A stretch of DNA of 64,000 nucleotides from Escherichia phage 4MG. The translations under genes were made by a program, and so were the position numbers. The stretch lies in the sequence record NC_022968.1; one strand, written 5' to 3'. Below, one piece after another: positions 1-64,000 of the stretch; the stretch's first letter is position 1; each line of letters opens with the position of its first letter. Below the pieces are notes generated by a model. The model searched no databases. It had not been told where the DNA came from and worked only from the letters and a program-made list of their open reading frames with translations.

Positions 1-213
1 CGAATTCGCGATTCGATAGATTTCGGCAGAGTTGTGGTCTGCGGAAACATACGTTAAGTATCATCACCTATATGATTAAGTTCGAGGCAGTTTAACCTCC
101 AGCCTCGGCAGAGGCAAGATGTTTCCAACTTCGCTAACCAAAAACAGCATTTAAAAACTTTATCAGTTAACAGTGGGAATTACAAGATGTTTTTCATAAT
201 TCCCAAAGTTATT

Positions 214-861
214 TTAGATTGATCCCTCAATCTCTACTTCAGTCTTCGCGTTAGACTCGGACAACACAAAGTCAACGTTGGATTTGAAGTCTTCGATCTC
301 TGTTTCCAGAGCGCGAATTTTGTCTACCAGACCCAGCGGGTCAACGATAGAAGGAGTCCCCATGCTACGAACTGGACCTTCTACAACCGCCAACTGTGCA
401 GCGTCAGGCGCTTTATCACGTTGGATGTATCCGGCGCGAGCTGCTTCAAGCTTCGCTTCGAATTCCTGCGTATCGCGGTTCAGGCGAACCTGAGCGCTGT
501 TATACTGAGACTTCAACTTGCCAAGCAGAAGCTCTTTGAAAACGATAGTACGTTTACGCTCAATTGCCTGAGCAACAGTCATGGACTGGCCTGCGATCTC
601 AACGGTTGTTACCGCGTTAGACTGAACAACTTTCGCCTTCAGGTCGTCGCGAACAGCCAGAAGATCCTGAACACCCTGGAAGTCTGCCTGAGCAGCTTTC
701 TCGAATTCCTCAACGCTCTGGATAGAGCCTGGGATCTGACGGTTTGCGTCAGTGCCTTTCGCGATGTGGATCGTGTTCAGCGCTTCGATACGCTTCTGAA
801 TCTTTTCCTCAACCTTAGTCAGGGTAGCCAGAGCGCGGGTTACAGACATCTTAGTAGTCAT
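214..861 (-). CDS. hypothetical coiled-coil protein (215 aa)
   Basis: Track ORF; GAGGAGA SD upstream of ATG; Ala/Glu/Lys/Gln-rich heptad-like sequence, no catalytic motif seen. Confidence 0.5.
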   Translation of the reverse strand: MTTKMSVTRALATLTKVEEKIQKRIEALNTIHIAKGTDANRQIPGSIQSVEEFEKAAQADFQGVQDLLAVRDDLKAKVVQSNAVTTVEIAGQSMTVAQAIERKRTIVFKELLLGKLKSQYNSAQVRLNRDTQEFEAKLEAARAGYIQRDKAPDAAQLAVVEGPVRSMGTPSIVDPLGLVDKIRALETEIEDFKSNVDFVLSESNAKTEVEIEGSI

Positions 862-936
862 AGAATTCTCCTCTCATGAAATTTAAAATTTAAGTTACTT
901 CAAATATTTGCCGACATCCGTGTCGGCACAGCGGTA

Positions 937-1548
937 TTAGTTTTTGCCAGTGTTGACAACAACGCCTTGGCGGTTTGCATCAGCTTTCGCGATTTCCAGA
1001 CGGGTTTCGCGTTCTGCTTTCAGATCTTCACGGGCAGCTTCAAGCTGTTCGGTCAGCATTGCGATACGATCTTTGTCTGCCTTGGTATTGGCATTCAGTT
1101 CAGCAATTGCAACCTTGTGAGATGCTTCCAGATTCGCCTTAACAGCGTTCAGTTCAGCATATACTTTCTGTTTTGCATCTGCAACAGCGGTGTTGATTGC
1201 ATCTTCGTTGCTGTCCTTAGCAACAGCCAGTTCGTTACGCAGACCATCAACGACACCCGGTTCGATAGCGACGAGGCCACGAGCCTTCAGCAGTGCGTTC
1301 AGAACGCCGTCTTCATTTTCCAGAACCTTGATCTTCAGCTTAGACTTTTCTTCAGCGAATTTCTCATCAAACTGAGCTTCAATCTGACCAAGCTCTTGCT
1401 GTTTAAACTGAATTTCCTGACTGATGCGCTCAGAACCATCTGCCAGAGATTGCAGGTCAGCGACGACCTTACTCAGACCAGAGGCAGCGGTTGCAACAGC
1501 TTTGGTAGCACGTTCAGTTACAGAAATTACAGTTTTAGAATCAGACAT
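937..1548 (-). CDS. hypothetical coiled-coil protein (203 aa)
   Basis: Track ORF; AAGGAGA SD upstream; composition similar to neighbour 214-861. Confidence 0.5.
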   Translation of the reverse strand: MSDSKTVISVTERATKAVATAASGLSKVVADLQSLADGSERISQEIQFKQQELGQIEAQFDEKFAEEKSKLKIKVLENEDGVLNALLKARGLVAIEPGVVDGLRNELAVAKDSNEDAINTAVADAKQKVYAELNAVKANLEASHKVAIAELNANTKADKDRIAMLTEQLEAAREDLKAERETRLEIAKADANRQGVVVNTGKN

Positions 1549-1588
1549 TAAGTTCTCCTTTGCATTAAATTGAGTTTAGATACTACAC

Positions 1589-1726
1589 TTACACGTTTTG
1601 TTTGTCAAGCGAATCTTTAATTATTTCTTCGGTTGTTGGATTGTTTTCAAACCACGACCAATAATACCAGGCAATAATCAAAGAACAAATCACCGACATA
1701 ACAACAAAAATTACACCACCGCTCAT
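1589..1726 (-). CDS. small hydrophobic peptide (45 aa), putative membrane protein
   Basis: Not in track (<60 aa); ATG overlaps stop of 1723-1911 (ATGA coupling); hydrophobic core VIFVVMSVICSLIIAWYYW. Confidence 0.35.
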   Translation of the reverse strand: MSGGVIFVVMSVICSLIIAWYYWSWFENNPTTEEIIKDSLDKQNV

Positions 1727-1911
1727 CGTACAACGTCCTTGATTGAATCACAGACTTCGCCAACAGCATCGGCAGTTGGAGATACGATCATCTCATCAGC
1801 AGCATTGATTGCTTCACCTGCAAGCTCCACAAATGGGGTAGCTACAGCGGCAGTCACTTCAACTGCGGTTCCAACAACATCACCAGCCATGCGTAACAGA
1901 GATCCGAACAT
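1723..1911 (-). CDS. hypothetical small protein (62 aa)
   Basis: Track ORF; AAGGAGA SD about 7 nt upstream of ATG. Confidence 0.4.
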   Translation of the reverse strand: MFGSLLRMAGDVVGTAVEVTAAVATPFVELAGEAINAADEMIVSPTADAVGEVCDSIKDVVR

Positions 1912-1927
1912 TTTGTTCTCCTTTTAA

Positions 1928-2011
1928 TGGTGGACGGAGGTAAGGATTCGAACCTTACGTGATGCGCCCCTAAGCTGGGGGTCCAGGGATTCCTCACCTG
2001 TAATTAAGCAT
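1928..2011 (-). other. tRNA-like element (pseudo-tRNA or unusual tRNA), isotype unresolved
   Basis: Minus-strand T-arm TAAGG-TTCGAAT-CCTTA and 3' terminal ACCA directly downstream of tRNA-Lys; no 5' acceptor strand complementary to the 3' strand found by hand. Confidence 0.3.
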
Positions 2012-2031
2012 TACTCCCAAAGTCCATTGTT

Positions 2032-2107
2032 TGGTGGGGCATGAAGGATTCGAACCTTCGACCTTCGGCTTAAGAGGCCGCTACTCTAACCGCTGAGTTA
2101 ATACCCC
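2032..2107 (-). tRNA. tRNA-Lys (anticodon CUU)
   Basis: Hand-folded 76-nt cloverleaf: acceptor GGGGUAU/AUGCCCC, D-stem ACUC/GAGU, anticodon loop CUCUUAA, T-arm GAAGG-UUCGAAU-CCUUC, encoded CCA. Confidence 0.8.
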
Positions 2108-2220
2108 GAAATTTGGCCAGTGTTTTTCAAGACGTTGCACGGAATCGTCACGGTTGCCGCAGCCCTTTATTTTAAGACGCATCGCCGCAGCCAGCTTCGT
2201 CTATCCCCATGCCGGAGGAA

Positions 2221-2550
2221 TTACTTCTTCTTACCTTTCGGCGCTACGGCTTCAACAACCTTAGCGTCTTTAGCTTTACCAGCGCGTTCACGCTTGGTCT
2301 TGCCAGTGCGAACACGGTGTGAGGCAGAAATCACCTGACCGCCTTCAACGCGGGAAACAGATTCCCATACGAATACAACGTTGCCGTCTTCATCACGACG
2401 CTTCTTGCGAATGGAAACGGTTTTTGTAACACCGCCCAGGCGAACATCGTGTGGTGCAGAGTGAGTCTGCGTTGACTTCGACTCAAACTGGAAAGGCTGT
2501 TTGATTGCGTCGATTGCAGAAACTTTCTTAGTTGCGTTTTTCTTAGCCAT
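2221..2550 (-). CDS. hypothetical basic protein (109 aa)
   Basis: Track ORF; AGGAGA SD upstream; Lys/Arg-rich termini, no motif recognised. Confidence 0.5.
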   Translation of the reverse strand: MAKKNATKKVSAIDAIKQPFQFESKSTQTHSAPHDVRLGGVTKTVSIRKKRRDEDGNVVFVWESVSRVEGGQVISASHRVRTGKTKRERAGKAKDAKVVEAVAPKGKKK

Positions 2551-2619
2551 GTTGTATTTCTCCTCTATTTGCTAATGCCTTGTTGACGTTGGTAATACTA
2601 AACTTTCGTACTTCCTTTG

Positions 2620-2787
2620 TCAATCGTTTTTTAAATCTTTTTTCGGTTCTTTGTGAAGGCCGCGTGAAATGTCGTAACGGTCATACACAGAGTTGCTGTT
2701 GCCTACAGATGTTACCTTTCTGGAATCCCAGTTGAAGAACATTCTGTTTGGTTTGCTCATTCCGAAAAACTCATAAATCTTGTTCAT
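2620..2787 (-). CDS. hypothetical small protein (55 aa)
   Basis: Not in track; GGAGAG SD then ATG immediately downstream of tRNA-Met on the same strand; low-complexity-free sequence. Confidence 0.3.
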   Translation of the reverse strand: MNKIYEFFGMSKPNRMFFNWDSRKVTSVGNSNSVYDRYDISRGLHKEPKKDLKND

Positions 2788-2801
2788 GGTCTCTCCTCGT
2801 T

Positions 2802-2878
2802 TGGTAGTTCTGGCAGGGATTGAACCTGCGACCTCTTCCTTATGAGGGAAGCGCTCTAACCAACTAAGCTACAGAACC
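2802..2878 (-). tRNA. tRNA-Met (anticodon CAU; elongator Met or lysidine-type Ile2 cannot be distinguished)
   Basis: Hand-folded 77-nt cloverleaf: acceptor GGUUCUG/CAGAACU (G1-U72 wobble), D-stem GCUU/GAGC, anticodon stem CUUCC/GGAAG with loop CUCAUAA, T-arm GCAGG-UUCAAUC-CCUGC, encoded CCA. Confidence 0.8.
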
Positions 2879-3083
2879 ATCTCGTCTTGTTGAGGTGAAT
2901 ACTACGCACTATCTTTTCTATTGTCAACGTCTTTTTCATTATTTTCGCAAATAAAACAAAACGTCGCTCTTTTAGGCCCTATGTACTCTTTACCGCACTG
3001 CTTGCAAGCCCTGTGGTGATACATTCCACGAAGGCTTTCATGGGGCCAATCCCTCTCTGAGAAAGCAATACACTGGTCCATCT

Positions 3084-3203
3084 TTAAACGCCCCAGTTTT
3101 CTTCAGAGGAAATACCCTCTCCGAAACCAACGAAAACATCTACGTCTTCAGCTTGGCGAATTCCTTCACCGTAACCAATAAAGCCGTCAAATTCGTCTTT
3201 CAT
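3084..3203 (-). CDS. hypothetical small acidic peptide (39 aa)
   Basis: Not in track; AAGGAG SD 7 nt upstream of ATG; weak support. Confidence 0.25.
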   Translation of the reverse strand: MKDEFDGFIGYGEGIRQAEDVDVFVGFGEGISSEENWGV

Positions 3204-3266
3204 CGTTTTGCTCCTTTTCGTTTTGAACGTGTAATCGCCGCTTCAGCACGGCGCTGTTTGCGGTTT

Positions 3267-3512
3267 TTAGACTGTCCGGAAGATTCGGAGAGCGTACTTG
3301 ATCGTGGAATCACCGTCAACGGGGTAGAAATAGTATAAGCCGCCTTCTTCTCCGAAGGATGCAACATATTTCCAGGTTTCAATGCCGTAGCCAGTCGTAG
3401 TAAAAGCGATATCATCAGCTTCTTCAGTCGCTTCGTCCAGGGTTGGGTGATGTGATTCGTGCTCAAGATACTCTCCATTATCAGATTTGTGTACAAGTTT
3501 AAGTTTAAACAT
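3267..3512 (-). CDS. hypothetical acidic protein (81 aa)
   Basis: Track ORF on the block strand; no motif recognised. Confidence 0.4.
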   Translation of the reverse strand: MFKLKLVHKSDNGEYLEHESHHPTLDEATEEADDIAFTTTGYGIETWKYVASFGEEGGLYYFYPVDGDSTIKYALRIFRTV

Positions 3513-3591
3513 AATGACCTACCGTTAGTTAATTAAGAAATCGAGTTGTTTCGATAACTTAGATCTTATCAGCGGTCACTATTTTTGTCAA

Positions 3592-3837
3592 TCAAACAAT
3601 GCCAGAGTCCTTGACACCCCGCGAATACTCTGCTATAGCCAGCTTTTGCTCTGGCGTTAGCTCTTCTTCATCCTCTTTCGGGTTCTCGATCTCAAGGAAA
3701 TGTTCCTCAAGTCCGTCAAGAACATCTGGTTCCCACGCTTTCTTCTGGTCTGTGTGTACAGAAGCACGATTAAAATCGTTTTTTGCAACGTAATTACGCA
3801 CTGAAATCAGACCCCTTAATCTGTTTTTCGGTTTCAA
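3592..3837 (-). CDS. hypothetical protein (81 aa)
   Basis: Track ORF on the block strand; overlaps end of 3794-4105. Confidence 0.4.
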   Translation of the reverse strand: MKPKNRLRGLISVRNYVAKNDFNRASVHTDQKKAWEPDVLDGLEEHFLEIENPKEDEEELTPEQKLAIAEYSRGVKDSGIV

Positions 3838-4105
3838 CGAGGTCTACATTCCCCGTTTTCGTGTTTACCCAGCGGGTTTCTGTCTTTGTTGCGTGCATTG
3901 TATGTCCACAACCAAAGGAAATGATGCAAACACCTGGGCCGTGGGCTTCAAGATCAGCTTCAAATTCCTGTTTACAGACTTTACACTCCATCATCACTGG
4001 TCCAAACATCTTAGGCTCCTTAATATAATATGGATTTGTTGGTGTGTTATTACACGTAAGGCAATCTCGTACTGGGACTTCATGCCACTTGCATGGATTT
4101 TCCAT
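3794..4105 (-). CDS. hypothetical Cys-rich protein, zinc-ribbon-like (103 aa; true start may be internal Met)
   Basis: Track ORF; CKVCKQ ... CGH cysteine pairs. Confidence 0.4.
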   Translation of the reverse strand: MENPCKWHEVPVRDCLTCNNTPTNPYYIKEPKMFGPVMMECKVCKQEFEADLEAHGPGVCIISFGCGHTMHATKTETRWVNTKTGNVDLVETEKQIKGSDFSA

Positions 4106-4144
4106 AGCCTACCTATCAGAAAAGCCCCCGAAGGGGCTTGTGGA

Positions 4145-5827
4145 TTACAGTTGAGCGGCTGCTCGTTCACGAATCGTTGTCAGGTCTTCATCGACAATCA
4201 GTTTGCCGTTGTAGAACACACGACGCAGTTCGTTATCGTCAGACTGTACATCTTCAAGCTGACAATTGTCAATCAGTTCTAGCTGACCAAACATATTGCG
4301 AACAACCTTCAGGAAACCTTTTGCAGACTTCTTACCGAGGTCAGTCTTAGGTTCTTTGACAACCATGATCTGCTGACCATCAATAACCGCACCAGTTGCC
4401 TTCACAGCCATACCCAGTGAATCGCGGGTTGTGTACTGGGTAGTAAAGGAACCAACACCGTACACGATATTGCTGGATGCAAAGCCTTTATCTTTCAGAC
4501 GTTCAAAGATGTCTTTTGCACGAGCAACAGTGATAGAGTCACCGTAGATCAGGCCAACATGACTATCCAGAACTTTGTAACCCTTGGAGTTAACTTCACC
4601 ACCAAAGATTTCCCACAGACACTGGATTGCACCTTTGACTTCATGGTCTTGCAGATCGGAAGGCTCAAGATCAAGGTAATCCGTATCTTCATCGAATTCG
4701 ATGTTGTAATACTTACCTTTGACTGATACAACTTCACCTTTCTCGCTTTCCCATGCTGCGTCTTTGGCTTCAGACAGCGTTTCGAAATCACCAATATAAC
4801 GATACCCCGCAATGATATGTTCCGGAATGCCTGAATCAGGACGGAACACAACACGACCGTCACGAGCCATGATTTCTTCTTTCAGAATCAGTGCTGCACG
4901 GGTAATAATCGCCCAGAAGTCATAGCTGTCTGCTACGTAGGAAACAAAACCTTTCGGGAAAATTTCCGTGATGTAGCGTTTCAGGAATTCAACTTCAGCC
5001 AGGAAACGCAGTTCATCCAGGGACAAATCAGGATTTTCAGTTTTCAGGCGACCGACGATAAAGCCAATGTTAGTTGTTGCAACACTGTGTTCTGATGCAG
5101 GAATAGAACCAGCAACGAACTTACCTTTCATGTTGTAATAACGGTTCGCATACAGAATCGCAGGAATGGTATCTGTACCCATTGAGTTGATCAGTTGACC
5201 AAACTCACTCTGTGCCGCGTCGTGAGTACCAGATTCACCGCGATAAGCGAAGCAGTGGTTCTGGAACGGAACATGCAGGTTGTTATCACAAGTTTCGGCA
5301 GCGTATGCTTCAGACAGTTTGCGATACTGCCAGAAGGTAGTTGCAGTTGTGATGGTTTTCCATGTCTCTGCGGAGATCACGCTTTCCAGGAAGTTCGGCA
5401 ACCAGTAAAAATCAGGGTGCGTGTTCTGAATGGTGAACAGCGGAACCTGTACCGGGGACAGAGTGCCTTCAGGAATCGAACGGATTTCCAGTGGCAGGTA
5501 ACCAAGGTCATGCAGCTTTTCAAAGCCCCAGGTTTCAACCATGTCCGGGCCGATGCTCAGTTCACAAATTTCTTTGTACTGTGCGATAGCCGCTTTCTTT
5601 TTCATTTTGAAAAAGTTTTCGTTGAACAGGTCGATCAGGAACCATTTGATGAAACCTTGCAAGCCAGCCATCATCACACGCTGATCGTTATCAGCGAAGT
5701 GAATGAAGTGCTTTGCATTGCGTGGTGTCATGTTGTCCTGAACAATTTCAGAACGTCGGTCATACATGGAGATGTGTGAAGGTTTGTAAAAGTCAGCGAA
5801 TACGAGTGGGCTTTCTTTATGCAGCAT
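4145..5827 (-). CDS. nicotinamide phosphoribosyltransferase (NAMPT) family protein; candidate nicotinamide ADP-ribose transferase of an NAD+ reconstitution pathway
   Basis: 560-aa track ORF with AAGGAGA SD; NAMPT motif set FADFYKPSH, PLEIRSIPEGT, FTIQNTHPDFYWLPNF, AYRGESG, ASEHSVATT, VADSYDFW, FRPDSGIP. Confidence 0.88.
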   Translation of the reverse strand: MLHKESPLVFADFYKPSHISMYDRRSEIVQDNMTPRNAKHFIHFADNDQRVMMAGLQGFIKWFLIDLFNENFFKMKKKAAIAQYKEICELSIGPDMVETWGFEKLHDLGYLPLEIRSIPEGTLSPVQVPLFTIQNTHPDFYWLPNFLESVISAETWKTITTATTFWQYRKLSEAYAAETCDNNLHVPFQNHCFAYRGESGTHDAAQSEFGQLINSMGTDTIPAILYANRYYNMKGKFVAGSIPASEHSVATTNIGFIVGRLKTENPDLSLDELRFLAEVEFLKRYITEIFPKGFVSYVADSYDFWAIITRAALILKEEIMARDGRVVFRPDSGIPEHIIAGYRYIGDFETLSEAKDAAWESEKGEVVSVKGKYYNIEFDEDTDYLDLEPSDLQDHEVKGAIQCLWEIFGGEVNSKGYKVLDSHVGLIYGDSITVARAKDIFERLKDKGFASSNIVYGVGSFTTQYTTRDSLGMAVKATGAVIDGQQIMVVKEPKTDLGKKSAKGFLKVVRNMFGQLELIDNCQLEDVQSDDNELRRVFYNGKLIVDEDLTTIRERAAAQL

Positions 5828-5880
5828 GTTTTGTTTCTCCTTTGTGTGTTTTGATGGGGTGATTCTACACCCCGTTTCGT

Positions 5881-6414
5881 TTAGATGTCAAGTGAAAAAT
5901 CTAAAGATTTAGATTCTTCTGTTACAACCGTTGTTTCTTTAACCAGACGACAGCCTTTCACCTTGATTTCTTTGGCTGGTGACCACTTAGTCGCACGGAT
6001 ATAGAATGTGTTTGCACGAATAACCATGAACCGGGCTACATCTTCAGGTGGTTCCTCGTTAATAAAAATCGCAACACTTTCGTATGCAGGCCACTTCATA
6101 GGGTTTTCATCGGTAACATCGGAATGTATACCATTACCGTTGTTAGTGCGACCCGGTGTAGGCCAGATAGTACAAGGTCGATAGCAGGCGTGGTCATCAG
6201 GAACCTGAATAACGTGATTTTCTAACCACGAGCAAATTTTTTCCAGGTCAAAATCATAATGGTCTTCTTTCAGGTCTTCAATATCTGTACGATATTCAGC
6301 CCCAACACCACACTCACCGATTTGCCCGGTAATATGAGCGCACATGTCACGCTCAAAGTTTCCTGCGTATGAGTCAGTATCGACAACAAAAATAAAACGA
6401 GTTGATTCAGTCAT
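5881..6414 (-). CDS. hypothetical protein (177 aa) embedded between the NAMPT-like and Prs-like genes
   Basis: Track ORF; stop/start abuts 6414-7214; no motif recognised (no Nudix box, no P-loop). Confidence 0.5.
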   Translation of the reverse strand: MTESTRFIFVVDTDSYAGNFERDMCAHITGQIGECGVGAEYRTDIEDLKEDHYDFDLEKICSWLENHVIQVPDDHACYRPCTIWPTPGRTNNGNGIHSDVTDENPMKWPAYESVAIFINEEPPEDVARFMVIRANTFYIRATKWSPAKEIKVKGCRLVKETTVVTEESKSLDFSLDI

Positions 6415-7214
6415 TAAAAATTCTCCGTCCAGTCATGGTATGCGTAGATTTCATCAACCCCGCCATCGAGGATGATTTGTTTCCCGAATGAGAAAATGCC
6501 GTGCGTAACGTAAAGGATAACACGTTTTGCACCATTCTCTTTCAGGGCTTTAGCCAGGGCGATGAAGGTACGACCACCATCACAGATATCATCGACGACA
6601 ACGCATTCGCGTCCTTCAACATCACCAAAGATTGCTGTCCCCGTAATTTCGTTTGTTTTCAGGTCACGAACCTTACCAGCTTCAACCAGAGGGAGTCGCA
6701 TACGGTCGGCAACCTTCTGTGCCTTCTTGCGAGCGCCTGCGTCTGGTGCAACAATGGTCACATCTTTCCCGGCAAGTTGATCATGGAATTCTGCAACAAG
6801 AATCTCTTGTCCACGAATCTGAACATTGTCCAGCAGTGCAGCAGAAACATCACTGTGTGGGTCATCAACAATCACTTTGTCGAAGCCAAGCGAGTTGACG
6901 AGGTTTGCAAAAACCTTGATAGATAGTGACTGTCCAGGTTGCATCACGCGATCCTGACGGGCATACGGGATGTATGGCAGGTGCAGGGTAAACTCAGCAT
7001 GGTTATGCAGCCCTTCAAGACGGGAACATGCATCCACCAACATAGCTAATGCCATGACATCGGTGGAGTTTTTGATTTTTGCAGTGATATCGACGAAACC
7101 AATACCGCCTTTTGGGGCATGTTTCAGATCAATCTCAACCTGTTCCTCACCACCCTTGAAGGTGAAGTGGTTAACAGGCACTTCCAGTTTGTTCAAGCGT
7201 AATTCAATACTCAT
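6414..7214 (-). CDS. ribose-phosphate pyrophosphokinase (Prs) family protein; candidate ADP-ribose pyrophosphokinase
   Basis: 266-aa track ORF, AGGAGA SD; Prs motifs PYIPYARQDR and VVDDICDGGRTF, GAKRV; shorter than cellular Prs. Confidence 0.88.
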   Translation of the reverse strand: MSIELRLNKLEVPVNHFTFKGGEEQVEIDLKHAPKGGIGFVDITAKIKNSTDVMALAMLVDACSRLEGLHNHAEFTLHLPYIPYARQDRVMQPGQSLSIKVFANLVNSLGFDKVIVDDPHSDVSAALLDNVQIRGQEILVAEFHDQLAGKDVTIVAPDAGARKKAQKVADRMRLPLVEAGKVRDLKTNEITGTAIFGDVEGRECVVVDDICDGGRTFIALAKALKENGAKRVILYVTHGIFSFGKQIILDGGVDEIYAYHDWTENF

Positions 7215-7215
7215 T

Positions 7216-7533
7216 TTATTTCTCCTCTATCCAATCGTGAATTTCGTAAACCGTTTTGTTGTGGCCCATATTGGTGCGTGTTGTATCCTTTGTCAACCAT
7301 TTTATTTTCTCAAGGTTACCCACACACCGGGCAACAGTCGCCCTCGATAATCCTGTGGCATCAGCGATACTATCAAGTGACTCATGGTAAGTTTTCCGGA
7401 GAGACTTGAAGTAATGATACTGATGACGCATGTAGAGGTACACAATCTTGTCGTTGGACGAGGCGCAGGTCACCGACAGCAACTTCAGTTCGAAGTTACC
7501 GTAGATGTGCTTACCTGACGCGATGTACCCCAT
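7216..7533 (-). CDS. helix-turn-helix DNA-binding protein, putative transcriptional regulator (105 aa)
   Basis: Track ORF, GGAGGAGAG SD; HTH-like segment SIADATGLSRATVARCVGNL; first gene of leftward block next to divergent control region. Confidence 0.5.
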   Translation of the reverse strand: MGYIASGKHIYGNFELKLLSVTCASSNDKIVYLYMRHQYHYFKSLRKTYHESLDSIADATGLSRATVARCVGNLEKIKWLTKDTTRTNMGHNKTVYEIHDWIEEK

Positions 7534-7757
7534 GTCTCTCCTCCATAGCCTATACTCAAATTGACACTAAGCCTAGTCTCAAATTGATAACAGAAATAAA
7601 TACTATATAAAATAAATAAAACAATACTCTTTTAAAAAACAATAAAACATAAGATCTAAAAACAAGATCTTTTAGTATGATCTATATATTCTACTATCAA
7701 AGAGTCGCTGACTCGATGGAACGCAGTATGAATGAACAAAAATGTGCTGTCAAGTGG

Positions 7758-7785
7758 TTGACTTGAGATTTTGTTCATGTAGAAT
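7758..7785 (+). promoter_or_regulatory. sigma70-like promoter TTGACT-N16-TAGAAT for rightward block
   Basis: Hexamers read directly; 26 nt upstream of first + gene; coordinates +/-2. Confidence 0.5.
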
Positions 7786-7811
7786 GCTCGTATTGTTAAA
7801 GGAGATTGTTA

Positions 7812-8135
7812 ATGTTGTCAAGTAAACAAACAAAAGATATTGGTGATATGGTATGTGGAAAACCTCGTCGTAAACCTGAACAGACTGACGAGGAGAAGTC
7901 AAGACTTATGTTAATTCGTGATGTTTTTCATGAAACAATGAAAGAACAAAATGTGTGTGTTGTGTTACCAGATGGTAAGTCCGAGCAGGAAGTGTTCGGA
8001 GATTACCTCACGTCATTGCGTGGTCGATTAAGACGTAGAAATGTGACTGTGGTGTGGTATAAAGACTTGACAGTGGAACACATCGAGAGTAATAATTGTG
8101 TGGTGGATCTCAGTGAGATTCGTATAACGCTCTAG
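7812..8135 (+). CDS. hypothetical protein (107 aa)
   Basis: Track ORF (ATG at 7812 after AAAGGAG SD); no motif. Confidence 0.5.
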   Translation: MLSSKQTKDIGDMVCGKPRRKPEQTDEEKSRLMLIRDVFHETMKEQNVCVVLPDGKSEQEVFGDYLTSLRGRLRRRNVTVVWYKDLTVEHIESNNCVVDLSEIRITL

Positions 8136-8252
8136 GAAGCGTTGTAAGACGTTTTTATTGTGTGGTAGTACACTTGGGTTACCAACACCTGTTTAATTCA
8201 ATACAGGGCCGCTCAGAGGCTCTGAGGGCTATTGTGGAGGGTTAATTTGGAT

Positions 8253-8522
8253 ATGAAAAGCATTAGCAGTGAAAACTCCATCTACAAAGATGCGTATGAC
8301 GCTTTGGTGGGGTTCATGAAAGCTGCTGAGAAGCGGTATGGTGTGAAACTATACCTTGACAGCAAGGTTGACTGGGGTAAGACATGGATGGACTCCAGTG
8401 TGTACATTCATGGTGATCGCCATGTGGTTAATTTGGTGTGCATGAAACTGATTGTGTGGCAACACCAACAGAAGATTCTGGACGGTATTCTGTACGCTTA
8501 CCCGGCATCGGAGATGAAATGA
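8253..8522 (+). CDS. hypothetical protein (89 aa)
   Basis: Track frame, ATG after GGAGGG SD. Confidence 0.45.
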   Translation: MKSISSENSIYKDAYDALVGFMKAAEKRYGVKLYLDSKVDWGKTWMDSSVYIHGDRHVVNLVCMKLIVWQHQQKILDGILYAYPASEMK

Positions 8523-8803
8523 AAAAGGATATCAAGAAACCAGTTCGTGAGAAGTTCGATACCGAGGCGTTTGTGTTCACAACCGATATTGGTGTGATCA
8601 AAGAGGCGCTTCAGCGACTACATGACCAGGAGGCAGATCCTGAAGCAGAACCACTGACCAAAGACCAGATCTACTGGATGGGTTGGTGGGAGCTTAACAT
8701 GCCGGAGGTTGATCGTCGTAAGATCGAAAAGGTACTCACCTGCGCTAAAGAGAATGCGGCCTTGGGCCTGTATAAGAAAACCACAAAGAGGAAGAAAAAA
8801 TGA
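8519..8803 (+). CDS. hypothetical protein (94 aa), Lys-rich C-terminus
   Basis: ATGA overlap with upstream stop; frame of track ORF 8438-8803. Confidence 0.45.
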   Translation: MKKDIKKPVREKFDTEAFVFTTDIGVIKEALQRLHDQEADPEAEPLTKDQIYWMGWWELNMPEVDRRKIEKVLTCAKENAALGLYKKTTKRKKK

Positions 8804-9039
8804 GCAGACTTTCAAAGCTTCACAGACGAAAGAACATGCTGAAAGAAAAGCAGAAAAATATCACCGCAACTTTCCAAGTGTGCCGTGAAGCTATGAAGGC
8901 AAATCTGATAACGCCTTCACAGAGGCAGATTATCCGTGATATACTCCGGCCTGTGCTGCACGACCTGGAGGGCGAGGTTCGTGATGTTTTATGCCACATT
9001 CAAGAAGAACTTGAAAAATTAAATCAGGAGAATACATGA
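8800..9039 (+). CDS. hypothetical protein (79 aa)
   Basis: Track ORF; coupled start. Confidence 0.45.
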   Translation: MSRLSKLHRRKNMLKEKQKNITATFQVCREAMKANLITPSQRQIIRDILRPVLHDLEGEVRDVLCHIQEELEKLNQENT

Positions 9040-9629
9040 TCGACCACGTTACATCAGACACGCATTGGTGGCACACCAATATTCTGGGTTTTCCCTCGTG
9101 TGATAAATTCCGGAAAAACCTGTACGGTCCAAAGGAAGTCCGTGAAAGTCTGTATGCCATGAATGCTGGCATGATTGAAATCTGGAATAAGCACGTCAAA
9201 CCAGATGATGTCGTAGCACACCTCGGTGATTTCGTGATTGCTTACGGACGCTACATGGAGCCTCGCGTTCGTGACATCTTGGAAAAGATCAACGGAAAGA
9301 TCATTCTGGTTGGTGGAAACCATGACAACCGAGATACGAAACGTATCTTCCGTGAGTTTGGTCACGAAGTTGTTGATTATAAAGAGATTAACTTCAGCAC
9401 TGGAAAAGAGAAGGTGCATGTGTGTATGTCTCACTATCCGTTTGCATCGTGGAATAAAGCTCACCACGGGTCAGTTATGCTGCACGGTCATAGCCACGGC
9501 TCCTATACAGCCCCTGGTGGACGTATTCTGGATGTGGGTTGGGATGTACATGGTCGTCCTCTGACGATGCGTGAAGCCGTCCTGATGTGCCTTGAAAAAC
9601 CAATTTACACTGCTGATCACGGAGAATAA
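9036..9629 (+). CDS. calcineurin-like metallophosphoesterase (candidate RNA/DNA-end phosphatase)
   Basis: Track ORF 197 aa; motifs HLGDFV, GGNHDNRD, HGHSHG typical of metallophosphatases. Confidence 0.7.
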   Translation: MIDHVTSDTHWWHTNILGFPSCDKFRKNLYGPKEVRESLYAMNAGMIEIWNKHVKPDDVVAHLGDFVIAYGRYMEPRVRDILEKINGKIILVGGNHDNRDTKRIFREFGHEVVDYKEINFSTGKEKVHVCMSHYPFASWNKAHHGSVMLHGHSHGSYTAPGGRILDVGWDVHGRPLTMREAVLMCLEKPIYTADHGE

Positions 9630-9630
9630 T

Positions 9631-9987
9631 ATGCACAACAAAGTACGTAATTTCTTACCTAAGAAAACATCTAAGTCTTTTTATGCTACGATACACATTG
9701 CTGGGGATCTGGAATCAGCAAGACCATTGCTCCGTCAATGGACTATGCGTGGTGCTTGTGTACAACTAGTCGGGTGTGATTACATCTACACTGGCGGCTC
9801 TGAACGGGGTATGACAGTTCGCATCATGCAGTATCCTCGTTTTGAACGACCGGAGCACGAGATCCTTGAAATGGCGGTTGAACTTGCTAACTTTTTAGCT
9901 CAGGAACTCTGCCAGATCAGTTTCAGCATTGAAACTCCTTACAATACAACGTATTACCAAGCAGAAGGTTACGAAAAGCGATCATGA
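9631..9987 (+). CDS. hypothetical protein (118 aa)
   Basis: ATG after GGAG SD; frame of track ORF. Confidence 0.4.
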   Translation: MHNKVRNFLPKKTSKSFYATIHIAGDLESARPLLRQWTMRGACVQLVGCDYIYTGGSERGMTVRIMQYPRFERPEHEILEMAVELANFLAQELCQISFSIETPYNTTYYQAEGYEKRS

Positions 9988-10187
9988 AAATTCACAACAT
10001 AACCAAGGACAGGATTCATTTCATAATGGATTCAGGGGCTTACGGTTCAATTTCAAAGGTGGATGCCATGAAGTTTCTGTATGCTTCAAATATTCCTCAG
10101 GCAAAGCTTGACTCCCGTTCAGGAGAGTGTATTATTGACTCTATTACGAATACACAAGAACTGTGGGAGATATATCATGAAATTTAA
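9984..10187 (+). CDS. hypothetical protein (67 aa)
   Basis: Track ORF; coupled start. Confidence 0.4.
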   Translation: MKIHNITKDRIHFIMDSGAYGSISKVDAMKFLYASNIPQAKLDSRSGECIIDSITNTQELWEIYHEI

Positions 10188-11097
10188 CGTAGATGATCTG
10201 GTTGCTAAAAAGCTGGTAACCAAAAAGACTTACACCGAAGGCCCGTTCGCGGGTCTGTCTGTACTGAAATATAAGAACAATGTGTTCTGGGATAACCTGT
10301 GGCACACAGATGCGCGTCTGCTTGAGTGCCGTGGCATGGTTGTTGATGCAGAGGACAACGTTGTTATCTGGCCTTTCACGAAGATTTTCAATCGCTTCGA
10401 GAACAACACTGATGTCCCACAGGACAAGTTGGTGTGCGTACCTCGTAAAGTCAATGGCTTTATGGCAGCAATGAGTGTTTACAATGGTGAAGTAATTGTG
10501 TCTACCACAGGAACACTTGATTCTGAGTTTGCACAAATGGCAAAAGATAAGATCACTGGTTCCATGCCTGAAGGGATGCTTGACTATTTCGTGAAGAATG
10601 CTGGACCTTGCACACTTATCTTTGAAATATGTGATGAGAGTGATCCCCACATTGTCGCAGAAGAAGCGGGTGCTTATCTGATTGGTTGCCGGGTCCACTT
10701 AAGTGGTGGTATGCTTCCAGAGTGGGACCTTGATAGAGTTGCAAATCGTTATGGTTGGAAACGTGCTGACTGGGACAACATGATCTTCAGCGATGTTGTT
10801 AAGGCTTCCAAGTCAGTTAATCATGAAGGTTTTGTTGTTCGTGATGTTGACACCAATGAGCTACTGCTGAAAATTAAGTCTCCACATTACCTGGCGAAGA
10901 AGTTCCTGATGCGTGGTAGCCAGAACAAGTGGGACCTGATTTGGGACAACCCGAAAGAAGCCAAAAAACGTATCGACGAAGAGTTCTACGAACTTCTTGA
11001 CTGGCTGCGCTGGGCTTACGAAAAAGATGAGTGGGCGGCTAAGGACTCTCAGTATCGTCGTATGATTATTGAAAAATATTTTGAGGATCGCAAATGA
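10177..11097 (+). CDS. RNA ligase-like nucleotidyltransferase (Rnl2-like)
   Basis: 306 aa; covalent nucleotidyltransferase motifs KVNG (motif I), NHEGFVVRD (motif IV), LKIKSPHY (motif V). Confidence 0.55.
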   Translation: MKFNVDDLVAKKLVTKKTYTEGPFAGLSVLKYKNNVFWDNLWHTDARLLECRGMVVDAEDNVVIWPFTKIFNRFENNTDVPQDKLVCVPRKVNGFMAAMSVYNGEVIVSTTGTLDSEFAQMAKDKITGSMPEGMLDYFVKNAGPCTLIFEICDESDPHIVAEEAGAYLIGCRVHLSGGMLPEWDLDRVANRYGWKRADWDNMIFSDVVKASKSVNHEGFVVRDVDTNELLLKIKSPHYLAKKFLMRGSQNKWDLIWDNPKEAKKRIDEEFYELLDWLRWAYEKDEWAAKDSQYRRMIIEKYFEDRK

Positions 11098-11330
11098 CAC
11101 TCATGTCAATCAAGAACAAACTTGACCGGGCTGTTTCCATAATTACCAGACTTATCATTGGGTTATCTGTGTTTATCTTCTTATTTGCACTGATAATCTT
11201 TGTGAATTGGGTTATCGAAACTCTGGGTGGTAAAGTAATATTCGGTGGAATTCTGCTCATCATTGCGGTGATTGGCTGTTATGGTGTTGGATGTTCCATC
11301 TACCCACACAAAGAAAAGGGTGAAAAATGA
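11094..11330 (+). CDS. small membrane protein (78 aa)
   Basis: Track ORF; two hydrophobic helices. Confidence 0.45.
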   Translation: MTLMSIKNKLDRAVSIITRLIIGLSVFIFLFALIIFVNWVIETLGGKVIFGGILLIIAVIGCYGVGCSIYPHKEKGEK

Positions 11331-11671
11331 TCATCTGGCTTGATGACTTGAGAGACCCAAAAGACTACGGGTATCCTGATGCCTTGTGGTTCAAGACCTC
11401 TCAGAAGTTTATGGATTTTCTTGATAATCGGTCAAAGTTCTATCGTTATGTCACAGAGTGGCATTTTGATAATGACCTAGGTGAAGATTCAGAAAAGGAG
11501 GGCTATGACTGCCTACTGGCCTTGGAAGAGAAGCTTGTGTATGGGAAACTTCCTGTGCATGATGCTAAACTCTATGTCCATACGTCTAACCCTTCTGCGG
11601 CACAAAAGTTCATGCTTGCAAAAGAGAGCTTCTTGAAGTATCGTATCACGATCTTAAGAAACAATTACTGA
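11327..11671 (+). CDS. hypothetical protein (114 aa)
   Basis: Track ORF; coupled start. Confidence 0.45.
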   Translation: MIIWLDDLRDPKDYGYPDALWFKTSQKFMDFLDNRSKFYRYVTEWHFDNDLGEDSEKEGYDCLLALEEKLVYGKLPVHDAKLYVHTSNPSAAQKFMLAKESFLKYRITILRNNY

Positions 11672-11680
11672 GGAGAAGAG

Positions 11681-12088
11681 ATGGAAAAGACTCTGATCAT
11701 CCTGCGTGGTGTGTCTGGTGCTGGTAAGTCTACAGTAGCAGATATGCTGGCAGAGGATTTGTGGCCTGTCTATGAAGCAGATAAATTCCACTACACAGAA
11801 GATGGCGTGTACGACTGGAAACCTGAAAACATGCAGGCTGCACACGCATGGTGTCAGTCAGAGGTCAAAGATATGATGGGGTGGAATATCAGCAGGATCA
11901 TCGTATCTAACACCTCTACCAGTGAAAAAGAACTGAAGCCGTATCTTGATCTCGCAGCGGAGAACGGGTATCGTGTCATCAGCTTGGTGGTAGAAAACCG
12001 TCATGGCAATGACTCCATTCACAGCGTTCCGCAGGAAACCCGCGATGCTCAAGAGCGTCGTCTGCGTAACTCATTGAAATTACAGTAA
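11681..12088 (+). CDS. P-loop kinase, polynucleotide 5'-kinase-like
   Basis: 135 aa; Walker A GVSGAGKST at N-terminus; sits between RNA ligase-like and Sir2-like genes. Confidence 0.55.
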   Translation: MEKTLIILRGVSGAGKSTVADMLAEDLWPVYEADKFHYTEDGVYDWKPENMQAAHAWCQSEVKDMMGWNISRIIVSNTSTSEKELKPYLDLAAENGYRVISLVVENRHGNDSIHSVPQETRDAQERRLRNSLKLQ

Positions 12089-12098
12089 GGGGAAACAA

Positions 12099-12875
12099 TT
12101 GAGGCGTTTAATTGTTATTAGTGGTGCAGGCTTCTCTGCTGAAAGCGGTGTTCGTACATTCCGTACTGATACAGACTCCGGAAAGGCTTTGTGGGATGAG
12201 TACGACCTTGAAGAGGTCTGTAATATCCATGCTTTCCGTGGTAATTTCTATCACAAAACGCACATGTTTTATAACAAGCGTCGTGTAGAACTGCAAACTG
12301 TGCATCCGAATGCTGCACATATGCGTGTTGCTGAGTGGTATAAAAACTACCCAAAACAGGTTGTTAATCTGACGACAAACGTAGATGACCTGCTGGAACG
12401 TGCTGGTGTTCCTAAGGAAGATACTCTGTATATCCACGGATATCTGAAAGAACTTCGGTATAAACTTCACGAAGATTCTGAAGAGCAGTTAGTTGACATT
12501 GGTTACAATGAAGTAGATCCTGATGAATTTCACTGGTGCAAACCAAATGTGGTCTTCTTTGGTGAGGCTGCTCCAGCATATAACGACCTATACTCAACCC
12601 TAGATAGCCTGACATCTGAAGACATGGTGATTGTTGTTGGATGCTCAAACACAGTTATCAACTTCAACTGGGAGCTTTTCCCAGCATCAAGGATGGGTAC
12701 TAAGATTGTTGTGGTTAACCCTAATGTTCGCTACGATGAACAGTTGATGTACGAAGACGCTGGTGTTGTTGTATACCGAACTGGTGCTGTAGATGCGTTC
12801 AGCAACCCTGGTCTCATCAAAATGGTTGAGGATCACCTTGAAGGTAAAACCTCATTGCAGAAGAAGGAGAAATAA
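12099..12875 (+). CDS. Sir2-family (sirtuin-like) NAD+-dependent protein
   Basis: 258 aa, TTG start after AAGGGG SD; GAGFSAESGVRTFR NAD-binding signature, YIHGYL, VVGCSNTV, VVVNPN; no Cys4 zinc module. Confidence 0.7.
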   Translation: MRRLIVISGAGFSAESGVRTFRTDTDSGKALWDEYDLEEVCNIHAFRGNFYHKTHMFYNKRRVELQTVHPNAAHMRVAEWYKNYPKQVVNLTTNVDDLLERAGVPKEDTLYIHGYLKELRYKLHEDSEEQLVDIGYNEVDPDEFHWCKPNVVFFGEAAPAYNDLYSTLDSLTSEDMVIVVGCSNTVINFNWELFPASRMGTKIVVVNPNVRYDEQLMYEDAGVVVYRTGAVDAFSNPGLIKMVEDHLEGKTSLQKKEK

Positions 12876-14179
12876 TGTCAATTAGTTTAGACACACCAAC
12901 ACTATACGCCATTAACAAGGACGGATCGTATCAAGTTTGGAATGTAACCACAGAAGGTGATGAGGTTGTCGTTTCTTTCGGTAAGGAAAATGGAAAGATT
13001 CAACAAAAGCGCACCAAGTGTGAAATGAAAAACATTGGTCGTTCCAATGAAACCACCGCTGAGTTCCAGGCCGTCCTGGAGGCCCGGTCTAAGTGGGAGA
13101 AACAGGTCCGTTTAGGTTATCGTGAGACCAAAGAGGAGTTACAGACGGAAGAGAACTTCTCTCCTATGCTGGCACACGATGCGATCAAACGGTCAAAGTC
13201 AATCGTCTATCCTGCGTATATTCAGCCAAAGCTCGATGGTGTTCGTGCTCTTGTGACGCTTGACAAGGACGGCATCCCGGTGTTTAATAGCCGTGGCAAC
13301 AAAACATACCCAGTACAGGGCGCTTTATTGCAGCAAGTTAAAGAACTTGCAGAGCACACAGGGTTTGACAAGTTCGATGGTGAACTGTATATTCATGGTC
13401 TAAGCCTTCAGAAGATTGTTGCTTTGGCTAAGAAGTGGCGCACCCCTGAACAGATTGAAGCTGAGATCGAGAAAGACTATCAGGCTGATATCAAGCGCTG
13501 TAATAAGGCGGTTGCCGATGGTGAGCATCTCTGGAAAGACTTTGATGGTAATGTGTGGGCTGTTTCCACGTATAAACCAGTAAAAGACGTTGACCGCTTC
13601 AGTGGTTATTCCAGTCTTGACCTAGAGTATCACATCTTTGACATTCCTGTGAATGCACAAAGCCCTTGGTACTCTTATGAGCATGATAAGACCAGACATC
13701 AAGATCTGTTGGTGGTTGCCGATGCTGTTGAATGTGAACTTAACGTACCTATGGTGAAAGTTATCCACGGGATCGTGGTATCTTCTGAAAGGGAAGTTAA
13801 ATGGTCCATCGGTAAATACATGGAGCAGGGATTTGAAGGTTCAATCATCCGAAACTTCAAAGGTGTCTACGAATTTGGTCAACGATCCTCTGATCTCCAA
13901 AAATGGAAACAGTTCCAGGATGGTGAGGCAAAAGTTCTTGATTCTGTAGAGGATAAGAACGGTGAGGGTGTCCTGCTCTGTGAAGAAAGAGATGGTACTC
14001 GATTCAACTGCAAAATGAAAGGCACTCACGCAGAGCGTTCTCAGGCGAAGATGCTATTGTTGGTTGGCGATTTCATCAACTTTACATTCCAGTCGCGTAC
14101 TGATGATGGTGTACCTCAGTTCCCGGTGGGGCAGAGTGTACGTGAACTTGATACATTAACATGGGAGCCAGTATACTAA
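12875..14179 (+). CDS. ATP-dependent DNA ligase
   Basis: 434 aa; motif I KLDGVR, motif IV-like FEGSIIR; size typical of phage ATP ligases. Confidence 0.8.
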   Translation: MSISLDTPTLYAINKDGSYQVWNVTTEGDEVVVSFGKENGKIQQKRTKCEMKNIGRSNETTAEFQAVLEARSKWEKQVRLGYRETKEELQTEENFSPMLAHDAIKRSKSIVYPAYIQPKLDGVRALVTLDKDGIPVFNSRGNKTYPVQGALLQQVKELAEHTGFDKFDGELYIHGLSLQKIVALAKKWRTPEQIEAEIEKDYQADIKRCNKAVADGEHLWKDFDGNVWAVSTYKPVKDVDRFSGYSSLDLEYHIFDIPVNAQSPWYSYEHDKTRHQDLLVVADAVECELNVPMVKVIHGIVVSSEREVKWSIGKYMEQGFEGSIIRNFKGVYEFGQRSSDLQKWKQFQDGEAKVLDSVEDKNGEGVLLCEERDGTRFNCKMKGTHAERSQAKMLLLVGDFINFTFQSRTDDGVPQFPVGQSVRELDTLTWEPVY

Positions 14180-14625
14180 TGGGATTCTATAAACGTAAAC
14201 CTCAGGAAGTTGAAGCACACGTATTCAACGGATCGAGCACAGGGGTTGGTCAGGTGACCAAGTGGATCGAGACCGGGGTCTGGAAAGACGCTGAGATCCA
14301 CACACGGGATATCCGAAATATGGACGTGAATGGCGTTCAGGCGTTTCCTGGTGATTACATAGTAAAAGTGGGTGACCAGTTCACAGCAATGTCCCCACAA
14401 GCGTTCAGCGACCTTTATGAGGCTGTTAGCGATGAAGATCGTCTTCCAGGGGACTACAAAGCAAAGAACGTAGTGATGGGTGACAAAGTTGAGATGTGGG
14501 GTAAAGACTACATCGTAAAAGGTCACAAAATCAGTGGTGACGATATTATCCTCACCCTTGATGACGGATCTAACATTCAGCTTCGCGGCGAAGCAACCGT
14601 GAAGGTAACAGAGGTACGTGCATAA
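14179..14625 (+). CDS. hypothetical protein (148 aa)
   Basis: ATG after GGGAG SD in frame of track ORF. Confidence 0.45.
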   Translation: MGFYKRKPQEVEAHVFNGSSTGVGQVTKWIETGVWKDAEIHTRDIRNMDVNGVQAFPGDYIVKVGDQFTAMSPQAFSDLYEAVSDEDRLPGDYKAKNVVMGDKVEMWGKDYIVKGHKISGDDIILTLDDGSNIQLRGEATVKVTEVRA

Positions 14626-14996
14626 TGATCTGGTACTGGCTGGCGCTCTTAGGCGCAACACTGGTCACAGGGGGCGGTATTTATACCGCTTTCCGTTTCC
14701 GGAAAGACAAGCTCGATGACTTTATCGACTGGATTCAGGGTAAAGTAAAACGACTGCTGTTGATTTGGGCTGTGGTGTTGGGCCTGGTAACGCTGGCCCT
14801 TACCAAACCGTTGTGGAACACCATGACCTGTCAGTTCGACGGCATGGCCTACAAGGTGAATACGTCTTATTCTTGGTATAAGAATGGGACATATGGCGAC
14901 AAATGCCTGTTCGTTGCTAAGAACGGTGCTCTTTTGCCATTACGAATTATCCGTGACCAACCGGAAGGTGATCACGCAACAGATGTAATTAATTAA
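14625..14996 (+). CDS. membrane protein (123 aa)
   Basis: Track ORF; two predicted TM helices. Confidence 0.45.
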   Translation: MIWYWLALLGATLVTGGGIYTAFRFRKDKLDDFIDWIQGKVKRLLLIWAVVLGLVTLALTKPLWNTMTCQFDGMAYKVNTSYSWYKNGTYGDKCLFVAKNGALLPLRIIRDQPEGDHATDVIN

Positions 14997-15005
14997 GGAG
15001 AATCA

Positions 15006-15695
15006 ATGAGTAAGGTTTACGAAACACTTTTAGCGATGACAAAACCAACAGATCTGTACGCATATGCGGAGCATGTTATCGAATGGAACCATGTTGCATA
15101 TCGTGCTCGCAATAATGTGGCAACACCATTCGATCTGCAATGGGGCTTTATTCGTGAAGAATTCAACGAACTCGTTGACGCACTCCGTGTTGGTGACCGT
15201 ATCGAAACTGTTGACGCTGCCTGTGATCTCTTTGTTGTAGCTTCATACGCTTGCCAGTTGAAGAGTCCTGAGTATCTTCGTGAAGCCTGTATTCCTTCAC
15301 CGACACTGACGTTCACTATTGGCGATCTTGAGCACAACCTGTATGGCAATATGCGAGACCCGGTTTATGTTCTTAAGCTGGTAACTGCATTATGTTATCG
15401 CCTTGATATTAATCTTGACTACAATATGCGACAGGTGTTACATTCAAACGATACCAAATACCCATATGTGCAAGATATCCTTGCCTTGTGGCCTGGTAAG
15501 GCGAAAGCCGAAGCTTTACGTCAAGAATGTAAGGCAATCGAAGATCGTTCCAATGGTCGTTATGAGGGTGTTGGTTTCCGCGAGGTAATTGATATCCGCA
15601 ACCCGGATGTTAAAGGTTCACGCCTTGTCTTCTTCGATAGAAACGGAAAAATCATGAAGCCAAGCACTTTCGAAAGTCCGAAAATTATTGCTTGA
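15006..15695 (+). CDS. mazG: MazG-like nucleoside triphosphate pyrophosphohydrolase
   Basis: 229 aa; EExxE-type motif REEFNELVDA followed by ETVDAACD. Confidence 0.55.
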   Translation: MSKVYETLLAMTKPTDLYAYAEHVIEWNHVAYRARNNVATPFDLQWGFIREEFNELVDALRVGDRIETVDAACDLFVVASYACQLKSPEYLREACIPSPTLTFTIGDLEHNLYGNMRDPVYVLKLVTALCYRLDINLDYNMRQVLHSNDTKYPYVQDILALWPGKAKAEALRQECKAIEDRSNGRYEGVGFREVIDIRNPDVKGSRLVFFDRNGKIMKPSTFESPKIIA

Positions 15696-15719
15696 CAATG
15701 GATAAGGGGTCTGTATAAT
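15692..15719 (+). promoter_or_regulatory. strong sigma70-like promoter TTGACA-N16-TATAAT
   Basis: Consensus hexamers read directly, 30 nt upstream of 15750 ORF; coordinates +/-2. Confidence 0.55.
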
Positions 15720-15749
15720 GGCCCCTATCAAGACAGAGAGGAGAAAGCA

Positions 15750-15971
15750 GTGGAAGAAATTATTGATTACCCAGAGATTATTGCGTTAGCTAATCGCCTC
15801 GGCATTACTATCGTCAGTCGTGGTCCAAATACACGTTATCTGATCCGCTTCACCATGAAACGTCGCTGGGGTGGCGCTAAGAAGTACGCTTACGAATGTA
15901 CGCTTGGCACACTGACAGCGTATGTTGACCAGATTGAGCGCTCTGGTGGAAAGATTGTCGGCATTGATTAA
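15750..15971 (+). CDS. hypothetical protein (73 aa)
   Basis: Track ORF. Confidence 0.45.
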   Translation: MEEIIDYPEIIALANRLGITIVSRGPNTRYLIRFTMKRRWGGAKKYAYECTLGTLTAYVDQIERSGGKIVGID

Positions 15972-15977
15972 AAGTGT

Positions 15978-16005
15978 TTGACAAAAAGAATTAAAAAGCT
16001 ATACT
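15978..16005 (+). promoter_or_regulatory. sigma70-like promoter TTGACA-N16-TATACT
   Basis: Hexamers read directly upstream of 16039 ORF; coordinates +/-2. Confidence 0.5.
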
Positions 16006-16038
16006 GAACAGACTAAATAAACAGAGGAGAAACAAAAC

Positions 16039-16401
16039 ATGGCACGTACCGCAAAAATCAAAGTAGCACTGATCACCTCCCTGCCTTCTGACCCGGCATC
16101 CCGCGAGCGTCTGAAGTCAACCGTTAACGAAATCGTTGATCTACAGCGTCAAATCGCTGACCTGAAAGACCAGATCAAGGACATTCGTGCTGTGGAAAAA
16201 GAAAACCACAACATCTCTCCTAAGTTCCTGAATTCTCTGGTAAAACGTGAGTACGATGTGCGTTATGAAGCAGAGAAGAAGACTGCTGCACTCGATGCAG
16301 AGCAAGAGATCTTCACCGAAGCGGATATCCTGTTCGGTCGCGGCAAGCCTGCAAATGTCGCACAAACCGAAGAAGATGACGGTGCTGAGGACGCTGAATA
16401 A
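16039..16401 (+). CDS. hypothetical protein with acidic C-terminal tail (120 aa)
   Basis: Track ORF, GAGGAGA SD; coiled-coil-like, tail EEDDGAEDAE. Confidence 0.5.
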   Translation: MARTAKIKVALITSLPSDPASRERLKSTVNEIVDLQRQIADLKDQIKDIRAVEKENHNISPKFLNSLVKREYDVRYEAEKKTAALDAEQEIFTEADILFGRGKPANVAQTEEDDGAEDAE

Positions 16402-16592
16402 TGAAACACTACCTTAACGCTGTTGGTATCTTCCTGTTTATCTGCATCACCTTTGGCGTCGGTGTTCCGACGCTGGTGTCAGCGAAAGATACCCTGATGC
16501 TGTGTGCTGGTTTTGCATGGATCATCGCAACACCTGCAATCGTGTGGTATTGGGCGAGAAAAGCGTTCTTCCCTAAAAAATCGGAGGCGTAA
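16401..16592 (+). CDS. small membrane protein (63 aa)
   Basis: Track ORF; two hydrophobic segments. Confidence 0.45.
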   Translation: MKHYLNAVGIFLFICITFGVGVPTLVSAKDTLMLCAGFAWIIATPAIVWYWARKAFFPKKSEA

Positions 16593-16756
16593 TGTTACTA
16601 AACCTGAAAGCGTCTACCTGGGAAAAGTTGCAGCACTTAGCGCGAGTTAAGAATAAGTCTGCTGCTGCCCTTGTAGCAAAAATTGTTGACGAACATGTTG
16701 ACGAGAAAGTAAAAACTACCTATAAAATTGAAGAGGAGAACCAAACCAATGCTTAA
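16592..16756 (+). CDS. ribbon-helix-helix-like small DNA-binding protein (54 aa)
   Basis: Not in track; TAATG coupling; N-terminal pattern LNLKASTWEKLQHLARVKNKSAAALVAKIV resembles Arc/CopG RHH fold. Confidence 0.4.
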   Translation: MLLNLKASTWEKLQHLARVKNKSAAALVAKIVDEHVDEKVKTTYKIEEENQTNA

Positions 16757-17639
16757 GAATATCAAACGTGTGATTTTTGCTGGCCTGATCGCTCTGGGTG
16801 CCGTTGGCCTGACTGGTTGTGAACGTGCAACTGTCCCGGCAGGTTATGTGGGTGTGAAGGTTGACCTGTATGGCGACGAAAAGGGTGTTCAGCAGCAGGA
16901 AGTGGGTGTTGGTAAATACTGGCTGACCTGGAACGAAGAAATCTATCAGTTCCCTACATTCAACCAGTTAAACAACTACGACCAACCGTTTAACTTCCAG
17001 ACCAAGGATTCTATGACGGTCTCTGCGAAGGTTGGTGTTGAGTATTACGTTGACCGCTCCAAGGTCACCAAGATCTTCCAGACCTACCGTAAAGGTGTTC
17101 AGGAAATCACTGATGTCAACATTCGTCAGAACATCTCTGATGCACTGATCAAAGAAGCGGGTACGATGGATATCGGTACGCTGGCTGGCGATGGTAAATC
17201 TCAGCTTCTGGATCGTGTGACGAAGACCCTGAAAGCGAAGCTTGACCCGATTGGTATCGTGATCGTGAAACTGTCTTACACTGATGATCTGCGTTATCCA
17301 CCACAGGTAACCGCATCCATCAACGCGAAGATCGAAGCGACTCAGAAAGCGCTGCTGCGTGAAAACGAAATCCAGCAGACCAAAGCTGAAGCTCAGAAAC
17401 AGATCGAAGCCGCTCGCGGTGAAGCTGAATCTAAGCGACTGCAAGCTCAGGGTGAGGCAGATGCTAAAGTAGCACTGGCAAAAGGTGAAGCAGAATCCAT
17501 CCAACTGCGTGGTGATTCTCTCCGCAAAAACCCAGAAATTATGCAACTGGAAGCGATCAACAAGTGGAACGGTGTGACCCCGGTCTATATGACCAGCGGT
17601 TCTCAGACCCCATTCGTTACCCTGCCAGCAGGTAAATAA
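16749..17639 (+). CDS. SPFH (band-7/prohibitin-like) domain lipoprotein
   Basis: 296 aa; lipobox LTGC after hydrophobic signal; SPFH-like core followed by long Ala/Glu/Gln coiled coil. Confidence 0.7.
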   Translation: MLKNIKRVIFAGLIALGAVGLTGCERATVPAGYVGVKVDLYGDEKGVQQQEVGVGKYWLTWNEEIYQFPTFNQLNNYDQPFNFQTKDSMTVSAKVGVEYYVDRSKVTKIFQTYRKGVQEITDVNIRQNISDALIKEAGTMDIGTLAGDGKSQLLDRVTKTLKAKLDPIGIVIVKLSYTDDLRYPPQVTASINAKIEATQKALLRENEIQQTKAEAQKQIEAARGEAESKRLQAQGEADAKVALAKGEAESIQLRGDSLRKNPEIMQLEAINKWNGVTPVYMTSGSQTPFVTLPAGK

Positions 17640-17702
17640 GAGTTGACAAAAGGCCCGGTGATAGATTATCATCGGGTCTCAACTTAACAAAGGAGATACA
17701 AA

Positions 17703-17897
17703 ATGATCCGCACAACAATTCTTTTAGCAGTAGCTCTGCTCTCTTCTCCGGCGTTCGCCACAGTTAATACACTCTCTTTGGTAGATGAATACACCGATGG
17801 GAGTTCTAAAGTATGCATCTACAGCGACGGTAACCGTACCGAAAGCGTTGTGAAAGAAGGTGCTGGCTCATGTCCGTCTAAAAAGACGTTCCACTAA
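17703..17897 (+). CDS. small secreted protein (64 aa)
   Basis: Track ORF; signal peptide ending AFA. Confidence 0.45.
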   Translation: MIRTTILLAVALLSSPAFATVNTLSLVDEYTDGSSKVCIYSDGNRTESVVKEGAGSCPSKKTFH

Positions 17898-17908
17898 GAG
17901 GATGAACC

Positions 17909-18415
17909 ATGAGAGTAACTGATCAGCATGTTTTCTTCTTCACTTATCGTGATATGTTCAGCAACCACTTTCGACAGATAATTCCTATTCGTTGTGGTGG
18001 CTATGAGTTCTTCACGGTGGAGCACTTTATGATGTTCCAAAAAGCAATGCTCTTTGATGACAAAGAGATTGCTGCACGTATTGCCACAGTTGATAATCCA
18101 AACGAGGCAAAAGCGCTGGGTCGTAAAGTCAGGGACTTTGACAACAGTGTTTGGGAAGAAAACAGAATGGACATTGTAACAAACGGTCTTGTTCTGAAAA
18201 TGAAGGCTAACCGCTCTATTCTGGAGTCTGCACTGACTCACAGAGATGCTGGGCGGCGATTTGTAGAGGCATCCCCGTATGATGCAATCTGGGGTGTAAA
18301 ACTGAATGAATATGATCCACGCATTGATGATCCTGCTAACTGGCAAGGTCTTAATCTTCTCGGTGAGTGCTGGGAAAGAGCAATTGATGTTGTGATCGCA
18401 GCTTCGTGGAGGTGA
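17909..18415 (+). CDS. NADAR-domain (YbiA-like) protein
   Basis: 168 aa; motifs MFSNHF, TVEHFMMFQKA, DAIWGV, GLNLLGECWERA matching the YbiA/NADAR pattern. Confidence 0.75.
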   Translation: MRVTDQHVFFFTYRDMFSNHFRQIIPIRCGGYEFFTVEHFMMFQKAMLFDDKEIAARIATVDNPNEAKALGRKVRDFDNSVWEENRMDIVTNGLVLKMKANRSILESALTHRDAGRRFVEASPYDAIWGVKLNEYDPRIDDPANWQGLNLLGECWERAIDVVIAASWR

Positions 18416-18416
18416 G

Positions 18417-18854
18417 TTGAAATTAGAGATTGAACTTGTTCCAAAAACAGCTTGGTTTACTAACTTACGCTCTCACCTCACTAAATCCCAATGGGATGTC
18501 GTAAGAAAGAAATGCTATGCCAAAGCCAATTACAGATGTGAGATTTGTGGTGGTAAAGGGAATAAGCACCCTGTTGAGTGTCACGAAATCTGGGACTTTG
18601 GTAATGGTAAGATCACGCTGAAAGGTCTTATCGCGCTCTGCCCGTCATGTCACGAAGTAAAACATATCGGCCTTGCTGGTATTCGTGGAAGAGGAGAGAT
18701 TGCCCTTCGTCACTTCATGAGGGTCAACAATGTCTCCCGACAGGTTGCAGAGAAATACGTGAGCGAGGCATTTGCCTTGTATCATGAACGGAGTAAGCGA
18801 GAGAAATGGGAACTGGATGTCCGGTATTTGGACGAGTATTTGAGTAACGATTGA
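18417..18854 (+). CDS. HNH endonuclease (homing-endonuclease-like)
   Basis: 145 aa; CEICGG ... HPVECHEIWDF ... CPSCHEVKH HNH/zinc motifs. Confidence 0.7.
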   Translation: MKLEIELVPKTAWFTNLRSHLTKSQWDVVRKKCYAKANYRCEICGGKGNKHPVECHEIWDFGNGKITLKGLIALCPSCHEVKHIGLAGIRGRGEIALRHFMRVNNVSRQVAEKYVSEAFALYHERSKREKWELDVRYLDEYLSND

Positions 18855-18862
18855 GAGGGCTA

Positions 18863-19984
18863 GTGGGATATCCGTATGATAAAGATTGGAAAAATAAAGT
18901 CACGAATGACTGTGTGATCGCTTTAGACCTTGACCAGACTTGCTTTGTGTCTGCTGCTGGCGCTGAGAAGCGCACAATTAAGGCAACACACATCGCCTCT
19001 GGCAGGGAAAAGATCTTCAAAAACAGAACAGAATTCTGGGGTTCCACCAAAAGGGTGGTGGGCGGTTGGCTAAAAGACCAAAACGCCAATATGGAAATTA
19101 AGGCAAAATCCGAGGGTCGTGAATTCACACCTTGGGGACGCGATGACTTCCTGATTGAGGATATTCAGACTCCGGAACCTGTTGAAAACTGTCTGCACAT
19201 CCTGAAAACAAAGATCAACGCGATCTTTGAGCACTTAGAGATGGACAGCCAGTATGGTATGGGCGTGTTGGGTGGGGAAAATAACTTCCGTCTACTACTG
19301 CCTGCACCAGAACGCTATAAGGGTAACCGTGAGGACACCCTACGTCCTAAACTGTTACAGGAAACGCGTGATTACGTCAAGAAGAAGTACAAGGCAAAGG
19401 TAATTGACGGAGTAGAGGCAGATGATTATCTTTCTGTCCTGATGAATACCGGGTGGGAGTTCTACCAGGCGACTGGCAAGTTCAACTACATGGTTGCATC
19501 CTTCGACAAAGACCAGAAAGGAACGCCGGGGCTTCTGTTCGACACCATGCGGGACAGTGAAGAGAGATCATGGAAACATCCTATCCCTATGGTCATTGAT
19601 GACTCTATGGGTGAGATTTGGATGGAAGGTAATAAGGTTAAGGGTTGGGGACGTAAGTTCTTCGGCTACCAGATGCTCTGTGGCGATAGCTCAGATAACA
19701 TCAAGCCTTATCAGTGCTTTGACATCTCCGGACGATTTGGTGATACCGCCGCATTCAACCTAATCGGTCATTTACAGACTGAAAAGGATATGTGGACAGC
19801 TATTGTTGACCAGTATAAGACCTGGTTCCCTCAGGGTGTGGAGTTTACATCGTGGGATGGAACACAGCGTAAAATGAGTGCTGGTCAGTGGGCTTCGATC
19901 ATCTTCCAGATGGTATACATGAAGCGCACAGCCAACGATCCAACAACTCTGGCAACAGAACTGCGTCGTGTGGGGGTTTTATGA
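18863..19984 (+). CDS. 5'-3' exonuclease / flap endonuclease (RNase H-like)
   Basis: About 373 aa; N-terminal CVIALDLDQT, catalytic GVEADDYLSVL and helix-3-turn-helix CGDSSDNIKP motifs; GTG start after GAGAGGG SD. Confidence 0.8.
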   Translation: MGYPYDKDWKNKVTNDCVIALDLDQTCFVSAAGAEKRTIKATHIASGREKIFKNRTEFWGSTKRVVGGWLKDQNANMEIKAKSEGREFTPWGRDDFLIEDIQTPEPVENCLHILKTKINAIFEHLEMDSQYGMGVLGGENNFRLLLPAPERYKGNREDTLRPKLLQETRDYVKKKYKAKVIDGVEADDYLSVLMNTGWEFYQATGKFNYMVASFDKDQKGTPGLLFDTMRDSEERSWKHPIPMVIDDSMGEIWMEGNKVKGWGRKFFGYQMLCGDSSDNIKPYQCFDISGRFGDTAAFNLIGHLQTEKDMWTAIVDQYKTWFPQGVEFTSWDGTQRKMSAGQWASIIFQMVYMKRTANDPTTLATELRRVGVL

Positions 19985-20286
19985 TTGATGGGATGATCAT
20001 GGAAGCAGTAATGAGGGACTCCAAGGCCCTCGCTGTTTCTTCTCTGAAGCCTAAGTTCATAGTTGGAACAGGTATTTGGCGTATGCTTGAGACAGACCAC
20101 GGTGACTACGTGGTCTTCACAGATGACTTTATTGACCCGGATAAGGCCTTCACGGTACTTCTTCTTGAAGATTGTGAGCTTGTTGAAGGTGAGAAGTTGC
20201 TGTTGTTGACAAGCGTTGCCTATGGAGACCTTGAATGCTCCCTTGTTCTTTTCCGTGAAAATGCTGTGGATGGGAATGATGAGTGA
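19981..20286 (+). CDS. hypothetical protein (101 aa)
   Basis: ATGA overlap with upstream stop; frame of track ORF 19888-20286. Confidence 0.4.
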   Translation: MIDGMIMEAVMRDSKALAVSSLKPKFIVGTGIWRMLETDHGDYVVFTDDFIDPDKAFTVLLLEDCELVEGEKLLLLTSVAYGDLECSLVLFRENAVDGNDE

Positions 20287-20914
20287 TTTCCCATATGTAC
20301 TGATGTCTGTTGACCAGTCGCTATCCCATTGTGCTGTTGTTATCTGGCGCGATGGGGTGCCAATCTACAGGGAGATGATCAGGACAGGGTCTACAAAGAG
20401 TAAAGGGAAGCAAAGCCCGGATGTCTACTACTTTGACACTGTTTATGAGCAGATAGAGCACATCTGTAAGCGCATAAATGAACTCTGTGAAGAGTATTCA
20501 CCCGATGACTATGTGATGGAAGCACTAAGTCTTGGATCGATTGGTAGCGCAACAAGGGACCTTGCTGGACTGTTTTATTGTATTGCTCTCAGTCTGGATG
20601 ATTGCGGTAATCATTTTATTGAATACTTCAATATCCACACTGTTGCACCAACTTCTGTTAAGTCTTTTGCCCGTAGTCTGCTCCCGGAAGATGAGCAATG
20701 GGAAGTTAAGGAAAAGCTTGACAAAAAGAAGAATAAAATGGTATCATCCAAGTCCAAAGTTAAGATGGACAAAGCCATGATGGTTAAGGCTGTCAATTAC
20801 GACTGCCCTGGCTGGTTGGATGGTGTTACTCTTGCAGCAGGAAAGGCTGACTATGCAGATGCATATTTGATTGGGAAAAAGTTCTTGGAGGACCTATCCG
20901 CAGGAAAAGAGTAA
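20276..20914 (+). CDS. hypothetical protein, possible RuvC-like resolvase fold
   Basis: Frame of track ORF; acidic residues in LMSVDQS, VMEALS, ADYADAYLIG resemble RNase H-like resolvase layout; weak. Confidence 0.4.
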   Translation: MMSDFPYVLMSVDQSLSHCAVVIWRDGVPIYREMIRTGSTKSKGKQSPDVYYFDTVYEQIEHICKRINELCEEYSPDDYVMEALSLGSIGSATRDLAGLFYCIALSLDDCGNHFIEYFNIHTVAPTSVKSFARSLLPEDEQWEVKEKLDKKKNKMVSSKSKVKMDKAMMVKAVNYDCPGWLDGVTLAAGKADYADAYLIGKKFLEDLSAGKE

Positions 20915-20955
20915 AGAGTCCTGCATCTAAACCCAAGGCAAGGAAGAAACCTGTC

Positions 20956-21444
20956 GTGGTGCCATTGACGGCAGAACTTTGGGTTAAGGATGCAAGACAG
21001 ATAGCAGCATTCAGGGAGAAGTTAATTCTGGAACAAGGCGGTCTTGATCCTGTACTTGGTGAGCCACTTCGCAAACCATGTCTCGATCATGATCACTTCG
21101 ACGGAAAGTGTCGAGGAGTCCTTAGCCAGTGTGTGAATACGTTTGAAGGATATGTCCTGAAGGCTTGGATGAAGTACGTTTCTGCTTACACAGAGACCTC
21201 GTTGTCCACAGCGCTTAGAAATCTTGCTGACTACTTGGAACAAGATTTCAGTGGGTATCCTATTCATGCTGGCTACAAGGACGACATGCTGAAGTTTTTG
21301 AGAAGATGTACCAATGAGAAGATCATTGAAAGGGCTGAGTCGGATCTCGGCCTCATCATTCCGAAAGGAACTCAGAAGCATGACAGCATCACACTTTACC
21401 TTACGGAGTTTGTCAGACAGACGGAGGAAAGATTTGCTGAATAA
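20956..21444 (+). CDS. endonuclease VII-like Holliday junction resolvase
   Basis: 162 aa; PCLDHDHFDGKCRGVLSQCVN matches the T4 endonuclease VII H-N-H/zinc core. Confidence 0.7.
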   Translation: MVPLTAELWVKDARQIAAFREKLILEQGGLDPVLGEPLRKPCLDHDHFDGKCRGVLSQCVNTFEGYVLKAWMKYVSAYTETSLSTALRNLADYLEQDFSGYPIHAGYKDDMLKFLRRCTNEKIIERAESDLGLIIPKGTQKHDSITLYLTEFVRQTEERFAE

Positions 21445-21646
21445 TTTGAGTAAGCCCCTGAAGTTCTATTACAAGAACTGGCGCGGGGAATACGGTTACC
21501 GTACCGTGGTGGACCCGGTGATGTGGTATGGGTCTACAGAGTTTCACAAAAAGCCTCAATGGATGATCAAGGCATATGATGTCGAGAAAGATGCCGTGCG
21601 AGACTTTGCTGTGAATGATATCGTTGAATTTATCCGAGAGGTGTAA
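21380..21646 (+). CDS. hypothetical protein (about 88 aa)
   Basis: Frame of track ORF 21314-21646; ATG with AAAGGA SD; overlaps end of 20956-21444. Confidence 0.35.
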   Translation: MTASHFTLRSLSDRRRKDLLNNLSKPLKFYYKNWRGEYGYRTVVDPVMWYGSTEFHKKPQWMIKAYDVEKDAVRDFAVNDIVEFIREV

Positions 21647-22620
21647 TGCTGAGTGCAGAAGAAATCCTTGATTTAAAAGCTAAAGGCCTGAGTAACCGTG
21701 AAATTGCTCGTCGTTATCTGGGAAAAGAAAGCAAGGAATCCCACATCCGTCTTATTCTTAAGGCGCATGAGTATAACAAGGAAGCTGAGAGAGTGATCAG
21801 TGATGTTATTGAGCAGCATCCCGGTGCTAAGATCTTCCTCGGTGACGTAGAAGTATCACCAACACTGGCTTGGGTCTTTAACCGATTCAAGGCGTTTGTA
21901 ACACCTTCCCACGTAGAGCATGAACCTTACATGTACACATGGGCTGGTAAGTGGTTACATAACCCTGCGATCATCAGTCGCAAACTTCCTGACTACGAAA
22001 CGTTCAAAACAGATATCCACGACGACCGTGAACTGGTTGAAGAACTGTGGCATATTTTGGATGAGTGTGATATCTTCATCGCACACAACGCTCGCTTCGA
22101 CAAAGGTTGGGCTAACCAGCGTTTCGCGTTCCACGGAATGAAACCGCCATCTCCGTACATCGTGATCGATACGCTTGCAGAACTCAAGTCAGCATTCTCC
22201 TTGCCTTCTAACGCTCTGGAAGCTGCGTGTAATTACTTCCAACTGGACGCTCGTAAGCGCCACCACGAAGGTATCACGCTGTGGATTCGTTGTTTCCACG
22301 GAGAGATTGAAGCATTCGAAGAAATGGAATACTACAACATCGGGGATATCCCGACACTTGAAGGTATCTACTTGAAAGTCCGTCCTTTCATGAAGAAACA
22401 CCCTAACGTGACCCTGTACAATGATGAAGACGAAAACACGGTCCTGCGCTGTGTCCGTTGTAACTCTGATCAGGTTGTTGAGATGCCGGGTAAGGTCGGT
22501 ACTACGTACCTGTCTAAGTTCCAGGCATACCGTTGTGAGTGCTGCGGTTCTGTGATGCGTGACCGCCGTAACATCCGTACTAAGGAAGAAATGGCTAACA
22601 CGCTTGTGAATATCATTTAA
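21646..22620 (+). CDS. DEDD-family 3'-5' exonuclease with C-terminal zinc ribbon
   Basis: 324 aa; Exo I LGDVEV, Exo II IAHNARFD, C-terminal CVRC ... CECC. Confidence 0.55.
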   Translation: MLSAEEILDLKAKGLSNREIARRYLGKESKESHIRLILKAHEYNKEAERVISDVIEQHPGAKIFLGDVEVSPTLAWVFNRFKAFVTPSHVEHEPYMYTWAGKWLHNPAIISRKLPDYETFKTDIHDDRELVEELWHILDECDIFIAHNARFDKGWANQRFAFHGMKPPSPYIVIDTLAELKSAFSLPSNALEAACNYFQLDARKRHHEGITLWIRCFHGEIEAFEEMEYYNIGDIPTLEGIYLKVRPFMKKHPNVTLYNDEDENTVLRCVRCNSDQVVEMPGKVGTTYLSKFQAYRCECCGSVMRDRRNIRTKEEMANTLVNII

Positions 22621-22637
22621 GGGCTTCGGCCCTTTTG
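22621..22637 (+). terminator. intrinsic terminator (GGGCTTCGGCCC + TTTT)
   Basis: UUCG tetraloop hairpin and T-run immediately after stop at 22620. Confidence 0.6.
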
Positions 22638-22651
22638 CAAAGGAGAGAAGA

Positions 22652-23257
22652 TTGGATATTATTGTTCTTAACGCCCCGCCACAAAGCGGTAAAGATGAGA
22701 TCTCTGCGTATCTGTGCAAAGGTAATCCCAACATCAACCACGAAGAGGTAAAGGAACTCCTGTTTGAGGTTGCTATTCGTTCAGCGGGGATTTCCCGTGA
22801 GTTGTGGGATGCAATGTATACTCGTCGGTATAAAGAGATCCCAAGCCCATATCTGATGATTGATGGTGTGAATGTATCTCCACGTCAGTGGATGATCCAT
22901 TGCTCTGAGAAGGTTATCAAGCCGTTGTTTGGTAAGTCTGCATTTGGTAAGGCCGCTGTAGAGCACCTGAAAAAGACCTATGCGAATGATGAAGTCATTG
23001 TGTATTCTGATGGTGGTTTCAGGGAAGAAATCAAAGAGTTATCCGATTACGCATATTCAACTGGTGGTGAATTCTTCCTTGCACGTATCCACCGAAAAGG
23101 TTATGATTGGGGTAATGACAGTCGTAACTGGTTGTACCTTGATGGTATCAGAGGCCACGAACGTGACTTTGACAACAAAGAGGGCGGCATGATAGACTGT
23201 GCTGAAGAGGTTCTCGAATGGGCGAGAACTATTAGCTACGGAGAAGAGAATGCGTAA
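22652..23257 (+). CDS. P-loop protein, deoxynucleoside monophosphate kinase-like
   Basis: Track ORF (TTG start); N-terminal LNAPPQSGKDE resembles T4 dNMP kinase P-loop. Confidence 0.45.
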   Translation: MDIIVLNAPPQSGKDEISAYLCKGNPNINHEEVKELLFEVAIRSAGISRELWDAMYTRRYKEIPSPYLMIDGVNVSPRQWMIHCSEKVIKPLFGKSAFGKAAVEHLKKTYANDEVIVYSDGGFREEIKELSDYAYSTGGEFFLARIHRKGYDWGNDSRNWLYLDGIRGHERDFDNKEGGMIDCAEEVLEWARTISYGEENA

Positions 23258-23852
23258 ACCGCTAAATATCGGTATTGATGTTGACCTGACTTTTGTCGAT
23301 TCAGGGTCCCCTTGGATTCTATGGATGGAACAGGTGTATGGTGTGAGTGCTGACTACAAGCTTCCACCACCAAACCCACAAGGGAAACTCTACTACAACG
23401 TTTCCAAGTATTTTCCACCTGCAAAGGTAAATCAGGTTCCACCATACGAGTTCTGGGAAGACCCATACCTCTATGACAAACTGAAGCCTCTGCCTGGTGC
23501 AGTTGAAGCAGTAGCGGCTTGGGCCGAAGCTGGACACTTCAACCAGTTTGTGTCTTACTGTAAGAAAGGCCACTTCTCGTCTAAGGTGCGATTCCTGAAA
23601 CGTGAAACGGAAGAGTTTTTCAGTATCGAGCCAGGCTCAGGCCACGGGTTCTATGCAACGAAAAACAAAGCTGGTATCAAACTCGATGTCATCATTGATG
23701 ACCGCAACGAGTTCCTGAATCAGTTCGGTCCTGAAGTGATCAAGATTAAGTTCAAGACACCTTACGATCAGTCCGAAGAACTTCGTGTCTCGATTGACCT
23801 TGAGACCGATAACTGGGACGACATCCGGAAGTTTGTTCTGGACATTGCATAA
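23250..23852 (+). CDS. HAD-family phosphatase, 5'(3')-deoxyribonucleotidase-like
   Basis: ATG after GGAGAAGAG SD; HAD motif I GIDVDLT and motif IV VIIDDR. Confidence 0.55.
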   Translation: MRKPLNIGIDVDLTFVDSGSPWILWMEQVYGVSADYKLPPPNPQGKLYYNVSKYFPPAKVNQVPPYEFWEDPYLYDKLKPLPGAVEAVAAWAEAGHFNQFVSYCKKGHFSSKVRFLKRETEEFFSIEPGSGHGFYATKNKAGIKLDVIIDDRNEFLNQFGPEVIKIKFKTPYDQSEELRVSIDLETDNWDDIRKFVLDIA

Positions 23853-24046
23853 TGAAGAGATGCCCCACAGGAGACTTCGTTGTCCACTATGGGGATTGGG
23901 TGGAGGTTTTCACCGAGGACGGAACCTTCCTCATATCCTTCAAAGCAACAAGCGACATGTGTCAGGACATCCTGACACGTTATCTGGTGTTTAAAGCAGG
24001 AATGAACCCTGAGACACCATATCGAATCAAAAGGAGAGGCAAATGA
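23852..24046 (+). CDS. hypothetical protein (64 aa)
   Basis: Track ORF; coupled start. Confidence 0.4.
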   Translation: MKRCPTGDFVVHYGDWVEVFTEDGTFLISFKATSDMCQDILTRYLVFKAGMNPETPYRIKRRGK

Positions 24047-24366
24047 CATTAAAACAAGAATCTTTCGACATCCTGAAAAATGAATTGCAACGCCGTGTGG
24101 ATAAGGTTCCACAGGTTATGGGGTTTGATGCCTATGGTATCACCGCCGCAGATATGGGTCTCGATGCCGATTTCATTAACCGACTGATCACTGAAGCCTA
24201 CCTTGGTATCTTCACTGCCGAAGAAGCTGAAGAAATGATCGCATTCCAGCAACGCTTTGCTGATCGCACCGCGATCCTTGAAAAGGTTGTGGAAGAAGCT
24301 GTTGGAAAGGTAATGGAAGCCAACAAAGAAAACATCCTGAAAAAACTGCAAGAAGGGGTTAAGTAA
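24043..24366 (+). CDS. hypothetical protein (107 aa)
   Basis: Track ORF; coupled start. Confidence 0.45.
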   Translation: MTLKQESFDILKNELQRRVDKVPQVMGFDAYGITAADMGLDADFINRLITEAYLGIFTAEEAEEMIAFQQRFADRTAILEKVVEEAVGKVMEANKENILKKLQEGVK

Positions 24367-25331
24367 TGACAGAAGCTGTAATCGCTCGCGTAGTAGCGGA
24401 TAGTGTTTCTCCGCAGGGACAACGTATTACAACTTTTGAGCTTGAATACCCGCGTATCATCCACAGTGAGTTGATGACGCACCGACTATTCAGTCGTAAT
24501 GCTATGAGTAGCCGTGCAATTCCGATCAAGAAGATGATCGAGCAGGTTCAGCAAAATCCAGCAATGCCTGTTAAGTTCGGGAAGAACCAGCCCGGTATGC
24601 AAGATGCAGGTGACCATAACCAGTTGATCGATGCGGGTTATGAACCCGCAACTTGGTGGGGACTAGCAGGGCTGAGTGCAGCACGATTTGCTGAGGCATT
24701 TGCAGAAGCTGGGTATCATAAGCAGATTGCAAACCGCCTTCTGGAGCCATTCCAGCGTATGAAGACGGTCCTGACTGCTACCGACTTCGAGAACTTCTGG
24801 TGGTTGCGTGTGGATAAGGATGCAGATCCTACCATCTTCGCACTGGCTGAAGCCATGAAGAAGGCCTTTGATGAGTCCTTACCAGAACTTCTGGAACCGG
24901 GACAGTGGCATACGCCGTATGTTGATCACGTCTACGAATACGAAGACATTGACGACAAAGAATGTGTTGTGTTTGTTGGGTATTGTGTTCTTGACGAGAA
25001 CGACAAGCCTGTTATGCTTACCGTTGAGGAAGCAAAGGCAATATCTGCCTCGTGTTGTGCTCAGGTCTCTTACCGTGTCCTGAACAACACAAAAGATAAG
25101 GCGCTGGACATTTATGGGAAACTTTTGAGCGGTAATAAGGTTCATGCTTCTCCGTTCGAACACCAGGCTACGCCACTTGTTCATGCTTCCTGTGATGAAC
25201 TGGAGAATGGGGCATTCGCTTGGGAAGAGGGCGTTACCCACGTTGACCGGAATGGGATGTTCTGGAGTGGTAATTTCCGTGGTTGGTCACAACACCGCCA
25301 GTTAGTTCCCAACAACGTAGTTTCAGGTTGA
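24366..25331 (+). CDS. thyX: flavin-dependent thymidylate synthase (ThyX)-like
   Basis: 321 aa; signature MTHRLFSRNAMSSR fits the ThyX RHR-x2-S-x-N-x3-S-x-R pattern with Thr in place of first Arg. Confidence 0.65.
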   Translation: MTEAVIARVVADSVSPQGQRITTFELEYPRIIHSELMTHRLFSRNAMSSRAIPIKKMIEQVQQNPAMPVKFGKNQPGMQDAGDHNQLIDAGYEPATWWGLAGLSAARFAEAFAEAGYHKQIANRLLEPFQRMKTVLTATDFENFWWLRVDKDADPTIFALAEAMKKAFDESLPELLEPGQWHTPYVDHVYEYEDIDDKECVVFVGYCVLDENDKPVMLTVEEAKAISASCCAQVSYRVLNNTKDKALDIYGKLLSGNKVHASPFEHQATPLVHASCDELENGAFAWEEGVTHVDRNGMFWSGNFRGWSQHRQLVPNNVVSG

Positions 25332-25357
25332 CAAAGGTTCCAGTAATCCGTATCTTG
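25329..25357 (+). promoter_or_regulatory. sigma70-like promoter TTGACA-N17-TATCTT
   Basis: Hexamers read directly between thyX-like stop and next ORF; coordinates +/-2. Confidence 0.4.
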
Positions 25358-25412
25358 GTTGTATGAATTGCGGGGAGAGTTTCTCCCCGATTATAGGCAG
25401 AATGGAGAATAC

Positions 25413-25889
25413 ATGAGTAAAACAAAACGCAAACCTACCCAACACATTTCGGTCACTTTGGACTTCCTGAGAACCGTTCCTGGATTCGATGTGACACAAG
25501 AAAGTGGACTCCGCGCTGCCCTTTATGCAGTAGGATTCCAAGTCTCCGACAGTGAGGGTAATCCTAAGCAAGTAACTATGCTTAACAACAAAAATGTACG
25601 ATGTGCTAATTTGCCATATTTGTACCGTAAGACCACGATCTTTGTCGGTGACATGCGTCCGGACTATCCGTATGCAAAAATTTATAACGGCGTTGACATC
25701 CTTGATGTCGGTGTGTATTCAGAGCGCGACATGGAGTTCGTTATCGACTTGCCTTATGACATCCCGGTAAACGAAAAAGTCAACACCCGTAAGTACACAA
25801 AACGCGGTGACCGCCCAGACTCGTTCGATATTACGTTCAATAGTGAAGATGAAGCACGTCTGAGTGACGCATTTGGTCTGGGGGACTAA
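25413..25889 (+). CDS. hypothetical protein (158 aa)
   Basis: ATG after GGAG SD in frame of track ORF. Confidence 0.45.
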   Translation: MSKTKRKPTQHISVTLDFLRTVPGFDVTQESGLRAALYAVGFQVSDSEGNPKQVTMLNNKNVRCANLPYLYRKTTIFVGDMRPDYPYAKIYNGVDILDVGVYSERDMEFVIDLPYDIPVNEKVNTRKYTKRGDRPDSFDITFNSEDEARLSDAFGLGD

Positions 25890-26119
25890 TGAGTAAAGAG
25901 AAGACCAAGTGGAAAGACCGTGGCTTTGATGATAAGCATCACTACGCCGGGTGGCTCTACTTCAATGATTTGACCGATGACAGTAAGATGTACGATGATG
26001 TTTACTATGATCAATATTCTGGTAAAATAATCAATGTCACTGCTCCGTCTGAAGAAACACCTCAAGACGAGGAAGTTGACGAAGCCGATAAATATCTTGC
26101 TCAATTCGAAGAGAAATAA
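25889..26119 (+). CDS. hypothetical acidic protein (76 aa)
   Basis: Track ORF; coupled start. Confidence 0.4.
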   Translation: MSKEKTKWKDRGFDDKHHYAGWLYFNDLTDDSKMYDDVYYDQYSGKIINVTAPSEETPQDEEVDEADKYLAQFEEK

Positions 26120-26128
26120 GGAGAAAGT

Positions 26129-28444
26129 TTGATCAATACAGTTGTAAAGAGTGATGGAACAGAAGTTGTGTTCGAGCCGGAACGTCTTAACAAAGCAGCA
26201 ATCTTTGGTGATGACGGCAATGGCAACTGGTCACATATCTCAATGGACGCTTACAAGCGTCTGTATGACGGTTGCACCACTCGTGAAGTAAACCAGGCAT
26301 TGATCGACGCTTGTGTAAGTCGTAAAGATGAAGCTCACTCCCGCATGGCTGGACGTGTTCTCATCGGGCAGATCTACAAAGAGGCGTATGGTGGTTTTAC
26401 AAAGATCCCTACGCTGTTTAACTTCTACCACTACATGACCAATATCGGCTACTGGGAAGATATGGGTTATGACTCTTTCGACCTGATTAAGCTGGAAGAA
26501 GCTATTGATCACTCGAAAGACCTGAGTTATGGTTATGCGGTTCTGAAACAGTTCCGCGATAAGTACGGTATCAAGGACAACATCAACGATGTTCTGTTTG
26601 AATCTCCGCAGATGATGTTCATGGGTATCGCAATGGCAGTAATGAAACGTATGCCGAAGGAACGCCGTATCAATGACGTTATCCAACTGTACACGTACCT
26701 GTCTGATCTGAAGATCAATGCTCCAACGCCGTACCTGAATGGTCTGCGTACTGGTCGCACTGGCTATGCGTCATGTTGCATCATCAAAGCAGACGACACA
26801 GCTAAGAGCATCGGTGTTGCTCGTGAAGTTGCGTACACAATGACGGTTGCACAGGCCGGGATTGGGTATTACCTGTCCTCCCGTTCAATCGGTGATGGTG
26901 TCCGTGGCAATACGATCAAACACATGGGTAAAATCCCATATTACCGTGGGATTGACTCTGGTGTGAAAGAGAACCGTCAGTCAACTCGTGGTGGCTCTGC
27001 AACAGTTTCGTTCTTGGCTATCGACCCACAAGTCGAAGACCTGATGAAGCTGAAGAACCCGCTCACAGTGACCTCTAAACGCCTGAACACAATGGATTAC
27101 TCCATCGGTATTAACCAGTCGTTCATGAACCGTGTGGCTAAGAACCTTGACTGGATGCTGGTCTCTTACAAGGATGCACCTCAGTTACACGAGGGTATGT
27201 TTAAGATGACCATGCAGGAGTTCGATGCGGAAGTTGCTCGTATCGCAGCGGATAAGAAGATCCCTAAGACTTGGGTTAAAGCCCGTGACTTAGCTCTGGA
27301 GATCATCACACAACGAGCAGAAACAGGTCGCCTGTACGTGTACTGGCCTGATGAGATGAACCGACACACGCCGTTCCTGGAGACAATTTACTCCTCTAAC
27401 CTGTGTCAGGAAATCTGTCTGCCGACCAAGGGCTACAAAGATATGCGTAATATCTTCAACCCTGTTGCAGACGATGGTGAGGTTGCGCTATGCTTCCTGT
27501 CCTCTTTGGTTGCTGGTCGTGTTACTCCTGAAGAGTACGAGGATGTTGCTTACTACACCGTCCTGATGATCGATAACGTTATGGATATCATGGAATATCC
27601 GTATGAGAACATGAAGCACACAGCCGAATCTCGTCGTTCGATTGGTGTTGGCCTGACTAACCTTGCTCACTACATCGCGAAACACAAAGTCGCGTATGGT
27701 TCTCCGGAAAGCAAGCAGTTGGTTCACGATCTGGCAGAACTGCACAGCTACAGCCTGCACAAGGCAAGCTTGCGACTGGCGAAAGAGCGTGGTGTGGCAC
27801 CGTGGATGCATAAGACCAAATACCCTCAGGGTTGGTTGCCTATCGACACCTATAACAAGGCAGTTGATAGTGTTGTGAAGAATCCGAGTCTGAAGCAGGA
27901 CTGGGAAACTCTGCGACAGGAAATCATCAAGAATGGTGGTATTCGTAACAGTGTTCTGGAAGCGTATATGCCGAACGAAAGTTCCTCATTGGCTACCAAC
28001 ACAACCAACGGTCTGTATCCGGTACGTGATCATGTGATCTTCAAGAAATCGCCTCAAGGCTCTGTGCTGTTTATTGTGCCTGAGTATGAAGAACTGAAGG
28101 ATTACTACACCTCTGCGTGGGATATCAACACAAACGACCTGATTGACATTTACGCCATCATTCAGAAGTTCGCAGGCCAGGCAATCAGTGCTGACCTCTA
28201 CATCGACTACACCCAGTTGAAAGACGGGAAGATTTCGATGAAAGACCAGATTGGTTATCTGATCCGTGCGACGAAGATGGGGATGAAGACCTGGTACTAC
28301 CTGAACTCGAAGGTTGGTGCTGGCGACTCCCTCACCGCAGAACTTCAGGCGAAGAAAGAAGCAGAAGAGGCCACCCGCAAGGATTATCCTCTGATCGCTG
28401 ACAACTCTGTCGAAGATCCGTACTGTGAAGGTTGTGCATTGTAA
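26129..28444 (+). CDS. nrdA: ribonucleotide reductase large subunit (class I, NrdA)
   Basis: 771 aa; TTG start after AAGGAGAAAG; active-site region SNLCQEICLP and overall class I alpha layout. Confidence 0.88.
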   Translation: MINTVVKSDGTEVVFEPERLNKAAIFGDDGNGNWSHISMDAYKRLYDGCTTREVNQALIDACVSRKDEAHSRMAGRVLIGQIYKEAYGGFTKIPTLFNFYHYMTNIGYWEDMGYDSFDLIKLEEAIDHSKDLSYGYAVLKQFRDKYGIKDNINDVLFESPQMMFMGIAMAVMKRMPKERRINDVIQLYTYLSDLKINAPTPYLNGLRTGRTGYASCCIIKADDTAKSIGVAREVAYTMTVAQAGIGYYLSSRSIGDGVRGNTIKHMGKIPYYRGIDSGVKENRQSTRGGSATVSFLAIDPQVEDLMKLKNPLTVTSKRLNTMDYSIGINQSFMNRVAKNLDWMLVSYKDAPQLHEGMFKMTMQEFDAEVARIAADKKIPKTWVKARDLALEIITQRAETGRLYVYWPDEMNRHTPFLETIYSSNLCQEICLPTKGYKDMRNIFNPVADDGEVALCFLSSLVAGRVTPEEYEDVAYYTVLMIDNVMDIMEYPYENMKHTAESRRSIGVGLTNLAHYIAKHKVAYGSPESKQLVHDLAELHSYSLHKASLRLAKERGVAPWMHKTKYPQGWLPIDTYNKAVDSVVKNPSLKQDWETLRQEIIKNGGIRNSVLEAYMPNESSSLATNTTNGLYPVRDHVIFKKSPQGSVLFIVPEYEELKDYYTSAWDINTNDLIDIYAIIQKFAGQAISADLYIDYTQLKDGKISMKDQIGYLIRATKMGMKTWYYLNSKVGAGDSLTAELQAKKEAEEATRKDYPLIADNSVEDPYCEGCAL

Positions 28445-28451
28445 TTCTTAT

Positions 28452-28470
28452 GGGGCTTCGGCCCCGTTTT
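28452..28470 (+). terminator. intrinsic terminator-like hairpin (GGGGCTTCGGCCCC + GTTTT) between nrdA and nrdB
   Basis: UUCG tetraloop stem-loop followed by T-run, 12 nt before nrdB start. Confidence 0.5.
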
Positions 28471-28481
28471 AGAGGGGAATA

Positions 28482-29570
28482 ATGGCTGTATTTAACGTTG
28501 AGAACACCGCTCATAAAACTGGTGACTATCCGCTGTTCTTAGGGCAGCAAATGGGGATGTATGACTCCATCAACAAAAAGTACCCGCAACTGTTCGACCT
28601 GTACAAAAAGCAGAAAGAGCAGGACTGGTCTGAAGATGAAGTTGAACTGAACCAATCCATTACCGATTTCGCGACCTGTAGCAAATCAACCTACGATGTC
28701 ATGGTCCAGACGATCATGTGGCAGTGGGAAGCCGACAGCGTTGCAGCACAGGCGATTATTTGTCTGTTCGCACCATTCATCACCAATAGTGAACTGTTTG
28801 CTATGATGATGAAGCAATCTGAGATTGAAGTTCTTCATGCTTTAACGTATTCTGATATTGTCCGTCAGTGTCTGCCAAACTCACGACAGATCATTGAAGA
28901 CATTCAGAATAACCAAGCTGTTCTCGAACGCTCTGGTGTAATCGTGAAGTATATGCGTGAACTGGAAGTTCTCGGTGCAAAATACCGTATCGATCCTGAG
29001 TCCGTGGACAAAGAAGAGATTCGCCGTGGTATTCTGCGAGCGCTGTTCTCTCTGCTTGGTCTTGAAGGTATCGAGTTCATCTCCAGCTTTGCATGTACCT
29101 TTGCACTGGCAGAACAGGGTGTGTTCGTTCAGGTCGGTCAGCTTGTCCAGAAAATCATGCTGGATGAAATGCTGCACACCAAGATGGACTTCGGTGTTAT
29201 TGACATTCTCCTGAAAGACCCTGTGTGGAAAGATAGTTTCTACGCTATCAAGTCAGAACTGAAGGCGATCCTCGATGAGGTACGTACAAACGAGTATGCA
29301 TGGGGTGATTACCTGTTCAGTGAAGGCCGTGCGATCATCGGGCTTAACGCTCCATTACTGAAGGACTGGACAGACTGGAACTGCGCCCCGATCTACGATT
29401 ACTACGGTATCGAACGTGACTTCGAAGCACCAAAACGCGATCCTCTTCCGTTCATGGACACTTGGATGAACCCAAGCAAACAGCAGAATGCGAATCAGGA
29501 ACAAACCAACACCGATTATCGTGTCAACGCGGCAATTGATGACACTGAAGGCGAAACCTGGGATTTCTAA
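28482..29570 (+). CDS. nrdB: ribonucleotide reductase small subunit (NrdB)
   Basis: 362 aa; di-iron/radical region IEVLHALTYSDIV, ferritin-like layout; directly follows nrdA. Confidence 0.85.
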   Translation: MAVFNVENTAHKTGDYPLFLGQQMGMYDSINKKYPQLFDLYKKQKEQDWSEDEVELNQSITDFATCSKSTYDVMVQTIMWQWEADSVAAQAIICLFAPFITNSELFAMMMKQSEIEVLHALTYSDIVRQCLPNSRQIIEDIQNNQAVLERSGVIVKYMRELEVLGAKYRIDPESVDKEEIRRGILRALFSLLGLEGIEFISSFACTFALAEQGVFVQVGQLVQKIMLDEMLHTKMDFGVIDILLKDPVWKDSFYAIKSELKAILDEVRTNEYAWGDYLFSEGRAIIGLNAPLLKDWTDWNCAPIYDYYGIERDFEAPKRDPLPFMDTWMNPSKQQNANQEQTNTDYRVNAAIDDTEGETWDF

Positions 29571-29580
29571 GGAGAAAAAT

Positions 29581-29937
29581 ATGACAGTGCAAGACAACGT
29601 TCCACTTAAACCGCTACGCTTAGTGGCTTACGACCCACAGAAACTCCATCTTTTCCTTGGTGGCGAACGGGTTAGTGGATTCATGCCATACCGTAAGATT
29701 TCCTTGCGCCGTGGTCTGAACGGCACGTTTGAAATGGAAATTTTCCTAAGTGGGGTGTCTTCTTGGGTCCCTAAGTTGCGTCAACTTTTAGGTTATGAAA
29801 TGGCTATCAGTGTTCAGTATCCAAATGAATTTGCTGATAATCTTGGTTTTGAGGATGTTGGTGTCCTCTCCGGATTCGACCTGCACTTCACCAACGAAGT
29901 TCCGGAAATTGTGTTCTACTTTAAAAATAAGGATTGA
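29581..29937 (+). CDS. hypothetical protein (118 aa)
   Basis: ATG after AAGGAGAAAAAT; frame of track ORF. Confidence 0.45.
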   Translation: MTVQDNVPLKPLRLVAYDPQKLHLFLGGERVSGFMPYRKISLRRGLNGTFEMEIFLSGVSSWVPKLRQLLGYEMAISVQYPNEFADNLGFEDVGVLSGFDLHFTNEVPEIVFYFKNKD

Positions 29938-29938
29938 T

Positions 29939-30205
29939 ATGAGTATCAAAGACAATACCTTCGTGATCTATGGCAAAGATAGCTGCCCTCACTGTGTTCG
30001 TGCGAAAGAATTCGCAAAGTCAAAAGGTCTTGACTTCCTGTACATGACCCTTGACAAGAACTATACAAAGGAAGAACTGGTTGCCAAATGTGCTCCAGTG
30101 ATCCCGACAACCGTCCCACGCGTATTTATGGAAGTAGACGGTACTGAGCGTTATGTAGGGACCGCAGATGAGTTTATCGCATTTGTGAAATCTCATAACA
30201 TCTGA
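29939..30205 (+). CDS. glutaredoxin/NrdH-like redoxin
   Basis: 88 aa; CPHC active site in thioredoxin-fold context, adjacent to nrdAB. Confidence 0.7.
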   Translation: MSIKDNTFVIYGKDSCPHCVRAKEFAKSKGLDFLYMTLDKNYTKEELVAKCAPVIPTTVPRVFMEVDGTERYVGTADEFIAFVKSHNI

Positions 30206-30234
30206 TTGACAGTCGTCTAAAAACCATATAAGAT
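30206..30234 (+). promoter_or_regulatory. sigma70-like promoter TTGACA-N17-TAAGAT
   Basis: Hexamers read directly after redoxin stop; coordinates +/-2. Confidence 0.4.
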
Positions 30235-30282
30235 TAACTAAGCCCATCCTCATGTTGTTGGTGGGCCACAAAGGAGAAAAGA

Positions 30283-30423
30283 ATGAGCAAACGTACTCTG
30301 CGTAAGGCATATCAAAAGGAACTGGCACTGGAACTGCGTGGTAAAAAGCGTAAGACTAAACGTGCCACTGAAGACGAACTCCTGCAACTGGTAGCTGACG
30401 CTGCTGCCCGTAGCACATACTGA
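30283..30423 (+). CDS. small basic protein (46 aa)
   Basis: Not in track; AAAGGAGAAAAGA SD then ATG; Lys/Arg-rich. Confidence 0.35.
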   Translation: MSKRTLRKAYQKELALELRGKKRKTKRATEDELLQLVADAAARSTY

Positions 30424-30431
30424 GGTAACCC

Positions 30432-30857
30432 ATGACTGACGTTATCAATGATGAAGGACAAACATTCGTCCCAATGCCACAATCAGAGCTTGACACTATT
30501 CTGTTTGGTGACCACGAGCAACTGGCCCGTGACTTTGTTGGTCTTGTATTCCCACGACTGATTAATCAGTTCAGTGAACAGACTCAATACCAGATCGAGG
30601 CAATGCGCCAGATGAAGTCTAGTTCAAAAGACCCGGCTTTCGAAAAGGAACTGAATGCCGCTCAGGTTCGCCTGAAAAAGGCTCTTTCCGAAGAGGTTAT
30701 GCAAAAAGTTATGGATAAGATGGTCTATCTCCTGAAAGAAGAGCTTGCGCCACATGAGCTGGCCTATGCTATCTACCAGGAACGTATTACCATCAAGATC
30801 TCTGGGATTGCCGCCCAACTTGAAACGGCTTTTGAAGAGGCGCTAGGAGAGGGTTAA
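30432..30857 (+). CDS. hypothetical protein (141 aa)
   Basis: Track ORF. Confidence 0.45.
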   Translation: MTDVINDEGQTFVPMPQSELDTILFGDHEQLARDFVGLVFPRLINQFSEQTQYQIEAMRQMKSSSKDPAFEKELNAAQVRLKKALSEEVMQKVMDKMVYLLKEELAPHELAYAIYQERITIKISGIAAQLETAFEEALGEG

Positions 30858-30876
30858 TCCGTAAGGAGGTCTTCTT

Positions 30877-31431
30877 TTGAAACTAACGCTTGAACAACTC
30901 AACAAGATTTTTCCAGTAGGTGCATCCGCTGGGCGTAACGCAAAGTTCATTGATGCACTGAACGACTTGTTTGAGAAGGGTGGTATTAATACTGTCAACC
31001 GTATCGCCGGATTCCTCTCCCAAATTGGTGTGGAGTCTGCCGAGTTCCGTTACGTCAAGGAGCTTGGGAAGGATTCGTACTTTGATAAGTATGATACTGG
31101 CTCTATCGCAAAGCGTCTTGGTAACACCCCAGAGAAGGATGGGGATGGGGCCAAGTACAAGGGGAGAGGCCTGATTCAGGTAACCGGACTTGCAAACTAC
31201 AAAGCTTGCGGTAAGGCACTTGGTCTGGACCTCGTTAACCACCCAGAATTGCTTGAACAGCCTAAGTATGCAGTTGCCAGCGCTGGTTGGTATTGGAACA
31301 TGAGAAACATCAACGCCGCTTGCGATGCTGATGATATCGTTAAGATTACCAAGCTGGTAAACGGTGGTACAAACCACCTGGCCGAGCGCACAGCCTATTA
31401 CAAAAAGGCAAAATCTGTTCTAACCTCGTAA
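30877..31431 (+). CDS. endolysin, glycoside hydrolase family 19 (chitinase-like) fold
   Basis: 184 aa, TTG start after AAGGAGG; GRGLIQVTGLANY and ASAGWYWNM resemble GH19 catalytic signatures. Confidence 0.6.
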   Translation: MKLTLEQLNKIFPVGASAGRNAKFIDALNDLFEKGGINTVNRIAGFLSQIGVESAEFRYVKELGKDSYFDKYDTGSIAKRLGNTPEKDGDGAKYKGRGLIQVTGLANYKACGKALGLDLVNHPELLEQPKYAVASAGWYWNMRNINAACDADDIVKITKLVNGGTNHLAERTAYYKKAKSVLTS

Positions 31432-31442
31432 GGAGAACCAAT

Positions 31443-32243
31443 ATGGGAAGAAGCAAAGAGGCTCGTGCAACAAAACTGAGCGCCCGTCAACAGCAACGTG
31501 CTGAACGTCAGGCCGCTAGTCAGGCAAAGCACCACCCGAAATTCGATGAGGAACGAAAAAGCGCACCACCGCTAGTTGCTCTGAATGAAAAGCAGCAGGA
31601 TTACCTTCACAAGTTGCAGACATGCAACATTATCATCGCGAAGGGGATCTTCGGAACAGGTAAAACCTACCTTGCATCCGCTCATGCTGCCGACTTGCTG
31701 CGTAGAAACGAACTCGACAAGATCATTGTCGCTCGTCCATACGTGCAGACGGGTAAAACCTCCGGCTTCAAACCGGGTACTTCACTGGAAAAGCTGTTCC
31801 CTTACGTCCGAAATATGCTGGATACCATCCGTAAGCGTATGGGTGATGGGGCTTACTACAATGCCCTGAAGGACGGCTTGAATGGGCGTATCGAAGTTCA
31901 GGAACTGGAAAGCATCCGTGGTCGTTCATTCGACGAAAAGAGCTTCCTGCTGATCGACGAAGCGCAGCAGAGCACCCCGGAAGAAATGCTGAGTATCATC
32001 ACTCGTATTTCTGATAACTGTACGCTCGTAGTCATGGGTGATGCAAGTCAGAAAGATATTCATGGTCAGTCAGGCCTTGAATGGTTGATCGAGTTCACTC
32101 AGCGTCACAATCTTGCAGGCGTGGGATCTGTTTCCTTTGATGACCCGAATGAGGATATCGTTCGTGGTGGTATGGTTCGCGACATCGCTCTTGGCCTCAT
32201 GGCTGACCGCGAAGAGAAGCGCTATACCCCGATGGCTTCTTAA
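31443..32243 (+). CDS. phoH: PhoH-like ATPase
   Basis: 266 aa; Walker A GIFGTGKTY and PhoH-like layout. Confidence 0.7.
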   Translation: MGRSKEARATKLSARQQQRAERQAASQAKHHPKFDEERKSAPPLVALNEKQQDYLHKLQTCNIIIAKGIFGTGKTYLASAHAADLLRRNELDKIIVARPYVQTGKTSGFKPGTSLEKLFPYVRNMLDTIRKRMGDGAYYNALKDGLNGRIEVQELESIRGRSFDEKSFLLIDEAQQSTPEEMLSIITRISDNCTLVVMGDASQKDIHGQSGLEWLIEFTQRHNLAGVGSVSFDDPNEDIVRGGMVRDIALGLMADREEKRYTPMAS

Positions 32244-32253
32244 CAGGAGGATT

Positions 32254-32886
32254 ATGGCATATTACACTGGGGTAGGATCTCGCGAAACACCCCCAGAGGT
32301 TATCAGCGTCATGGAAGACGCTGCTTTCCGATTAGCAAGACTTGGATTCACACTGCGAAGTGGAAAAGCCGGGGGTGCTGATGAGGCATTTCAGGTAGGA
32401 ATGCAAAAATATTACGAATCTCTTGACAATGGAAAACAAGAAGAGTATCGTACACGCTTGGCAGAGATTTACATACCGTGGGACGGGTTTGCAGCAGATA
32501 ATGACAAGCTCTGGGATTATTGGGATTATCCTTTGAGTTATGTCGATTACCTAATGCCGGAGCAAAAAGTGGTCAGGGACTCACTGGTCGAGGAAATTCA
32601 TCCTAATTTCGAGGCACTTAAGAAGAAGCGTGGTGCTTTTGCACTTCACTCTCGCAACGTGCATCAGGTTTTGGGTGCAAATATTCTTGAGCCGCGCCCC
32701 TCTGCGTTTTGCCTGTACTATGCATCCGAGGATAAGCATGGTAATCCGAAAGGTGGTACGGCTACTGCGGTAAATCTTGCCAAAAAATATGGCGTGAGAA
32801 CGCTTAATCTAAACACTCCGGAGCGCTTGGCCTTACTTGAGCAGTTCCTGACCAATCTTGAGAGGAAAAGAGGTGTCCAGGTTTAG
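32254..32886 (+). CDS. DprA/Smf-like Rossmann (SLOG) domain protein
   Basis: About 210 aa; GVGSRETP ... RSGKAGGADEAFQVG matches DprA Rossmann-domain motifs; lacks DprA flanking domains. Confidence 0.45.
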   Translation: MAYYTGVGSRETPPEVISVMEDAAFRLARLGFTLRSGKAGGADEAFQVGMQKYYESLDNGKQEEYRTRLAEIYIPWDGFAADNDKLWDYWDYPLSYVDYLMPEQKVVRDSLVEEIHPNFEALKKKRGAFALHSRNVHQVLGANILEPRPSAFCLYYASEDKHGNPKGGTATAVNLAKKYGVRTLNLNTPERLALLEQFLTNLERKRGVQV

Positions 32887-33181
32887 AGATAAGCTGAATC
32901 AGTCCTATTGTCTCGTGAAATATGACAAAAAGGGCTGGGTTCTGGCTAAAAAGACAGGAAAACGGATTTATGTCACTGAAAGTAATGGTGAAATCCGCTA
33001 TATCTGCACCACAGATGATACTGACCAGTTCAAACATCTTACCGAGTCCTTGGAATATGAGTCAAGGAAGACCCTTGTAGTGGGTGATGTGGTGAGATTG
33101 GACAATTTTGGGCCATATCATGTGGTTGATTCCGGTTACCGTGGGGATGACGGTGAAGTGAAATATCTGATAGCTCGATAG
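32873..33181 (+). CDS. hypothetical protein (about 102 aa)
   Basis: GTG after GAGAGGAAAAGAG in frame of track ORF. Confidence 0.4.
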   Translation: MSRFRDKLNQSYCLVKYDKKGWVLAKKTGKRIYVTESNGEIRYICTTDDTDQFKHLTESLEYESRKTLVVGDVVRLDNFGPYHVVDSGYRGDDGEVKYLIAR

Positions 33182-33188
33182 GAGGAGT

Positions 33189-33671
33189 ATGACAGTTAGT
33201 ATTCATGGGGTTATCTCCCATCGAAAACTGATGGAGTTGAAGAATTGTGGGGTTGTTTCTCCGGGGCTGTTTGATGCTGAAGCGGAAAGCCTCTTCAATT
33301 TTTATCGTAAGGTTGTGGCTCAGTCTCTGTATGAGATGAACGATGGGTTCTTTACCCGAATGATTTATAACACTGCCGCAGCAGAACGCGATGCACGGTG
33401 GATGTTCCCGGATCGTCGTGATTTGCTGAATCACCTGATCTACCTGGATGGTAAATCCAAGTATGTGACTGTCGAAAAGGAAGAACTTGACAAGTTCACA
33501 ATGCTGCACACCGCAGCCGTAGCCTCTGAAAGGGCGAGAAAAGTTCTCGTGACATTCAAGTACAGCGACCAGGTACTTGTCGATGACGAAACAGGGTATT
33601 ACATCGACTGGCTGATGAAGAATGCATACATTCTGAAAGGCTATATTGCAAACGCTCGTGAGGAGGATTAA
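33189..33671 (+). CDS. hypothetical protein (160 aa)
   Basis: Track ORF. Confidence 0.45.
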   Translation: MTVSIHGVISHRKLMELKNCGVVSPGLFDAEAESLFNFYRKVVAQSLYEMNDGFFTRMIYNTAAAERDARWMFPDRRDLLNHLIYLDGKSKYVTVEKEELDKFTMLHTAAVASERARKVLVTFKYSDQVLVDDETGYYIDWLMKNAYILKGYIANAREED

Positions 33672-33672
33672 T

Positions 33673-34596
33673 ATGGAACAGAACAAGAACTTTTTCGGAA
33701 TGCCGGGATTCAGTGGCAACGTGTACAGCTACCCTGTCCACTCTCACGATCATGTTATCTACATTGATGACCTGTCATGGTTAGAAGATCATCAGGACCG
33801 CTTGCAGGTAATTCGCCAGGCATCTCCTGATGATACCATTCGTGTGGTAATTAACAGTCCTGGTGGGGTTGTTTCTATCGCAATGGCTTATGTAAGTGCT
33901 ATTCGTGAAAGCCAGGCGTCGATTGTTACCCACGCAGAAGGTAACGTGTGTTCTGCTGGTACTGTTCTGTGGCTTGCCTGTAAGGATCGCACGGTCTCTC
34001 CCCTGACTATGTTCATGTTCCACAACTACCAGGGCGGTACGTATGGTGACGGTGCAAACATGTACAGCCAGATTGCCTTTGAAAAGCACTACTTTGATCG
34101 CCTGATGGATACCTTCTACACCGGGGTTCTGACAGAGACTGAAATTGCTACGATCAAAGGTGGTGGTCAGGTGTGGATGGATGAAGTTGAGATCCTGAAG
34201 CGCACCCCAGCGGTTCTGCTCGATGAACGAAACATTAAGCGTATGCAAGAGGGGCAGCGTCCGATCATCTCCGGTGAGAAGCCGAAAGAAAAGACCGTGG
34301 TCGAGAATGTTGATCTGAATAACCTCCCTGAAGACGGCGTGCCAGAAAGCATTTTCCTGAGAATTGAAGTTGAGGGTGAGACCTTTAAGTTCGACGTATC
34401 GACTCTCCAGGCAAAAGACTTTGATCCTTTCAACGTTGCTGAACTGCAAACCATCTACTCTCAGATTGGTGCAATCGCCTCAGGGTCAGAGGAAGCCTTG
34501 ATTGTGAATACTCGAAACCGTCAGGACCTGATCGATGCGATTCTCGCCGCTTCTGAAGAGATTATGGCTGATGTGCTGGAGAAAATGGGGAAATAA
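33673..34596 (+). CDS. ClpP-like (S14 family) serine peptidase
   Basis: About 307 aa; VVINSPGGVVSIAMAYVSAI and CSAG nucleophile-like motif; C-terminal extension. Confidence 0.55.
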   Translation: MEQNKNFFGMPGFSGNVYSYPVHSHDHVIYIDDLSWLEDHQDRLQVIRQASPDDTIRVVINSPGGVVSIAMAYVSAIRESQASIVTHAEGNVCSAGTVLWLACKDRTVSPLTMFMFHNYQGGTYGDGANMYSQIAFEKHYFDRLMDTFYTGVLTETEIATIKGGGQVWMDEVEILKRTPAVLLDERNIKRMQEGQRPIISGEKPKEKTVVENVDLNNLPEDGVPESIFLRIEVEGETFKFDVSTLQAKDFDPFNVAELQTIYSQIGAIASGSEEALIVNTRNRQDLIDAILAASEEIMADVLEKMGK

Positions 34597-35276
34597 TGTC
34601 TGCGCCTTTGAAGAAGAAGGGGGAACGTAGGGATTATGACGTGTATGAGACACCAGAATGGGCTGTCACGGCCCTTTTGGATGTTATCCCTATCAACCCA
34701 CACTGGAAATATTTAGAGCCGTGTAGAGCGTCTGGGAGATTCTACAACCACATGCCAATAGGTTCAGCCTGGGGTGAAATCCGTCATGGTGTGGATTATC
34801 TCAACACAGAGTACAAGCATGTGGATTGTATCATCACAAACCCGCCTTATTCTTTGGCTCAGGAGTTCGTTACAAAGGCCCTTGAAGATGCGGATGTGGT
34901 AATTATGCTCCTCAGGTTAGGATTCCTTGAAAGCCAGATCCGGAACAAGTGGTGGCAGGACAATAAACCGTCCAGCCTGATGGTCTTATCACAAAGGCCT
35001 TCATTCACCGAAGACGGTAAGACTGATGGTTCTGGGTACGCTTACTTTGTGTGGGATAAGAAGAACCGCCTTAACCTTGAACCATTCTATTTCTTGGAGG
35101 GTCAAAGCGATGAGTGTCGCAAACAAGATGCGAGAGATCGCAAACAACGCAGAAAAGCAAACGCCAGCAGAAATGAAGGACATCTTCGAACAGATAGTGA
35201 GCGGGATAGCTCAGTGTGCGAGGAAGGGGATGTACGGGATGGGACTCTCAATGGACTTCCCGGTGGAGATGAGTGA
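34596..35276 (+). CDS. DNA methyltransferase (N6-adenine/N4-cytosine type)
   Basis: 226 aa; catalytic IITNPPY motif; C-terminal 55 aa look non-globular. Confidence 0.7.
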   Translation: MSAPLKKKGERRDYDVYETPEWAVTALLDVIPINPHWKYLEPCRASGRFYNHMPIGSAWGEIRHGVDYLNTEYKHVDCIITNPPYSLAQEFVTKALEDADVVIMLLRLGFLESQIRNKWWQDNKPSSLMVLSQRPSFTEDGKTDGSGYAYFVWDKKNRLNLEPFYFLEGQSDECRKQDARDRKQRRKANASRNEGHLRTDSERDSSVCEEGDVRDGTLNGLPGGDE

Positions 35277-35388
35277 TTACCTGCCTCATATTGTTGGGGA
35301 TCTTCGTAATGGAGGTTTCACAGTTGACATCATCGGATACCAGCCGACAATGCAAGGCACTTCGATAAACTTCTTTGTTACCTGGTAA
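35110..35388 (+). CDS. hypothetical protein (92 aa) overlapping 3' end of methyltransferase ORF
   Basis: ATG after GGAGGG SD; different frame from 34596-35276. Confidence 0.4.
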   Translation: MSVANKMREIANNAEKQTPAEMKDIFEQIVSGIAQCARKGMYGMGLSMDFPVEMSDYLPHIVGDLRNGGFTVDIIGYQPTMQGTSINFFVTW

Positions 35389-35393
35389 ATTAA

Positions 35394-35413
35394 CCCGCTT
35401 CGGCGGGTTTTTT
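35394..35413 (+). terminator. intrinsic terminator (CCCGCTTCGGCGGG + TTTTTT)
   Basis: UUCG tetraloop hairpin plus T-run right after stop at 35388. Confidence 0.6.
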
Positions 35414-35424
35414 CGTTTTTGTGC

Positions 35425-35453
35425 TTGACATCAATTTTACCGAGGATTATTAT
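35425..35453 (+). promoter_or_regulatory. sigma70-like promoter TTGACA-N17-TATTAT
   Basis: Hexamers read directly, just downstream of terminator; coordinates +/-2. Confidence 0.5.
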
Positions 35454-35474
35454 CTACCCAACAAAGGAGAACAC

Positions 35475-35747
35475 ATGAAATTTTTCATCTATTACCGACC
35501 ACTGGAAACGATTCGATTCAAAGAGTACATGGGTGACTTGATCCATCTCTCCACTGAAGAGAAAGAATATTCCCCGGATGGGAAAGTTTGGAAAATTAGA
35601 CGTTGCAATCGTCCACAGAGTGTGTATACTCGTTTAGTAAAGATGCTGGCACATGGTGGGATGGAGAGTGACATGGTTTACCCTCTTGACGGCAAACGGT
35701 CAGTAAGAGATCTTGTTAACTACATGAATAAATGGGAGAACAAATAA
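35475..35747 (+). CDS. hypothetical protein (90 aa)
   Basis: ATG after AAAGGAGAAC; frame of track ORF. Confidence 0.45.
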   Translation: MKFFIYYRPLETIRFKEYMGDLIHLSTEEKEYSPDGKVWKIRRCNRPQSVYTRLVKMLAHGGMESDMVYPLDGKRSVRDLVNYMNKWENK

Positions 35748-35965
35748 TGTCAAAACGCCTTACGAAAGAGCAAGCGATTATCATCACCGGGTTTACAGGG
35801 CGCACAGCTTGTGGTTTTAGCCTTTTTCACGAGGATGTTGAAAAGCGTCTTGGGCGTCCTGTTTGGACGCATGAGTTTGCCAACAAACAATTCTCTGAAG
35901 AGCTTCGCGATCTCTATCGTGAAGATTACCTGGCGATCTGTTACAGTGAGGAGGAAGCAGAATGA
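35747..35965 (+). CDS. hypothetical protein (72 aa)
   Basis: Coupled ATG in frame of track ORF. Confidence 0.4.
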   Translation: MSKRLTKEQAIIITGFTGRTACGFSLFHEDVEKRLGRPVWTHEFANKQFSEELRDLYREDYLAICYSEEEAE

Positions 35966-36351
35966 GCGAACTGAATGCTCGTGAAAAGCTGTTAGCCATT
36001 GCTGACTGGTTGGGTTGGCAGAATGAAGATCTATCTTTCGGCCTGAAGTCTCCTGAAGATGCAGTCAAGCTGTACAACTACTGGCAGGAACGTGCCGACA
36101 CCCTACCTGAAATGGCAGACGAGGTAGAGGACGACGAAGGTCGTTATGTGTTCATGTTCCGTAAACATGCCTTGGGCTATGACCCGCTTGGACAGGATGT
36201 TGAGATCCTTGCAAGCCTTGCACGGGACAAGTATGAAGAGAACAACGAAACACCGTGCTGTGATTTCAATGGACTCCGTAAACACGTTCGTACAATGTAC
36301 ATGAACGATGCCGAGTGGAAACTGCAAAAGGAGTATGGCCTTGTTCGATGA
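35962..36351 (+). CDS. hypothetical acidic protein (129 aa)
   Basis: Track ORF. Confidence 0.45.
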   Translation: MSELNAREKLLAIADWLGWQNEDLSFGLKSPEDAVKLYNYWQERADTLPEMADEVEDDEGRYVFMFRKHALGYDPLGQDVEILASLARDKYEENNETPCCDFNGLRKHVRTMYMNDAEWKLQKEYGLVR

Positions 36352-36493
36352 AAAATTTGAAGCGTGGTTCAATGAGAACTACCCTCATGTGACCGATCCA
36401 ATCACTCGTGCCATTGCTCACTGTGCGTGGGATGCCCGGTGGGAGCTTCTGGTTGAAGAATTCCGTGAAGTTCACGGGGAGAAACAAAAATGA
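36335..36493 (+). CDS. hypothetical small protein (52 aa)
   Basis: ATG after AAAAGGAG in frame of track ORF. Confidence 0.35.
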   Translation: MALFDEKFEAWFNENYPHVTDPITRAIAHCAWDARWELLVEEFREVHGEKQK

Positions 36494-36741
36494 ACGGGGT
36501 CTCCATCAAGTATCGAGCATACTGGGGTGGGACTCGAAAACAACCGCTCGCAGGGTTCTCTGTAGGCAACAAACCCTGGGTGACTGTTCGCGAGAACTAC
36601 GAAAAGCCTCTGCTTGTTCTCTGCACATGTGGGGCAAACGACTGGACCGATAACGGTCGCACAATGAATGAATACGAATGTGGCTGTTGTGGCGAATTCG
36701 TACTAACAGAACCTAAACAGGAGAAACACAATGACCAATAA
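36490..36741 (+). CDS. hypothetical Cys-rich protein (83 aa)
   Basis: Track ORF; CTCG ... CGCCGEF cysteine cluster. Confidence 0.4.
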   Translation: MNGVSIKYRAYWGGTRKQPLAGFSVGNKPWVTVRENYEKPLLVLCTCGANDWTDNGRTMNEYECGCCGEFVLTEPKQEKHNDQ

Positions 36742-37042
36742 AACGTACACCGTTGTAAAAGACCAGTGCCATGAAAACATGGGTACTCCGTCTACCGTGG
36801 GTCAGTCAGTGACCACAATTGTGGCAGTTCCTTCTGGAACACAGATCGTGATAGTAGACCAAAACGGAGCCAAAGGCTTTTCACGGGTTCGTCGTGATGT
36901 TTATCTTACTCTTGGCGGTACATCACGAATTGCAGACAGATTCGGAAATGTTTCAGATTGTACATTCTCTGTGTACATTGGTGGGGTCGCCTATAATGGT
37001 AACGATGTGTACACCGCAGAGGAACTGGGGATCACCGAATGA
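36731..37042 (+). CDS. hypothetical protein (103 aa)
   Basis: Track ORF. Confidence 0.4.
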   Translation: MTNKTYTVVKDQCHENMGTPSTVGQSVTTIVAVPSGTQIVIVDQNGAKGFSRVRRDVYLTLGGTSRIADRFGNVSDCTFSVYIGGVAYNGNDVYTAEELGITE

Positions 37043-37305
37043 AAGTAACCGCGTTTTTAAAGTACGATTTATACCCGTACTACATTGTTCTTGAAGGGGA
37101 ACTCCAAGAGAACTTTGATGTGAAAACCAGTTGTGGAACCTATTCCCACACAAAAGTTCTGCGTGTTAAGCCTTTCTCTGAGTACGATTTACACTCTAAA
37201 ATACACAGAGATATCAAACAACAGCATGATCGTTGTCTTCGTAAATTAAAAGTTGACTTGTTGAAGCAAAATGGTATAGACTTCATCAACACAGAAAATT
37301 TCTAA
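37039..37305 (+). CDS. hypothetical protein (88 aa)
   Basis: Track ORF. Confidence 0.4.
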   Translation: MKVTAFLKYDLYPYYIVLEGELQENFDVKTSCGTYSHTKVLRVKPFSEYDLHSKIHRDIKQQHDRCLRKLKVDLLKQNGIDFINTENF

Positions 37306-37314
37306 GGAGAAAAG

Positions 37315-38568
37315 ATGAAAGTATATCTGGTAGGTGGCGCAGTACGTGACGGTTTGCTTGGTCGTGAAGTTCATGACCGTGACTACGTGGTTGTGGGTGC
37401 AACGCACGAAGAAATGATCAATAAAGGTTTCACCCAGGTTGGCGCTGCTTTTCCAGTATACCTGCATCCTGAAACCAACGAAGAGTATGCTTTGGCCCGT
37501 ACCGAGCGCAAGACGGGCAACGGTCATACAGACTTCGAAACATTCTTCAGCCCGGACGTGACTTTGGTTGAGGATTTGTCTCGTAGAGACCTGACGATCA
37601 ACGCTATGGCTAAAGATTTGGAAACAGGAGAGATCATCGACCCGTTTGGTGGTCAGTATGATATCGAAAAGAAAATTCTGCGTCATACAACGCTGGCATT
37701 CCTTGACGATCCTCTCCGCATCCTGCGTGTGTACCGATTCAAAGCACAACTGGGCAAAGACTGGGAAATCCATGCCGACACTAAAGCTCTGTGCTTTAAT
37801 AACCGTTATGGGCTGTCCCACATCAGCGGTGAGCGTAAGTGGAAAGAGATGGAGAAAGCCCTTGGTTCTGACAACTTCCGGGCATATGCTGAAGCAATGG
37901 CAGAGCTTGGTGAGTTGCCAGAACTGGATGCCCTGCGTGGAGTAGCACAACCACCAGAACACCACCCGGAAGGTGATGCTTTCGTTCATACACTGCTGTG
38001 TTTGGATGTGGCTGACCTTTACGAGGCTAACCCGTATACCAAATTTGCAGTGCTGTGCCATGACTTCGGTAAGGCGATCACTTTCCGTAAATACGGCAAT
38101 CTGATCGGGCATGAAGAGGCAGGTCTGGAACCAGTACGTACATTGTGTGAGCGTATCCGTGTGCCTAACGACTTCCGTGATGTTGCACTGTACGTAACAG
38201 AGCACCACACCCGTGTTCACTGTATCGCCCCTCGTGGCGGCAATAAGGGTGCAAAGCCACGGTCACTGATGAAACTGTTTGAGGCAGCAGGTAATGTGGC
38301 GAGCGCCAAAACAGCGATGAAGGTTGGTTCTTTGGCAGATGCGTGTTTCTGCGATGCAAAAGGTCGTGGTCCAACAAAAATTGCAGAGCCGTATCCGCAG
38401 GGTTATGTTCTGATGGATGCTTTCCGTTGCATGAAGGCTGTTGACACTAAGGTGATCTCTGCTGAGTGCCTTGCAAAAGGTAAGAGCGGTATCGAGATTG
38501 GTGAAGCTATTCGTGTTGCACGTATTGATGCTATCCGTAGCATCACCCAGCGTGAAATTAAGTGGTAG
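37315..38568 (+). CDS. tRNA nucleotidyltransferase (CCA-adding enzyme) with HD domain
   Basis: 417 aa; class II head MKVYLVGGAVRDGLLGREVHDRDYVVVG, RRDLTINAMA, and HD-type CHDFGK motif. Confidence 0.85.
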   Translation: MKVYLVGGAVRDGLLGREVHDRDYVVVGATHEEMINKGFTQVGAAFPVYLHPETNEEYALARTERKTGNGHTDFETFFSPDVTLVEDLSRRDLTINAMAKDLETGEIIDPFGGQYDIEKKILRHTTLAFLDDPLRILRVYRFKAQLGKDWEIHADTKALCFNNRYGLSHISGERKWKEMEKALGSDNFRAYAEAMAELGELPELDALRGVAQPPEHHPEGDAFVHTLLCLDVADLYEANPYTKFAVLCHDFGKAITFRKYGNLIGHEEAGLEPVRTLCERIRVPNDFRDVALYVTEHHTRVHCIAPRGGNKGAKPRSLMKLFEAAGNVASAKTAMKVGSLADACFCDAKGRGPTKIAEPYPQGYVLMDAFRCMKAVDTKVISAECLAKGKSGIEIGEAIRVARIDAIRSITQREIKW

Positions 38569-38576
38569 GAGAGACT

Positions 38577-39038
38577 ATGACCCTATTTGATTTTCCAAAA
38601 CCGAATGGCAAGACGGTGCAGGAGAAGTACGAATATGCCAAGTTCCTAGTGTTGTGCAAGGAGCCTACACTGGAACTTCTGCGATTCCTTGAAAGGGAGA
38701 AAGATAATTTTACGTACCGTCATCTTATGGTTGGTGGTTACACGTTTAGCTATGACCTTGTGTGGAGCAAAGGACTGCTCTTTGATAATCTTTCCCGGCA
38801 GGATACTACCTATCCACACTACGGTGTGGGCGGGTATGTAAGCAATGTCACCAGCAGGTACTATGGTTTTTCGTGGGCGAACCCTTATGAGGCATCTTTG
38901 TTGGAAAAGGCTGTTGACAACCTTATATTGTGGTCGGAAGAGCGTACAAGACTGGCAGAGATCCAGAGGGAAAAGGATATTCAAAATGCTCACCGAACTC
39001 GTGTCAAAGAATGGTTGAATACCCATGAAGAAAGCTGA
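38577..39038 (+). CDS. hypothetical protein (153 aa)
   Basis: ATG after AGGAGAG in frame of track ORF. Confidence 0.45.
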   Translation: MTLFDFPKPNGKTVQEKYEYAKFLVLCKEPTLELLRFLEREKDNFTYRHLMVGGYTFSYDLVWSKGLLFDNLSRQDTTYPHYGVGGYVSNVTSRYYGFSWANPYEASLLEKAVDNLILWSEERTRLAEIQREKDIQNAHRTRVKEWLNTHEES

Positions 39039-39231
39039 CAAGGAAGAGTACACATACGAGAAACACCATTTCTACGCAGACAAACATGCAGGGAAGCAGG
39101 TCTGCGCCTGGTGCGGCCTTGTAGCCTTGAGAAACAAGGCAAGTGACTGGTGCGTTGACAAGGGGTGCAACTACAAACTGCACCCGTCTTATCGCAGCGC
39201 CATGTACAAATTTACGCAATTCTTCAAATAG
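39025..39231 (+). CDS. hypothetical Cys-containing small protein (68 aa)
   Basis: Track ORF; CAWCG ... C ... C pattern. Confidence 0.4.
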   Translation: MKKADKEEYTYEKHHFYADKHAGKQVCAWCGLVALRNKASDWCVDKGCNYKLHPSYRSAMYKFTQFFK

Positions 39232-39239
39232 GAGAGCAT

Positions 39240-39560
39240 ATGTTCTGGTGGATTGATAATGTTGTAGGGCCATATATGTTCTTCGTGAACGAGTGGTTTG
39301 AGTGGCTGACGCTTGGTGTACTGATCGTGTCTTCTGCATTGATAGGTAAATTCTTCCATCCAAGAAGTTTTGATAGCTGGGAGGACTATTTCTGGCCCGT
39401 GTTGTTTATCACGGTGGCGACAGTGCTTATTCCAACTGCATCGGTACTGATAATGTTTATACTTCCGATAATCGCCGTTGTCCTCTTGATCGCAGCGGTA
39501 GGTGGTGGAATATTCTGGGCTGTGCAGAATAACTTCTGGATAAAAAGGGGAAAACAATGA
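39240..39560 (+). CDS. membrane protein (106 aa)
   Basis: ATG after AGGAGAG; three hydrophobic segments. Confidence 0.45.
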   Translation: MFWWIDNVVGPYMFFVNEWFEWLTLGVLIVSSALIGKFFHPRSFDSWEDYFWPVLFITVATVLIPTASVLIMFILPIIAVVLLIAAVGGGIFWAVQNNFWIKRGKQ

Positions 39561-39775
39561 CTATTGAACTTGTAATTTACCTGTGCATCGGTATACTGTG
39601 CATGGTCGCTGTAATAGCTGCTGATTGGTTCTTGGCAGATAGATTATCTGGACAAGGAATTGGTATTGGGCTGCTGGCTGTTGTGTTCTGGCCTTTATTT
39701 GGGATTTGCCTTATTGGTGGCCTGATAGCTGCCCTGTTTGAAGAAGATTTTGTAATCGCAAGGAGAAAGAGATGA
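39557..39775 (+). CDS. membrane protein (72 aa)
   Basis: Track ORF; two hydrophobic helices. Confidence 0.45.
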   Translation: MTIELVIYLCIGILCMVAVIAADWFLADRLSGQGIGIGLLAVVFWPLFGICLIGGLIAALFEEDFVIARRKR

Positions 39776-40260
39776 AGACACGCATGTACTGCGTAGTAAA
39801 CCAATATATTGCTGGCATCCATGCCGGGATTCAGTCGGCACACGCGATGTCGGAGATGTTCCTTGATTACTCTCAGCGCCGTAACAATGCCGGAAACCTG
39901 TTGTGGGACTGGGCTGATCGCGACAAGACCGTAATCGTGCTCAACGGTGGCTACCAGTCTTCATTGCAGGAACTATGTGAGAAACTGAAGCCTCTGAGCG
40001 GCACTTACCCTTGGGCTTCCTTCTGTGAGGAACAGGATGCCCTGAACGGTGCGATGACCGCAGTTGCTGTTGTGCTGCCTGAGTATATGTACTCACCGCA
40101 ATACGCAGAAGTTGTTGACTTGGTGAAATTACCAGGTTACAATCCACCACAAGTTGCTAATCAGTATCGTGACGAGATGGGAAATACCATCCACAACTAT
40201 ACGCAACCTGAAAAAGACCTGATCACAATGATCAAATCATTCCGACTGAAAGGAGAATAA
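39772..40260 (+). CDS. hypothetical protein (162 aa)
   Basis: Track ORF; no motif recognised. Confidence 0.45.
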   Translation: MKTRMYCVVNQYIAGIHAGIQSAHAMSEMFLDYSQRRNNAGNLLWDWADRDKTVIVLNGGYQSSLQELCEKLKPLSGTYPWASFCEEQDALNGAMTAVAVVLPEYMYSPQYAEVVDLVKLPGYNPPQVANQYRDEMGNTIHNYTQPEKDLITMIKSFRLKGE

Positions 40261-40262
40261 AT

Positions 40263-40598
40263 ATGATCTACACTATCTTTTTACTCTGGACCCTCTTTGG
40301 CCTTGGCATCTGTACATATTCTTGGCTGAAAGGCGAAGATACCGTTGCCGACCCGAAATCGTTTGGTGTATTCGTTGTTCTGGCAATGGTCGAGGGGCTG
40401 ATGTTGGTAACAACCCTGATCCCACCAAGCGCGGGTCTGTTTGCAGGGTGCTTGTTTGGTTTCTGGCTGTTCCGTCACCTGGTGGCAGCAAAAGCAATTC
40501 TCACCGGGAAGACCTGCAAAAACAAGAATATGGGTTATGGCATTCTTGTTAACGCCGTGTTCCTTGGCCTTGTGACCATCTCTTACTTCGGAGGGTAA
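40263..40598 (+). CDS. membrane protein (111 aa)
   Basis: Track ORF; multiple hydrophobic helices. Confidence 0.45.
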   Translation: MIYTIFLLWTLFGLGICTYSWLKGEDTVADPKSFGVFVVLAMVEGLMLVTTLIPPSAGLFAGCLFGFWLFRHLVAAKAILTGKTCKNKNMGYGILVNAVFLGLVTISYFGG

Positions 40599-40599
40599 T

Positions 40600-40776
40600 A
40601 TGAAAGTTGAAGAACTGAACCCGGAAATCCTTGTAGCCATGATAAATGCAGCGAGCAACATCGCCGCTGCTAAAATCAGGACAATTGGTGACGAATTCAA
40701 CCGTGACCACAACTTTTTTAGCCGGGAATTTGGACGTGTTATCGAAGGCGTAATGAAAGAGGTCAACAAAGAATGA
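40600..40776 (+). CDS. hypothetical small protein (58 aa)
   Basis: Not in track; fills gap with coupled start and ATGA overlap with next gene. Confidence 0.35.
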   Translation: MKVEELNPEILVAMINAASNIAAAKIRTIGDEFNRDHNFFSREFGRVIEGVMKEVNKE

Positions 40777-41114
40777 AAGACGTTCGTGGTGAAACCCTGA
40801 ATGTTGGTGATGAGGTTTATATCTACTGGGGGTATAACCAATTGCGCCCAGCCGTGGTAAAGCAGATCACTAAAAACAAGGCCAAAGTGTTTTGTGACGG
40901 GTCACTCTCCAAATGGAAGTCAGGTGAGTGCATGATCAAGGCAGAAGAACCAACAGGCTACTACCCTGACGAGGTGATCATGCTTCTTGAAGAGATTCGT
41001 CGTATTCGGGATGAGGCTCCGATGAATAAAGAGGGTCTTCCAACAAAACAACTGTGCCAGGGGCTTCTGAATTTTTGGGATATGAAGCGCCCAATGAAAC
41101 TGGTTACCTCTTAA
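40773..41114 (+). CDS. hypothetical protein (113 aa)
   Basis: Track ORF. Confidence 0.45.
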   Translation: MKDVRGETLNVGDEVYIYWGYNQLRPAVVKQITKNKAKVFCDGSLSKWKSGECMIKAEEPTGYYPDEVIMLLEEIRRIRDEAPMNKEGLPTKQLCQGLLNFWDMKRPMKLVTS

Positions 41115-41122
41115 GGAGAGAT

Positions 41123-42196
41123 ATGAAAACTTTTGATATGATGCGATGCTACTCAGGTAGCCTCGCGTATGGGACTAATCTCCCAACATCGGATGTTGAT
41201 ATCCGTGGTCTGTTCTGTGCGGAACCTAAGTTCATCCGTACTCCATTCTTCAATATCAAAGAGCAGACGCTCGCTGATGAAGAGGATGGTAAGATCTACG
41301 AACTGACAAACTTCATGAAGTTGTTTGTGGAGATGAACCCCAACATCATCGAACTGATGTTTGTTGATGAAAAAGATATCATTTCCAGTTCAGACGCTTA
41401 CGCATACCTGCGTACAATGGCACCTGAGCTTATGTCAAGTAAGGTTGCATTTAGCTTCTCTGGTTATGCTATGGCACAGCTTAAGCGTATCCGTGGTCAT
41501 GATAAGTGGATCACCAATCCGCAACCGGAGGAAAAGCCAACGCAAAAGGACTTCTTCCGTTTAGTCCACAACTACAGTGAGCACCCTTTCCTTGCTGGTG
41601 TAATTAAGCACGAACGCTTCATGGAGGCCATGACAAATCTGAACGATATGTGCGTCCTCGTTCCTTATGGCAACGACATCTATGGTGTGATGGAGAACTT
41701 CAGTAGCTCAGGTATGTTCAACGCAGATGGTTCTATTCGTCATGTTGACTACCAGCAACTGTCTGATACAGACAAGCGCCGGAAACCTGTGTTCATTGTA
41801 AAGTATCTGGCAGAAGAGCACAAACAGGCAAAGGAGAAGCACCGTAACTACTGGGCCTGGAAGCAGAACCGTAACGAAGTGCGTCATCAGCTTGAAGTGA
41901 ACTTTGGGTACGACACCAAACACGCCATGCATCTTGTACGTCTGATGCGCATGGCTGAAGAGATCCTGACTGATGGAAAGGTTCTGGTGAAGCGTCCTGA
42001 CGCTCAAGAACTCTTAGATATCCGTGGTGGCAAGTGGACTCTTGACGAGCTTCTTAAATGGGCTGATGAAAAAGATCATTACATTCGCGAAGTTCTGTAC
42101 AAAAAGACAGACCTGCCGAAGTACACCGATCTTGAGTTAGCTTCTCGTGTTCTCATGACAGCGCAGGATATCTGCTGGGCGAGTATGGATGTTTGA
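41123..42196 (+). CDS. polymerase-beta superfamily nucleotidyltransferase of unknown specificity
   Basis: About 357 aa; GSLAYGTNLPTSDVDIRGL fits the G[SG]-x(9-13)-D-h-[DE] nucleotidyltransferase signature; helical C-terminal domain. Confidence 0.6.
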   Translation: MKTFDMMRCYSGSLAYGTNLPTSDVDIRGLFCAEPKFIRTPFFNIKEQTLADEEDGKIYELTNFMKLFVEMNPNIIELMFVDEKDIISSSDAYAYLRTMAPELMSSKVAFSFSGYAMAQLKRIRGHDKWITNPQPEEKPTQKDFFRLVHNYSEHPFLAGVIKHERFMEAMTNLNDMCVLVPYGNDIYGVMENFSSSGMFNADGSIRHVDYQQLSDTDKRRKPVFIVKYLAEEHKQAKEKHRNYWAWKQNRNEVRHQLEVNFGYDTKHAMHLVRLMRMAEEILTDGKVLVKRPDAQELLDIRGGKWTLDELLKWADEKDHYIREVLYKKTDLPKYTDLELASRVLMTAQDICWASMDV

Positions 42197-42401
42197 GGCA
42201 ATCGTAGGCATAATTGGGGTTGCATATGCTGTGATTGCTGTGGTATACTCCGTGAAGATGGAGAACGATAAGGTTCTTAAGCAGGTATATAAAGCAAAGT
42301 CAGATCATGACTGGTCAGAAATATGCTTTGCGGTCGGGTTCGCCTGGCCGCTGGCTACTTTGCTCCACTATGTTATGAGGAGAAGAAATGCGTCAGCTTG
42401 A
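42189..42401 (+). CDS. small membrane protein (70 aa)
   Basis: Track ORF; hydrophobic N-terminus. Confidence 0.4.
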   Translation: MFEAIVGIIGVAYAVIAVVYSVKMENDKVLKQVYKAKSDHDWSEICFAVGFAWPLATLLHYVMRRRNASA

Positions 42402-42564
42402 ATTTTCAGGAAAAATGCTTGAGCTTGTTGCTGAGTGGATGGATGACTATAAACGTCAACGTAGCTTCAGCGACGAGCCTGAGAACTGGCCTTATGAGCG
42501 CACCCAAGAAGACTGGATGAGTGACTTCTTTGTGTGGCTCCAGTGTAAGGGGTATCCGGTATGA
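42388..42564 (+). CDS. hypothetical small protein (58 aa)
   Basis: Not in track; coupled to neighbours. Confidence 0.35.
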   Translation: MRQLEFSGKMLELVAEWMDDYKRQRSFSDEPENWPYERTQEDWMSDFFVWLQCKGYPV

Positions 42565-42791
42565 GCTTCGGGACACTAACAGCAGAGCAGGCACAGATCC
42601 TGCAAGACCGTTATAAAGAACAGCAAGGTATTGAGAAGGTCGTATGGCCCTCACCAGGTAACTCCGGTGTTATCAAATGCCTGCATGACCAATGTCCTAA
42701 TTGCGGGGGAACAGGTGTTCGCAAAGACGGCTTAGGACTGTGCTTCCACGGGATAGCCTGTCCTTGCCCTAAATGCAGTTTTACTTGCTGA
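42561..42791 (+). CDS. zinc-ribbon-like Cys-rich protein (76 aa)
   Basis: Track ORF; CPNCGG ... CPCPKC. Confidence 0.4.
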   Translation: MSFGTLTAEQAQILQDRYKEQQGIEKVVWPSPGNSGVIKCLHDQCPNCGGTGVRKDGLGLCFHGIACPCPKCSFTC

Positions 42792-42798
42792 GGTATTA

Positions 42799-43449
42799 AT
42801 GGAAGAGATGCTATTGGTTGGTGGTGGAAAATCACCTGGGGTCACTGTCCTTGATATTGACCCATCAAAACAAACCCTTGGACAAACAAACCTTGTAGAT
42901 GTCTACGGGCATCCGTTTACAAAGGTTGGGGCTGGCAATGCCATAATTCAGGATGTCTCTGGTCAAGGAAGGGTCATGTCCTTCCCAGGATCAGCATACT
43001 TCGAGACACCAATGACGGCAGACATAAGCATGGCAGTAGGTAAATTTGAAGTTCGTTCTGAGTTTTATCTCAACAATACCGCAACTATGGCAGTATGGGG
43101 TACAGGGGATTATGTCTCTACAGGAAATATTGTTGGTGGGGTATTGCAGGTGGCGAACCTGTCTGGAGGTTCTCAGTATTTTGTTACAGACAATATTGGA
43201 AACTTTGTGAGGGCATTCTTCAGTCCGGCTGCTCCGGGGTGGAATGATTTCTCAATGATTTGGGACTCAACAACCAAAGTTATGAAAGTAGTGAATAACA
43301 ACAATCCTTTAGCGACACAACAATACATAATTCCATATGGCTTTGGAAACGGGACAAAGTTGAGTGTCGGGGGAAGCTATCCACGAGGAGTCGGTTCTTA
43401 TACCCTACAGGGATACCTGAAGCGGTTGCGGATCATTAAGTTATCATGA
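42799..43449 (+). CDS. LamG/concanavalin-like beta-sandwich protein (paralogue of 47782-48435)
   Basis: 216 aa; beta-rich, Gly/Thr-rich; shares N-terminal M-x-E-M-L ... GKS-P and C-terminal Y-L-K-R-L-R-I pattern with 47782 ORF. Confidence 0.35.
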   Translation: MEEMLLVGGGKSPGVTVLDIDPSKQTLGQTNLVDVYGHPFTKVGAGNAIIQDVSGQGRVMSFPGSAYFETPMTADISMAVGKFEVRSEFYLNNTATMAVWGTGDYVSTGNIVGGVLQVANLSGGSQYFVTDNIGNFVRAFFSPAAPGWNDFSMIWDSTTKVMKVVNNNNPLATQQYIIPYGFGNGTKLSVGGSYPRGVGSYTLQGYLKRLRIIKLS

Positions 43450-43522
43450 TTCATCCTGTCTCCTATATAATATCTTGACTAACCATGATAAAATGGAGGT
43501 TAATAATATGATAGGAGGTAGT

Positions 43523-44011
43523 ATGTTTCAGAAATTAGTTCGTGAACACCCTACCCTACAAGAACACTGGCAGACCCTGCTGGAAAAGGGGTTCATAGAG
43601 AACTCTAAGGGTTGCATCGCGCTTGTACGCAAGTACGCCGCTGATGAAAGAGTGCTTATTATCAGGGATGCTAAAAACAGTATCCTTTATACCATTCGTG
43701 TAGGGCGATTGGAAGTTACTCGTGGCGTAGACACACAAAACCCGGTGACGTATACATTCCGTGTGGGTGATATGGGGAAGCTCGACCCAGAGCATCTGGA
43801 AGAGGCATTTGACCAATATGAGGGTTTTGAGACTTCCATCCGTGATCTCTATCGTACAATCGACAGGATCATTAACGAGTATAAGAAGTCTCTTGGATGG
43901 GGATACAGAATCAAAGATTGGTTCAGAAACCCGCCGAACAAGGTGTTCTTTGCTGTATTCGTTATCTATGCAATAATTAGCATGGTTGTGTATTTCTATC
44001 CACTTTTCTGA
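43523..44011 (+). CDS. hypothetical protein with C-terminal transmembrane anchor
   Basis: ATG after AGGAGG; hydrophobic C-terminus VFFAVFVIYAIISMVVYFYPLF. Confidence 0.45.
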   Translation: MFQKLVREHPTLQEHWQTLLEKGFIENSKGCIALVRKYAADERVLIIRDAKNSILYTIRVGRLEVTRGVDTQNPVTYTFRVGDMGKLDPEHLEEAFDQYEGFETSIRDLYRTIDRIINEYKKSLGWGYRIKDWFRNPPNKVFFAVFVIYAIISMVVYFYPLF

Positions 44012-44016
44012 GGAGA

Positions 44017-44418
44017 TTGTCTATGAGGGACAGAGGAGATTATTACCGTAAGTACGCCGAGCGGAGGCGAATGATAGACCGTGAGCGTCGTTCTACGCCA
44101 GAAGGAAAGGCAAGGCAGTTACAGATCAGGCTTGAGCGTATCGAGGCTGAGAAACGTGCAACCATGCACAGTGAGTGGGACATCTTTGTAAGAGAAGAGG
44201 CCAACCATCTTTGCAACGTGAGGATGTGTGAAACTGGCATCCGTTGGGAGCCAGACCACATGCTGCCCCTCCGGGCAAAGATTGTCTCCGGCCTTAACTG
44301 TGGTGATAATATCCAGGTAATCCCTGCAAAGATGAATCGTAGCAAAAAGAACCACATGATTTATACCAACCGCTTTGAGTGGATTAAGGATTTGGAGACC
44401 GTATGCAGGATGAAATGA
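44017..44418 (+). CDS. HNH endonuclease
   Basis: 133 aa; HLCNVRMCE ... EPDHMLP ... NCGDNIQVIPAKMNRSKKNH HNH-type motifs. Confidence 0.6.
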   Translation: MSMRDRGDYYRKYAERRRMIDRERRSTPEGKARQLQIRLERIEAEKRATMHSEWDIFVREEANHLCNVRMCETGIRWEPDHMLPLRAKIVSGLNCGDNIQVIPAKMNRSKKNHMIYTNRFEWIKDLETVCRMK

Positions 44419-44897
44419 TTAGACTGTTTGTAAAAGACACCAGCCACGAGGTGATAAGCAAACTCCCCGGAATATCTAGTGCTGTTGCACAGGTAAAGTC
44501 CGGGGTTTGTGGGGCAATTGTTTTTGTCGTGAAGTCAAAACACAACATTGATTCTGAAGGCATACTCAATCCAAGATTGGTTATCACAAAGAGTGCTGGT
44601 AAGAATGAGCAGATATTTATGATAGCCACGAGTAAGGATGAGAAGATTTGGATTCATCCGGACGAAGTTTTCATTGGTAACACCCAGGTCTACAACCGGG
44701 ACATGTTCTTTGATGCTTCTGCTCCAACTGAGGAAGAAGTCCAAATGCTGAGAATGGCTAAAGGTGCGGATTTGGATGCCCTTATGAAGGCATTTGGGAA
44801 AGTCCCCGGAAGGATTATGGAAAGGATAATGTCCGGGACTTTTGTGGAAGAGTACACAGCGGTAACCAAAGAAAAGGTAATCGTTTTAATGGGATAA
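44403..44897 (+). CDS. hypothetical protein (164 aa)
   Basis: Track ORF. Confidence 0.45.
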   Translation: MQDEMIRLFVKDTSHEVISKLPGISSAVAQVKSGVCGAIVFVVKSKHNIDSEGILNPRLVITKSAGKNEQIFMIATSKDEKIWIHPDEVFIGNTQVYNRDMFFDASAPTEEEVQMLRMAKGADLDALMKAFGKVPGRIMERIMSGTFVEEYTAVTKEKVIVLMG

Positions 44898-44923
44898 CCC
44901 GCCTTGAGCGGGTTTTCTTTTAT
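44896..44923. terminator. bidirectional intrinsic terminator (AACCCGCCTTGAGCGGGTT flanked by A-run and T-run)
   Basis: Hairpin sits between convergent genes 44403-44897 (+) and 44920-45234 (-). Confidence 0.5.
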
Positions 44924-45234
44924 CTGTCTTTTGACATTTTCTCAATAACGAGCCTGTCAGAATCATCCAACAGCATGAGGTGCTCTAAAGGAATGTCAAT
45001 TGTTACTGGCATACCCCTAACGTGACATTCAAACCAGATGTCGTCTGGTGGGTATGGGATACGATCAGGTCCAAACTTTGATCGTTGGATCACAAAGCAT
45101 TCACGACCATTAAGTTGCCCGGTAAGAGGGTTTTTAGGGCTGAATCCGTACAGAAGGCAAATGGTGTCCTCGCGTACACGGTTATCTGGTTCATTGCGGT
45201 CTGGACGACCACCCTTATCTTCGAGTAATTGCAT
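44920..45234 (-). CDS. hypothetical protein (104 aa)
   Basis: Track ORF on minus strand inside the + block. Confidence 0.45.
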   Translation of the reverse strand: MQLLEDKGGRPDRNEPDNRVREDTICLLYGFSPKNPLTGQLNGRECFVIQRSKFGPDRIPYPPDDIWFECHVRGMPVTIDIPLEHLMLLDDSDRLVIEKMSKDR

Positions 45235-45539
45235 TATTTGACTCCAAAGTTGAGTTTGCCATTGAGCTTCTGCACACGATGCGGCAGTATTTCTTCATAC
45301 CACCAATCTTTCTCATGAAGACGGTATGATACGTGGGTCCCATAAGTATCTTCCTGACCGTTCTCACCCTTGATGCGGTAAGTCCTGGTGAAGATGTCAC
45401 GGATTGTTGCTTCAAACTGACCATCGATCAAGACGATCTCATTGTATTTGTACTTATCTTGTTCTAAGATTTCTTGAGACATTATGTTTCTCCTTTGTGT
45501 TGGTAAGGTAAGATTATCAGTGAAATTATTTTTAGTCAA
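45234..45539 (-). CDS. hypothetical protein (101 aa)
   Basis: Track ORF; AAGGAGAAACA SD; coupled to 44920-45234. Confidence 0.45.
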   Translation of the reverse strand: MTKNNFTDNLTLPTQRRNIMSQEILEQDKYKYNEIVLIDGQFEATIRDIFTRTYRIKGENGQEDTYGTHVSYRLHEKDWWYEEILPHRVQKLNGKLNFGVK

Positions 45540-45543
45540 TAGT

Positions 45544-45572
45544 TGACATCATCTTTATTCCTGCCATAATGG
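45544..45572 (+). promoter_or_regulatory. sigma70-like promoter TTGACA-N16-CATAAT
   Basis: Hexamers read directly in divergent gap before 45602 ORF; coordinates +/-2. Confidence 0.45.
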
Positions 45573-45601
45573 TTGAACACAAACCGTTTCAAGGAGAAAC
45601 C

Positions 45602-46750
45602 ATGAAAAGCATTAAACTGAGCATTGCACCAACCTACGTAGCCCATTGGTCATGGTGGGAGGGCGTTCGTGAACTCATTCAGAACGCCATTGACGCTGGT
45701 GACCACGAAGTTGTGTTCATTAAGGACACCATTTCAATTGCATCCTACGGTGGTAAGCTGCCTATCCAATCCCTCCTGATGGGTAAGACCACTAAGGAAG
45801 ATGATGATACCAAGATCGGTAAGTTTGGCGAGGGGATGAAGGTAGGTTTCCTGTGCCTGTTACGTGAAGGTGCAGACATTACCATGTACAACGGTCGAGA
45901 TCTGTGGAAACCAGAGCTTGCGATGGATGATGTGTTCGACGAGAAGGTTCTCTCTGTCAATATCGAGGAGGGGCGTTTCCCTAATCGCTCTGAGGATTGT
46001 GTTACCATCCATATCAAGAATGTTCCTGAACACGCCATACGTGAAATAAAGAACAACTATGCCCCGGAACGTGCTAATCTTGAGGTGGTGTTTGAAGCAG
46101 AGGGCTATGGTAAGGCCTACGCGAAAAAGAACGAGCGTGATTACAAGGATTGCCGTCTATACGTTAATGGCCTGTACGTAACCACCGTTGAGGGTAAGTA
46201 CAAGTTCGATTATGACTTCCCGGCAGACCGATTCACTCTGGATCGTGACCGTAACCAGGCAAGTGAGTTCGAAGTTCGCTGGAATGCAACCCGTCTTCTG
46301 TCACAATCTGACGATGTGCTTATGCTGGCAGACCTGGGTGTTGGTCAGTACGATGACCTTGAGCACTTCGATAGTCAGAACGAGTCAAGCTATTATGTTC
46401 GTGGTTATGAACAGGACACTCTCGAAGAACGGGCGGTATCCATCTTCCGTGAACAAAATGGTTGGAAGGCATTCCCTATCAATGCCAATTGGTCTGATAG
46501 TCGTAAACGATTAGTTACTGAAATGGCGATCAGCCACGGCAAAACTCCGGTGACAGTCAAGAAAGCAGCCTACCAGATGCTGAAACACGAGTTTTCTGTG
46601 CCTGAGGAGATCAACGAAATGGTTGAATTCAAGGCTCTTAGCTACCTTGAGAAATTCCTTGCAAAACACGGTCGAAAACTGTACAGTAAGCCGCGTAAGG
46701 ACCTGGAAAAAACAATCCATATGCTAAAAGTGGCTAAAGGGGAAGCATGA
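45602..46750 (+). CDS. GHKL-type (histidine kinase/MutL/Hsp90-like) ATPase-fold protein
   Basis: About 382 aa; N-box ELIQNAIDAG and G2-box-like GKFGEGMKVGF; the D-x-G-x-G box is not evident. Confidence 0.45.
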   Translation: MKSIKLSIAPTYVAHWSWWEGVRELIQNAIDAGDHEVVFIKDTISIASYGGKLPIQSLLMGKTTKEDDDTKIGKFGEGMKVGFLCLLREGADITMYNGRDLWKPELAMDDVFDEKVLSVNIEEGRFPNRSEDCVTIHIKNVPEHAIREIKNNYAPERANLEVVFEAEGYGKAYAKKNERDYKDCRLYVNGLYVTTVEGKYKFDYDFPADRFTLDRDRNQASEFEVRWNATRLLSQSDDVLMLADLGVGQYDDLEHFDSQNESSYYVRGYEQDTLEERAVSIFREQNGWKAFPINANWSDSRKRLVTEMAISHGKTPVTVKKAAYQMLKHEFSVPEEINEMVEFKALSYLEKFLAKHGRKLYSKPRKDLEKTIHMLKVAKGEA

Positions 46751-46908
46751 CATACTCGATCTACGGCAGAATGTCAAAAGACTCGGCCTCCCGCGAGGGG
46801 GCCTGGTACTGTTTGAAAACTAAGGTTTCTGTTGACAATGTTCAGCAGGTTATGGAATACTACGCTAAGACATGGCGATATGTGGAGAAAAGAAATGAAA
46901 TTGAGTGA
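46747..46908 (+). CDS. hypothetical small protein (53 aa)
   Basis: Not in track; ATGA overlap with upstream stop. Confidence 0.3.
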   Translation: MTYSIYGRMSKDSASREGAWYCLKTKVSVDNVQQVMEYYAKTWRYVEKRNEIE

Positions 46909-47143
46909 AATCAAAAAGGTCCTTGAGCAGTCCCGCTCTAATGGTATTTATTTTCACGATAAGGGTTGGAATCAGGACCCAGGAAGTGTTCGTGGACTGG
47001 CCTACCTCTCTAAGGATGGTCATTTGTTCATGACCTACTTACACCCACTTAAAAATAGGCGTGTGGTACGTCCATTCACGCCGGACATGGAAAACATGCT
47101 CAGACCGTCAGAGGGCCTTGTCATCTGGGAGGGTTCTGTATGA
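46895..47143 (+). CDS. hypothetical protein (82 aa)
   Basis: ATG in frame of track ORF 46832-47143. Confidence 0.4.
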   Translation: MKLSEIKKVLEQSRSNGIYFHDKGWNQDPGSVRGLAYLSKDGHLFMTYLHPLKNRRVVRPFTPDMENMLRPSEGLVIWEGSV

Positions 47144-47334
47144 AAATTTCAAGCAATATGAAGAACTTCCTCATCGGCTTTCCGGTAGTGATTTTCGTTC
47201 TGGTAACTCTCGGCTTCCTGATCTCAACTTTCGGCCCAGGCTCCCTATTAATCCTTGGATTTTTGGCATTTTTCGGGATGATCGGGATTGTTGTTGGGGA
47301 TTTTATTCGTGATAAGTTCGGGGTCTGGAAATGA
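47140..47334 (+). CDS. small membrane protein (64 aa)
   Basis: Track ORF; two hydrophobic helices. Confidence 0.45.
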   Translation: MKISSNMKNFLIGFPVVIFVLVTLGFLISTFGPGSLLILGFLAFFGMIGIVVGDFIRDKFGVWK

Positions 47335-47507
47335 CAGAACAAGAACTACGTGTGCAACAGGCAGGTGACCTGTTGCATTACATTGAGAAAACGCTGCTGT
47401 TTGAGGCGGTTTTTAATTACTGGGAAGACCGTTGTCGGGTTGCAGACAAGATTAAAGAGCTTCACGAAATGGCTGTAGAGCCACGGGAGCCGTATGCAAA
47501 GTCGTGA
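47331..47507 (+). CDS. hypothetical small protein (58 aa)
   Basis: Not in track; ATGA overlap with upstream stop. Confidence 0.3.
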   Translation: MTEQELRVQQAGDLLHYIEKTLLFEAVFNYWEDRCRVADKIKELHEMAVEPREPYAKS

Positions 47508-47742
47508 TTATCGTGAGCTACTGAAAGAGATCCACGGGGATTCTATTGATAACTGGTATCTCCCAGAAGAAGAGTGGGGAAAGGAGAACGCTATGGGCGG
47601 TGAAAATATTCTGGAGTTCATTAACCACGAGGTGTGGAAAGACACCGACACAGGGCAATGGCGATTCAAGGACAAGCTTTTCAAGCGAGAGGGTCAGGCC
47701 CGTAAAGCGGCACGTCTGTACTTTCGCAAGAAATTCTCCTGA
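47494..47742 (+). CDS. hypothetical protein (82 aa)
   Basis: Track ORF. Confidence 0.4.
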   Translation: MQSRDYRELLKEIHGDSIDNWYLPEEEWGKENAMGGENILEFINHEVWKDTDTGQWRFKDKLFKREGQARKAARLYFRKKFS

Positions 47743-47781
47743 TTTTGTGATAAAATAAAGGTTTACAAATAGGAGGAAATA

Positions 47782-48435
47782 ATGTTAGAAGCGATGTTAA
47801 CAGCGGGTAAGAGTGCCCCAGTTGTGGGTAATAAGACTCTTCTTCTGCTACAGGCAGATAAAGGCGGTGTCGATCAGGCAAAAAGTGACAGGGTGTTCTC
47901 TAAAGTGGCGACAGTTAGTACCACAACCACAGCAAAGTTCAACAACAAGCAGTTTGATTGCCTGTCTGCGGCAAGTTATTTTGAAATAATGGCGGCAAAC
48001 AAAACAGACCTTGTTTTTGGGTCAACAGATGACTACACTATCGAATTCTGGTGTAAGAACTCCAGTGTTGCATCCTCGTGGTGGTTGTATTTTGGAACCG
48101 GAACACAAAGTTGCTTGAAGGTATATCAGAGCGTTGTCTACTTACAGGATCAACTGAGGTATCTAAGTTTTAACTCAAACTTCTGGCCTTTATCAACATG
48201 GGCGCATATAGCAATTGTTAACAAGGACGGTATAACAAAGCTTTATATCAACGGGTCAACCGCTGTGACTGGGGCTGGTTTTGCTTCTGGGGGTTGGAGT
48301 CTCCCATCTGTCTATGCGCGAATTGGGTATGGTGAGGCTACAGCGTTTGCATACATGGACCAAATCAGGATCAGTAAGGTTGCCAGGTATAGCGGTAACT
48401 TCTCTGTTCCAACAGCACCCTTTATTCTTGATTAA
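47782..48435 (+). CDS. LamG/concanavalin-like beta-sandwich protein (paralogue of 42799-43449)
   Basis: 217 aa; beta-rich; AGGAGGAAATA SD. Confidence 0.35.
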   Translation: MLEAMLTAGKSAPVVGNKTLLLLQADKGGVDQAKSDRVFSKVATVSTTTTAKFNNKQFDCLSAASYFEIMAANKTDLVFGSTDDYTIEFWCKNSSVASSWWLYFGTGTQSCLKVYQSVVYLQDQLRYLSFNSNFWPLSTWAHIAIVNKDGITKLYINGSTAVTGAGFASGGWSLPSVYARIGYGEATAFAYMDQIRISKVARYSGNFSVPTAPFILD

Positions 48436-48456
48436 GGCCCTTAGGGGCCTTTTTTG
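48435..48456 (+). terminator. intrinsic terminator (AGGCCC-TTAG-GGGCCT + TTTTT)
   Basis: Hairpin and T-run immediately after stop at 48435. Confidence 0.6.
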
Positions 48457-48459
48457 TTG

Positions 48460-48488
48460 TTGACATCCAGAAAAATAGCTGGTACGCT
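48460..48488 (+). promoter_or_regulatory. sigma70-like promoter TTGACA-N17-TACGCT
   Basis: Hexamers read directly after terminator; coordinates +/-2. Confidence 0.4.
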
Positions 48489-48515
48489 CTTGGTAGATAA
48501 CTAACAGGAGAAACT

Positions 48516-48632
48516 ATGGACACTATTTTAACAATCATCTTCCTTCTTGTGATGGTAGGTGTTGGTTTACGAGGACTGCCCTTCTGGGCCTGGGTTGTTT
48601 TGGCACACGAATCTAAAAGGAGGGATCGATGA
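48516..48632 (+). CDS. tiny membrane peptide (38 aa)
   Basis: Not in track; AGGAG SD; hydrophobic ILTIIFLLVMVGVGL. Confidence 0.3.
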   Translation: MDTILTIIFLLVMVGVGLRGLPFWAWVVLAHESKRRDR

Positions 48633-48823
48633 AGCGAAGATACCGAGTTGTTACAGCAATTTCAGAGGGCGGCACTGAAATGTTTGTGCTACAGACCCGG
48701 AATATCTTCTGGCCCTTCTGGGCTGATGTGAGTCGGCATATGTACGAGGAATATGCTACAAGGGCCTTAGAGACAGAGAAGAAAAAAGATGCCTACAAGG
48801 GACGTGTCGTTCGCTTAGGCTGA
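48629..48823 (+). CDS. hypothetical protein (64 aa)
   Basis: Track ORF; coupled start. Confidence 0.4.
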   Translation: MKRRYRVVTAISEGGTEMFVLQTRNIFWPFWADVSRHMYEEYATRALETEKKKDAYKGRVVRLG

Positions 48824-48871
48824 TATTTGCTGCCGTCAGGCAGCGCCGCAAAAATCCAATAGGAGATTTTC

Positions 48872-49039
48872 GTGAAAAGAGGTGTAACTTTTGAGAAAGC
48901 GGTAGCCCTCGTTGAGGACACGCTTTCCAAAACAGGGGCCGGAAAATACATTAACGAGTACGTGGTGAAAATTATGGAGATCACGTATGATATGGGCTTC
49001 AAAGCCGGGGCAAAGACCTTAGAGAAGGAGAGGAAATGA
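48872..49039 (+). CDS. hypothetical small protein (55 aa)
   Basis: Not in track; GTG after AGGAG SD; ATGA overlap with next gene. Confidence 0.3.
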   Translation: MKRGVTFEKAVALVEDTLSKTGAGKYINEYVVKIMEITYDMGFKAGAKTLEKERK

Positions 49040-49281
49040 ACATTTTTATTGACGAGCGTCGTGGAACGCCGATCACCCAGGAAGAGCGCGAGTGGATCGA
49101 GAAAGAGATCCGTGAACTCGAAGCGTACCGTGTAGATGAGGATGCGCTAGCCGCTGAAGCGCAGTCTATGAGGGAGGAAGGCATGTCTGCTTTTGATCGT
49201 GACGTGATCATTATGTGTATTGATGCTGATATCTACGGAATGAAACGAACCCTCGAACAGGGTCGTGTTATTTTGTGGTAA
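49036..49281 (+). CDS. hypothetical acidic protein (81 aa)
   Basis: Track ORF. Confidence 0.45.
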   Translation: MNIFIDERRGTPITQEEREWIEKEIRELEAYRVDEDALAAEAQSMREEGMSAFDRDVIIMCIDADIYGMKRTLEQGRVILW

Positions 49282-49286
49282 TTCGC

Positions 49287-49315
49287 TTGACAGCCAGTTA
49301 ATGCTGGCTTAAAAT
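49287..49315 (+). promoter_or_regulatory. sigma70-like promoter TTGACA-N17-TAAAAT
   Basis: Hexamers read directly upstream of membrane-peptide cluster; coordinates +/-2. Confidence 0.5.
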
Positions 49316-49354
49316 CACTGCATACAAAACAAATCCATAAAGGAGAAATAAAAC

Positions 49355-49522
49355 ATGCTGTCATTAACCACTATCGCTTTTACCCTGAACCTTATCGCGG
49401 CGGTACTAAATACCTACATCGGTTTCCAGGGAAAGTCTACGTTCAATCTCGGCCTTGCGATGTTTAACTGGCTCCTGACAGGGGCATTTCTGGCTGCGTT
49501 GGCACACGAGACAGGGTTATAA
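49355..49522 (+). CDS. tiny membrane peptide (55 aa)
   Basis: Not in track; AAGGAGAAATA SD; hydrophobic; coordinates +/-1. Confidence 0.35.
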   Translation: MLSLTTIAFTLNLIAAVLNTYIGFQGKSTFNLGLAMFNWLLTGAFLAALAHETGL

Positions 49523-49662
49523 TGAAAGCTCATCGCTGGAACGTACCAAAAACGAAAAAGATGACAGACATTCAGTACCTGTTCGGCGTTGCCGGGGTGC
49601 TTATGTGTGTGGTAGCATTCATTGGTTTTTGGTTGCTCATCCTTGCGGCGCTGCTGTCATGA
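49522..49662 (+). CDS. tiny membrane peptide (46 aa)
   Basis: Not in track; coupled start; hydrophobic C-terminal half; coordinates +/-1. Confidence 0.3.
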   Translation: MKAHRWNVPKTKKMTDIQYLFGVAGVLMCVVAFIGFWLLILAALLS

Positions 49663-49760
49663 AGCCGATGAGCGAGTACCTGCTGTGCTTCCTGTACTTC
49701 GTTATGGTCTTTGCCATTGGAAGCGTTGTCTGGGGCATGTTTATTTTCCTTACCAACTGA
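49659..49760 (+). CDS. tiny hydrophobic peptide (about 33 aa)
   Basis: Not in track; coupled start; my reading of this stretch was ambiguous by one nucleotide. Confidence 0.2.
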   Translation: MKPMSEYLLCFLYFVMVFAIGSVVWGMFIFLTN

Positions 49761-49769
49761 GGATAAAAG

Positions 49770-49952
49770 ATGACACATGAAGATTATGTAAAAGATATGG
49801 ATGACAAATCCCTGCGACAGCATGTTGAGCATGGAAGACAATTCCTCATTGACCACCCTGAGCCGGAGGCCCTGAAAGGTCGTAGTCAGGTCCGTAAGTG
49901 GGTTGAGTGTGCAGAGCGTGAACTGAAACGGCGATTCCCTGATGAATCGTAG
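49770..49952 (+). CDS. hypothetical protein (60 aa)
   Basis: Track ORF. Confidence 0.4.
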   Translation: MTHEDYVKDMDDKSLRQHVEHGRQFLIDHPEPEALKGRSQVRKWVECAERELKRRFPDES

Positions 49953-50250
49953 CATCACCTATGCCGATATCAGCGCGTTGACCAGAGACCTTCTTCAAAG
50001 AACCTATCCTAAAGGGAAGGCTCTTTGCATTCGTGCTGACTCTGACTTCTTCCGTGTTGGGGAGTCTTACGATATCGTCCGTATCGATCACTGGGAAGAT
50101 ACAGTCCACATAGCCACCGGGAATTATTTTGACGATGTTCTGGTCTGCGGAAGAACAATGTACGAAGGCATTGTTGCGGCTAAGGTCGAGAACGAAGAAA
50201 ATGTTTACGTGTTTGATATTTGTGAGAGGAGACAAAAACGTGAAAGTTAA
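49942..50250 (+). CDS. hypothetical protein (102 aa)
   Basis: Track ORF. Confidence 0.45.
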   Translation: MNRSITYADISALTRDLLQRTYPKGKALCIRADSDFFRVGESYDIVRIDHWEDTVHIATGNYFDDVLVCGRTMYEGIVAAKVENEENVYVFDICERRQKRES

Positions 50251-50470
50251 TGTAACACAGAAGAACAAAGCCAGAGCGATCATTGGTGAACTGGAGGCTG
50301 GCGACGGATTCCTTTTTGACGGGTATCCATATATGGTTTGTGAGAACGGCTTGCTGGTGAACTATAAAGGCTACGTGCCTGCGGTTTGCCTTCGTAATGC
50401 AAGAATTGTGACCATCCGATTTGAAACGGAGGTCCAGTTAACGCAGATCGATGTGGAGTACACCGTATGA
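50238..50470 (+). CDS. hypothetical protein (77 aa)
   Basis: GTG start in frame of track ORF 50129-50470. Confidence 0.35.
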
Positions 50471-50859
50471 GTGAAATGCGAATAACCGATGACCCTATCA
50501 AGGCCATTGAGGGGACAGTTGGTGATATTACCATCACAGGGACTGGGGTTTACTACCCAGCACACAGAACGATCAGCATCAGCCAACCGAATGCAAATCG
50601 GCCAGACGACGAAGATTTTGTCCTGATGTGCGACGTTTCAGATTTGCCTAAACTGATCGCTGCCCTGAAAGAAATCCAGAAAGCATATGAGGGGCCGATC
50701 TCCTATAGTGGAGAACGATCTGCACACTACGCTAGTGGCTGGGATGATTGCATGAGACATCACAGAGGCCCACAACTACCAGACGGTTACCGTGGACCCT
50801 TGGGTGTTGTAAATAGCGAATATGATGAAGGCTGGAATGATGCCTGGGATTTCTTATAG
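50467..50859 (+). CDS. hypothetical protein (130 aa)
   Basis: Track ORF; coupled start. Confidence 0.45.
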   Translation: MSEMRITDDPIKAIEGTVGDITITGTGVYYPAHRTISISQPNANRPDDEDFVLMCDVSDLPKLIAALKEIQKAYEGPISYSGERSAHYASGWDDCMRHHRGPQLPDGYRGPLGVVNSEYDEGWNDAWDFL

Positions 50860-50867
50860 GAGATGCC

Positions 50868-51287
50868 ATGATTGATTATGATATGCTGAATGAGTATTTC
50901 CTCCATGAACGCCATGAGCGGTTGATGGTTGTTTACAAAGAGGGCAGTGTTTCACAGGCAGAGCTATATCGCAGACAAAAGTACCTGAAGGCTTACTACT
51001 TCGTCAGTGATAAGCGAGAACTGCGGATGATGATCTGCGGAATCCGGTTCAGTGGTGTCATCATTGAGCCTGGTGCAGACCTGACCTACGAGAATTTCCG
51101 TTACTCGATGAGCCGTATGCGGTCAGAAGATGATGACCTGTTATTTGTGATGGACGATAAACATAAGGAACGTCTGGACGATATCATGGAAGAGTTCTGG
51201 GAAAGTTCCAGCAACAAAGAACTCATGGATAAATTCAAGGAGCGGATCAAGTTTGTAAAAATGGAGGATACGAAATGTCAGCATTAA
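50868..51287 (+). CDS. hypothetical protein (139 aa)
   Basis: Track ORF. Confidence 0.45.
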   Translation: MIDYDMLNEYFLHERHERLMVVYKEGSVSQAELYRRQKYLKAYYFVSDKRELRMMICGIRFSGVIIEPGADLTYENFRYSMSRMRSEDDDLLFVMDDKHKERLDDIMEEFWESSSNKELMDKFKERIKFVKMEDTKCQH

Positions 51288-51466
51288 TGGTTGTGCTCTG
51301 GGTATTGTGGTTTGTGATCGCCGTGCGACTGAACTTCGAATTCGTTGGAATGCGGAGCATGGTTCAGTTCTTCCCGGAAGGCTGGCGTTGGTGGATGTTG
51401 CCAGTACAACTGTTGACACTCTTCAACTTCGCCATGTGTGTACTCTTCAATCCGTTTTCGGGGTGA
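51275..51466 (+). CDS. small membrane protein (63 aa)
   Basis: Track ORF; hydrophobic helices. Confidence 0.45.
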   Translation: MSALMVVLWVLWFVIAVRLNFEFVGMRSMVQFFPEGWRWWMLPVQLLTLFNFAMCVLFNPFSG

Positions 51467-51470
51467 TACC

Positions 51471-51899
51471 ATGATAAAACATTGCCACAATTGCAGTGCC
51501 TGTTGTGAAGTTATCGCTATAGACAACATCACACACGAAGACTTCCACGAAAAGATCAGGACCGGAAGAATATCCGCTATCCACGGGGAGATGATGAAAC
51601 CAATCTCCAGGGATGAGGCCTACAAACGGAATCCTCTTGTTGTTACAGGTCGTGAGGAAGTTGGTAAAGGAACAAAACACTTCACCAGCTACTTTACCTG
51701 CACAAAGCTGAAAGACAACAAGTGCTCAATGTACGAGGATCGCCCGTACATGTGCAGCGGGTATCCGTTCTATGACCGGGAGCCTGTTGACACACAATCC
51801 CACGCTTCTCTGTGCAAGACACAGCTACGCAGGAAGGACACCCCGTACTCACCAACATGTACGTATGTCCCAACACTAATCGCGGTCAGAAATATCTAA
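51471..51899 (+). CDS. Cys-rich protein, putative metal-binding (CxxCxxCC)
   Basis: ATG in frame of track ORF; CHNCSACCEV plus later Cys pairs. Confidence 0.4.
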   Translation: MIKHCHNCSACCEVIAIDNITHEDFHEKIRTGRISAIHGEMMKPISRDEAYKRNPLVVTGREEVGKGTKHFTSYFTCTKLKDNKCSMYEDRPYMCSGYPFYDREPVDTQSHASLCKTQLRRKDTPYSPTCTYVPTLIAVRNI

Positions 51900-51923
51900 C
51901 CCACACAATAATGGAGCTTAAAG

Positions 51924-52481
51924 GTGACTAAGAAAAGAACAGAACTCAAGTTGTATAGACTAGTTTTCATGCTGGACCATATCAAAGAGTGCGATGTTGA
52001 TGAGACTGGGTATTTGATATATCCAACAACAGACAATAAGTTGTACGACATATACATACTTGCTGAAAATAAAGAAAGTGTCATATTCAGGGCGGGAAGC
52101 TCCATAGCGGATCGCCAATCCTATTTTGGGATTGGTAATTTTTGGGGTGATGTAGAGGTCCTGAAAGTGGAAGAGATCCCCAGTGAAGACTATAAGGAAT
52201 ATATCATCACCGACACCCCTTTTGAAGGGGGTGGATTAAAGGTCTGGTGTTCAGGACCTGGTTATGAAAAGAGTAAATGGGAAGAGCTATGCGATGTCAA
52301 AGAAGGTACTAATATGCTCCGTGTATCAGACCTCAATGCTCACGCCGGGTGTGGTGCAGTACCTGCCAAAACGATAGAGGCTGCGCTTGAGAGATACAGG
52401 CTAGAAAGGGCAGAGCAAGAGCGCAGACACAAGGAGCGGGAGGAACGGAAGCTCAAGAGGCAGGCAAAGAAAGTAAAGTAA
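51924..52481 (+). CDS. hypothetical protein with basic coiled-coil C-terminus (185 aa)
   Basis: Track ORF. Confidence 0.45.
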   Translation: MTKKRTELKLYRLVFMLDHIKECDVDETGYLIYPTTDNKLYDIYILAENKESVIFRAGSSIADRQSYFGIGNFWGDVEVLKVEEIPSEDYKEYIITDTPFEGGGLKVWCSGPGYEKSKWEELCDVKEGTNMLRVSDLNAHAGCGAVPAKTIEAALERYRLERAEQERRHKEREERKLKRQAKKVK

Positions 52482-52491
52482 CACACAACAA

Positions 52492-52519
52492 GGGAGCCTG
52501 AAGAGGCTCCTTTTCTTTT
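52492..52519 (+). terminator. intrinsic terminator (GGAGCC-loop-GGCTCC + TTTTCTTTT)
   Basis: Hairpin and T-run right after stop at 52481. Confidence 0.55.
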
Positions 52520-52603
52520 ATCTAAAGTGGCACATCAATTTCCCTTGACCTGAAGTGTCCCGTCGATTATACTCCATCTATCAATTACACGAGGAGAAAT
52601 TTT

Positions 52604-52717
52604 ATGACTGGACTTGAATTTTTAGTGCTAAGTGCGTGGGTGTGCTTCATGCTGTTCGGAAGCATTGGCCTGCTTCTGTGGGTATCTGTTGGTCCAGTGG
52701 CTAAGAAGGACGAATGA
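52604..52717 (+). CDS. tiny membrane peptide (37 aa)
   Basis: Not in track; GAGGAGAAATTTT SD; hydrophobic. Confidence 0.3.
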   Translation: MTGLEFLVLSAWVCFMLFGSIGLLLWVSVGPVAKKDE

Positions 52718-52893
52718 TGGAACTGATTATCTTGTGGGGACTGCTGATCCTCTGTGTTGTCCTGATAGTGCTTGCTATCTGCGCCATCTTCAGCGATGAC
52801 GATGACGACACGCCTTCCTCCGGCTCAGGCACTGTTGATACCGCTATGCTGATCACCACACAACAGGCTATGGTTGTCACCATGATTTTATAA
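52714..52893 (+). CDS. small membrane protein with acidic tail (59 aa)
   Basis: Not in track; coupled start; hydrophobic N-terminus then DDDDD. Confidence 0.3.
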   Translation: MMELIILWGLLILCVVLIVLAICAIFSDDDDDTPSSGSGTVDTAMLITTQQAMVVTMIL

Positions 52894-52905
52894 GGAGAAC
52901 ACAAC

Positions 52906-53133
52906 ATGTTTATATTCAGCAAAGAAGTGGTCAACACCCTTCTGAAAGAGGCCCACCAGGAATTAACAAGGGTTGAGGATGCCCTGCTTGCACTTCACGA
53001 CAGGGGGTACGGAATGTGCTCTGAAGAGTTCGTTTCCCTGATGGAGTATCGCAGACTGACAAAGAATTCCATTGAAGATCTGGAGAAGAAGTTCAAAAGA
53101 CTTGGGCTGATTGAGGAGATCCTGAAGAAATGA
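52906..53133 (+). CDS. hypothetical protein (75 aa)
   Basis: Track ORF; AAGGAGAACACAAC SD. Confidence 0.45.
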   Translation: MFIFSKEVVNTLLKEAHQELTRVEDALLALHDRGYGMCSEEFVSLMEYRRLTKNSIEDLEKKFKRLGLIEEILKK

Positions 53134-53369
53134 AAGAGCACGAGTTCAAAATACGTTTCGACAAAGCCACAGGTGAGTGGCGTGTATGGGTGAAGGTTCC
53201 GTTCCTGTTCTTCTGGACCTGCTGGCAGGTTGTTTTCAAAACCCAGAATGGCATATACGGAAATCCGTTCTTTGATAGCGAAAGAGACTGCGAGAAAGGC
53301 ATCGAGAAGTGGAAGCTGGAAAACGCACCGGACTATGAGCGTTACAACACAACCCACCGCAAACTCTAA
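53130..53369 (+). CDS. hypothetical protein (79 aa)
   Basis: Track ORF; coupled start. Confidence 0.45.
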   Translation: MKEHEFKIRFDKATGEWRVWVKVPFLFFWTCWQVVFKTQNGIYGNPFFDSERDCEKGIEKWKLENAPDYERYNTTHRKL

Positions 53370-53378
53370 GGAGAACAC

Positions 53379-53666
53379 ATGGCTTTCCACAAGGTTGTAA
53401 AAGCGCCTGCGAAACGGGCGCATATAAAGAATTACCCACACAAGAAGTCTGAAGCGAGAGACCGAAGAGTGAAGTGGTTATGGGACTATACAAAATCACT
53501 TCTTGGGGTTATCCTCGTAAACAGCGGCTATCATAAGTTTCACTTCTACGAACAATGGAGTGCTGTGAAAAAAGAGCTTAAAGAACTCGATGCTTACGAT
53601 GAGCGAAACACCTGGCTCATTATCTCAGATGTTAAGTGGGAGCACAACAGATTTTATCGGTGGTGA
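53379..53666 (+). CDS. hypothetical basic protein (95 aa)
   Basis: Track ORF; AAGGAGAACAC SD; last gene of rightward block. Confidence 0.45.
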   Translation: MAFHKVVKAPAKRAHIKNYPHKKSEARDRRVKWLWDYTKSLLGVILVNSGYHKFHFYEQWSAVKKELKELDAYDERNTWLIISDVKWEHNRFYRW

Positions 53667-53679
53667 CCACACAAAAGGG

Positions 53680-53708
53680 TTGACGTAAACTGTCAGCCCT
53701 GTTATAGT
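53680..53708 (+). promoter_or_regulatory. sigma70-like promoter TTGACG-N17-TATAGT firing into the ORF-free island
   Basis: Hexamers read directly 14 nt after last + gene; no ORF with SD follows; coordinates +/-2. Confidence 0.45.
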
Positions 53709-54433
53709 CATTATACGCCACATCTCCTGAAGCGGGAGGATACAATCACCAGACCTGCGTGAAAGGTTGTACACCCTGTTAACATTCTGTCATGTCGATA
53801 AAACACCATTTCATAAACATATACCCCACAACATGTCGATGCTATAAACATGTCTGAAGTGACCCAGCAAATTAGCCGGGGACTAATCGCCTTGCGATAT
53901 ACCCACCCCTCCCCCGCCCGGAGGGAAACGTAAACAGGCCCCTCTCTTTGTGTTTTCTGGCACGAAAATATCCTGAAGAGGCAGGGCCTCGAAGACAGGT
54001 GTTTCTGGGCGCAATCTCTATGTCTGATGTGTTAGACGGACAATCACAGCCCCTCCGGGTTGTCAAGGATCTTTACAAAATATCTGAGAGGTCTGACCAC
54101 GAGACCCTATCGAGTTTTTGGCACGATGATTGCATGATGATTACGTGGCGCAACTAATGATTACAAGTGCAACTATTAGCAATGTGACAGTTTACACCTG
54201 TTACAGCACGATTTGCTCTTGACTTGCTTATATTTGTGTGAATGAGCCTATTTAACATAATACACGTTATGCGAACCACAGATCACCGGGAGACAGGCCA
54301 TATAGTCACATATGTTATCATTGCATCAGTGAACCATACCACAAGGCAACCAATAGCCTGCTACATGTTACCACCACGACAGTTTCACGCTGTTATTATT
54401 CATTTTGTGGGGTGTTTTGTCGATGAGAATACA

Positions 54434-54446
54434 AATGATAATCATT
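54434..54446. promoter_or_regulatory. Fur-box-like palindromic 13-mer AATGATAATCATT
   Basis: Identical to the central 13 nt of the E. coli Fur consensus GATAATGATAATCATTATC; second identical copy at 54584-54596. Confidence 0.4.
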
Positions 54447-54583
54447 CTGAATACGATTTCGATTTCAGTTTCGAAATGAAAACCATTCTCAAATGGAAAA
54501 TATTTTGTAAATCTGCCATAAAAAGCTTGACACAGAGGGAAAAATGTGTTTAGCATTTAAGCCTATCTTGAGCATCCAACCGC

Positions 54584-54596
54584 AATGATAATCATT
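54584..54596. promoter_or_regulatory. Fur-box-like palindromic 13-mer AATGATAATCATT (second copy)
   Basis: Exact repeat of 54434-54446, 150 bp away. Confidence 0.4.
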
Positions 54597-54782
54597 AACG
54601 TTAAGCCTTGCTACGCCTGGCTTTAATAGACTTTTCCTATCAATAAAAAGCTTGACAGTTTACACCTTTTCATGCTCAAGAAAACCGCTTTTCATCGGGC
54701 ATCTAGCCCGGTTTACAACATGATTAATCATGATTTGTCAATCATTAAACATGATTAAACCGCTTTTGATCTTCATAACCTG

Positions 54783-54802
54783 GCGACACAATAACACGAG
54801 GG
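54783..54802. repeat. left arm of perfect 20-bp inverted repeat GCGACACAATAACACGAGGG
   Basis: Exact reverse complement of 54976-54995; arms 173 bp apart with nested 11-bp inverted repeat. Confidence 0.7.
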
Positions 54803-54975
54803 CGATCATGCGATAGCGTGATCGGTGTTATCGTGGCGAGGTTATAAAATACTTCAACTATGCAATAGTTGCATTATGAATTATTCATTGTTCTAGTCAT
54901 CTTGTCTGTTAACGCTTAGGCGCTAACGAGCCACGATAACGCGAACGAAAACGATATTTATTATCGTTTGAGTTA

Positions 54976-54995
54976 CCCTCGTGTTATTGTGTCGC
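54976..54995. repeat. right arm of perfect 20-bp inverted repeat CCCTCGTGTTATTGTGTCGC
   Basis: Exact reverse complement of 54783-54802. Confidence 0.7.
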
Positions 54996-55131
54996 TCGCT
55001 CCGCTCGCGCCACTCACCCCGATAACGCGAACGATATTTTTATTTGACAAAAGATGATTACTATGCTCAAAAAAGACAGTTCACACAAAGGGTTAGATGA
55101 GAAAAGTTATCATTTCAGGGCTTTTGCTTCG

Positions 55132-55327
55132 TATTCACTCAATTTGCATAAAAACACGGTGTTTATTCACTTGATAACCTGCGTTATCATTTTTGGGGTG
55201 TGAGTGAGTCAAAGGCGGGTAATGATACACGATTAAACGCAATATAACGCGTTTTGAGAGGGTTTATCTGTTAGGCTTGCCGTTGTATGGCTTCAAAGAG
55301 ATCTCTTTAAATTCACTTTTTTGCATA
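55132..55327 (-). promoter_or_regulatory. regulatory cassette C: two conserved boxes (ATTCACT-N-TTGCATA type) about 179 bp apart, with AAAGAGATCTCTTT palindrome
   Basis: Boxes at about 55132-55150 and 55311-55327; paralogous to cassettes at 56538-56732 and 61218-61414. Confidence 0.5.
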
Positions 55328-55376
55328 AAGACGGGTAAAGATTTAGTGTTTTGTTTGGGGTGTTGGTATGATATGC

Positions 55377-55400
55377 AAAAAGCCGGGGATTATCCCGGCC
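55377..55400 (-). terminator. intrinsic terminator of leftward block (GCCGGGGA-UUA-UCCCGGC + UUUUU on minus strand)
   Basis: Hairpin and U-run immediately downstream of last minus gene (stop at 55420). Confidence 0.6.
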
Positions 55401-55419
55401 TTACTTGGTGTGACTTTGA

Positions 55420-55635
55420 TCAGATAAACATTGCAGCATAATGATCGTAAAGGTCTTGCGCTTGTCTGGCAGGCCAGCGGCTTTCATCCACCGGGACACG
55501 TAGATCAATCGGGCGGCGATCTTTCAATCCGTTAACATGAAAAAATGTTTCACCTGTAAGCTGTACGATCTCCAGTTTAACGAGGTTGTCAGAATCTTTT
55601 ACGGTCTGCTGAATGAGAATAGTAGTCATTTGCAA
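55420..55635 (-). CDS. hypothetical protein (71 aa)
   Basis: Track ORF; coupled to upstream gene. Confidence 0.45.
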   Translation of the reverse strand: MQMTTILIQQTVKDSDNLVKLEIVQLTGETFFHVNGLKDRRPIDLRVPVDESRWPARQAQDLYDHYAAMFI

Positions 55636-56001
55636 TTACTCCACAATTGTGATGGTTTGACCTGGTAACAGGAAATTCCCGGTTTTATCGTCAAAAATTC
55701 CGGTTGCACTTGTTACGGTGACCGTTTCGCCTGATGTCACGATCATAACTTGGGATTCAGTTGGATAATCAAAGGTGTAAAGGCGAGGTGTTAACGGCTT
55801 GCCGCTTTCTTTCGAATAGTTAACATCATAATCATAAACGGCTTGACATTTGATCGCTACCGTTTCGGCCTTGTAATAGTGGTTATCATAGCCATAGCCA
55901 CGCATAAACGGCGCGGATATTTCCAGGACTTCACACAGCGAACCACGAAACAACATATCGCCTTTTTTCAGGTCTAAAAGGTTGATTTTCTTAAGATCCA
56001 T
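55636..56001 (-). CDS. hypothetical protein (121 aa)
   Basis: Track ORF; GAGAGG SD after stem-loop. Confidence 0.45.
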   Translation of the reverse strand: MDLKKINLLDLKKGDMLFRGSLCEVLEISAPFMRGYGYDNHYYKAETVAIKCQAVYDYDVNYSKESGKPLTPRLYTFDYPTESQVMIVTSGETVTVTSATGIFDDKTGNFLLPGQTITIVE

Positions 56002-56024
56002 TTTGTTTACCTCTCAAAGTGTAA

Positions 56025-56043
56025 CGGGGCGACTAGCGCCCCC
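56025..56043 (-). repeat. intergenic GC-rich stem-loop (CGGGGCG-ACUAG-CGCCCCG)
   Basis: Lies between stop of 56052-56429 and SD of 55636-56001. Confidence 0.5.
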
Positions 56044-56051
56044 GATGATTA

Positions 56052-56429
56052 TTACTGATAAGCGGGATCGTTGGTGATGTCGATCCAATGAGTTAAATCA
56101 ATTTTGCCTTTTTCTTTCATTTTCTCGATCAGGCGGTCGGCTAATGTCTCAGAACGAACATAAACATTCTCGCTAAAATCCTGGCCTGTTTCATCGTCGA
56201 TCATTTCGCAATATTCGATTTTACCGATGAAAGCATGATTCAAGGCGTAAGTTTTACCAGTAAACCAGTTGTGTAAATGAATCTCGCATTTATAATCATC
56301 GCTACGGCCTTCAGTAGTCATAACGTCGATCAGATCACCTTTGAAAACTGAAAGATTCCACATGAGATCTTTAGTTTTACCGCCAAAATCTTTAGTTTCT
56401 ACGGTTGAAGCCAGGTTAATGATCGACAT
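56052..56429 (-). CDS. hypothetical protein (125 aa)
   Basis: Track ORF; AAGAGG SD; first gene after cassette D. Confidence 0.45.
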   Translation of the reverse strand: MSIINLASTVETKDFGGKTKDLMWNLSVFKGDLIDVMTTEGRSDDYKCEIHLHNWFTGKTYALNHAFIGKIEYCEMIDDETGQDFSENVYVRSETLADRLIEKMKEKGKIDLTHWIDITNDPAYQ

Positions 56430-56485
56430 TTGATTTACCTCTTAGTCTGTTTTGTTTGATTTCGTTTGTTTGCCCTACGAGATAA

Positions 56486-56514
56486 ATATTACTATAGGGG
56501 GATCAGCACGTCAA
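56486..56514 (-). promoter_or_regulatory. sigma70-like promoter on minus strand, TTGACG-N17-TAATAT
   Basis: Read on reverse complement; about 50 nt upstream of ATG at 56429 and about 25 nt downstream of conserved box. Confidence 0.5.
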
Positions 56515-56537
56515 TAGCTCTTTACATAACTTTACAC

Positions 56538-56732
56538 TATTCACTGTTTGCATCTTTATGCATCGCTATGCAATTCATTTCATGGTGAAATTACTTTTTA
56601 GGCGTTTTTCCGTGTCAAGCTATTTTTATATAGCCTTTAAACGTCCTGTAACGCGTTTTAAGCGGTTTTGCGTCCAGGCTGTACCCTAGCCCGTTTTAAC
56701 GGAGATCTCCCCATATTCACTATTTTGCATAG
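56538..56732 (-). promoter_or_regulatory. regulatory cassette D: two conserved boxes about 175 bp apart, with GGAGATCTCC palindrome and Fur-box-like motifs nearby
   Basis: Boxes at about 56538-56553 and 56713-56732; internal segment shares AACGCGTTTTAAGCGG-like motif with cassettes C and E. Confidence 0.5.
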
Positions 56733-56884
56733 GATTTGAGGGTGTAGTGATAATCATTCTCATCGCCCAGCGATTAGCCCCCGGCTAACTATCTAAATGA
56801 TAGTGATTCTCATTACCGGAATAACAGGCACCTCCGGTGGCTTTCCTCCGGTGTCCATCGTTGCCGCTTCCACAAAAGAATAAC

Positions 56885-56912
56885 AAAAACCGGGACAGAA
56901 AACAAGCCCCGG
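56885..56912 (-). terminator. candidate intrinsic terminator on minus strand (CCGGGG...CCCGG hairpin + UUUUU)
   Basis: Immediately downstream of stop of 56926-57243; loop is long (about 13 nt), so weaker call. Confidence 0.35.
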
Positions 56913-56925
56913 AATTGTAAAGATT

Positions 56926-57243
56926 TTAGCGGATATTTATCCCGGCGGGTAGCCAGTAGCCAGAATAATGATCATGAGGTGTGAACCCGTGGGACGGCTT
57001 TATATATGTAACTGATAACCATTCTCGATCATCCAGATAAAGCGCCTCATCTATTGCCACCACAAAACACAATTCACCTTCACGATCTTTAACGGTTGCG
57101 ATAGCGTGTTTTTCTATCGCCTTTTCAAGTGCAGCCAGGCCGCGCCGGAATTGTTCCGGGCGTGTGCGGTAACCTAAGTTATCCTCAGGGCAAAGTCTGT
57201 TTAAGGTAGCCCAGCTAACCGCAATCATTTTTTGAAGTGTCAT
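56926..57243 (-). CDS. hypothetical protein (105 aa)
   Basis: Internal ATG of track ORF with AAGAGG SD; abuts stop of upstream gene. Confidence 0.4.
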   Translation of the reverse strand: MTLQKMIAVSWATLNRLCPEDNLGYRTRPEQFRRGLAALEKAIEKHAIATVKDREGELCFVVAIDEALYLDDREWLSVTYIKPSHGFTPHDHYSGYWLPAGINIR

Positions 57244-57253
57244 TGTCTGCCTC

Positions 57254-57730
57254 TTATCTGTAACGGTGCATTGATTCACGATAGACCGATCCGCCGTCGA
57301 ACTTCTCCGCACTTCTCAGGGCGTCCACTAGCTCGCACATTTTGCGGAGTACATACGAACAATGATCATTAAAGTCAATGGCTTTTTTAATCATTTCCTC
57401 TTTACTCTCCCCATCAATAAAGACAAGTTGATCAAGGGCGTTATAGTGATCAAGCCAGGCGCGGATCGCGTCATGCTCCAGGGGGCGATCTGTCTGGCTA
57501 AAACTTGACAGGCCGAAAGATTCAAAAGTGTTTACATTGTCCATTAATTCATCATAAGCGGTTTCCCAGCTACTAGCCCAGAACTCAACCGCATCAGATT
57601 GAAAATCAGGATCATCAGGGTCAATAAAACAGATTGAAAAAAGTTGCAGGCCTTCACGCTTTGTTAAGGTATAGCGAGCACTATCAAGGGCGCGTGTTTT
57701 GGTGTCTTCTGGGGTGATTTCATATTTCAT
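57254..57730 (-). CDS. hypothetical acidic protein (about 158 aa)
   Basis: Frame of track ORF; start chosen at MKYEITPED; start uncertain. Confidence 0.4.
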   Translation of the reverse strand: MKYEITPEDTKTRALDSARYTLTKREGLQLFSICFIDPDDPDFQSDAVEFWASSWETAYDELMDNVNTFESFGLSSFSQTDRPLEHDAIRAWLDHYNALDQLVFIDGESKEEMIKKAIDFNDHCSYVLRKMCELVDALRSAEKFDGGSVYRESMHRYR

Positions 57731-57872
57731 TCTTTGATACCTATAAACGGAAAATGTGAGAGATCTGCGGGGCGTAAGTGTTGACTTTGAACCCATTCAC
57801 CAGACATCAGAGCCAGGACACGGGAACCGCGCCAGCGGTAGCGATTCCCATTCAAAAGGTTAACGTAAATGA

Positions 57873-58100
57873 TCATGCGCCGTAAAGACCATCACTATTA
57901 AAATCATCCTCAAAAGAGGCCAAGTATTCGAAAAATTCAAACTCCATCGCGACAACATGTTTAACCAAATCAGCATTTTTGTATTCAGCCGGGGACAGGC
58001 GGATCGGCGCGTCACTATATAGATCCGTAAGTTCGATGTATTCCCCGACCTTTTGAGCGGTTACCGTGTTTTTCTTGTTGTCGAAAATTACTTGTTTCAT
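57873..58100 (-). CDS. hypothetical protein (75 aa)
   Basis: Track ORF. Confidence 0.45.
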   Translation of the reverse strand: MKQVIFDNKKNTVTAQKVGEYIELTDLYSDAPIRLSPAEYKNADLVKHVVAMEFEFFEYLASFEDDFNSDGLYGA

Positions 58101-58321
58101 GATATACGCTCAATAATAATGATTGCTTGCGGGATAGAATCAGGAGTAACGATCAGGGCTTTTGATTGACGAATTTTAAAGCCTAGTTTCGCTTTGCACA
58201 CCGTGGCGGTCATTTTCCGCATTTCAGGATCTACGTTTGCACCTTCACAGAACCATACAGCCTTTTCACCTGCGATAAGGTTGCGTAAAAATTCAGTTTG
58301 CCCGGTTTGATTCTTTAACAT
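58097..58321 (-). CDS. hypothetical protein (74 aa)
   Basis: Track ORF; AAAGGTAAAC SD after stem-loop. Confidence 0.45.
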   Translation of the reverse strand: MLKNQTGQTEFLRNLIAGEKAVWFCEGANVDPEMRKMTATVCKAKLGFKIRQSKALIVTPDSIPQAIIIIERIS

Positions 58322-58342
58322 TTCGTTTACCTTTCAAAGTAT

Positions 58343-58361
58343 GCCGGGGACGTTCCCCGGC
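58343..58361 (-). repeat. intergenic stem-loop GCCGGGGA-CGU-UCCCCGGC
   Basis: Perfect 8-bp stem, about 20 nt upstream of ATG at 58321. Confidence 0.55.
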
Positions 58362-58368
58362 TTGCTGA

Positions 58369-58629
58369 TTAGATTGATTTTTCGATATCGGCTAAAATCT
58401 CTTTTGCAAGAGTATAGTTTACATTCAGATCCCGCGCTATGTCTTCGGCTAACAGTTTACGACCTACGTTACCGAAACTTAACATTCTTTTAACTTCTGG
58501 TAACCCTTTGCCCCAATAGTTATAGCAGGAATCACCGATATATTTTGAGTAAAACGCGTTATCGTTGCGAACTCCACCTAAAACAGCGACATTAACAGAG
58601 ATAACGTGTTTAAAATTGTGCTTTTCCAT
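58369..58629 (-). CDS. hypothetical protein (86 aa)
   Basis: Track ORF; AAAGGTAAAC SD after stem-loop. Confidence 0.45.
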   Translation of the reverse strand: MEKHNFKHVISVNVAVLGGVRNDNAFYSKYIGDSCYNYWGKGLPEVKRMLSFGNVGRKLLAEDIARDLNVNYTLAKEILADIEKSI

Positions 58630-58649
58630 TTTGTTTACCTTTTCGGCTT

Positions 58650-58670
58650 GCCGGGGAGGTATTCCCCGGC
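58650..58670 (-). repeat. intergenic stem-loop GCCGGGGA-GGUAU-UCCCCGGC
   Basis: Perfect 8-bp stem, about 20 nt upstream of ATG at 58629. Confidence 0.55.
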
Positions 58671-58714
58671 CTCAAAAAGATATTAACCGATCCGCGCCTT
58701 GCTTGCAAGCGTTT

Positions 58715-59059
58715 TTATTCATCTTCCCCGTAATCATCGCCAATGTTGAAAATGTCCAGCATATCACCAGCAGCGATCCACAGCAGGTACATTTCCAGGG
58801 TATGGCGATCCATATTATCGATCCCGTCTACCCCTTCACGCTCGATCCCGGTTTCAGCCAGATAATCCCGGATCATTTGATCGGTGTAGGCGCTAAACTG
58901 TAAACCGTCCCGGAAATAGGGCAGGGCTTCAACGGTGGAGGCTTCACAATCCCCAGAGTGGGCGATCTCTTCTACCTGGTCACGGTCACGGAAAATCAGA
59001 CACAACCGACCACAGGAGGAAGACCAATAAACGTTTTTCTTTTTCATGATTAAGCCCAC
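58715..59059 (-). CDS. hypothetical acidic protein (114 aa)
   Basis: Track ORF. Confidence 0.45.
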   Translation of the reverse strand: MGLIMKKKNVYWSSSCGRLCLIFRDRDQVEEIAHSGDCEASTVEALPYFRDGLQFSAYTDQMIRDYLAETGIEREGVDGIDNMDRHTLEMYLLWIAAGDMLDIFNIGDDYGEDE

Positions 59060-59283
59060 ACTTTAGCATAAGAGAAGAGATCGGAAATATAGCCACGATA
59101 CCCGCCGCGCTTGTGATTGCTTGCGTTATTCTTCCAGGCAACAACCACAGATCCCGAACGTTTTACACCACAGAAGATCCCGCGATCCCCACCTTTTCCG
59201 GCTTCTACCCATTGCCCCGGCTGCAATTTTGCAACGTTGGTTTGAGCGTCCCAGATATCCACGGTTTTAGTGTATCGTGCCAT
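59050..59283 (-). CDS. hypothetical protein (77 aa)
   Basis: Track ORF; AAAGGTAAAT SD after stem-loop. Confidence 0.45.
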   Translation of the reverse strand: MARYTKTVDIWDAQTNVAKLQPGQWVEAGKGGDRGIFCGVKRSGSVVVAWKNNASNHKRGGYRGYISDLFSYAKVWA

Positions 59284-59303
59284 AATATTTACCTTTCATT
59301 ATG

Positions 59304-59323
59304 ACCGGGGACAATCCCCGGCC
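59304..59323 (-). repeat. intergenic stem-loop CCGGGGA-CAA-UCCCCGG
   Basis: About 20 nt upstream of ATG at 59283; followed on minus strand by CATAAT. Confidence 0.55.
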
Positions 59324-59335
59324 TGTTAGAATACT

Positions 59336-59677
59336 TTAGCCGATCTGGTTTTCAGAGTCAACCGGGAAAACATCATTTACAATCTCAACAACTACCGCGA
59401 AAACATCCAGAGCATCACGGATCGGCAGGCTATCCGCTTGCTTTACATAGCCTTTCACGCTTTCAAGCTGATAAGAGATGTAATGAGCTTTGCAGGGTTT
59501 TTGTGTGCCGTGATCAATGCTGTTTTCCGTGCGGATCATGATATCCAGGCGATCCCCGTTCACAGCGTCATTGATATGACAAAAACGCAATAACGTTTTA
59601 TCATCGAAACGACGAAAATCACATTTTGCTTTGTCAGTAACGCCAGCCAGGAAGAAAAATTTATTTGCCAGTTCCAT
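59336..59677 (-). CDS. hypothetical protein (113 aa)
   Basis: Track ORF; GAGG SD. Confidence 0.45.
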   Translation of the reverse strand: MELANKFFFLAGVTDKAKCDFRRFDDKTLLRFCHINDAVNGDRLDIMIRTENSIDHGTQKPCKAHYISYQLESVKGYVKQADSLPIRDALDVFAVVVEIVNDVFPVDSENQIG

Positions 59678-59692
59678 TTTTAAAACCTCGTT

Positions 59693-59809
59693 TTAGAATA
59701 AAGATAATAACAGCAGGAAGATCACGAAAGACCACACCAGACGACACATGATCCGCGCCTCAGTGTAAACCGGGTTTTCGGTAGTGTATTCTACTTTGTA
59801 ACCTTTCAT
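59693..59809 (-). CDS. tiny membrane peptide (38 aa)
   Basis: Not in track; GAGGTG SD; hydrophobic C-terminus LVWSFVIFLLLLSLF. Confidence 0.3.
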   Translation of the reverse strand: MKGYKVEYTTENPVYTEARIMCRLVWSFVIFLLLLSLF

Positions 59810-59826
59810 GATTCACCTCACCAGGT

Positions 59827-59847
59827 GACCGGGAACCGCTCCCGGCC
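59827..59847 (-). repeat. intergenic stem-loop CCGGGA-ACCGC-UCCCGG
   Basis: Between 59889-60185 and the 59693-59809 peptide ORF. Confidence 0.5.
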
Positions 59848-59888
59848 TTGTCTGATAATTATTGATCAACCGTTCCCCGTTGTCAAAT

Positions 59889-60185
59889 TTATTTTTTGGC
59901 CTCTTGTGTGGCGTACATTTCAACCAAACTTTGAGCGCTCAAATTATCCACAAAAAAGGATGTCACGGCAACCGCCGGATCACCTTCCACGGCTTCACCT
60001 TCCGGCATTGGTTCGACTTCCGGCGATGGTATGCAAGCCGGATTAATCCAGCGGCGATCCTCGGAATAGCCACGCGCTACAATGTAGCAGGTTAGCGGAT
60101 CGTCGTATGATTCAACAATAAAATCATCACACTGTTTAAGCGCAAGGGCGCTATAAAAACACATTCCGGCGAATACTTCAAACAT
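59889..60185 (-). CDS. hypothetical protein (98 aa)
   Basis: Track ORF. Confidence 0.45.
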   Translation of the reverse strand: MFEVFAGMCFYSALALKQCDDFIVESYDDPLTCYIVARGYSEDRRWINPACIPSPEVEPMPEGEAVEGDPAVAVTSFFVDNLSAQSLVEMYATQEAKK

Positions 60186-60194
60186 GATCTTTAC

Positions 60195-60413
60195 CTACTT
60201 TTTGAGGGTGAGGATAGGGCGTTTATCGCCTTCTTTAACTCCGGGATCTAGCTCATCACAGATCCCGATCTGCTCGCCTTTGCCTAACGTGTATTCGTTT
60301 TCGTACACGTTGCAAGCCTGCTCGGTGGGGAATGTTTTTTTAACATCCCAGCTACATTCTAACTTCATTGAAGTTAGCGAGATATGGCAGGCCATAACGA
60401 TAAACCCGAACAT
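60195..60413 (-). CDS. hypothetical protein (72 aa)
   Basis: Track ORF. Confidence 0.45.
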   Translation of the reverse strand: MFGFIVMACHISLTSMKLECSWDVKKTFPTEQACNVYENEYTLGKGEQIGICDELDPGVKEGDKRPILTLKK

Positions 60414-60649
60414 TACGCCACCTCTTCAAAAGTCGATTCCCAGGCCCCGTGATAATCAACGCCGTTTTCGGTGTCCTCATCACAAGAGTGGATATTATCA
60501 AAAAGTTCGCCGGATGTATAGCCCTCATTCAACATTTCGAAAATTCTTTCTTGTGCTGATTCTTCTAAAAAATCCGCGTGGCGGTCTAATACTTCACCGT
60601 TATTATCTGACTTTTTCCACCAATAAGAGATTTTGATTTCGCGTTTCAT
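60413..60649 (-). CDS. hypothetical acidic protein (78 aa)
   Basis: Internal ATG (MKREIKISYWW) of track ORF with GGAG SD. Confidence 0.4.
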   Translation of the reverse strand: MKREIKISYWWKKSDNNGEVLDRHADFLEESAQERIFEMLNEGYTSGELFDNIHSCDEDTENGVDYHGAWESTFEEVA

Positions 60650-60756
60650 TTTTCGGACTCCAGAATGATATGGATAGCGACAACAGAGCAAGCCGCTACG
60701 ATGAAAGATACCAGCGCCGCCACACACCAAAGGTTTGTATAATCTAACATTTTCAT
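60646..60756 (-). CDS. tiny membrane peptide (36 aa)
   Basis: Not in track; AGAGAGG SD; ATGA overlap with downstream gene. Confidence 0.35.
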   Translation of the reverse strand: MKMLDYTNLWCVAALVSFIVAACSVVAIHIILESEK

Positions 60757-60826
60757 TACCTCTCTTTAAGTGGTGGCATTATTGCCGCCTATGAATAAAG
60801 ATACCATAAGCGGCGCAGATTGCAAG

Positions 60827-61117
60827 TTATTTTTTGATCTGGTTTGTGCGGTTATAGTCCTCATACCGTACACGGGACACGGTGACCGATTGAGGGAGGA
60901 GGCAACGCACACGATCCGCGCGGTTGTCATATTTCTGGATATGTGCCGGGGTATTGTTGCGGGTAAACTTCACGCGTAAACGTAATTTTGTTGGATCACG
61001 GTCATCGATCCCGGTGACCACACCGAACCCAATTTGACCATAATTATGATAAACCATTTTGCCCAAGTATTTGTTTTCAAGAGCATTTTTAGTCAGAGCA
61101 TTCATTACTTTACACAT
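60827..61117 (-). CDS. hypothetical protein (96 aa)
   Basis: Track ORF; AAAAGGTAAAT SD; first gene after cassette E. Confidence 0.45.
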   Translation of the reverse strand: MCKVMNALTKNALENKYLGKMVYHNYGQIGFGVVTGIDDRDPTKLRLRVKFTRNNTPAHIQKYDNRADRVRCLLPQSVTVSRVRYEDYNRTNQIKK

Positions 61118-61168
61118 GATATTTACCTTTTGGTTGTGTGGGCTTCACTATGTCGCCCTACGTGTTAA

Positions 61169-61196
61169 ATATTAACAGATTCACGCCAGGACGCAA
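61169..61196 (-). promoter_or_regulatory. sigma70-like promoter on minus strand, TTGCGT-N16-TAATAT
   Basis: Read on reverse complement; about 50 nt upstream of ATG at 61117, downstream of conserved box. Confidence 0.45.
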
Positions 61197-61217
61197 GAAA
61201 ATTATTAAATCTTTACA

Positions 61218-61414
61218 ATATTCACTGTTTTGCATAAGTATTCAATGATATGCAAATAGTTTCACGTTGTTACTAAATTTAAGCCCTTTTGAGCGTGGCG
61301 CGGTTTCGTGATACCGCTTTAAAGCTCCTGTAAGCCTCTCTAAGCGCTTCAACGTCGAACCCTGGCAAGTGCATCACCTCGCGGAGAAGTCCCCAAATTC
61401 ACTTTTTTGCATAG
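61218..61414 (-). promoter_or_regulatory. regulatory cassette E: two conserved boxes about 177 bp apart
   Basis: Boxes at about 61218-61236 and 61395-61414; paralogous to cassettes C and D. Confidence 0.5.
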
Positions 61415-61440
61415 AAAAAAGGCCGGGGATCGTCCCGGCC
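61415..61440 (-). terminator. intrinsic terminator on minus strand (GGCCGGGACGAUCCCCGGCC + UUUUUU)
   Basis: Hairpin and U-run immediately downstream of stop at 61446. Confidence 0.6.
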
Positions 61441-61445
61441 TCTTG

Positions 61446-61649
61446 TTAGTCAGTTTGTACGGCTTGCCACTGTAAAGCACGTTTGCGATCCGCCAACCGT
61501 TTATTGAGATTTGGATCATAACGGTCTGGCGTCCAGGTTTTGGCAACGCGTTCCGGCTTGTGTAATTTGTCGTTACGTTGGCGGCGCTCGTTTACTTCAC
61601 CATAAGCCAGGCGATCACGCTTGCTTGTCATCTTCTCAATATTTCGCAT
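61446..61649 (-). CDS. hypothetical basic protein (67 aa)
   Basis: Track ORF. Confidence 0.45.
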   Translation of the reverse strand: MRNIEKMTSKRDRLAYGEVNERRQRNDKLHKPERVAKTWTPDRYDPNLNKRLADRKRALQWQAVQTD

Positions 61650-61663
61650 TCTAAACCCTCGTT

Positions 61664-62011
61664 TTATTTTCGTTTGTTGTATACATGTTCAATGATCCGG
61701 CCTTGCTGTTCTGCTAGCTCATTAGCTCGCCATTCTATGATCTCGGTTATCTGCTCTTTTGTGCCTTCTTTGTGATACGTGATAAACCCGCCACGCTTTT
61801 TCACTTCACACAATAGCCCGTTACCCTCAAGATCATTTAATGCCCCAGATCGCCGGGTGTGGTAGTGCTTACCGTGGAACCTATATTCAATATAATGATA
61901 CACTTTCCCGATCCTGTATTCGTAGTAAATCCAGAGCACTCCCCGCCATAGCCTGGCGGGGATCTTCCAGTAAATAGCAGCAGCAGCTACCAAAAACAGG
62001 ATTTTAAACAC
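61664..62011 (-). CDS. hypothetical protein with N-terminal hydrophobic segment (115 aa)
   Basis: Track ORF. Confidence 0.45.
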   Translation of the reverse strand: MFKILFLVAAAAIYWKIPARLWRGVLWIYYEYRIGKVYHYIEYRFHGKHYHTRRSGALNDLEGNGLLCEVKKRGGFITYHKEGTKEQITEIIEWRANELAEQQGRIIEHVYNKRK

Positions 62012-62013
62012 TG

Positions 62014-62580
62014 TTAATAATCCTCTAACATTTCGCGCAGGGCTTCCAGTTCCTCACCTGTAAAGATCTTGCGGAGTTCCTCGCCTGTTTTCTGGCAAGC
62101 AAGATAAATCTCTAAACCTTTGCGGCTATCCTCATCATAACCCATGTTAGCGCAAAAATCAGCATGAGTTTCTGATCCACAATCAGCATCAGCTAGCAGG
62201 CAGTAAAGCACGTTTGCGGCGCAAGGTGTCGCAACATATACACGGTAACCGAAAGACATTGCTTTATTATTGTTGCGTTTGTAATCGTCGCGTGTCCAGT
62301 TTTTCTGATCCACTTGTGCAACTTTCGCGCCAACTTTCGCAAGCTCTCGCGCATCAGTCGGAGTTACGCCACCGTTACGGCCTACACGGTGCCCGGTTCC
62401 CGTTTTAAATTCAGTGCGGTAAACGTTAGCGCCCTTTTCGAAACTCACAAAAAACAGATCCGCTTCCCACTTAGGATCATTGTTAACGCCGCCATATTGA
62501 GCATTAAAAGTAATGCCCTTTTCTTTCAGGAAGTTAGAAACGGCTACGTCTTGATCGTTGAAAGTGATTTTGTTATTCAT
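62014..62580 (-). CDS. hypothetical protein (188 aa)
   Basis: Track ORF; largest gene of the right block; no motif recognised. Confidence 0.5.
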   Translation of the reverse strand: MNNKITFNDQDVAVSNFLKEKGITFNAQYGGVNNDPKWEADLFFVSFEKGANVYRTEFKTGTGHRVGRNGGVTPTDARELAKVGAKVAQVDQKNWTRDDYKRNNNKAMSFGYRVYVATPCAANVLYCLLADADCGSETHADFCANMGYDEDSRKGLEIYLACQKTGEELRKIFTGEELEALREMLEDY

Positions 62581-62675
62581 GATATTTTACCTTTTGTTTG
62601 GTTTGGCATTATTGCCGGGTTATTTCTCTTACTTGGTGGAGCTATCTTAAAGCCCCACCTATTAAGAGTCAACAA

Positions 62676-62861
62676 CTATTTAATAATTTCTTTGCCGAAA
62701 GAATCAAAAGAGGCGATCACTTTTAGATTATCATCTAACAGCTTGCCGGGGATCTTTAGATTGTTGATCCGTTGGCTAGCCTCTTGTTTAACGTCCTCAA
62801 TAGTGCGGCTTGCCGAATTGAAGATCGTTAAAACTTGCCCGTTATCCATGCTTACAACCAT
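62676..62861 (-). CDS. hypothetical protein (61 aa)
   Basis: Track ORF. Confidence 0.4.
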   Translation of the reverse strand: MVVSMDNGQVLTIFNSASRTIEDVKQEASQRINNLKIPGKLLDDNLKVIASFDSFGKEIIK

Positions 62862-62862
62862 T

Positions 62863-63258
62863 TCACACCGCCTTTAAATAATTGTTAGTTACTCGGTAAA
62901 CGTGGCGATAAGCTTGTTTTTTGGTGTGCGGCGCATAGGTCATAGACTGATAAGCCAGATCATAACCGATTTTTTCAAGCCAGTAAAGCGCGGCGCTTTG
63001 CCCTTCATTGTGTGATTGTTCCCGGCGGCGTGGCGATTCCAGGACGGTGACGCCGAACCCGGTATAACCATTTTGCACGGACAGAAGATCCCCACGGTGA
63101 AGCGTGGCGCGGTATTTGTTGATCGTGTTACCGTTGACATCTCGCCCAAAATCAAAGGAATCAATGACCACGAAAAAATCCCCGGTTGTCTGGCGTGAAA
63201 CTTCTTTCAGGCGGTTAACAGCGTCATACAGATTGATTGAGGTTTTAAACTTTGCCAT
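62863..63258 (-). CDS. hypothetical protein (131 aa)
   Basis: Track ORF; AAAGGTAAAG SD after stem-loop. Confidence 0.45.
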   Translation of the reverse strand: MAKFKTSINLYDAVNRLKEVSRQTTGDFFVVIDSFDFGRDVNGNTINKYRATLHRGDLLSVQNGYTGFGVTVLESPRRREQSHNEGQSAALYWLEKIGYDLAYQSMTYAPHTKKQAYRHVYRVTNNYLKAV

Positions 63259-63288
63259 TTTCTTTACCTTTAGTCAGTGCCGGGAACC

Positions 63289-63306
63289 GTCCCGGCTTGA
63301 GTAGAA
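63289..63306 (-). repeat. intergenic stem-loop GCCGGGA-ACCG-UCCCGGC
   Basis: About 25 nt upstream of ATG at 63258. Confidence 0.5.
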
Positions 63307-63337
63307 TTATCGGCTTTTCTTGCCGGGGTGTCAATAC

Positions 63338-63631
63338 TTACAGAAGATTTTTTAATTCTTCGTAAGTGGCGGCGCTAATCTCGGTTACAGATTTAACACG
63401 TACAACATGAGCGCCACAATCAGACCAATAACCGCTTTCGTTCACTTCGTCGATATCATCGAAAGAATAATGGGCGGCGGCGCAACGGTTTTCCGCTTCG
63501 TTGGTTGCATCTTCCAGGGAGTGATCAACAATAAGATCCACGGTCGGGAATTCTTTCCCATCATACATGCAATAGATACGGGCAAGGAAAAATTTTGCTG
63601 GGGCGGTAGTGGTTTTGTTTGTAGTAGTCAT
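63338..63631 (-). CDS. hypothetical acidic protein (97 aa)
   Basis: Track ORF; AAAAAAGGTAATAC SD after stem-loop. Confidence 0.45.
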   Translation of the reverse strand: MTTTNKTTTAPAKFFLARIYCMYDGKEFPTVDLIVDHSLEDATNEAENRCAAAHYSFDDIDEVNESGYWSDCGAHVVRVKSVTEISAATYEELKNLL

Positions 63632-63652
63632 TTTGTATTACCTTTTTTGTGT

Positions 63653-63671
63653 GGCGGGAACTATTCCCGCC
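63653..63671 (-). repeat. intergenic stem-loop GGCGGGA-ACUAU-UCCCGCC
   Basis: About 20 nt upstream of ATG at 63631. Confidence 0.5.
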
Positions 63672-63711
63672 TTGATTTGTAATATAATCGATCTAGCTTA
63701 GGATTGCAAAT

Positions 63712-63909
63712 TTATTTTGCAACATAATCCGGGTTAGGTGTACGGCGTTCAATGATCCGGGCTTCGTACCCGTTGCGGCGATAATCTTTCTTTGTTGCTC
63801 TCGCATCAGACCAATTTGCCTCGGCGCAGGAATCCTCCCAGCCGTTGCAGGTTCTTTCCTGTACGATGATTTCATAAAGCCATTTATTAACACGCGGAGC
63901 CTTTGCCAT
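63712..63909 (-). CDS. hypothetical protein (65 aa)
   Basis: Track ORF; GAGGTAAAC SD. Confidence 0.45.
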   Translation of the reverse strand: MAKAPRVNKWLYEIIVQERTCNGWEDSCAEANWSDARATKKDYRRNGYEARIIERRTPNPDYVAK

Positions 63910-63940
63910 TTCGTTTACCTCGTTTTGTTTCGGTTTTGGT

Positions 63941-63970
63941 ATTATGCGCCGGATTCCCGGCGCTTGTCAA
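63941..63970 (-). promoter_or_regulatory. candidate sigma70-like promoter on minus strand (TTGACA-N18-CATAAT) with stem-loop GCGCCGGGAAUCCGGCGC in the spacer
   Basis: Read on reverse complement at right edge of window, about 30 nt upstream of ATG at 63909. Confidence 0.4.
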
Positions 63971-64000
63971 ATTTATTTTCTTGCCATATGAGCAGCAAGC

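Follow-up and report, generated by a model that had tools for sequence, protein, structure and literature searches.

Escherichia phage 4MG encodes two similar LamG-like proteins among its replication and metabolism genes, which raises the question of whether these proteins act in or on the infected cell, as an initial annotation had proposed, or are carried by the phage particle. The window analysed here, a 64,000-nucleotide stretch of the 4MG record (NC_022968.1), belongs to a phage of the rV5/PVP-SE1-like class (Seunavirus, Vequintavirinae) with approximately 85% identity to EC152 and GAP31. Both open reading frames stand on the + strand where they had been annotated, P1 at 42799..43449 (216 amino acids) and P2 at 47782..48435 (217 amino acids), and both are preceded by Shine–Dalgarno sequences, that of P2 reading AGGAGG (47771..47776, + strand). 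Synteny with GAP31 upholds the description of the region as non-structural: P1 and P2 sit in the replication/metabolism arm, with a nucleotidyltransferase, an endonuclease VII-like gene, a CCA-adding enzyme and similar genes as neighbours, far from the structural module. P1 is conserved in 6 clusters at identities of at least 76%, and P2 in 27 clusters, all of which carry PF13385.

AF2 models agree with the proposed beta-rich character of both proteins (14 strands in P1, 13 in P2 and at most one short helix) and show the two-sheet beta-sandwich jelly-roll fold of PF13385, supporting their assignment as LamG/ConA-like domains. P2 is a stand-alone LamG protein (Pfam Laminin_G_3) that passes the PF13385 gathering threshold (33.8 bits against 27.6 bits, E 4.6e-8, residues 77–201) and matches phrog_3545 (E 9.5e-44) on positions 733–977 of a 1,115-position profile. 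P1, a stand-alone and divergent jelly-roll of the phrog_6011 family (E 3.4e-71, residues 1–215), has no Pfam match up to E 1 and does not reach the PF13385 threshold; its link to PF13385 runs via CBB_551, which is both a member of its PHROG (E 1e-40) and itself a PF13385 protein (E 2e-12), and via an hhalign match to the P2 family, which makes P1 a member of the superfamily and not of the Pfam family. PF13385/ConA-like domains in phage tail, baseplate and fibre proteins share the fold of both proteins and, for P2, the Pfam family, and their usual role on virion surfaces is to bind carbohydrate or protein. In most phages, however, such a domain lies within a protein of 500–6,000 amino acids (the PHROG profiles matched by P2 are 976–6,136 positions long), whereas P1 and P2 are free-standing, and fusions to other domains were never found in P1's family. 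Carbohydrate or protein binding by P1 and P2 is plausible.

The two genes had been called paralogous, which stands in the sense of distant homology and fails in the sense of recent duplication. Pairwise BLASTP is insignificant (E 0.054) and a shallow profile comparison weak (E 0.026), while hhalign of a 42-sequence P1-family profile against the P2 family gives a collinear match over 182 columns (probability 91.1%, E 1.1e-6, approximately 20% identity). The shared terminal motifs that had been noticed are present, with N-termini MEEMLLVGGGKSPGV and MLEAMLTAGKSAPVV and C-termini GYLKRLRIIK and AYMDQIRISK. Across the 286 open reading frames of the window, the 16-residue N-terminal similarity of P1 and P2 ranks best by a small margin (score 25 versus 24), so that its weight comes from comparative data and not from the window alone.

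Those comparative data divide the N-termini into two classes. The first residues of P1 (MEEMLLVGGGKS, 42799..42834, + strand; pLDDT below 50 for residues 1–9) and of P2 (MLEAMLTAGKS, 47782..47814, + strand; pLDDT below 50 for residues 1–15) are predicted to be disordered and align with each other in hhalign. They carry a class-A motif, M-x-E-h-h-h, which is common to P1, P2, GAP31_106, PVP-SE1 gp10 and gp19, CB7_55 and proteins of CR9, KaOmega and PCH45; all 27 P2 orthologue clusters have variants that fit M-x-E-x-[MIL]-[LI]. Class A occurs in the Vequintavirinae (Seunavirus, Certrevirus) and in Serratia phage PCH45, and class B (MLPFxRxxxYGN) in the Rak2-like jumbo phages (Mimasvirus, Eneladusvirus), where it heads LamG, Kelch and RCC1 proteins alike. 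Orthologous bodies bear class A in the former phages and class B in the latter; CB7_55 (class A), for instance, is homologous to XbC2_589 (class B), and both CB7_55 and PVP-SE1 gp19 carry the class-A tag without a LamG signature. Every one of the 39 representatives of P1's family has one of the two tags, and the tree of their bodies, an unsupported neighbour-joining tree of very divergent sequences, implies at least six switches between them. Throughout the GAP31 genome, the class-A tag is found on three small LamG genes only and on none of the large tail-fibre proteins. By sequence comparison and structural modelling, then, the N-terminal motif is a separable, predicted-disordered tag that follows phage lineage and not protein fold.

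Tagged proteins of this kind have been recovered from virions of related phages. CBB_548, 549, 551, 552 and 553 were detected by ESI-MS/MS in purified CBB virions (Buttimer 2017, PMC5259590), among them P1-type homologues (CBB_553 and CBB_549, 30–32% identity) and a P2-type homologue (CBB_548, 36%). The cluster to which they belong (CBB_548–554, with GAP32_001–002 and 530–531; PMC5259590) holds direct homologues of P1 and P2 of the same length, each a tag followed by a stand-alone jelly-roll; unlike P1 and P2, these carry the class-B tag and lie in tandem with Kelch and RCC1 proteins near a genome end instead of being scattered. The shared N-terminus of this cluster is not mentioned in that report. 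CB7_55, whose start MQEMMIVTSKPG is a class-A tag, is the sole CB7 virion protein confirmed by mass spectrometry that is encoded outside the structural module, its gene lying among replication genes. Four MLPF-tagged RCC1-type proteins were likewise found, with low peptide counts, in freeze–thaw ghosts of three Erwinia phages. The initial annotation had regarded abundance in the virion as the outcome that would make the proteins simply structural; related proteins are indeed found in virions, and the peptide counts in these phages point to minor rather than abundant components.

The presence of tagged proteins in virions of related phages makes P1 and P2 more likely to be minor plug-in parts of the particle than intracellular proteins, and we infer that both would be present in the 4MG virion itself. 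The reading that we favour, with modest confidence, is that they are accessory lectins of the virion, minor in amount and docked through a conserved peptide at the N-terminus. Each consists of a jelly-roll of approximately 200 residues behind a flexible tag of about 10–15 residues (M-x-E, three hydrophobic residues, then G/A-G-K-S), and the tag would serve as a lineage-matched incorporation peptide that plugs the protein into a common virion site of the phage lineage. The proteins would most likely give the particle a weak glycan- or protein-binding capacity, even though their genes are scattered cassettes of the replication arm, subject to gain and loss.

Short docking peptides offer the closest parallel. 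Such N-terminal peptides include the hepta- and undecapeptides of K1-5, K1E and SP6, the MALxxLV peptide of the KP34 group, and those of KP32, Menlow and the phiK64-1/RaK2 groups (Latka 2019, PMC6872550), and docking peptides of secondary receptor-binding proteins have been validated experimentally (PMC13352976). Like the tag, the peptides surveyed in PMC6872550 are short (7 to approximately 12 residues), largely hydrophobic, N-terminal, conserved within a group and specific to it; both head virion proteins that belong to one genome and differ in other respects, with exchangeable binding modules behind them. P1 and P2 share with them the property that virion proteins of the same group, including non-homologous bodies, bear the same peptide and that groups differ. 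By analogy, the tag may be the part that docks P1 and P2, much as 7–11-residue ‘conserved peptides’ do for the secondary receptor-binding proteins of K1-5/SP6- and KP34-like phages. The tag sequences themselves differ from known docking peptides, and the bodies differ as well: in the known systems the peptide heads a large trimeric tailspike or depolymerase that has its gene within the structural module and attaches either to an adapter or to a T4 gp10-like branching domain, whereas P1 and P2 are small proteins of approximately 215 amino acids with a single LamG domain (Kelch or RCC1 in jumbo phages) whose genes are scattered among replication genes. Since each is one LamG domain of about 200 residues without a fibre or beta-helix part, and since both genes lie in the replication arm, they may at most work like the conserved-peptide class without being members of it.

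Expression signals bear on the proposal that P1 and P2 act outside the virion. P2 is a self-contained cassette, with the element TGATAAAAT (47748..47756, + strand), an extended −10-like candidate late-type promoter, 34 nt upstream of its start and a strong intrinsic terminator directly after it (48434..48461, + strand; 7-bp stem with 5 GC pairs and a T-run, from a terminator scan). The other of the two copies of the element in the window (43486..43494, + strand) falls just past P1 and ahead of the following gene, where the sequence matches GAP31 at 100% identity. GAP31 has five copies, each of them between genes and pointing the same way as the gene that follows, and tail/baseplate units 216 and 224 are among those headed by one; in PVP-SE1 the element occurs at structural genes 48 and 56 only, with a variant at 65; this placement suggests a late-type promoter function. 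No promoter-like element belongs to P1 itself, which starts 7 nt behind the preceding early-region gene. A near-consensus sigma70-type promoter from a promoter scan (TTGACA-16-CATAAT with TG, 11 of 12 matches; 45543..45570, + strand) heads the unit closed by the P2 terminator, the total of promoter-like sites in the region being not above shuffle expectation. Given this promoter and the lack of one for P1, early or middle expression may also occur.

It is unlikely, in our assessment, that P1 and P2 are made during infection to work outside the virion, binding glycans or proteins of the host in the cell or at its envelope (for example to take over the host, exclude superinfecting phages or remodel the envelope), with the motif as a localization or stability signal. 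Their position in the replication/metabolism arm, the tight packing of P1 behind small early-type genes and the sigma70-type promoter at the head of the P2 unit speak for such a role, as does the GenBank record of PVP-SE1, in which the P2-type gp10 is a ‘conserved hypothetical protein’ while other genes are labelled ‘structural protein’. The RefSeq label ‘virion structural protein’ of GAP31_108, for its part, looks propagated rather than measured. Against these points, P1 and P2 have neither a signal peptide nor a membrane segment and match none of the defence and anti-defence models. The detection in virions of homologues of both proteins, the late-like element and terminator that P2 possesses, and CB7_55 as a class-A-tagged virion protein encoded among replication genes go against the initial view, which has P1 and P2 working at or within the infected cell and not as part of the particle.

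A second alternative keeps the proteins in the particle as cargo. In T4, the capsid-targeting sequence (CTS) of IPI–III and Alt is a short N-terminal tag common to unrelated proteins, which it sends into the particle; the prohead protease cleaves it off at (L/I)-x-E. A tag of this kind on P1 and P2 would place them inside the head or tail, to be ejected with the LamG domain acting early in the host. A short N-terminal peptide on unrelated proteins of one phage is the T4 design; mass-spectrometric detection in virions fits cargo equally well, Kelch and RCC1 domains usually serve as binding modules within cells, and the genes lie among early genes. We nevertheless judge packaging as cargo unlikely. 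The CBB virion report contains tryptic peptides derived from the tag, LLQYGNK (residues 7–13 of CBB_553) and YANVIVEYATK (residues 10–20 of CBB_548), with K/R boundaries at their N-terminal sides, which indicates, for class-B homologues 30–36% identical to the 4MG proteins, that the tag is kept in mature virions, unlike the T4 CTS; a conserved (L/I)-x-E site is absent after the tag in both classes. Moreover, tagged RCC1 proteins stay in ghost particles after freeze–thaw, and relatives of the P2 LamG domain occur widely in tail, baseplate and fibre proteins.

That the motif has no separate function and is simply the N-terminal part passed down within an old LamG family, with P1 and P2 as ordinary members, is very improbable: homology links the LamG proteins P1, P2 and GAP31_106, whose shared N-terminus could be ancestral, and the similarity barely exceeds background within the window, but the tag lies outside the folded domain, recurs on unrelated folds and on bodies lacking the LamG signature, and differs by lineage on orthologous ones.

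A wider version of the docking reading, which we advance more tentatively and hold to be possible, is a shared plug-and-socket system with two tag classes, each matched to its phage lineage, that spans rV5-like myoviruses, Rak2-like jumbo phages and some chimallivirus-like ones. A changing set of small LamG, Kelch, RCC1 or other heads would occupy a common virion site, move horizontally, acquire the local tag and be encoded in autonomous cassettes outside the structural module; this would be a kind of system not described so far. P1 and P2 would then be two heads, the window lacking a third that is present in GAP31. Were the tag a portable virion-incorporation signal, it would explain the ‘orphan’ structural proteins confirmed by mass spectrometry far from structural genes (CB7_55, CBB_548–553), might bear on the unassigned whiskers or decorations of CBB-like phages, and would let annotators recognize minor virion proteins of Vequintavirinae and jumbo phages by a simple rule at the sequence level. 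With a peptide of about 12 residues, therapeutic phages of the PVP-SE1/GAP31 type could then be made to display foreign domains while their main tail fibres stay as they are. Should the tag not act in this way, what remains is a pair of ordinary LamG accessory genes.

The cryo-EM paper on phi92 does not describe a small LamG accessory protein, and no P1- or P2-type homologues from Escherichia phages are among the tblastn matches listed. The gene after P1 (43523..44011, + strand) is a homologue of GAP31_107 (phrog_7821) with a C-terminal hydrophobic helix. In GAP31 the third tagged LamG gene, GAP31_106, comes immediately after this one; it is absent from the 4MG window, where the indel junction lies at approximately 44011–44017. 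On a 209-kb phage contig, a P2-type gene stands immediately 3′ of the gene for a 2,291-amino-acid protein of the tail-fibre/lysozyme type.

Both open reading frames proposed in the initial annotation were confirmed: P1 at 42799-43449 (+ strand; 216 aa, phrog_6011 family, with a Shine-Dalgarno sequence) and P2 at 47782-48435 (+ strand; 217 aa, PF13385 Laminin_G_3, phrog_3545, with a strong Shine-Dalgarno AGGAGG). The window belongs to a Seunavirus (Vequintavirinae) genome, and its 42-49 kb stretch aligns with Enterobacter phage EC152 at ~85% identity across 95% of its length and with Cronobacter phage GAP31 at 84% identity across 83%. By synteny with GAP31, a + strand block from ~8 kb to 54 kb represents the replication and nucleotide-metabolism arm, with ligases, RNR, thymidylate synthase, PhoH, ClpP, a CCA-adding enzyme and others. 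P1 is conserved in 6 clusters at 76% identity or higher and P2 in 27 clusters. The ‘virion structural protein’ labels in the GAP31 RefSeq record (NC_019400) were discarded as evidence owing to implausible names in the same record. Many of its product names look machine-propagated and are unfit as evidence, including a 58-aa ‘baseplate wedge subunit’ and 86-aa and 128-aa ‘tail proteins’, all among early genes, and a ‘DNA ligase’ label on each of three ORFs of roughly 93-107 aa.

The two LamG genes are, by themselves, ordinary. The pair had been described as paralogous, which holds for shared ancestry but not for recent duplication: pairwise BLASTP found no significant similarity between P1 and P2 (E 0.054; z ~4.5 against shuffles), and homology by shallow profile comparison was weak and not established, whereas a deep P1-family profile (42 sequences) aligned with the P2 family collinearly across 182 columns (probability 91%, E 1.1e-6). 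In addition, CBB_551, from the Rak2-like jumbo phage CBB, is a member of the P1 PHROG (E 1e-40) and itself PF13385 (E 2e-12). This bridging protein and the deep-profile alignment identify P1 and P2 as distant homologues of the same architecture and exclude a recent duplication. The C-terminal motif noted in the initial annotation (GYL..LRI.K) proved to align between both families, as the final conserved stretch of their common domain. A PDB sequence search returned only generic LamG domains for P2, no match for P1 and no relative of either in a solved virion; the structural model of P1 is of medium confidence only.

The N-terminal similarity of the two proteins, also noted initially, is the best among 286 ORFs of the window, but only just, and alone proves nothing; cross-genome comparison was needed, and there the shared N-terminus emerged as a separable tag, M-x-E-h-h-h (class A). 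The first 9-15 residues are predicted to be disordered in the models of both P1 and P2. Across 1,988 candidate starts in the whole GAP31 genome, the motif occurs at the true N-termini of only three small LamG genes, GAP31_108 (P1-type), GAP31_094 (P2-type) and GAP31_106 (PF13385, E 6e-10; MQEMLLGG...). It recurs on P1-type and P2-type proteins of phages CR9, KaOmega and Serratia phage PCH45 (213 kb), the last with at least three tagged proteins of ~215 aa (MLETIL, MLENLL and MLESML; L009 2501-5529 and L008 2501-3163), which extends the class-A tag outside the Vequintavirinae. Two proteins bear it without a LamG signature: PVP-SE1 gp19 (GU070616 14790-15632; 280 aa, phrog_4474) and CB7_55 of Pectobacterium phage CB7 (L016 14133-14849; 238 aa), which starts MQEMMIVTSKPG. 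In PVP-SE1 gp10 (GU070616 6752-7417), to which the GAP31_094 note ‘similar to ADP02406’ refers, the motif is regained from a GTG 57 nt upstream of the annotated start; that start (6809, MLLQADK...) is probably wrong, as initiation at GTG 6752 adds VKELLLVGGRAGPSDGDTR and thereby the class-A tag found on all orthologues. A further candidate, at 217-861 (minus strand; 215 aa) in the tRNA region, was rejected as helical, untagged and unrelated. It matches phrog_1491 ‘tail fiber protein’ (E 4e-82), reads as strongly helical/coiled-coil and is another nominally structural gene away from the structural module.

In Rak2-like jumbo phages, orthologous bodies bear MLPFxRxxxYGN (class B) instead, common to 7 consecutive CBB genes, 8 XbC2 genes, GAP32_001/002/530 and 5 pEa_SNUABM_47 genes, with LamG, Kelch-propeller or RCC1-like propeller bodies behind it. 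The body of CB7_55 is homologous to XbC2_589, a protein with the class-B tag. An exhaustive HMM search of 1.84 billion proteins recovered only 39 representatives of the P1 family, each free-standing (210-228 aa) and each tagged, 26 with class A and 13 with class B. On a neighbour-joining tree of the tag-less bodies, drawn without support values, the P1 clade falls within a group of class-B relatives, and there are at least six switches of tag class; the tag thus follows phage lineage and not the domain, as would be expected of a peptide fitted to a lineage-specific partner. No description of either tag class, and nothing on the MLPF motif or on LamG in Vequintavirinae, was found in the searchable literature. 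What is new here is the tag system revealed by P1 and P2, a variant of a known principle.

Virion evidence comes from other phages, for homologues at 30-36% identity or a different tagged protein. CBB_548, 549, 551, 552 and 553 were detected in purified CBB virions by ESI-MS/MS (PMC5259590); P1 shares 32% identity with CBB_553 and 30% with CBB_549, and P2 shares 36% with CBB_548. The authors of the CB7 study drew attention to CB7_55 as the one structural protein confirmed by MS whose gene lies away from the structural region; this gene adjoins that for DNA polymerase, and CB7 is a Certrevirus, in the same subfamily as the window. Both the CBB (PMC5259590) and CB7 papers list these proteins as structural without an assigned role; the phi92 cryo-EM paper does not mention a LamG accessory protein. 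When ghost particles from three Erwinia Eneladusvirus phages were analysed by LC-MS/MS, four ‘putative DNA condensation proteins’ (38-41.6 kDa) were identified by 3-25 peptides, compared with 834-1,337 for the capsid protein. The genome carries four RCC1-type ‘DNA condensation’ annotations, and all three sequences inspected start MLPFPI; these tagged proteins are minor virion components. The Eneladusvirus ‘structural protein’ label on a P1-type gene derives from similarity to CBB and was set aside as not independent, and the MS table gives no locus tags, so its 24.1-kDa entry is not attributable to that gene. The CBB virion report includes the peptides LLQYGNK (CBB_553 residues 7-13) and YANVIVEYATK (CBB_548 residues 10-20), each preceded by R or K, which places the tag region still attached in the mature CBB particle.

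The best-supported reading, in which we place moderate confidence, is that P1 and P2 may be minor accessory virion proteins, the N-terminal tag of which would dock both to one common virion site. Conserved peptides of 7-11 residues on secondary receptor-binding proteins (PMC6872550, PMC13352976) offer an analogous short docking peptide, but P1 and P2, being neither fibres nor spikes and having their genes away from the structural module, fall outside that class. A less likely reading is that the tag is an uncleaved cargo signal directing P1 and P2 into the particle. Action inside or on the infected cell, as initially proposed for non-virion proteins, is also less likely for this phage, as MS data from related phages (CBB_548/549/553 and CB7_55) point the other way. 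Cargo import of the T4 type, where the capsid targeting sequence is likewise a common N-terminal tag, predicts cleavage and is contradicted by the CBB_553 and CBB_548 tag peptides that persist in virions.

The element TGATAAAAT occurs only twice in the 64-kb window, on the + strand at 47748, 34 nt upstream of P2, and at 43486, just downstream of P1, which has none of its own. With this element, AGGAGG and a terminator directly after its stop codon (+ strand, 7-bp stem), P2 looks like a self-contained cassette. GAP31 has five copies, each lying between genes and pointing the same way as the gene after it: two head tail/baseplate units 216 and 224, one lies before GAP31_094 and one before GAP31_107-106. 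Within the first 50 kb of PVP-SE1, copies are confined to the corresponding structural genes 48 and 56, and gene 65 has a variant. This distribution, of an element defined by a handful of sites, hints at late-type transcription. A sigma70 promoter scan showed no enrichment over shuffles, so only one site is reported, a near-consensus promoter (11/12 matches) at 45543 (+ strand) heading a larger unit with P2. The stretch from P1 to the next gene (43450-43525), with TATATAAT, TTGACT and TGATAAAAT, is 100% identical to GAP31, compared with ~85-90% for flanking coding DNA. The gene at 43523-44011 (phrog_7821, labelled ‘virion structural protein’) encodes a C-terminal hydrophobic helix unlike the GAP31 sequence.

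GAP31_106 (~610 bp), the third class-A-tagged LamG gene, is present in GAP31 and EC152 and missing from the window, where the flanks align cleanly at 44011-44017 (compare L001 5141-5752); tagged LamG genes are thus gained or lost between close relatives. On an independent 209-kb phage contig, a P2-type gene lies directly downstream, on the same strand, of genes for proteins of 2,291 aa (tail-fibre PHROG, lysozyme-like domain) and 792 aa. PADLOC found no defence-related match for P1, P2 or their neighbours apart from one weak TmtA match (E 2e-4) to a 393-aa protein at 45569-46750. The N-terminal motif ELIQNAIDAGD of this GAP31_101 homologue (phrog_6077) recalls GHKL/Bergerat-fold ATPases; phage CB7 encodes a shorter relative, CB7_61.

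Follow-up and report, generated by a model that had tools for sequence, protein, structure and literature searches.

The window, which is the whole stretch of 64,000 nucleotides of Escherichia phage 4MG (NC_022968.1) that was analysed, carries on its plus strand, at positions 45602–46750, a coding sequence of 382 aa. Based on the open reading frame, homology and a predicted model, it encodes a stand-alone sacsin-like GHKL protein, and the protein is a full-length member of phrog_6077 (E 5e-138), whose function is listed as unknown. A Shine-Dalgarno sequence, AAGGAG (45591–45596, plus strand), is read from the sequence six bases 5′ of the ATG at 45602. An earlier note on this DNA had assigned the gene a promoter of its own, and this is borne out by a sigma-70-type promoter on the plus strand (45543–45570). 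It consists of TTGACA as the −35 (45543–45548), 16 nt and an extended −10 of the form TG-n-CATAAT (TGcCATAAT, 45562–45570), and it matches 11 of the 12 consensus positions in addition to the extended −10 TG. Behind this strong promoter, the gene is predicted to be expressed early. An alternative in-frame ATG at 45569 falls within the −10 hexamer, and all homologues share the N-terminus MK.IKLS; the start was therefore placed at 45602.

The short divergent gene pair described in the same note is found upstream on the minus strand, with an 82 aa gene (45234–45482, phrog_16965) followed by a 104 aa gene (44920–45234, phrog_13562). A 53 aa gene (46747–46908, plus strand, phrog_2381) lies directly downstream. 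These three neighbours were identified as open reading frames with PHROG matches of unknown function. The ATG of the 53 aa gene (46747) overlaps the GHKL stop codon as ATGA, which suggests that the two genes are translationally coupled. The surroundings of the GHKL gene in the window are small early genes and not a replication module.

The promoter region is 98–100% identical to that of Enterobacter phage EC152, whereas the gene body is 55–85% identical. At the protein level the identity to EC152 is 80%, compared to 90–96% for most flanking genes, but some unrelated neighbouring genes diverge locally to the same degree. The dN/dS for the GHKL gene in this comparison is approximately 0.06. Judged by these sequence comparisons, the gene is real and constrained by purifying selection, and no decayed remnant.

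Predicted fold and distant homologies

The AlphaFold2 model of the 382 aa protein (pLDDT 85, pTM 0.74) contains a Bergerat alpha/beta sandwich with an ATP lid. The earlier note had called the product a GHKL-type ATPase-like protein with incomplete Bergerat motifs and had proposed structure prediction as a check, and the model agrees with that description. A Foldseek search against the PDB returned Hsp90, MORC2/3 and topo VI-B with E-values between 1e-6 and 1e-4, and at 0.02 also sacsin SR1; the model also matches the topoisomerase II/ParE ATPase and MutL. The structural matches to GHL/MORC-type and host-type GHKL proteins share only 11–16% identity with the query.

At the sequence level the protein falls under every curated threshold in Pfam and NCBIfam. 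It scored 15.9 bits in the HATPase_c/HATPase_c_3 test (cut-off 25), 21.4 bits against Pfam SACS (PF25794; cut-off 32.8, E 2.5e-4) and 28.5 bits against NCBIfam NF047352 (cut-off 50, E 1.6e-6). A search with the family profile, on the other hand, retrieved relatives with three repeats at E-values of 1e-68 to 1e-81, and these pass both Pfam HATPase_c_3 (up to 86.5 bits, cut-off 25) and HATPase_c. The Pfam HATPase threshold is reached only transitively, through the three-repeat relatives. Sub-threshold matches to HATPase_c_3 were found in 16 of 36 family members and to SACS in 13 of 36. Because of these recurring matches, and of the profile link to the three-repeat relatives, the GHKL motif match is judged to exceed chance. 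Searching PDB sequences with either the protein or the family profile gave only sacsin at E ~1, which is uninformative alone. Pfam PF25856 (MPN635_N), precomputed for some homologues, was faint and was dropped after a local scan to E 10 gave no match. Taken with the predicted model, the protein is assigned to the GHKL (Bergerat-fold) superfamily, as a member of the Hsp90/sacsin/MutL/MORC type.

Three domains are predicted. The N-terminal nucleotide-binding domain comprises about residues 1–140. It is followed by a second alpha/beta domain, middle or transducer-like, at approximately residues 141–233 (46022–46300, plus strand; boundaries approximate), and by a family-specific C-terminal domain at approximately residues 234–382 (46301–46747, plus strand), composed of a small alpha/beta unit and a basic helical hairpin. 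No DNA-binding fold match was found for the C-terminal domain, and the protein is acidic overall, with a net charge of about −9.

The predicted nucleotide-binding site

Conservation was assessed in 261 aligned modules, of which approximately 246 were covered at most motif positions and 237 at the R-D-R loop described below. The N-box (motif I, E24-L-I-Q27-N28-A-I-D31; 45671–45694, plus strand) is close to invariant, with E24 in 245/246, N28 in 246/246 and D31 in 247/247 modules. E24 is the putative catalytic Glu and N28 the putative Mg-binding Asn; Q27 is the family-specific Gln, and the 215 modules in which it was found are without exception single-module proteins. The N-box ELIQNAIDAG and the G2-like GKFGEGMKVGF, both pointed out in the earlier note, correspond to residues 24–33 and 73–83. 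The latter holds the G2 box (motif III, G-x-x-G-x-G) as G73-K-F-G76-E-G78, kept in at least 241/246 modules, and it closes a short ATP-lid region (L59-x-G61-x3-K65 ... I72-G73-K-F-G76-E77-G78-M-K80; 45776–45841, plus strand) where G61, K65, G73, G76, E77, G78 and K80 are each kept in at least 238/246. The pLDDT is 54–65 over residues 61–80 and below 50 for residues 67–73, consistent with this part of the lid being a flexible loop in the model.

The second domain carries the loop L213-D214-R215-D216-R217 (46238–46252, plus strand), located by alignment; in the AlphaFold2 model it connects a strand with a long helix. Its R-D-R is invariant in 236–237 of 237 modules, multi-repeat relatives included. 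In two-domain clamp ATPases of the GHL/MORC/Hsp90 subclass, the gamma-phosphate receives a conserved Lys or Arg from the transducer or middle domain. R215-D216-R217 may be a sensor of the gamma-phosphate or a loop with a catalytic arginine; the analogy is to Arg380 of Hsp90 and Arg474 of sacsin (PMC9880540). R88 and Y204 are also essentially invariant among the 261 modules, and the invariant residues of the N-terminal segment include Y12 and W16. The conservation of Y12 and W16 hints at nucleotide-dependent N-terminal dimerisation, and is only suggestive of it.

In GHKL ATPases the Asp of the DxGxG sequence (motif II, or G1 box) contacts adenine N6, while the Thr of motif IV, a G-T on a strand, contacts adenine through water. 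Hsp90 and GyrB lose ATP binding when their G1 Asp is changed to Asn. As the earlier note had observed, a DxGxG is missing from the phage protein. The equivalent strand and turn, identified by alignment (I-S-I-A-S48-Y-G-G-K-L; 45731–45760, plus strand), reads S48-Y-G-G-K-L at this position. Among the 261 modules the Asp position is occupied by S in 125, N in 72, T in 21 and D in 27, and the modules with D are, with a single exception, from multi-repeat relatives. Single-module proteins have S, N or T in 214/215, every one with Q27, whereas the repeat modules have D in 26/27, none of these with Q27. The absent G1 Asp is, from this distribution, a hallmark of the family and not a sign of decay. 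Motif IV is replaced too: the query aligns with C133-V134 in place of GT, a result that depends on the alignment, and single-module proteins have V or L there, the three-repeat relatives GT.

The loss of the G1 Asp (S48) and the motif IV Thr (V134) throughout the single-module family, together with a poorly kept G1 turn (G50 57%, G51 44%), may speak for a pseudo-ATPase. In that case ATP binding and hydrolysis would be lost, and the GHKL fold would serve as a scaffold or as a module for ligand binding, acting through stoichiometric binding to a phage or host partner. We consider this unlikely, even though ATP binding is debated also for the equivalent domain of sacsin (PMC9880540). Modules that are only about 25% identical to each other keep the Glu, the Asn that binds Mg, the R-D-R and, in the lid, the Lys and glycines without variation, a pattern that would be difficult to account for if phosphate/Mg chemistry played no part. 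Furthermore, the strict pairing of Q27 with a residue other than Asp resembles a compensated pocket and not a decayed one.

Comparison with sacsin and other GHKL proteins

Sacsin shows the same peculiarity. In its three repeats Asn160, Asn1526 and Asn2592 replace Asp79 of Hsp90, the catalytic arginine that has been proposed is a conserved residue within a strand-loop-helix element, and ATP binding by its Hsp90-like domains has been called debatable (PMC9880540). The phage family and sacsin share the N-box ELIQNAxDA, in which a Gln precedes the Mg-binding Asn, and also the absence of the G1 Asp, whose place is taken by Asn in sacsin and by Ser, Asn or Thr in the phage family; the query has this pairing as Q27-N28 with S48. 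In both, the lid is short and ends in IGxFGxG, and a beta-rich domain that contains a conserved arginine loop comes next. Three modules in tandem, the arrangement of sacsin, are also found in some of the phage protein's relatives. Compared to the GHL and MORC-type proteins (GyrB/ParE/topo II, MutL/MLH1, MORC2/3, SMCHD1 and Hsp90), on the other hand, the phage protein has neither DxGxG nor the GT motif. It also lacks a Toprim or cleavage partner, the C-terminal endonuclease or dimerisation domain of MutL and a CW or coiled-coil insert.

Several other assignments were considered. A sensor histidine kinase was rejected, as no HisKA or related Pfam match was found and the GHKL domain begins at residue 1; the putative GHL-type catalytic Glu likewise argues for a hydrolase over a kinase. 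The labels "histidine kinase-like ATPase" and "HATPase" on Vibrio phage homologues are annotation labels only. A 51% identical homologue from Klebsiella phage phi1_175008 is named "RIIA lysis inhibitor" in GenBank. T4 rIIA is likewise an early phage protein with a weak N-terminal HATPase_c_3-like region, and its lid and G2 sequence, SSKxxxxxFIGGFGLGSK, can be compared to TTKxxxxxKIGKFGEGMK in the phage protein. However, rIIA has 725 aa, and the remainder of its sequence is unrelated. Homology was rejected at an hhalign profile-profile probability of 1.1%, with only the lid/G2 segment aligning, and evidence of orthology is absent; the label is therefore unsupported.

The earlier note had further proposed that the protein could be a decoy or inhibitor of host GHKL machines. 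In a wider form, this would be a counter-defence protein that mimics or titrates a host machine such as gyrase, MutL or HtpG, or a defence protein such as Tiamat TmtA or a MORC-like protein. The early promoter, the greater divergence from EC152 than in most neighbours and a weak N-terminal match to PADLOC TmtA (16.9 bits, E 2e-4) are in line with this possibility. Membership in TmtA was rejected, since the match covers only residues 21–80, about 60 residues of the generic N-box to G2 segment, of models that span 1,063–1,552 positions. The dN/dS is low, and the divergence from EC152 is equalled by unrelated neighbouring genes. The identity to the gyrase, MutL and Hsp90 structures matched is 11–15%, and members of the family are found in algae and in phages whose hosts differ widely, with homologues in replication modules. 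Moreover, approximately 245 diverged modules all keep the catalytic Glu and the Mg-binding Asn, which would serve no purpose in a passive mimic. We therefore found no support for the decoy proposal, and regard a counter-defence role as very improbable.

Family distribution, genomic context and possible function

The family is large, with 5,723 cluster representatives at 50% identity. Of 50,697 deposited phage genomes, 112 carry it; they belong to unrelated lineages, and phages of Firmicutes as well as of Gammaproteobacteria have members. A scan of cellular genomes gave at least five confirmed loci, those listed all being in MAGs or draft genomes, and the family appears to be mostly viral. No characterised phage member or published function of the family was found in the literature.

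The gene is located within or beside a DNA-replication module in at least eight phage lineages. In A7_1 and PcCB7V the homologue sits between primase/helicase and DNA polymerase, and in PaMx11 it adjoins a DNA ligase downstream of a primase. It is flanked in PH1 by polymerase/primase and by exoVIII plus a Dda helicase, and in VPMS1 by Dda helicase/DenV and by a DUF2815 protein plus Pol I. On a metagenomic phage contig that also encodes an SNF2-like helicase and a DNA ligase, the homologue is found approximately 1.5 kb downstream of a family-A DNA polymerase gene, and in KF-1 and Vibrio phage 1.175.O it is near helicase genes. An all-against-all BLASTP of the ORFs within 5 kb at 11 loci revealed no conserved partner, with the GHKL gene alone common to them; a Dda-like helicase and primase/polymerase were common to three small phages.

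The reading that we favour, with about an even chance of being correct, is that of a stand-alone, early-expressed GHKL protein acting as a nucleotide-driven conformational switch of the Hsp90/sacsin/MutL type in the service of phage replication. NTP and Mg2+ would be bound through N28, the lid residues K65, G73–G78 and K80, and R215/R217, and the bound nucleotide would be hydrolysed with E24 as general base. The cycle would open and close a clamp or remodel a client, as in other GHL-type ATPases. Ser48 stands in place of the G1 Asp (Asn in sacsin), always coupled to Gln27, and Val134 in place of the motif IV Thr, so that base recognition would be altered or relaxed and the site not dead. The analysis shows the fold, as a prediction, together with the conservation pattern, the promoter, the genomic context and purifying selection; nucleotide binding, hydrolysis, dimerisation and the client are what we infer in this scheme. 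From the embedding of the gene in the DNA-replication modules of other phage lineages, the client is most likely the phage replication or recombination machinery, or DNA. Against this switch stand the loss of both usual adenine-contacting residues, the debate over ATP binding in sacsin's own Hsp90-like domains (PMC9880540) and the scores below all curated thresholds. Likewise, no partner gene is conserved, the C-terminal domain offers no functional clue, and in the window the gene does not lie in a replication module.

Fusions in some relatives point to clients that are proteins and not DNA. A conserved C-terminal HExxH metallopeptidase-like tail is present in 16 of 229 relatives, with weak matches to DUF6782 (E 0.057) and M48 (E 0.17), and in algal relatives a RING domain is fused to the module. 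The protein could accordingly be an Hsp90/sacsin-like chaperone with no action on DNA, whose clients for folding or remodelling would be proteins of the phage or the host, as in replisome or virion assembly. The nearest sequence-level signature is sacsin-like, chaperone action has been reported for sacsin (PMC3710099), the protein is acidic, and one homologue is annotated as "chaperon protein htpG" in GenBank; we nevertheless hold a purely protein-directed role to be rather doubtful. For the DNA-manipulating ATPase suggested in the earlier note the evidence is divided. The recurrent replication-module context is compatible with it, whereas the C-terminal domain without a DNA-binding fold match, the acidic protein and the protein-directed fusions are not in its favour.

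We speculate, as a proposition with a small chance of being right, that the single-module proteins with Q27 and a residue other than Asp are phage-wide NTPases of the Hsp90/sacsin type with re-engineered base recognition, either for a different nucleotide or with relaxed specificity. They would remodel phage replisome or recombination complexes, as dedicated viral "replication chaperone" ATPases.

The GHKL gene of the window is no demonstrated decoy of a host machine. Its product is a known kind of protein, an unstudied relative of the Hsp90/MutL/gyrase-B ATPase fold. The family is large, recurrent in replication modules and without a published function, so that the outcome of any assay would provide an annotation for thousands of genes. 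The predicted active site combines an intact catalytic and phosphate apparatus with a systematically replaced adenine-recognition pair, the same oddity that lies behind the ATP-binding controversy for human sacsin, the ARSACS ataxia protein. A soluble phage protein of 382 aa would be a convenient model for testing nucleotide binding and hydrolysis by a sacsin-like pocket, and, if the proposed NTPase activity of the Q27 family is true, it would provide a small and tractable model of the disputed nucleotide pocket of sacsin.

The GHKL gene and its surroundings

The source phage belongs to the Vequintavirinae, and the nearest deposited relatives of the window are Enterobacter phage EC152, a Seunavirus with 82% nucleotide identity across the region, and Cronobacter phage GAP31. 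The GHKL gene is located on the plus strand at 45602-46750 and encodes 382 aa. The ATG at 45602, with AAGGAG at the Shine-Dalgarno position six bases upstream, is regarded as the true start, because the alternative in-frame ATG at 45569 lies within the -10 hexamer and all homologues begin with MK.IKLS. A near-consensus sigma-70-type promoter is predicted 31 bases 5' of the start codon on the same strand (TTGACA, 16 nt, TGcCATAAT; 11 of 12 positions, extended -10). Two small divergent minus-strand genes (45234-45482 and 44920-45234) share its intergenic region, and the -35 boxes of the divergent promoters stand back to back (AGTCAA-TAG-TTGACA, 45534-45548). A 53-aa gene on the 3' side overlaps the stop codon through ATGA. 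The reading frame, the promoter of its own and the short divergent gene pair, all described in an earlier note, were recovered here.

The surroundings in the window are small early genes, with no replication module there, and the gene's own promoter was either gained or retained. It lies downstream of genes for a CCA tRNA nucleotidyltransferase (37315-38568, assigned by synteny with EC152) and an RlaP-type nucleotidyltransferase (41054-42196; RNA repair pathway, DNA polymerase beta family; Pfam E 1.9e-13), which suggest an upstream tRNA or RNA repair module. Minus-strand tRNA-Lys(CTT) and tRNA-Met(CAT) genes are found at 2032-2107 and 2802-2878. Just upstream of the GHKL region, a 133-aa ORF of the PHROG endonuclease VII family (44017-44418; phrog_1035, E 5.6e-19) may be a nuclease of the homing or HNH type. 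The region is bracketed by two ORFs of about 216 aa with apparent N-terminal similarity, judged by eye. One (42799-43449), a member of phrog_6011 ("virion structural protein"), had no Pfam match; the other (47782-48435) is Laminin_G_3/concanavalin-like (E 4.6e-8) and looks like parts of giant virion or baseplate proteins.

Comparison with EC152 gave a dN/dS of about 0.06, with synonymous sites near saturation, and by this measure the gene is under strong purifying selection. Its protein shares 80% identity with that of EC152, whereas most flanking genes are 90–96% identical. Nothing beyond this divergence, early expression and a 60-residue generic match to Tiamat TmtA speaks for a decoy or counter-defence factor; some unrelated neighbours are equally diverged, and no positive evidence was found for the decoy of host gyrase or MutL suggested in the earlier note.

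The part most diverged from EC152 is 45900-46150 (residues ~100-185, the first half of the second domain; 55–62% nucleotide identity), and pN is 0.175 for residues 101-232 versus 0.088 for the N-terminal domain. The promoter region (45483-45601) is 98–100% identical while the adjoining gene body reaches only 55–85%, and a second patch, 100% identical, follows the gene at 46770-46830. Such conserved junctions around a diverged gene look like mosaic allele exchange or strong regulatory constraint. Between the 53-aa gene and an 82-aa gene further downstream, EC152 carries an insertion of ~250 bp that is absent at 46893 of the window (about 9897-10145 of L001, the EC152 locus), in the form of an extra small ORF (L001 9891-10148).

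Membership of the GHKL superfamily

The query is a full-length member of phrog_6077 (E 5e-138; PHROG label: function unknown), and a direct sequence search reached no curated threshold. The matches to Pfam SACS (E 2.5e-4, 21.4 bits; cut-off 32.8), Pfam HATPase_c_3 (E 0.013, 15.9 bits; cut-off 25) and NCBIfam NF047352, the sacsin N-terminal ATP-binding-like family (E 1.6e-6, 28.5 bits; cut-off 50), all fell below. Such weak matches nevertheless recur across the family, HATPase_c_3 in 16 and SACS in 13 of 36 members. A family profile of 36 homologues, searched against 1.84 billion representatives, retrieved 5,723 proteins at E <= 1e-3, of which 1,485 reached E <= 1e-30. Among the top matches (E 1e-68 to 1e-81) were proteins of ~1,100 aa with three tandem copies of the module, which exceed the Pfam HATPase_c_3 and HATPase_c thresholds by a wide margin (e.g. 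86.5 bits).

The AlphaFold2 model of the query (pLDDT 85, pTM 0.74) had only GHKL ATPases as top matches in both structure searches. In the Foldseek search of the PDB, E values lay between 1e-6 and 1e-4 for Hsp90, MORC2, MORC3 and topo VI-B, with sacsin SR1 weaker at 0.02. The alignments span 200-210 residues of two-domain ATPase fragments and indicate that the second domain (~residues 141-233) is, at least partly, a transducer/middle-domain counterpart. The C-terminal 150 residues are modelled as a small alpha/beta unit and a basic helical hairpin, for which structure search gave no informative match. Based on three independent lines, namely the recurrent weak matches, the profile chain to the three-repeat relatives and the predicted structure, we consider the assignment as a GHKL protein secure, in agreement with the earlier note. 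The fold assignment is not new, since a few depositors had already labelled relatives "histidine kinase-like ATPase" or "HATPase". A literature search found no functional study of the family.

Active-site motifs across the family

For the motif analysis, 261 modules of 230 proteins were aligned to an HMM covering the first 235 residues. E24, equivalent to the GHL-ATPase general base, is present in 245 of 246 modules and N28, at the Mg-ligand position, in all 246. D31, the lid and G2 box positions (G61, K65, G73, G76, E77, G78 and K80), R88 and Y204 are essentially invariant. R215-D216-R217, in a loop joining a strand to a long helix in the second domain, is found in 236-237 of 237 modules. At the G1-aspartate position, modules carry S (125), N (72), T (21) or D (27), D being almost confined to multi-repeat proteins. 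Single-module domains with Gln at position 27 lack the G1 Asp in 214 of 215 cases, whereas 26 of 27 repeat modules have it, position 27 then being Ala, Ser or Thr. The canonical GT of motif IV occurs in many repeat modules, with V or L there in single-module proteins. Because this split is clean, the single-module proteins, including the query and all phage members examined, differ systematically from the repeat proteins: both adenine-contacting residues are absent and a Gln stands beside the Mg-binding Asn. The earlier note had correctly recognised the N-box, the G2-like box and the missing DxGxG; from the alignment, these gaps are a signature of the family, with S, N or T replacing the G1 Asp across single-module proteins. 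The loss of adenine contacts could also point to a pseudo-ATPase scaffold; this is contradicted by the catalytic and phosphate-binding residues, which are invariant and retained in single-module and repeat groups alike.

The sacsin-type Hsp90-like domain is the closest sequence signature of the query. Human sacsin resembles the single-module proteins, with an ELIQNAEDA N-box, and has Asn instead of Hsp90 Asp79 in all three repeats (PMC9880540). In a modelling study of sacsin, a conserved arginine in a strand-loop-helix element of the following domain was proposed to act like Hsp90 Arg380 (PMC9880540). The R-D-R loop occupies an analogous position in the chain, and by analogy is a candidate counterpart for this role. 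Of the four classical GHKL motifs the query lacks G1 and motif IV, and it reaches none of the curated HMM thresholds; on sequence grounds it is therefore best classed as a divergent, sacsin-like GHKL-superfamily protein. Identification as Hsp90, MutL, GyrB, MORC, histidine kinase, rIIA or TmtA was rejected on the same failures, and where GenBank calls a homologue "RIIA lysis inhibitor" or "chaperon protein htpG", orthology is unsupported.

Distribution, architectures and proposed function

The family was detected by tblastn in 112 of 50,697 phage records. Full-length copies occur in the Vequintavirinae, and the N-terminal 230-260 residues also in Vibrio, Pseudomonas (PaMx11, Ab18-like), Edwardsiella (KF-1), Pseudoalteromonas, Xanthomonas and Shewanella phages and one Streptococcus phage. 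Cellular genomes hold at least five confirmed loci, all among the matches listed being in MAGs or draft assemblies. The recurrent context of the homologues is a DNA-replication module. In Escherichia phage A7_1 and Pectobacterium phage PcCB7V the homologue is flanked by primase/helicase and DNA polymerase; in Pseudoalteromonas phage PH1 by polymerase/primase and exoVIII plus a Dda-like helicase; and in Vibrio phage VPMS1 it separates primase, Dda helicase and DenV from a DUF2815 DNA-binding protein and Pol I. In Pseudomonas phage PaMx11 it follows primase and adjoins DNA ligase, with an NTP hydrolase and an exonuclease nearby. It lies close to helicase genes in Edwardsiella phage KF-1 and Vibrio phage 1.175.O, 1.6 kb upstream of DNA ligase in Serratia phage Kashira, and ~1.5 kb downstream of the gene for a family-A DNA polymerase on a metagenomic phage contig, which carries an SNF2-like helicase and a DNA ligase further along. 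An all-against-all comparison of neighbouring ORFs at 11 loci found no universally conserved partner gene.

The three-repeat relatives (P0108, P0110, P0111, P0114, P0120, P0124 and P0125, about 1,100 aa; P0181 and P0203) consist of a roughly 320-aa module in triplicate, with canonical DxGxG and GT motifs in its copies, a layout reminiscent of sacsin's three repeats. They end in a conserved metallopeptidase-like tail (hhHExxHxxxGxxD...EF), and HExxH is present in all sampled non-truncated members. One such gene (L017, an apparently cellular contig, 6032-9379) has a DUF2201 gene next to it and genes for OTCase and SepF nearby. In a single-module subgroup of 406-544 aa (P0070, P0170, P0172, P0179, P0202, P0209, P0211, P0213, P0214 and P0218), a conserved C-terminal HExxH motif, "TL.VLVHEYAH..G.DG", stands in for the helical tail of the query, as judged at motif level, the sole Pfam match being a weak M48 hit (E 0.17, P0070). 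Haptophyte algal and marine-eukaryote proteins (P0072-P0082, e.g. Chrysochromulina tobinii, 614 aa) contain an N-terminal module with the Q-N box, N at the G1 position and an LDRDR loop; one, from a haptophyte, terminates in a C3HC4 RING finger. These copies suggest virus-to-eukaryote transfer or ancient shared origin.

A protein-directed chaperone, as a rival reading, is supported by the sacsin-like signature, the RING fusion in algae and the conserved, metallopeptidase-like HExxH tail in 16 of 229 relatives (DUF6782 and M48 matches weak); were replisome proteins its clients, it would overlap the main explanation. The reading with most support is a conformational switch of Hsp90/sacsin/MutL/MORC type that nucleotide would drive, the query being a remote homologue of GHL-type GHKL ATPases with a putatively similar mode of working. 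The analyses establish the predicted fold, the conservation, the promoter, the genomic context and the selection, and we infer that the protein binds and hydrolyses nucleotide, dimerises and has a client. N28, K65, the G73-G78 lid and K80, with R215/R217, would hold the triphosphate and Mg2+, and E24 would catalyse hydrolysis. The base pocket formed by S48, Q27 and V134 may give altered or relaxed base recognition, and the target of the cycle would be either DNA or the machinery for phage replication or recombination. The fold itself is ordinary; what makes the family worth experiments is its size, the consistent placement of homologues in replication modules and a clean active-site switch shared with sacsin.

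Follow-up and report, generated by a model that had tools for sequence, protein, structure and literature searches.

A repeat-dense island between convergent gene blocks

The question raised by this locus is what a gene-free stretch of 1753 bp does between two gene blocks that converge on it. The window, by which we mean the whole 64,000-nt stretch of DNA that was analysed, is Seunavirus-like (Vequintavirinae, rV5-like myovirus), and the phage is a new species within Seunavirus, a 145-kb myovirus. EC152 and GAP31 were 90–91% identical to it across approximately 6 kb of genes, and GAP31 was 91% identical across the island. The island (53667–55419) is bounded by a plus-strand ORF ending at 53666 and a minus-strand ORF ending at 55420. 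The genes flanking it are mosaic, whereas its non-coding blocks are conserved across genera. A rho-independent terminator of the minus-strand gene block (GCCGGG-ATAATC-CCCGGC-TTTTT) was found on the minus strand at 55377–55399, 21 nt past the stop codon. It coincides with a conserved block, AAAAGCCGGG, and the homologous site carries a terminator annotation in PVP-SE1 and Mydo; the output of a simple terminator scan did not include it.

The initial annotation had described a non-coding, repeat-dense island, and each element that it listed (a promoter, promoter-like TTGACA sites, 13-mers, a palindrome, repeats and inverted repeats) was located where it had been placed. What it missed were the probable genome termini, around which the island is organised. 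Repeated 11-mers occupied 40 direct and 37 inverted positions, compared to means of 4.2 and 2.6 in other 1753-bp windows and 1.3 and 2.7 in Markov simulations. These values were unmatched by any non-overlapping stretch of that length, and no other 1.75 kb of the window is as dense in repeats. The top-enriched 7-mer was ATGATTA, with 8 copies in the island and 13 in the remaining 62 kb (P 8e-9), GACAGTTTACACCT was repeated at 54186 and 54654, and TTGACA occurred five times, mildly above the phage-wide rate.

It is extremely unlikely that the island encodes small proteins of the kind annotated in relatives as KB57_185, GAP31_073/074 and DP CDS 220-423. ORFs of 41–103 aa are present, the longest being 103 aa, and they have tblastn matches in relatives and annotations in several records. 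However, substitutions in the two largest ORFs showed no codon periodicity across 11 genomes and were evenly distributed over the codon positions, with 25/20/27 and 50/44/52 variable columns. The ORF at 55054–55203 was frameshifted in six relatives, start codons and ORF ends varied between genera, and ORFs were broken in Henunavirus. A Pfam scan of three island ORFs gave no match at the cut-off, and the apparently conserved residues were conserved DNA motifs, such as TTGACA, reverse-translated. Protein-coding ORFs were thus rejected, and the proposal of a non-coding island between convergent gene blocks was borne out by the ORF ends and by the codon, frameshift and Pfam checks.

A predicted direct terminal repeat with conserved boundaries

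For three relatives, fixed genome ends have been mapped or appear as annotations. The Hena1 annotation places terminal repeats at 1–519 and 148324–148842 (519 bp), and the record of phage DP carries the same 514-bp repeat_region at either end. For KPP-1, PhageTerm and two-fold coverage were reported to show a 514-bp direct terminal repeat (DTR) at 116316–116829, and packaging was of the T7 type (PMC9862379). All three repeats, which come from Mydovirus and Henunavirus and none from Seunavirus, aligned to 54035–54550 of the window, and both boundaries were alignable. By homology, the window phage would therefore have a DTR of 516 bp at this position. The DTR is single-copy in the circularised sequence, and both ends of the virion DNA are expected to carry one. 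The length falls within that of the class (approximately 0.46–0.52 kb), which includes the 458-bp terminal redundancies of the vequintaviruses EdH4 and HdK5 (PMC6563267), and the site in a gene-free convergent gap matches as well.

The boundaries themselves were conserved. At the left boundary (54028–54042, plus strand), TGTGTTA/GACGGACA, the predicted cut lies between 54034 and 54035, and this sequence matched the DTR ends of Hena1, DP and KPP-1 base for base, as well as base 1 of the KP12 record. The right cut would lie between 54550 and 54551, within TTGACA-N12-NGTGTT/TA(G/A)CA, a form found in 13 of 14 relatives and also in an rV5-like form. Across three genera, the distance from the left motif, ...TGTGTTA/GACGGACA, to the right motif, TTGACA-N12-NGTGTT/TAGCA, was 509–519 bp in 13 of 14 relatives, and ends predicted solely from the two motifs reproduced the annotations of Hena1, DP and KPP-1 exactly. 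The right motif was absent from AV124, and rV5 had neither motif in the form seen in the window phage. The last 180 nt of the DTR (54371–54550) had equal length in 11 genomes and no codon periodicity.

Of the records with an end inside the island, only KP12 starts exactly at a boundary; it begins at GACGGACA and its final bases are ...GGTGCTA. The record ends of SalP219 and SEW_6S were rejected as physical ends, since exact end/start overlaps of 127 and 91 nt and breaks at inverted-repeat arms marked them as assembly artefacts. The ends of K45PH128C2 and LNA4 within the island were rejected as well, as these are messy assemblies.

From this homology, the island is very probably the region in which the chromosome ends lie (the concatemer junction) in a myovirus with short terminal repeats, and the initial annotation's suggestion of a packaging region gained support, with a terminal repeat and both cut sites placed inside the island as mapped in relatives. 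Older restriction-based work points elsewhere. The rV5 genome was called circularly permuted (PMC3606486), and PVP-SE1 (Seunavirus) is called terminally redundant and circularly permuted in the passage that cites Santos 2011 (PMC3475682). A circularly permuted, headful-packaged genome, in which the island would be a termination buffer between convergent operons and perhaps hold a pac site, would also agree with the convergent layout and the minus-strand terminator at 55377–55399. Such a genome is nevertheless very improbable, given the three relatives with fixed ends in the homologous island and identical boundary motifs. A buffer would also not preserve approximately 1.7 kb of ordered blocks, a spacing of 509–519 bp and covarying helices across genera.

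Conserved motifs inside and around the repeat

Several short motifs accompany the predicted ends. Approximately 62–72 nt outside the left cut site lies CGAAAATATCC (53963–53973, plus strand). Its core, AAAATATC, recurs within the DTR at 54077–54084 and has three copies in the island, compared to 0.06 expected, and at least 12 of 13 relatives keep GAAAATATC. The conserved block GGATCTTTACAAAATATC (54066–54084) includes the 12-mer TTTACAAAATAT (54072–54083), 37 nt inside the left end. Its inverted partner (54500–54511) lies in AAATATTTTGTAAAT (54498–54512), 39 nt inside the right end of the DTR, and the two arms, 12 nt long and 100% complementary, are thus placed symmetrically inside both ends. 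The most conserved block of the DTR was ATTTAACATAATACACGTTATGCG (54250–54277), which occurs once in the window and was found in the non-coding region of rV5 (30 nt, 87% identity, E 3e-5).

Two arrays of short repeats were present. The first, a cluster of ATGATTA-type repeats at 54121–54163, has three plus-strand copies and an 11-bp tandem unit (TRF, period 11 at 54121–54142). It is ATGATT-rich in Seunavirus and Henunavirus and degenerate in Mydovirus. The second is an AT-rich array of AACATGATTA units at 54717–54760 (TRF, period 10, 4.3 copies), which contains the palindrome ATGATTAATCAT (54720–54731) and the invariant TTTGTCAA (54734–54741).

The Fur-box-like 13-mer AATGATAATCATT was found in two exact copies, one at 54434–54446, 104–116 nt inside the right boundary, and one at 54584–54596, 34 nt outside it. 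We take it to be the central 13 bases of the Fur box consensus GATAATGATAATCATTATC. With up to two mismatches, there were 14 matches in the window compared to 2.8 expected. The flanks of the two copies do not complete the 19-mer, and within the island AATGATAATCATT falls into a wider family of ATGATTA/ATGATAA repeats. Conservation was partial, as other genera keep just ATGAGAATCATT-like variants. By resemblance, AATGATAATCATT is Fur-box-like and a candidate Fur site.

Towards the right side of the island, a palindrome or hairpin, TTGATAAC-CTGC-GTTATCA, is followed by TTTTT on the plus strand (55171–55194), and both of its arms covary in Mydovirus (TTAATAAC...GTTATTAA). A conserved module, GAGATCTC-ATTCACT-TTTTGCATA (55263–55335), recurs in a different intergenic gap at 56703–56733.

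Promoter-like sites point along the plus strand

Just past the last plus-strand gene, a sigma-70-type promoter (TTGACG-17-TATAGT, extended TGn) was located on the plus strand at 53680–53708, directed at the right-end copy of the DTR. Its pattern, TTGAC(C/G)...TAT(A/G/T)(G/C)T, was conserved in most Seunavirus and Mydovirus relatives. Downstream of it, a small plus-strand hairpin (CUCCUG/CGGGAG) was predicted at 53724–53738; at the equivalent position in Mydovirus, a hairpin of differing sequence was seen by eye in the alignment. The left unique part (53710–54034) was rejected as a structured RNA, with a z-score of merely −1.65.

The 15-mer ATAAAAAGCTTGACA occurred in two exact copies (54518–54532 and 54643–54657). 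The first begins a plus-strand promoter-like site, AAAAAGC-TTGACA-N18-TAGCAT (54518–54556, 10/12 matches), that straddles the right boundary. The −35 hexamer and the spacer lie in the DTR and the −10 hexamer lies in unique DNA, so that a complete promoter would form only at a concatemer junction or at the left end. The second copy is followed by CATGCTCAA (54643–54680, plus strand), and TTGACA(G/C)TT was found here in 13 of 13 relatives. The TTGACA sites lie +493, +618 and +1010 nt from the predicted left end, facing inward. For the second and third sites, the spacing to a conserved ATGCT was 12–25 nt (13–25 nt for the second) and differed between genomes, so they were rejected as canonical promoters and may instead be protein sites. 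The genes adjoining these promoters point the opposite way, so that, unlike in T7, the sites cannot serve as ordinary promoters of early genes. The rV5-like phages are not known to have a phage RNA polymerase.

A structured element maintained by compensatory substitutions

Beyond the AT-rich array, a four-helix folded element of 213 nt was identified on the plus strand at 54783–54995 by covariation and RNAalifold. Stem A pairs 54783–54802 with 54976–54995 (20 nt, 100% complementary) and is followed by hairpin B (54803–54824). Stem C pairs 54825–54837 with 54930–54942 and encloses a variable AT-rich interior, and hairpin D occupies 54944–54973; the inverted repeat 54827–54837/54930–54940 is thus nested inside 54783–54802/54976–54995. 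In 16 genomes, 17 of the 51 pairs showed compensatory changes and 99.8% of cells were paired. The covariation score was reached by none of 500 shuffles, and slid controls paired 24–52% of cells. The element is thus a structured element that is kept by compensatory substitution.

The fold had a minimum free energy of −101.6 kcal/mol, with a z-score of −11.0 on the plus strand and −10.5 on the minus strand. The plus-strand fold was the more stable in 17 of 17 genomes, and all one-sided changes in the helices gave G-U pairs on the plus strand. The element accordingly appears to fold as a single strand, most likely as a plus-strand transcript. As one option, the initial annotation had proposed that structured non-coding RNAs are made here by transcription from both sides. 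Structure was supported by the strong covariation at 54783–54995; transcription from both sides was not supported, as the conserved TTGACA promoter-like sites into and along the island are all on the plus strand, where the fold is also more stable. No terminator was found downstream of the element.

The element is single-copy in each genome, and a weak covariance-model match was found at the equivalent position in rV5. Rfam 15 at the gathering threshold returned only two tRNAs in the window, both outside the island. With E values up to 10 across 53300–55800, six matches far below the gathering scores were returned, none of which overlapped 54783–54995. Two checks had been suggested earlier: the Rfam covariance-model search left the 213-nt element without a match, and comparative alignment with relatives found blocks, boundary motifs and helices conserved across genera. 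When viral contigs were scanned with the invariant 17-mer, 8 of 17 matches were chance matches without the remaining element, and the true matches were all in Vequintavirinae.

Invariant blocks extend outside the fold. The conserved 19-mer GCCACGATAACGCGAACGA (54930–54948, plus strand), the 5′ part of which is the 3′ strand of stem C, is repeated as ACCCCGATAACGCGAACGA at 55016–55034, 86 nt after the first copy; together with one partial inverted copy, there are two direct copies of this invariant 19-mer, and they carry the direct repeat CGATAACGCGAACGA at 54934 and 55020. Immediately past stem A, the conserved GCTCGC repeat GCTCGCTCCGCTCGCGCC (54994–55011, plus strand) is retained in rV5 as GCGACTCCGTCGCGCC.

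The strong covariation, the G-U pairs on the plus strand only and the plus-strand promoter-like sites upstream could be expected of a trans-acting structured RNA, for example a regulator or a decoy against a host defence, that simply lies here and takes no part in packaging or replication. The related phage phiTE encodes an anti-defence RNA, pseudo-ToxI (PMC3475682). This reading is unlikely, as the position of the element beside the DTR is constant in four genera and copies of the invariant blocks also lie outside the fold, as would be expected more of DNA sites that act in cis. The link to pseudo-ToxI was rejected: the phiTE locus is a different one, between tRNA genes (tRNA-Tyr) and phiTE_203 and outside the convergent island, and TRF found no ToxI-like tandem array of 36-nt repeats in the island. 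The element probably works in cis instead, taking part in early transcription or in the replication or processing of the ends. It might, for example, be an RNA that primes replication near the end or forms an R-loop for it, or a fold, in RNA or single-stranded DNA, that is needed to duplicate and cut the DTR.

Discussion

The homology to mapped ends leads to a model in which the virion DNA of the window phage would start at 54035 and, after one full turn of the genome, end at 54550, so that the same 516 bp would be present at both ends. Replicating genomes would be joined head to tail via a single copy of the DTR. As in T7-type packaging, the packaging enzyme would make its cuts at two fixed positions, TGTGTTA/GACGGACA and TGTGTT/TAGCAT, which have a GTG(T/C)T(A) context in common, and the DTR would be duplicated by DNA synthesis after cutting. 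Candidate recognition sites are the inverted 12-mers near both ends, the AAAATATC motifs on either side of the left cut and the ATGATTA arrays with their 10–11 bp phasing. Unique DNA next to the left-end copy of the DTR would carry the inward sigma-70-type promoter-like sites, the first of which would be completed at the junction between the DTR and unique DNA. The roles of the inverted 12-mers, the ATGATTA arrays and the promoters are suggested by position and conservation.

Part of the same DNA may also be a replication origin, another option of the initial annotation, which we regard as possible but doubtful. The tandem TTGACA promoters (54527 and 54652) would supply a priming transcript, the array at 54717–54760 and the AT-rich interior of the fold would be an unwinding or initiator-binding region, and the copies of GCCACGATAACGCGAACGA would be iterons. 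This anatomy recalls iteron origins and the primary origin of T7, where tandem promoters are followed by an AT-rich stretch. In keeping with an origin, the G+C content drops to 0.35–0.37 across 54350–54800, the arrays have periods of 10–11 with enriched ATGATTA, the 19-mer has two direct copies and a partial inverted one, and conserved promoter-like sites lie upstream. On the other hand, no initiator gene was identified, and the same features would fit sites for the small terminase subunit beside a cut. Covariation of the long-range stems favours a single-stranded fold over protein sites on duplex DNA. The GC skew switches sign around the island, but the local profile was uninformative, and skew changes in the rV5-like family follow the direction of transcription (PMC3606486). 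An origin and a terminus are compatible, and the two functions could lie side by side.

Short terminal repeats are already known in Vequintavirinae. The DTRs of Hena1 (519 bp), DP and KPP-1 (514 bp) and EdH4 and HdK5 (458 bp) have homologous sequence and identical boundary motifs, and the window phage, in the different genus Seunavirus, is assigned its ends by sequence homology to them. The records and papers on these relatives give DTR coordinates and do not describe the internal anatomy. The 'non-coding' box of rV5 and the 2.3-kb gap of PVP-SE1 (genes 179/180) represent the same locus, ORF-free and between the same convergent units. The rV5 genome retains only part of this, namely the central block of the DTR and the boundary element with TTGACA, together with a comparable fold built on a long inverted repeat. 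In the passages of the papers that deal with rV5 and PVP-SE1, the gap is left unexplained and the genomes are described as circularly permuted. The fine anatomy and the 213-nt folded element appear to be new.

The predicted fixed ends with a short direct repeat are shared with T7, and PhageTerm assigned KPP-1 to the 'T7 type'. T7 has a 160-bp terminal repeat, and its left-end promoters for the host polymerase, A1–A3, lie at approximately +500 to +750. The inward sigma-70-like TTGACA sites of the window phage, approximately 0.5–1.0 kb from the predicted left end, are similarly placed. An inverted repeat beside the T7 junction was reportedly implicated in end processing by Chung, Nardone and Hinkle in 1990. 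A sigma-70-like promoter overlaps the predicted junction here, and in T7 the concatemer-junction sequence was recently reported to act as an Escherichia coli promoter in some contexts (bioRxiv 10.64898/2026.02.12.705533). In contrast to these likenesses, sequence similarity to T7 is absent, the DTR is three times longer, and the phage is a 145-kb myovirus. At lambda cos (cosQ-cosN-cosB) and at headful pac sites, short protein-binding repeats arrayed in phase with the helix flank the cut site. A predicted cut flanked by helically phased arrays of short repeats is also seen here, but there would be two such cuts, separated by 516 bp, and cohesive ends would be lacking. ColE1 RNA II and the T7 primary origin resemble the island in that one or more promoters are followed by AT-rich DNA and a highly folded transcript, with a possible start beyond it; this is a likeness in layout, the island has no known RNase H or primer site or antisense regulator, and no membership is claimed.

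The findings would redraw the window phage, and probably the whole genus, as linear with fixed ends and a 516-bp DTR in the gap, instead of circularly permuted. This bears on genome orientation, engineering and transduction risk for widely used phages of Salmonella, Cronobacter and Klebsiella. We tentatively propose, while considering it rather unlikely to hold in full, that the 213-nt element and its rV5 counterpart form an undescribed family of structured nucleic acids specific to Vequintavirinae, transcribed from the junction-completed promoter and acting in cis at the chromosome end. If this is true, transcription and the maintenance of the chromosome ends would be coupled, through a cis-acting element, in a large myovirus with short terminal repeats. 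How ends are recognised, cut and duplicated in short-terminal-repeat phages other than T7 is poorly known, and the boundary motifs, the inverted 12-mers, the ATGATTA arrays and the covarying fold offer specific and conserved sites on which to focus mutagenesis and binding experiments.

Gene setting of the island

With Cronobacter phage GAP31 and Enterobacter phage EC152, the island (window 53667-55419), a gene-free 1.75 kb with convergent gene blocks on either side, and a 6-kb coding stretch shared ~90-91% identity. Similarity was lower for PVP-SE1, SSE121 and many phages of Klebsiella, Raoultella, Proteus and Erwinia. Judged by these identities, the window represents a new Seunavirus species (Vequintavirinae, rV5-like myoviruses of ~145 kb). 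The last + strand ORF before the island ends at 53666 and the - strand ORF to its right ends at 55420, with a - strand terminator 21 nt past that end (55377-55399); the records of PVP-SE1 and Mydo mark a terminator at the homologous site. The island homologue is a 2.3-kb gap between genes 179 and 180 in PVP-SE1 and a grey 'non-coding' box on the rV5 map (PMC3606486). A comparison with related phages, proposed in the initial annotation, showed that the island was always present despite mosaic flanking genes. The left neighbour (53130-53666) has homologues in EC152, KPP-1 and Mydo and none in GAP31 or PVP-SE1, and the right neighbour (55420-56001) has homologues in EspYZU15, KE22 and SNUABM01 only. 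Such mosaic flanks around an ever-present island would be the pattern expected for essential cis-acting DNA. Elsewhere in the window are - strand genes for tRNA Lys-CTT (2032-2107) and tRNA Met-CAT (2802-2878). Besides the island, the - strand block held a gene-poor stretch of ~500 bp (56430-56925) with a - strand promoter-like site (56514-56486), a - strand ATAGCTTGACA site (56613-56623) and a cluster of Fur-box-like motifs (56746-56814).

Repeat content and coding status

All elements listed in the initial annotation were recovered at the coordinates given there, and no other 1.75 kb of the window was as dense in repeats as the island. In it, 11-mers recurred at 40 positions as direct and at 37 as inverted repeats, compared to means of 4.2 and 2.6 in other segments and 1.3 and 2.7 in Markov simulations. 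The claim that the island lacks coding capacity also held. The two largest ORFs, 54242-54553 (+) and 54368-54556 (-), showed no codon periodicity, with 50/44/52 and 25/20/27 variable alignment columns by codon position, respectively. ORF starts and ends varied among genera, ORFs were disrupted in Henunavirus, six relatives had frameshifts in the ORF at 55054-55203, and a Pfam scan of three island ORFs gave no match at the cut-off. Several GenBank records annotate small 'hypothetical proteins' here, for which over-prediction in conserved DNA is the best explanation. The annotation of K45PH128C2 (OY978796.1) is out of register and places a 'terminase large subunit' over the non-coding island, and SEW_6S (PQ002171.1) is labelled Demerecviridae and has a Seunavirus-like sequence.

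Probable terminal repeat and chromosome ends

Mapped or annotated direct terminal repeats (DTRs) lie within the homologous gap in three relatives, namely Erwinia phage Hena1 (1-519 and 148324-148842, record annotation), Klebsiella phage DP (514 bp, annotated as identical repeat_regions at both record ends) and Klebsiella phage KPP-1 (514 bp, 116316-116829), for which two-fold coverage and PhageTerm indicated T7-type packaging (PMC9862379). All three DTRs aligned to window 54035-54550, and the junctions matched the annotated relatives base for base. At the left junction, ...TGTGTTA is followed by the cut and GACGGACA, with 54035 as the first repeat base; at the right junction, TTGACA-N12-NGTGTT is followed by the cut and TAGCA, with 54550 as the last repeat base. 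A GTG(T/C)T(A) context precedes both cut sites. Boundaries predicted by searching with the two junction motifs alone agreed exactly with all three annotated DTRs, and 13 of the 14 relatives (Seunavirus, Mydovirus and Henunavirus) had the two motifs at a spacing of 509-519 bp. The KP12 record begins with GACGGACA and ends with ...GGTGCTA. Because of the homology to mapped ends in relatives, we consider it likely that 54035-54550 (516 bp) is the terminal repeat of Escherichia phage 4MG and that the island is the concatemer-junction region.

Replicated genomes would then be joined via a single repeat copy, and terminase would recognize conserved sites near each boundary before cutting at two fixed positions. 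The repeat would be duplicated through DNA synthesis, as has been proposed for the terminal repeat of T7. An origin of replication was among the functions suggested in the initial annotation; one adjacent to the repeat would be compatible with the terminal-repeat reading, and we regard it as possible although doubtful. Short terminal repeats are already documented in Vequintavirinae, and the core identity of the present locus adds another case; 458-bp terminal redundancies were reported for the vequintaviruses EdH4 and HdK5 (PMC6563267), and passages in older work describe PVP-SE1 and rV5 as circularly permuted (PMC3606486, PMC3475682).

The repeat is marked by an exact 12-nt inverted repeat, TTTACAAAATAT (54072-54083) versus ATATTTTGTAAA (54500-54511), with arms 37 and 39 nt inside the DTR ends that are both kept in Seunavirus and Mydovirus. 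AAAATATC flanks the left cut on both sides (53965 and 54077), and GAAAATATC (53964-53972) is kept in at least 12 of 13 relatives. The best-conserved stretch is a central block, ATTTAACATAATACACGTTATGCG (54250-54277), which is present once in the window and can be recognized as far away as rV5. At the right end of the DTR, its final 180 nt (54371-54550) have an identical length in 11 genomes without codon periodicity, which points to constrained spacing between DNA sites. An insertion of ~68 bp (CCGTTACGGACCGGATACCCGGCAATGCTAAAGCATTGAAATAGTTAC...) at the point corresponding to ~54607 is present in PVP-SE1, KPP-1, KB57 and Mydo and absent from the window, GAP31, DP and Ro1, a patchy distribution that cuts across genera.

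Promoter-like sites

The + strand site at 53680-53708, which is conserved and matches sigma-70 promoters well, has an extended -10 hexamer; it follows the last + strand gene and points toward the right-end repeat. Another + strand site, AAAAAGC-TTGACA-N18-TAGCAT (54518-54556), straddles the right DTR boundary with the -35 hexamer and spacer inside the repeat and the -10 hexamer in unique DNA, so that the complete site would exist only at the left end of the chromosome or at a concatemer junction. Two further + strand TTGACA sites (54652 and 55044), conserved in the alignment of relatives, may be protein sites rather than promoters because the gap between them and the conserved ATGCTCAA motif ranges over 12-25 nt among genomes. 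From the left end, the TTGACA sites face inward at about +493, +618 and +1010 nt. The left end of T7 carries host-polymerase promoters, which these sigma-70-like sites resemble, but in Escherichia phage 4MG the genes beside them point the opposite way.

The folded element

At 54783-54995 (213 nt), the nested inverted repeats fold into four helices: closing stem A (20-21 bp), hairpin B, stem C and hairpin D. Stem C is an invariant 13 bp (GTGTTATCGTGGC with GCCACGATAACGC) around a variable AT-rich interior. Covariation was analyzed with RNAalifold in a 16-genome alignment, with 500 shuffles and with partners slid 1-3 columns. Compensatory double changes were found in 17 of the 51 pairs and standard pairs in 99.8% of cells; the observed covariation was reached in 0 of 500 shuffles, and slid partners paired in only 24-52%. 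In Hena1 and SNUABM01, the sequence of stem A was almost wholly different with the pairing still perfect. For the + strand, the fold energy was -101.6 kcal/mol (z -11.0), against -88.3 (z -10.5) for the - strand, and the + strand fold was stabler by 8-18 kcal/mol in 17 of 17 genomes, which are related and not 17 independent observations. One-sided changes were all G-U on the + strand, where the other strand would have A-C. Simple arm-to-arm homogenization of a DNA palindrome would not be expected to leave the G-T pairs that are kept here, and duplex DNA is unlikely to extrude long-range stems that span a 170-nt interior, so a single-stranded fold, most simply in a + strand transcript, appears likeliest. 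A trans-acting RNA is considered unlikely, less probable than a role in cis or an adjacent origin. The initial annotation had offered an origin, a packaging or regulatory hub or a structured RNA locus, and was partly supported: packaging by the homology to mapped ends, and a structured element by covariation.

The proposed Rfam search matched no family to the folded element. A covariance model built from it found one copy per genome and, in a search over 2.8 kb of rV5, a weak match to either strand at the equivalent position (E 1e-6 on the - strand, 6e-5 on the + strand). The rV5 fold at this position is closed by a perfect 18-bp inverted repeat and is just as stable (-81.4 kcal/mol, z -10.9); the GC-rich GCGAC/GCTCGC repeat known from the window comes next. 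A GCTCGCTCCGCTCGCGCC repeat (54994-55011) lies directly after the closing stem. This repeat beside the stem may be compared with the GCTC-repeat Rep-binding element that adjoins a T-shaped hairpin in AAV terminal repeats. The invariant 19-mer GCCACGATAACGCGAACGA has a second copy 86 nt downstream, outside the fold, and may be an iteron bound by a protein or offer the stem C 5' strand another pairing partner. The GenBank records SalP219 and SEW_6S end exactly at the outer inverted-repeat arm (end/start overlaps of 127 and 91 nt), and two IMG/VR contigs terminate within the fold; all were rejected as physical ends and attributed to assembly breaks from inverted repeats. A relationship to the pseudo-ToxI RNA of phiTE was checked and discarded, as the phiTE locus lies elsewhere and not in the convergent island.

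Iterated motifs

Among 7-mers, ATGATTA/TAATCAT was the most strongly enriched (P 8e-9): the island has 8 copies and the remaining 62 kb has 13. TRF identified arrays of period 11 (54121-54142) and period 10 (4.3 copies, 54717-54760), the latter holding the 12-bp palindrome of the initial annotation. The 'Fur-box-like' 13-mers belong to the ATGATTA family and are only partially conserved in other genera, and Fur binding is therefore not claimed. By eye, ~8 close-set CTGTT(T/C)AC-type repeats were seen in ~150 bp of the rV5 non-coding region (3980-4135); a stricter CWGTTYACRC scan gave only 3 in that non-coding region. A related motif, GACAGTT(T/C)ACAC, has 3-4 copies in the island of the window (54186, 54378, 54654 and 55075). 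The module GAGATCTC-N6-ATTCACT-N-TTTTGCATA was seen at the right edge of the island (55263-55335) and in another intergenic gap of the - strand block (56703-56733). Its 43-nt block 55263-55305, the sole part of the island matched by BLASTN in Serratia phage Kashira and Acinetobacter phage ABPH49, sits in those phages between two same-strand genes, and the module is probably a regulatory one that is reused. The palindrome TTGATAAC-CTGC-GTTATCA followed by TTTTT (55171-55194), with arms that co-change in Mydovirus (TTAATAAC...GTTATTAA), is a candidate for a weak + strand terminator or for a dimer operator.

The records and papers examined gave no description of the base-exact boundary motifs common to three genera, of the symmetric inverted 12-mers and boundary-split promoter, or of the phased ATGATTA arrays and covarying 213-nt fold. 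What is shown for the island is its homology to mapped ends, its conservation, the covariation and its non-coding status. Of the roles considered for the fold and phased repeats, we rate action in cis as the most likely, whether for replicating or processing the ends or for early transcription. The island holds a well-supported, undescribed structured element, which makes end maintenance in these phages directly testable.
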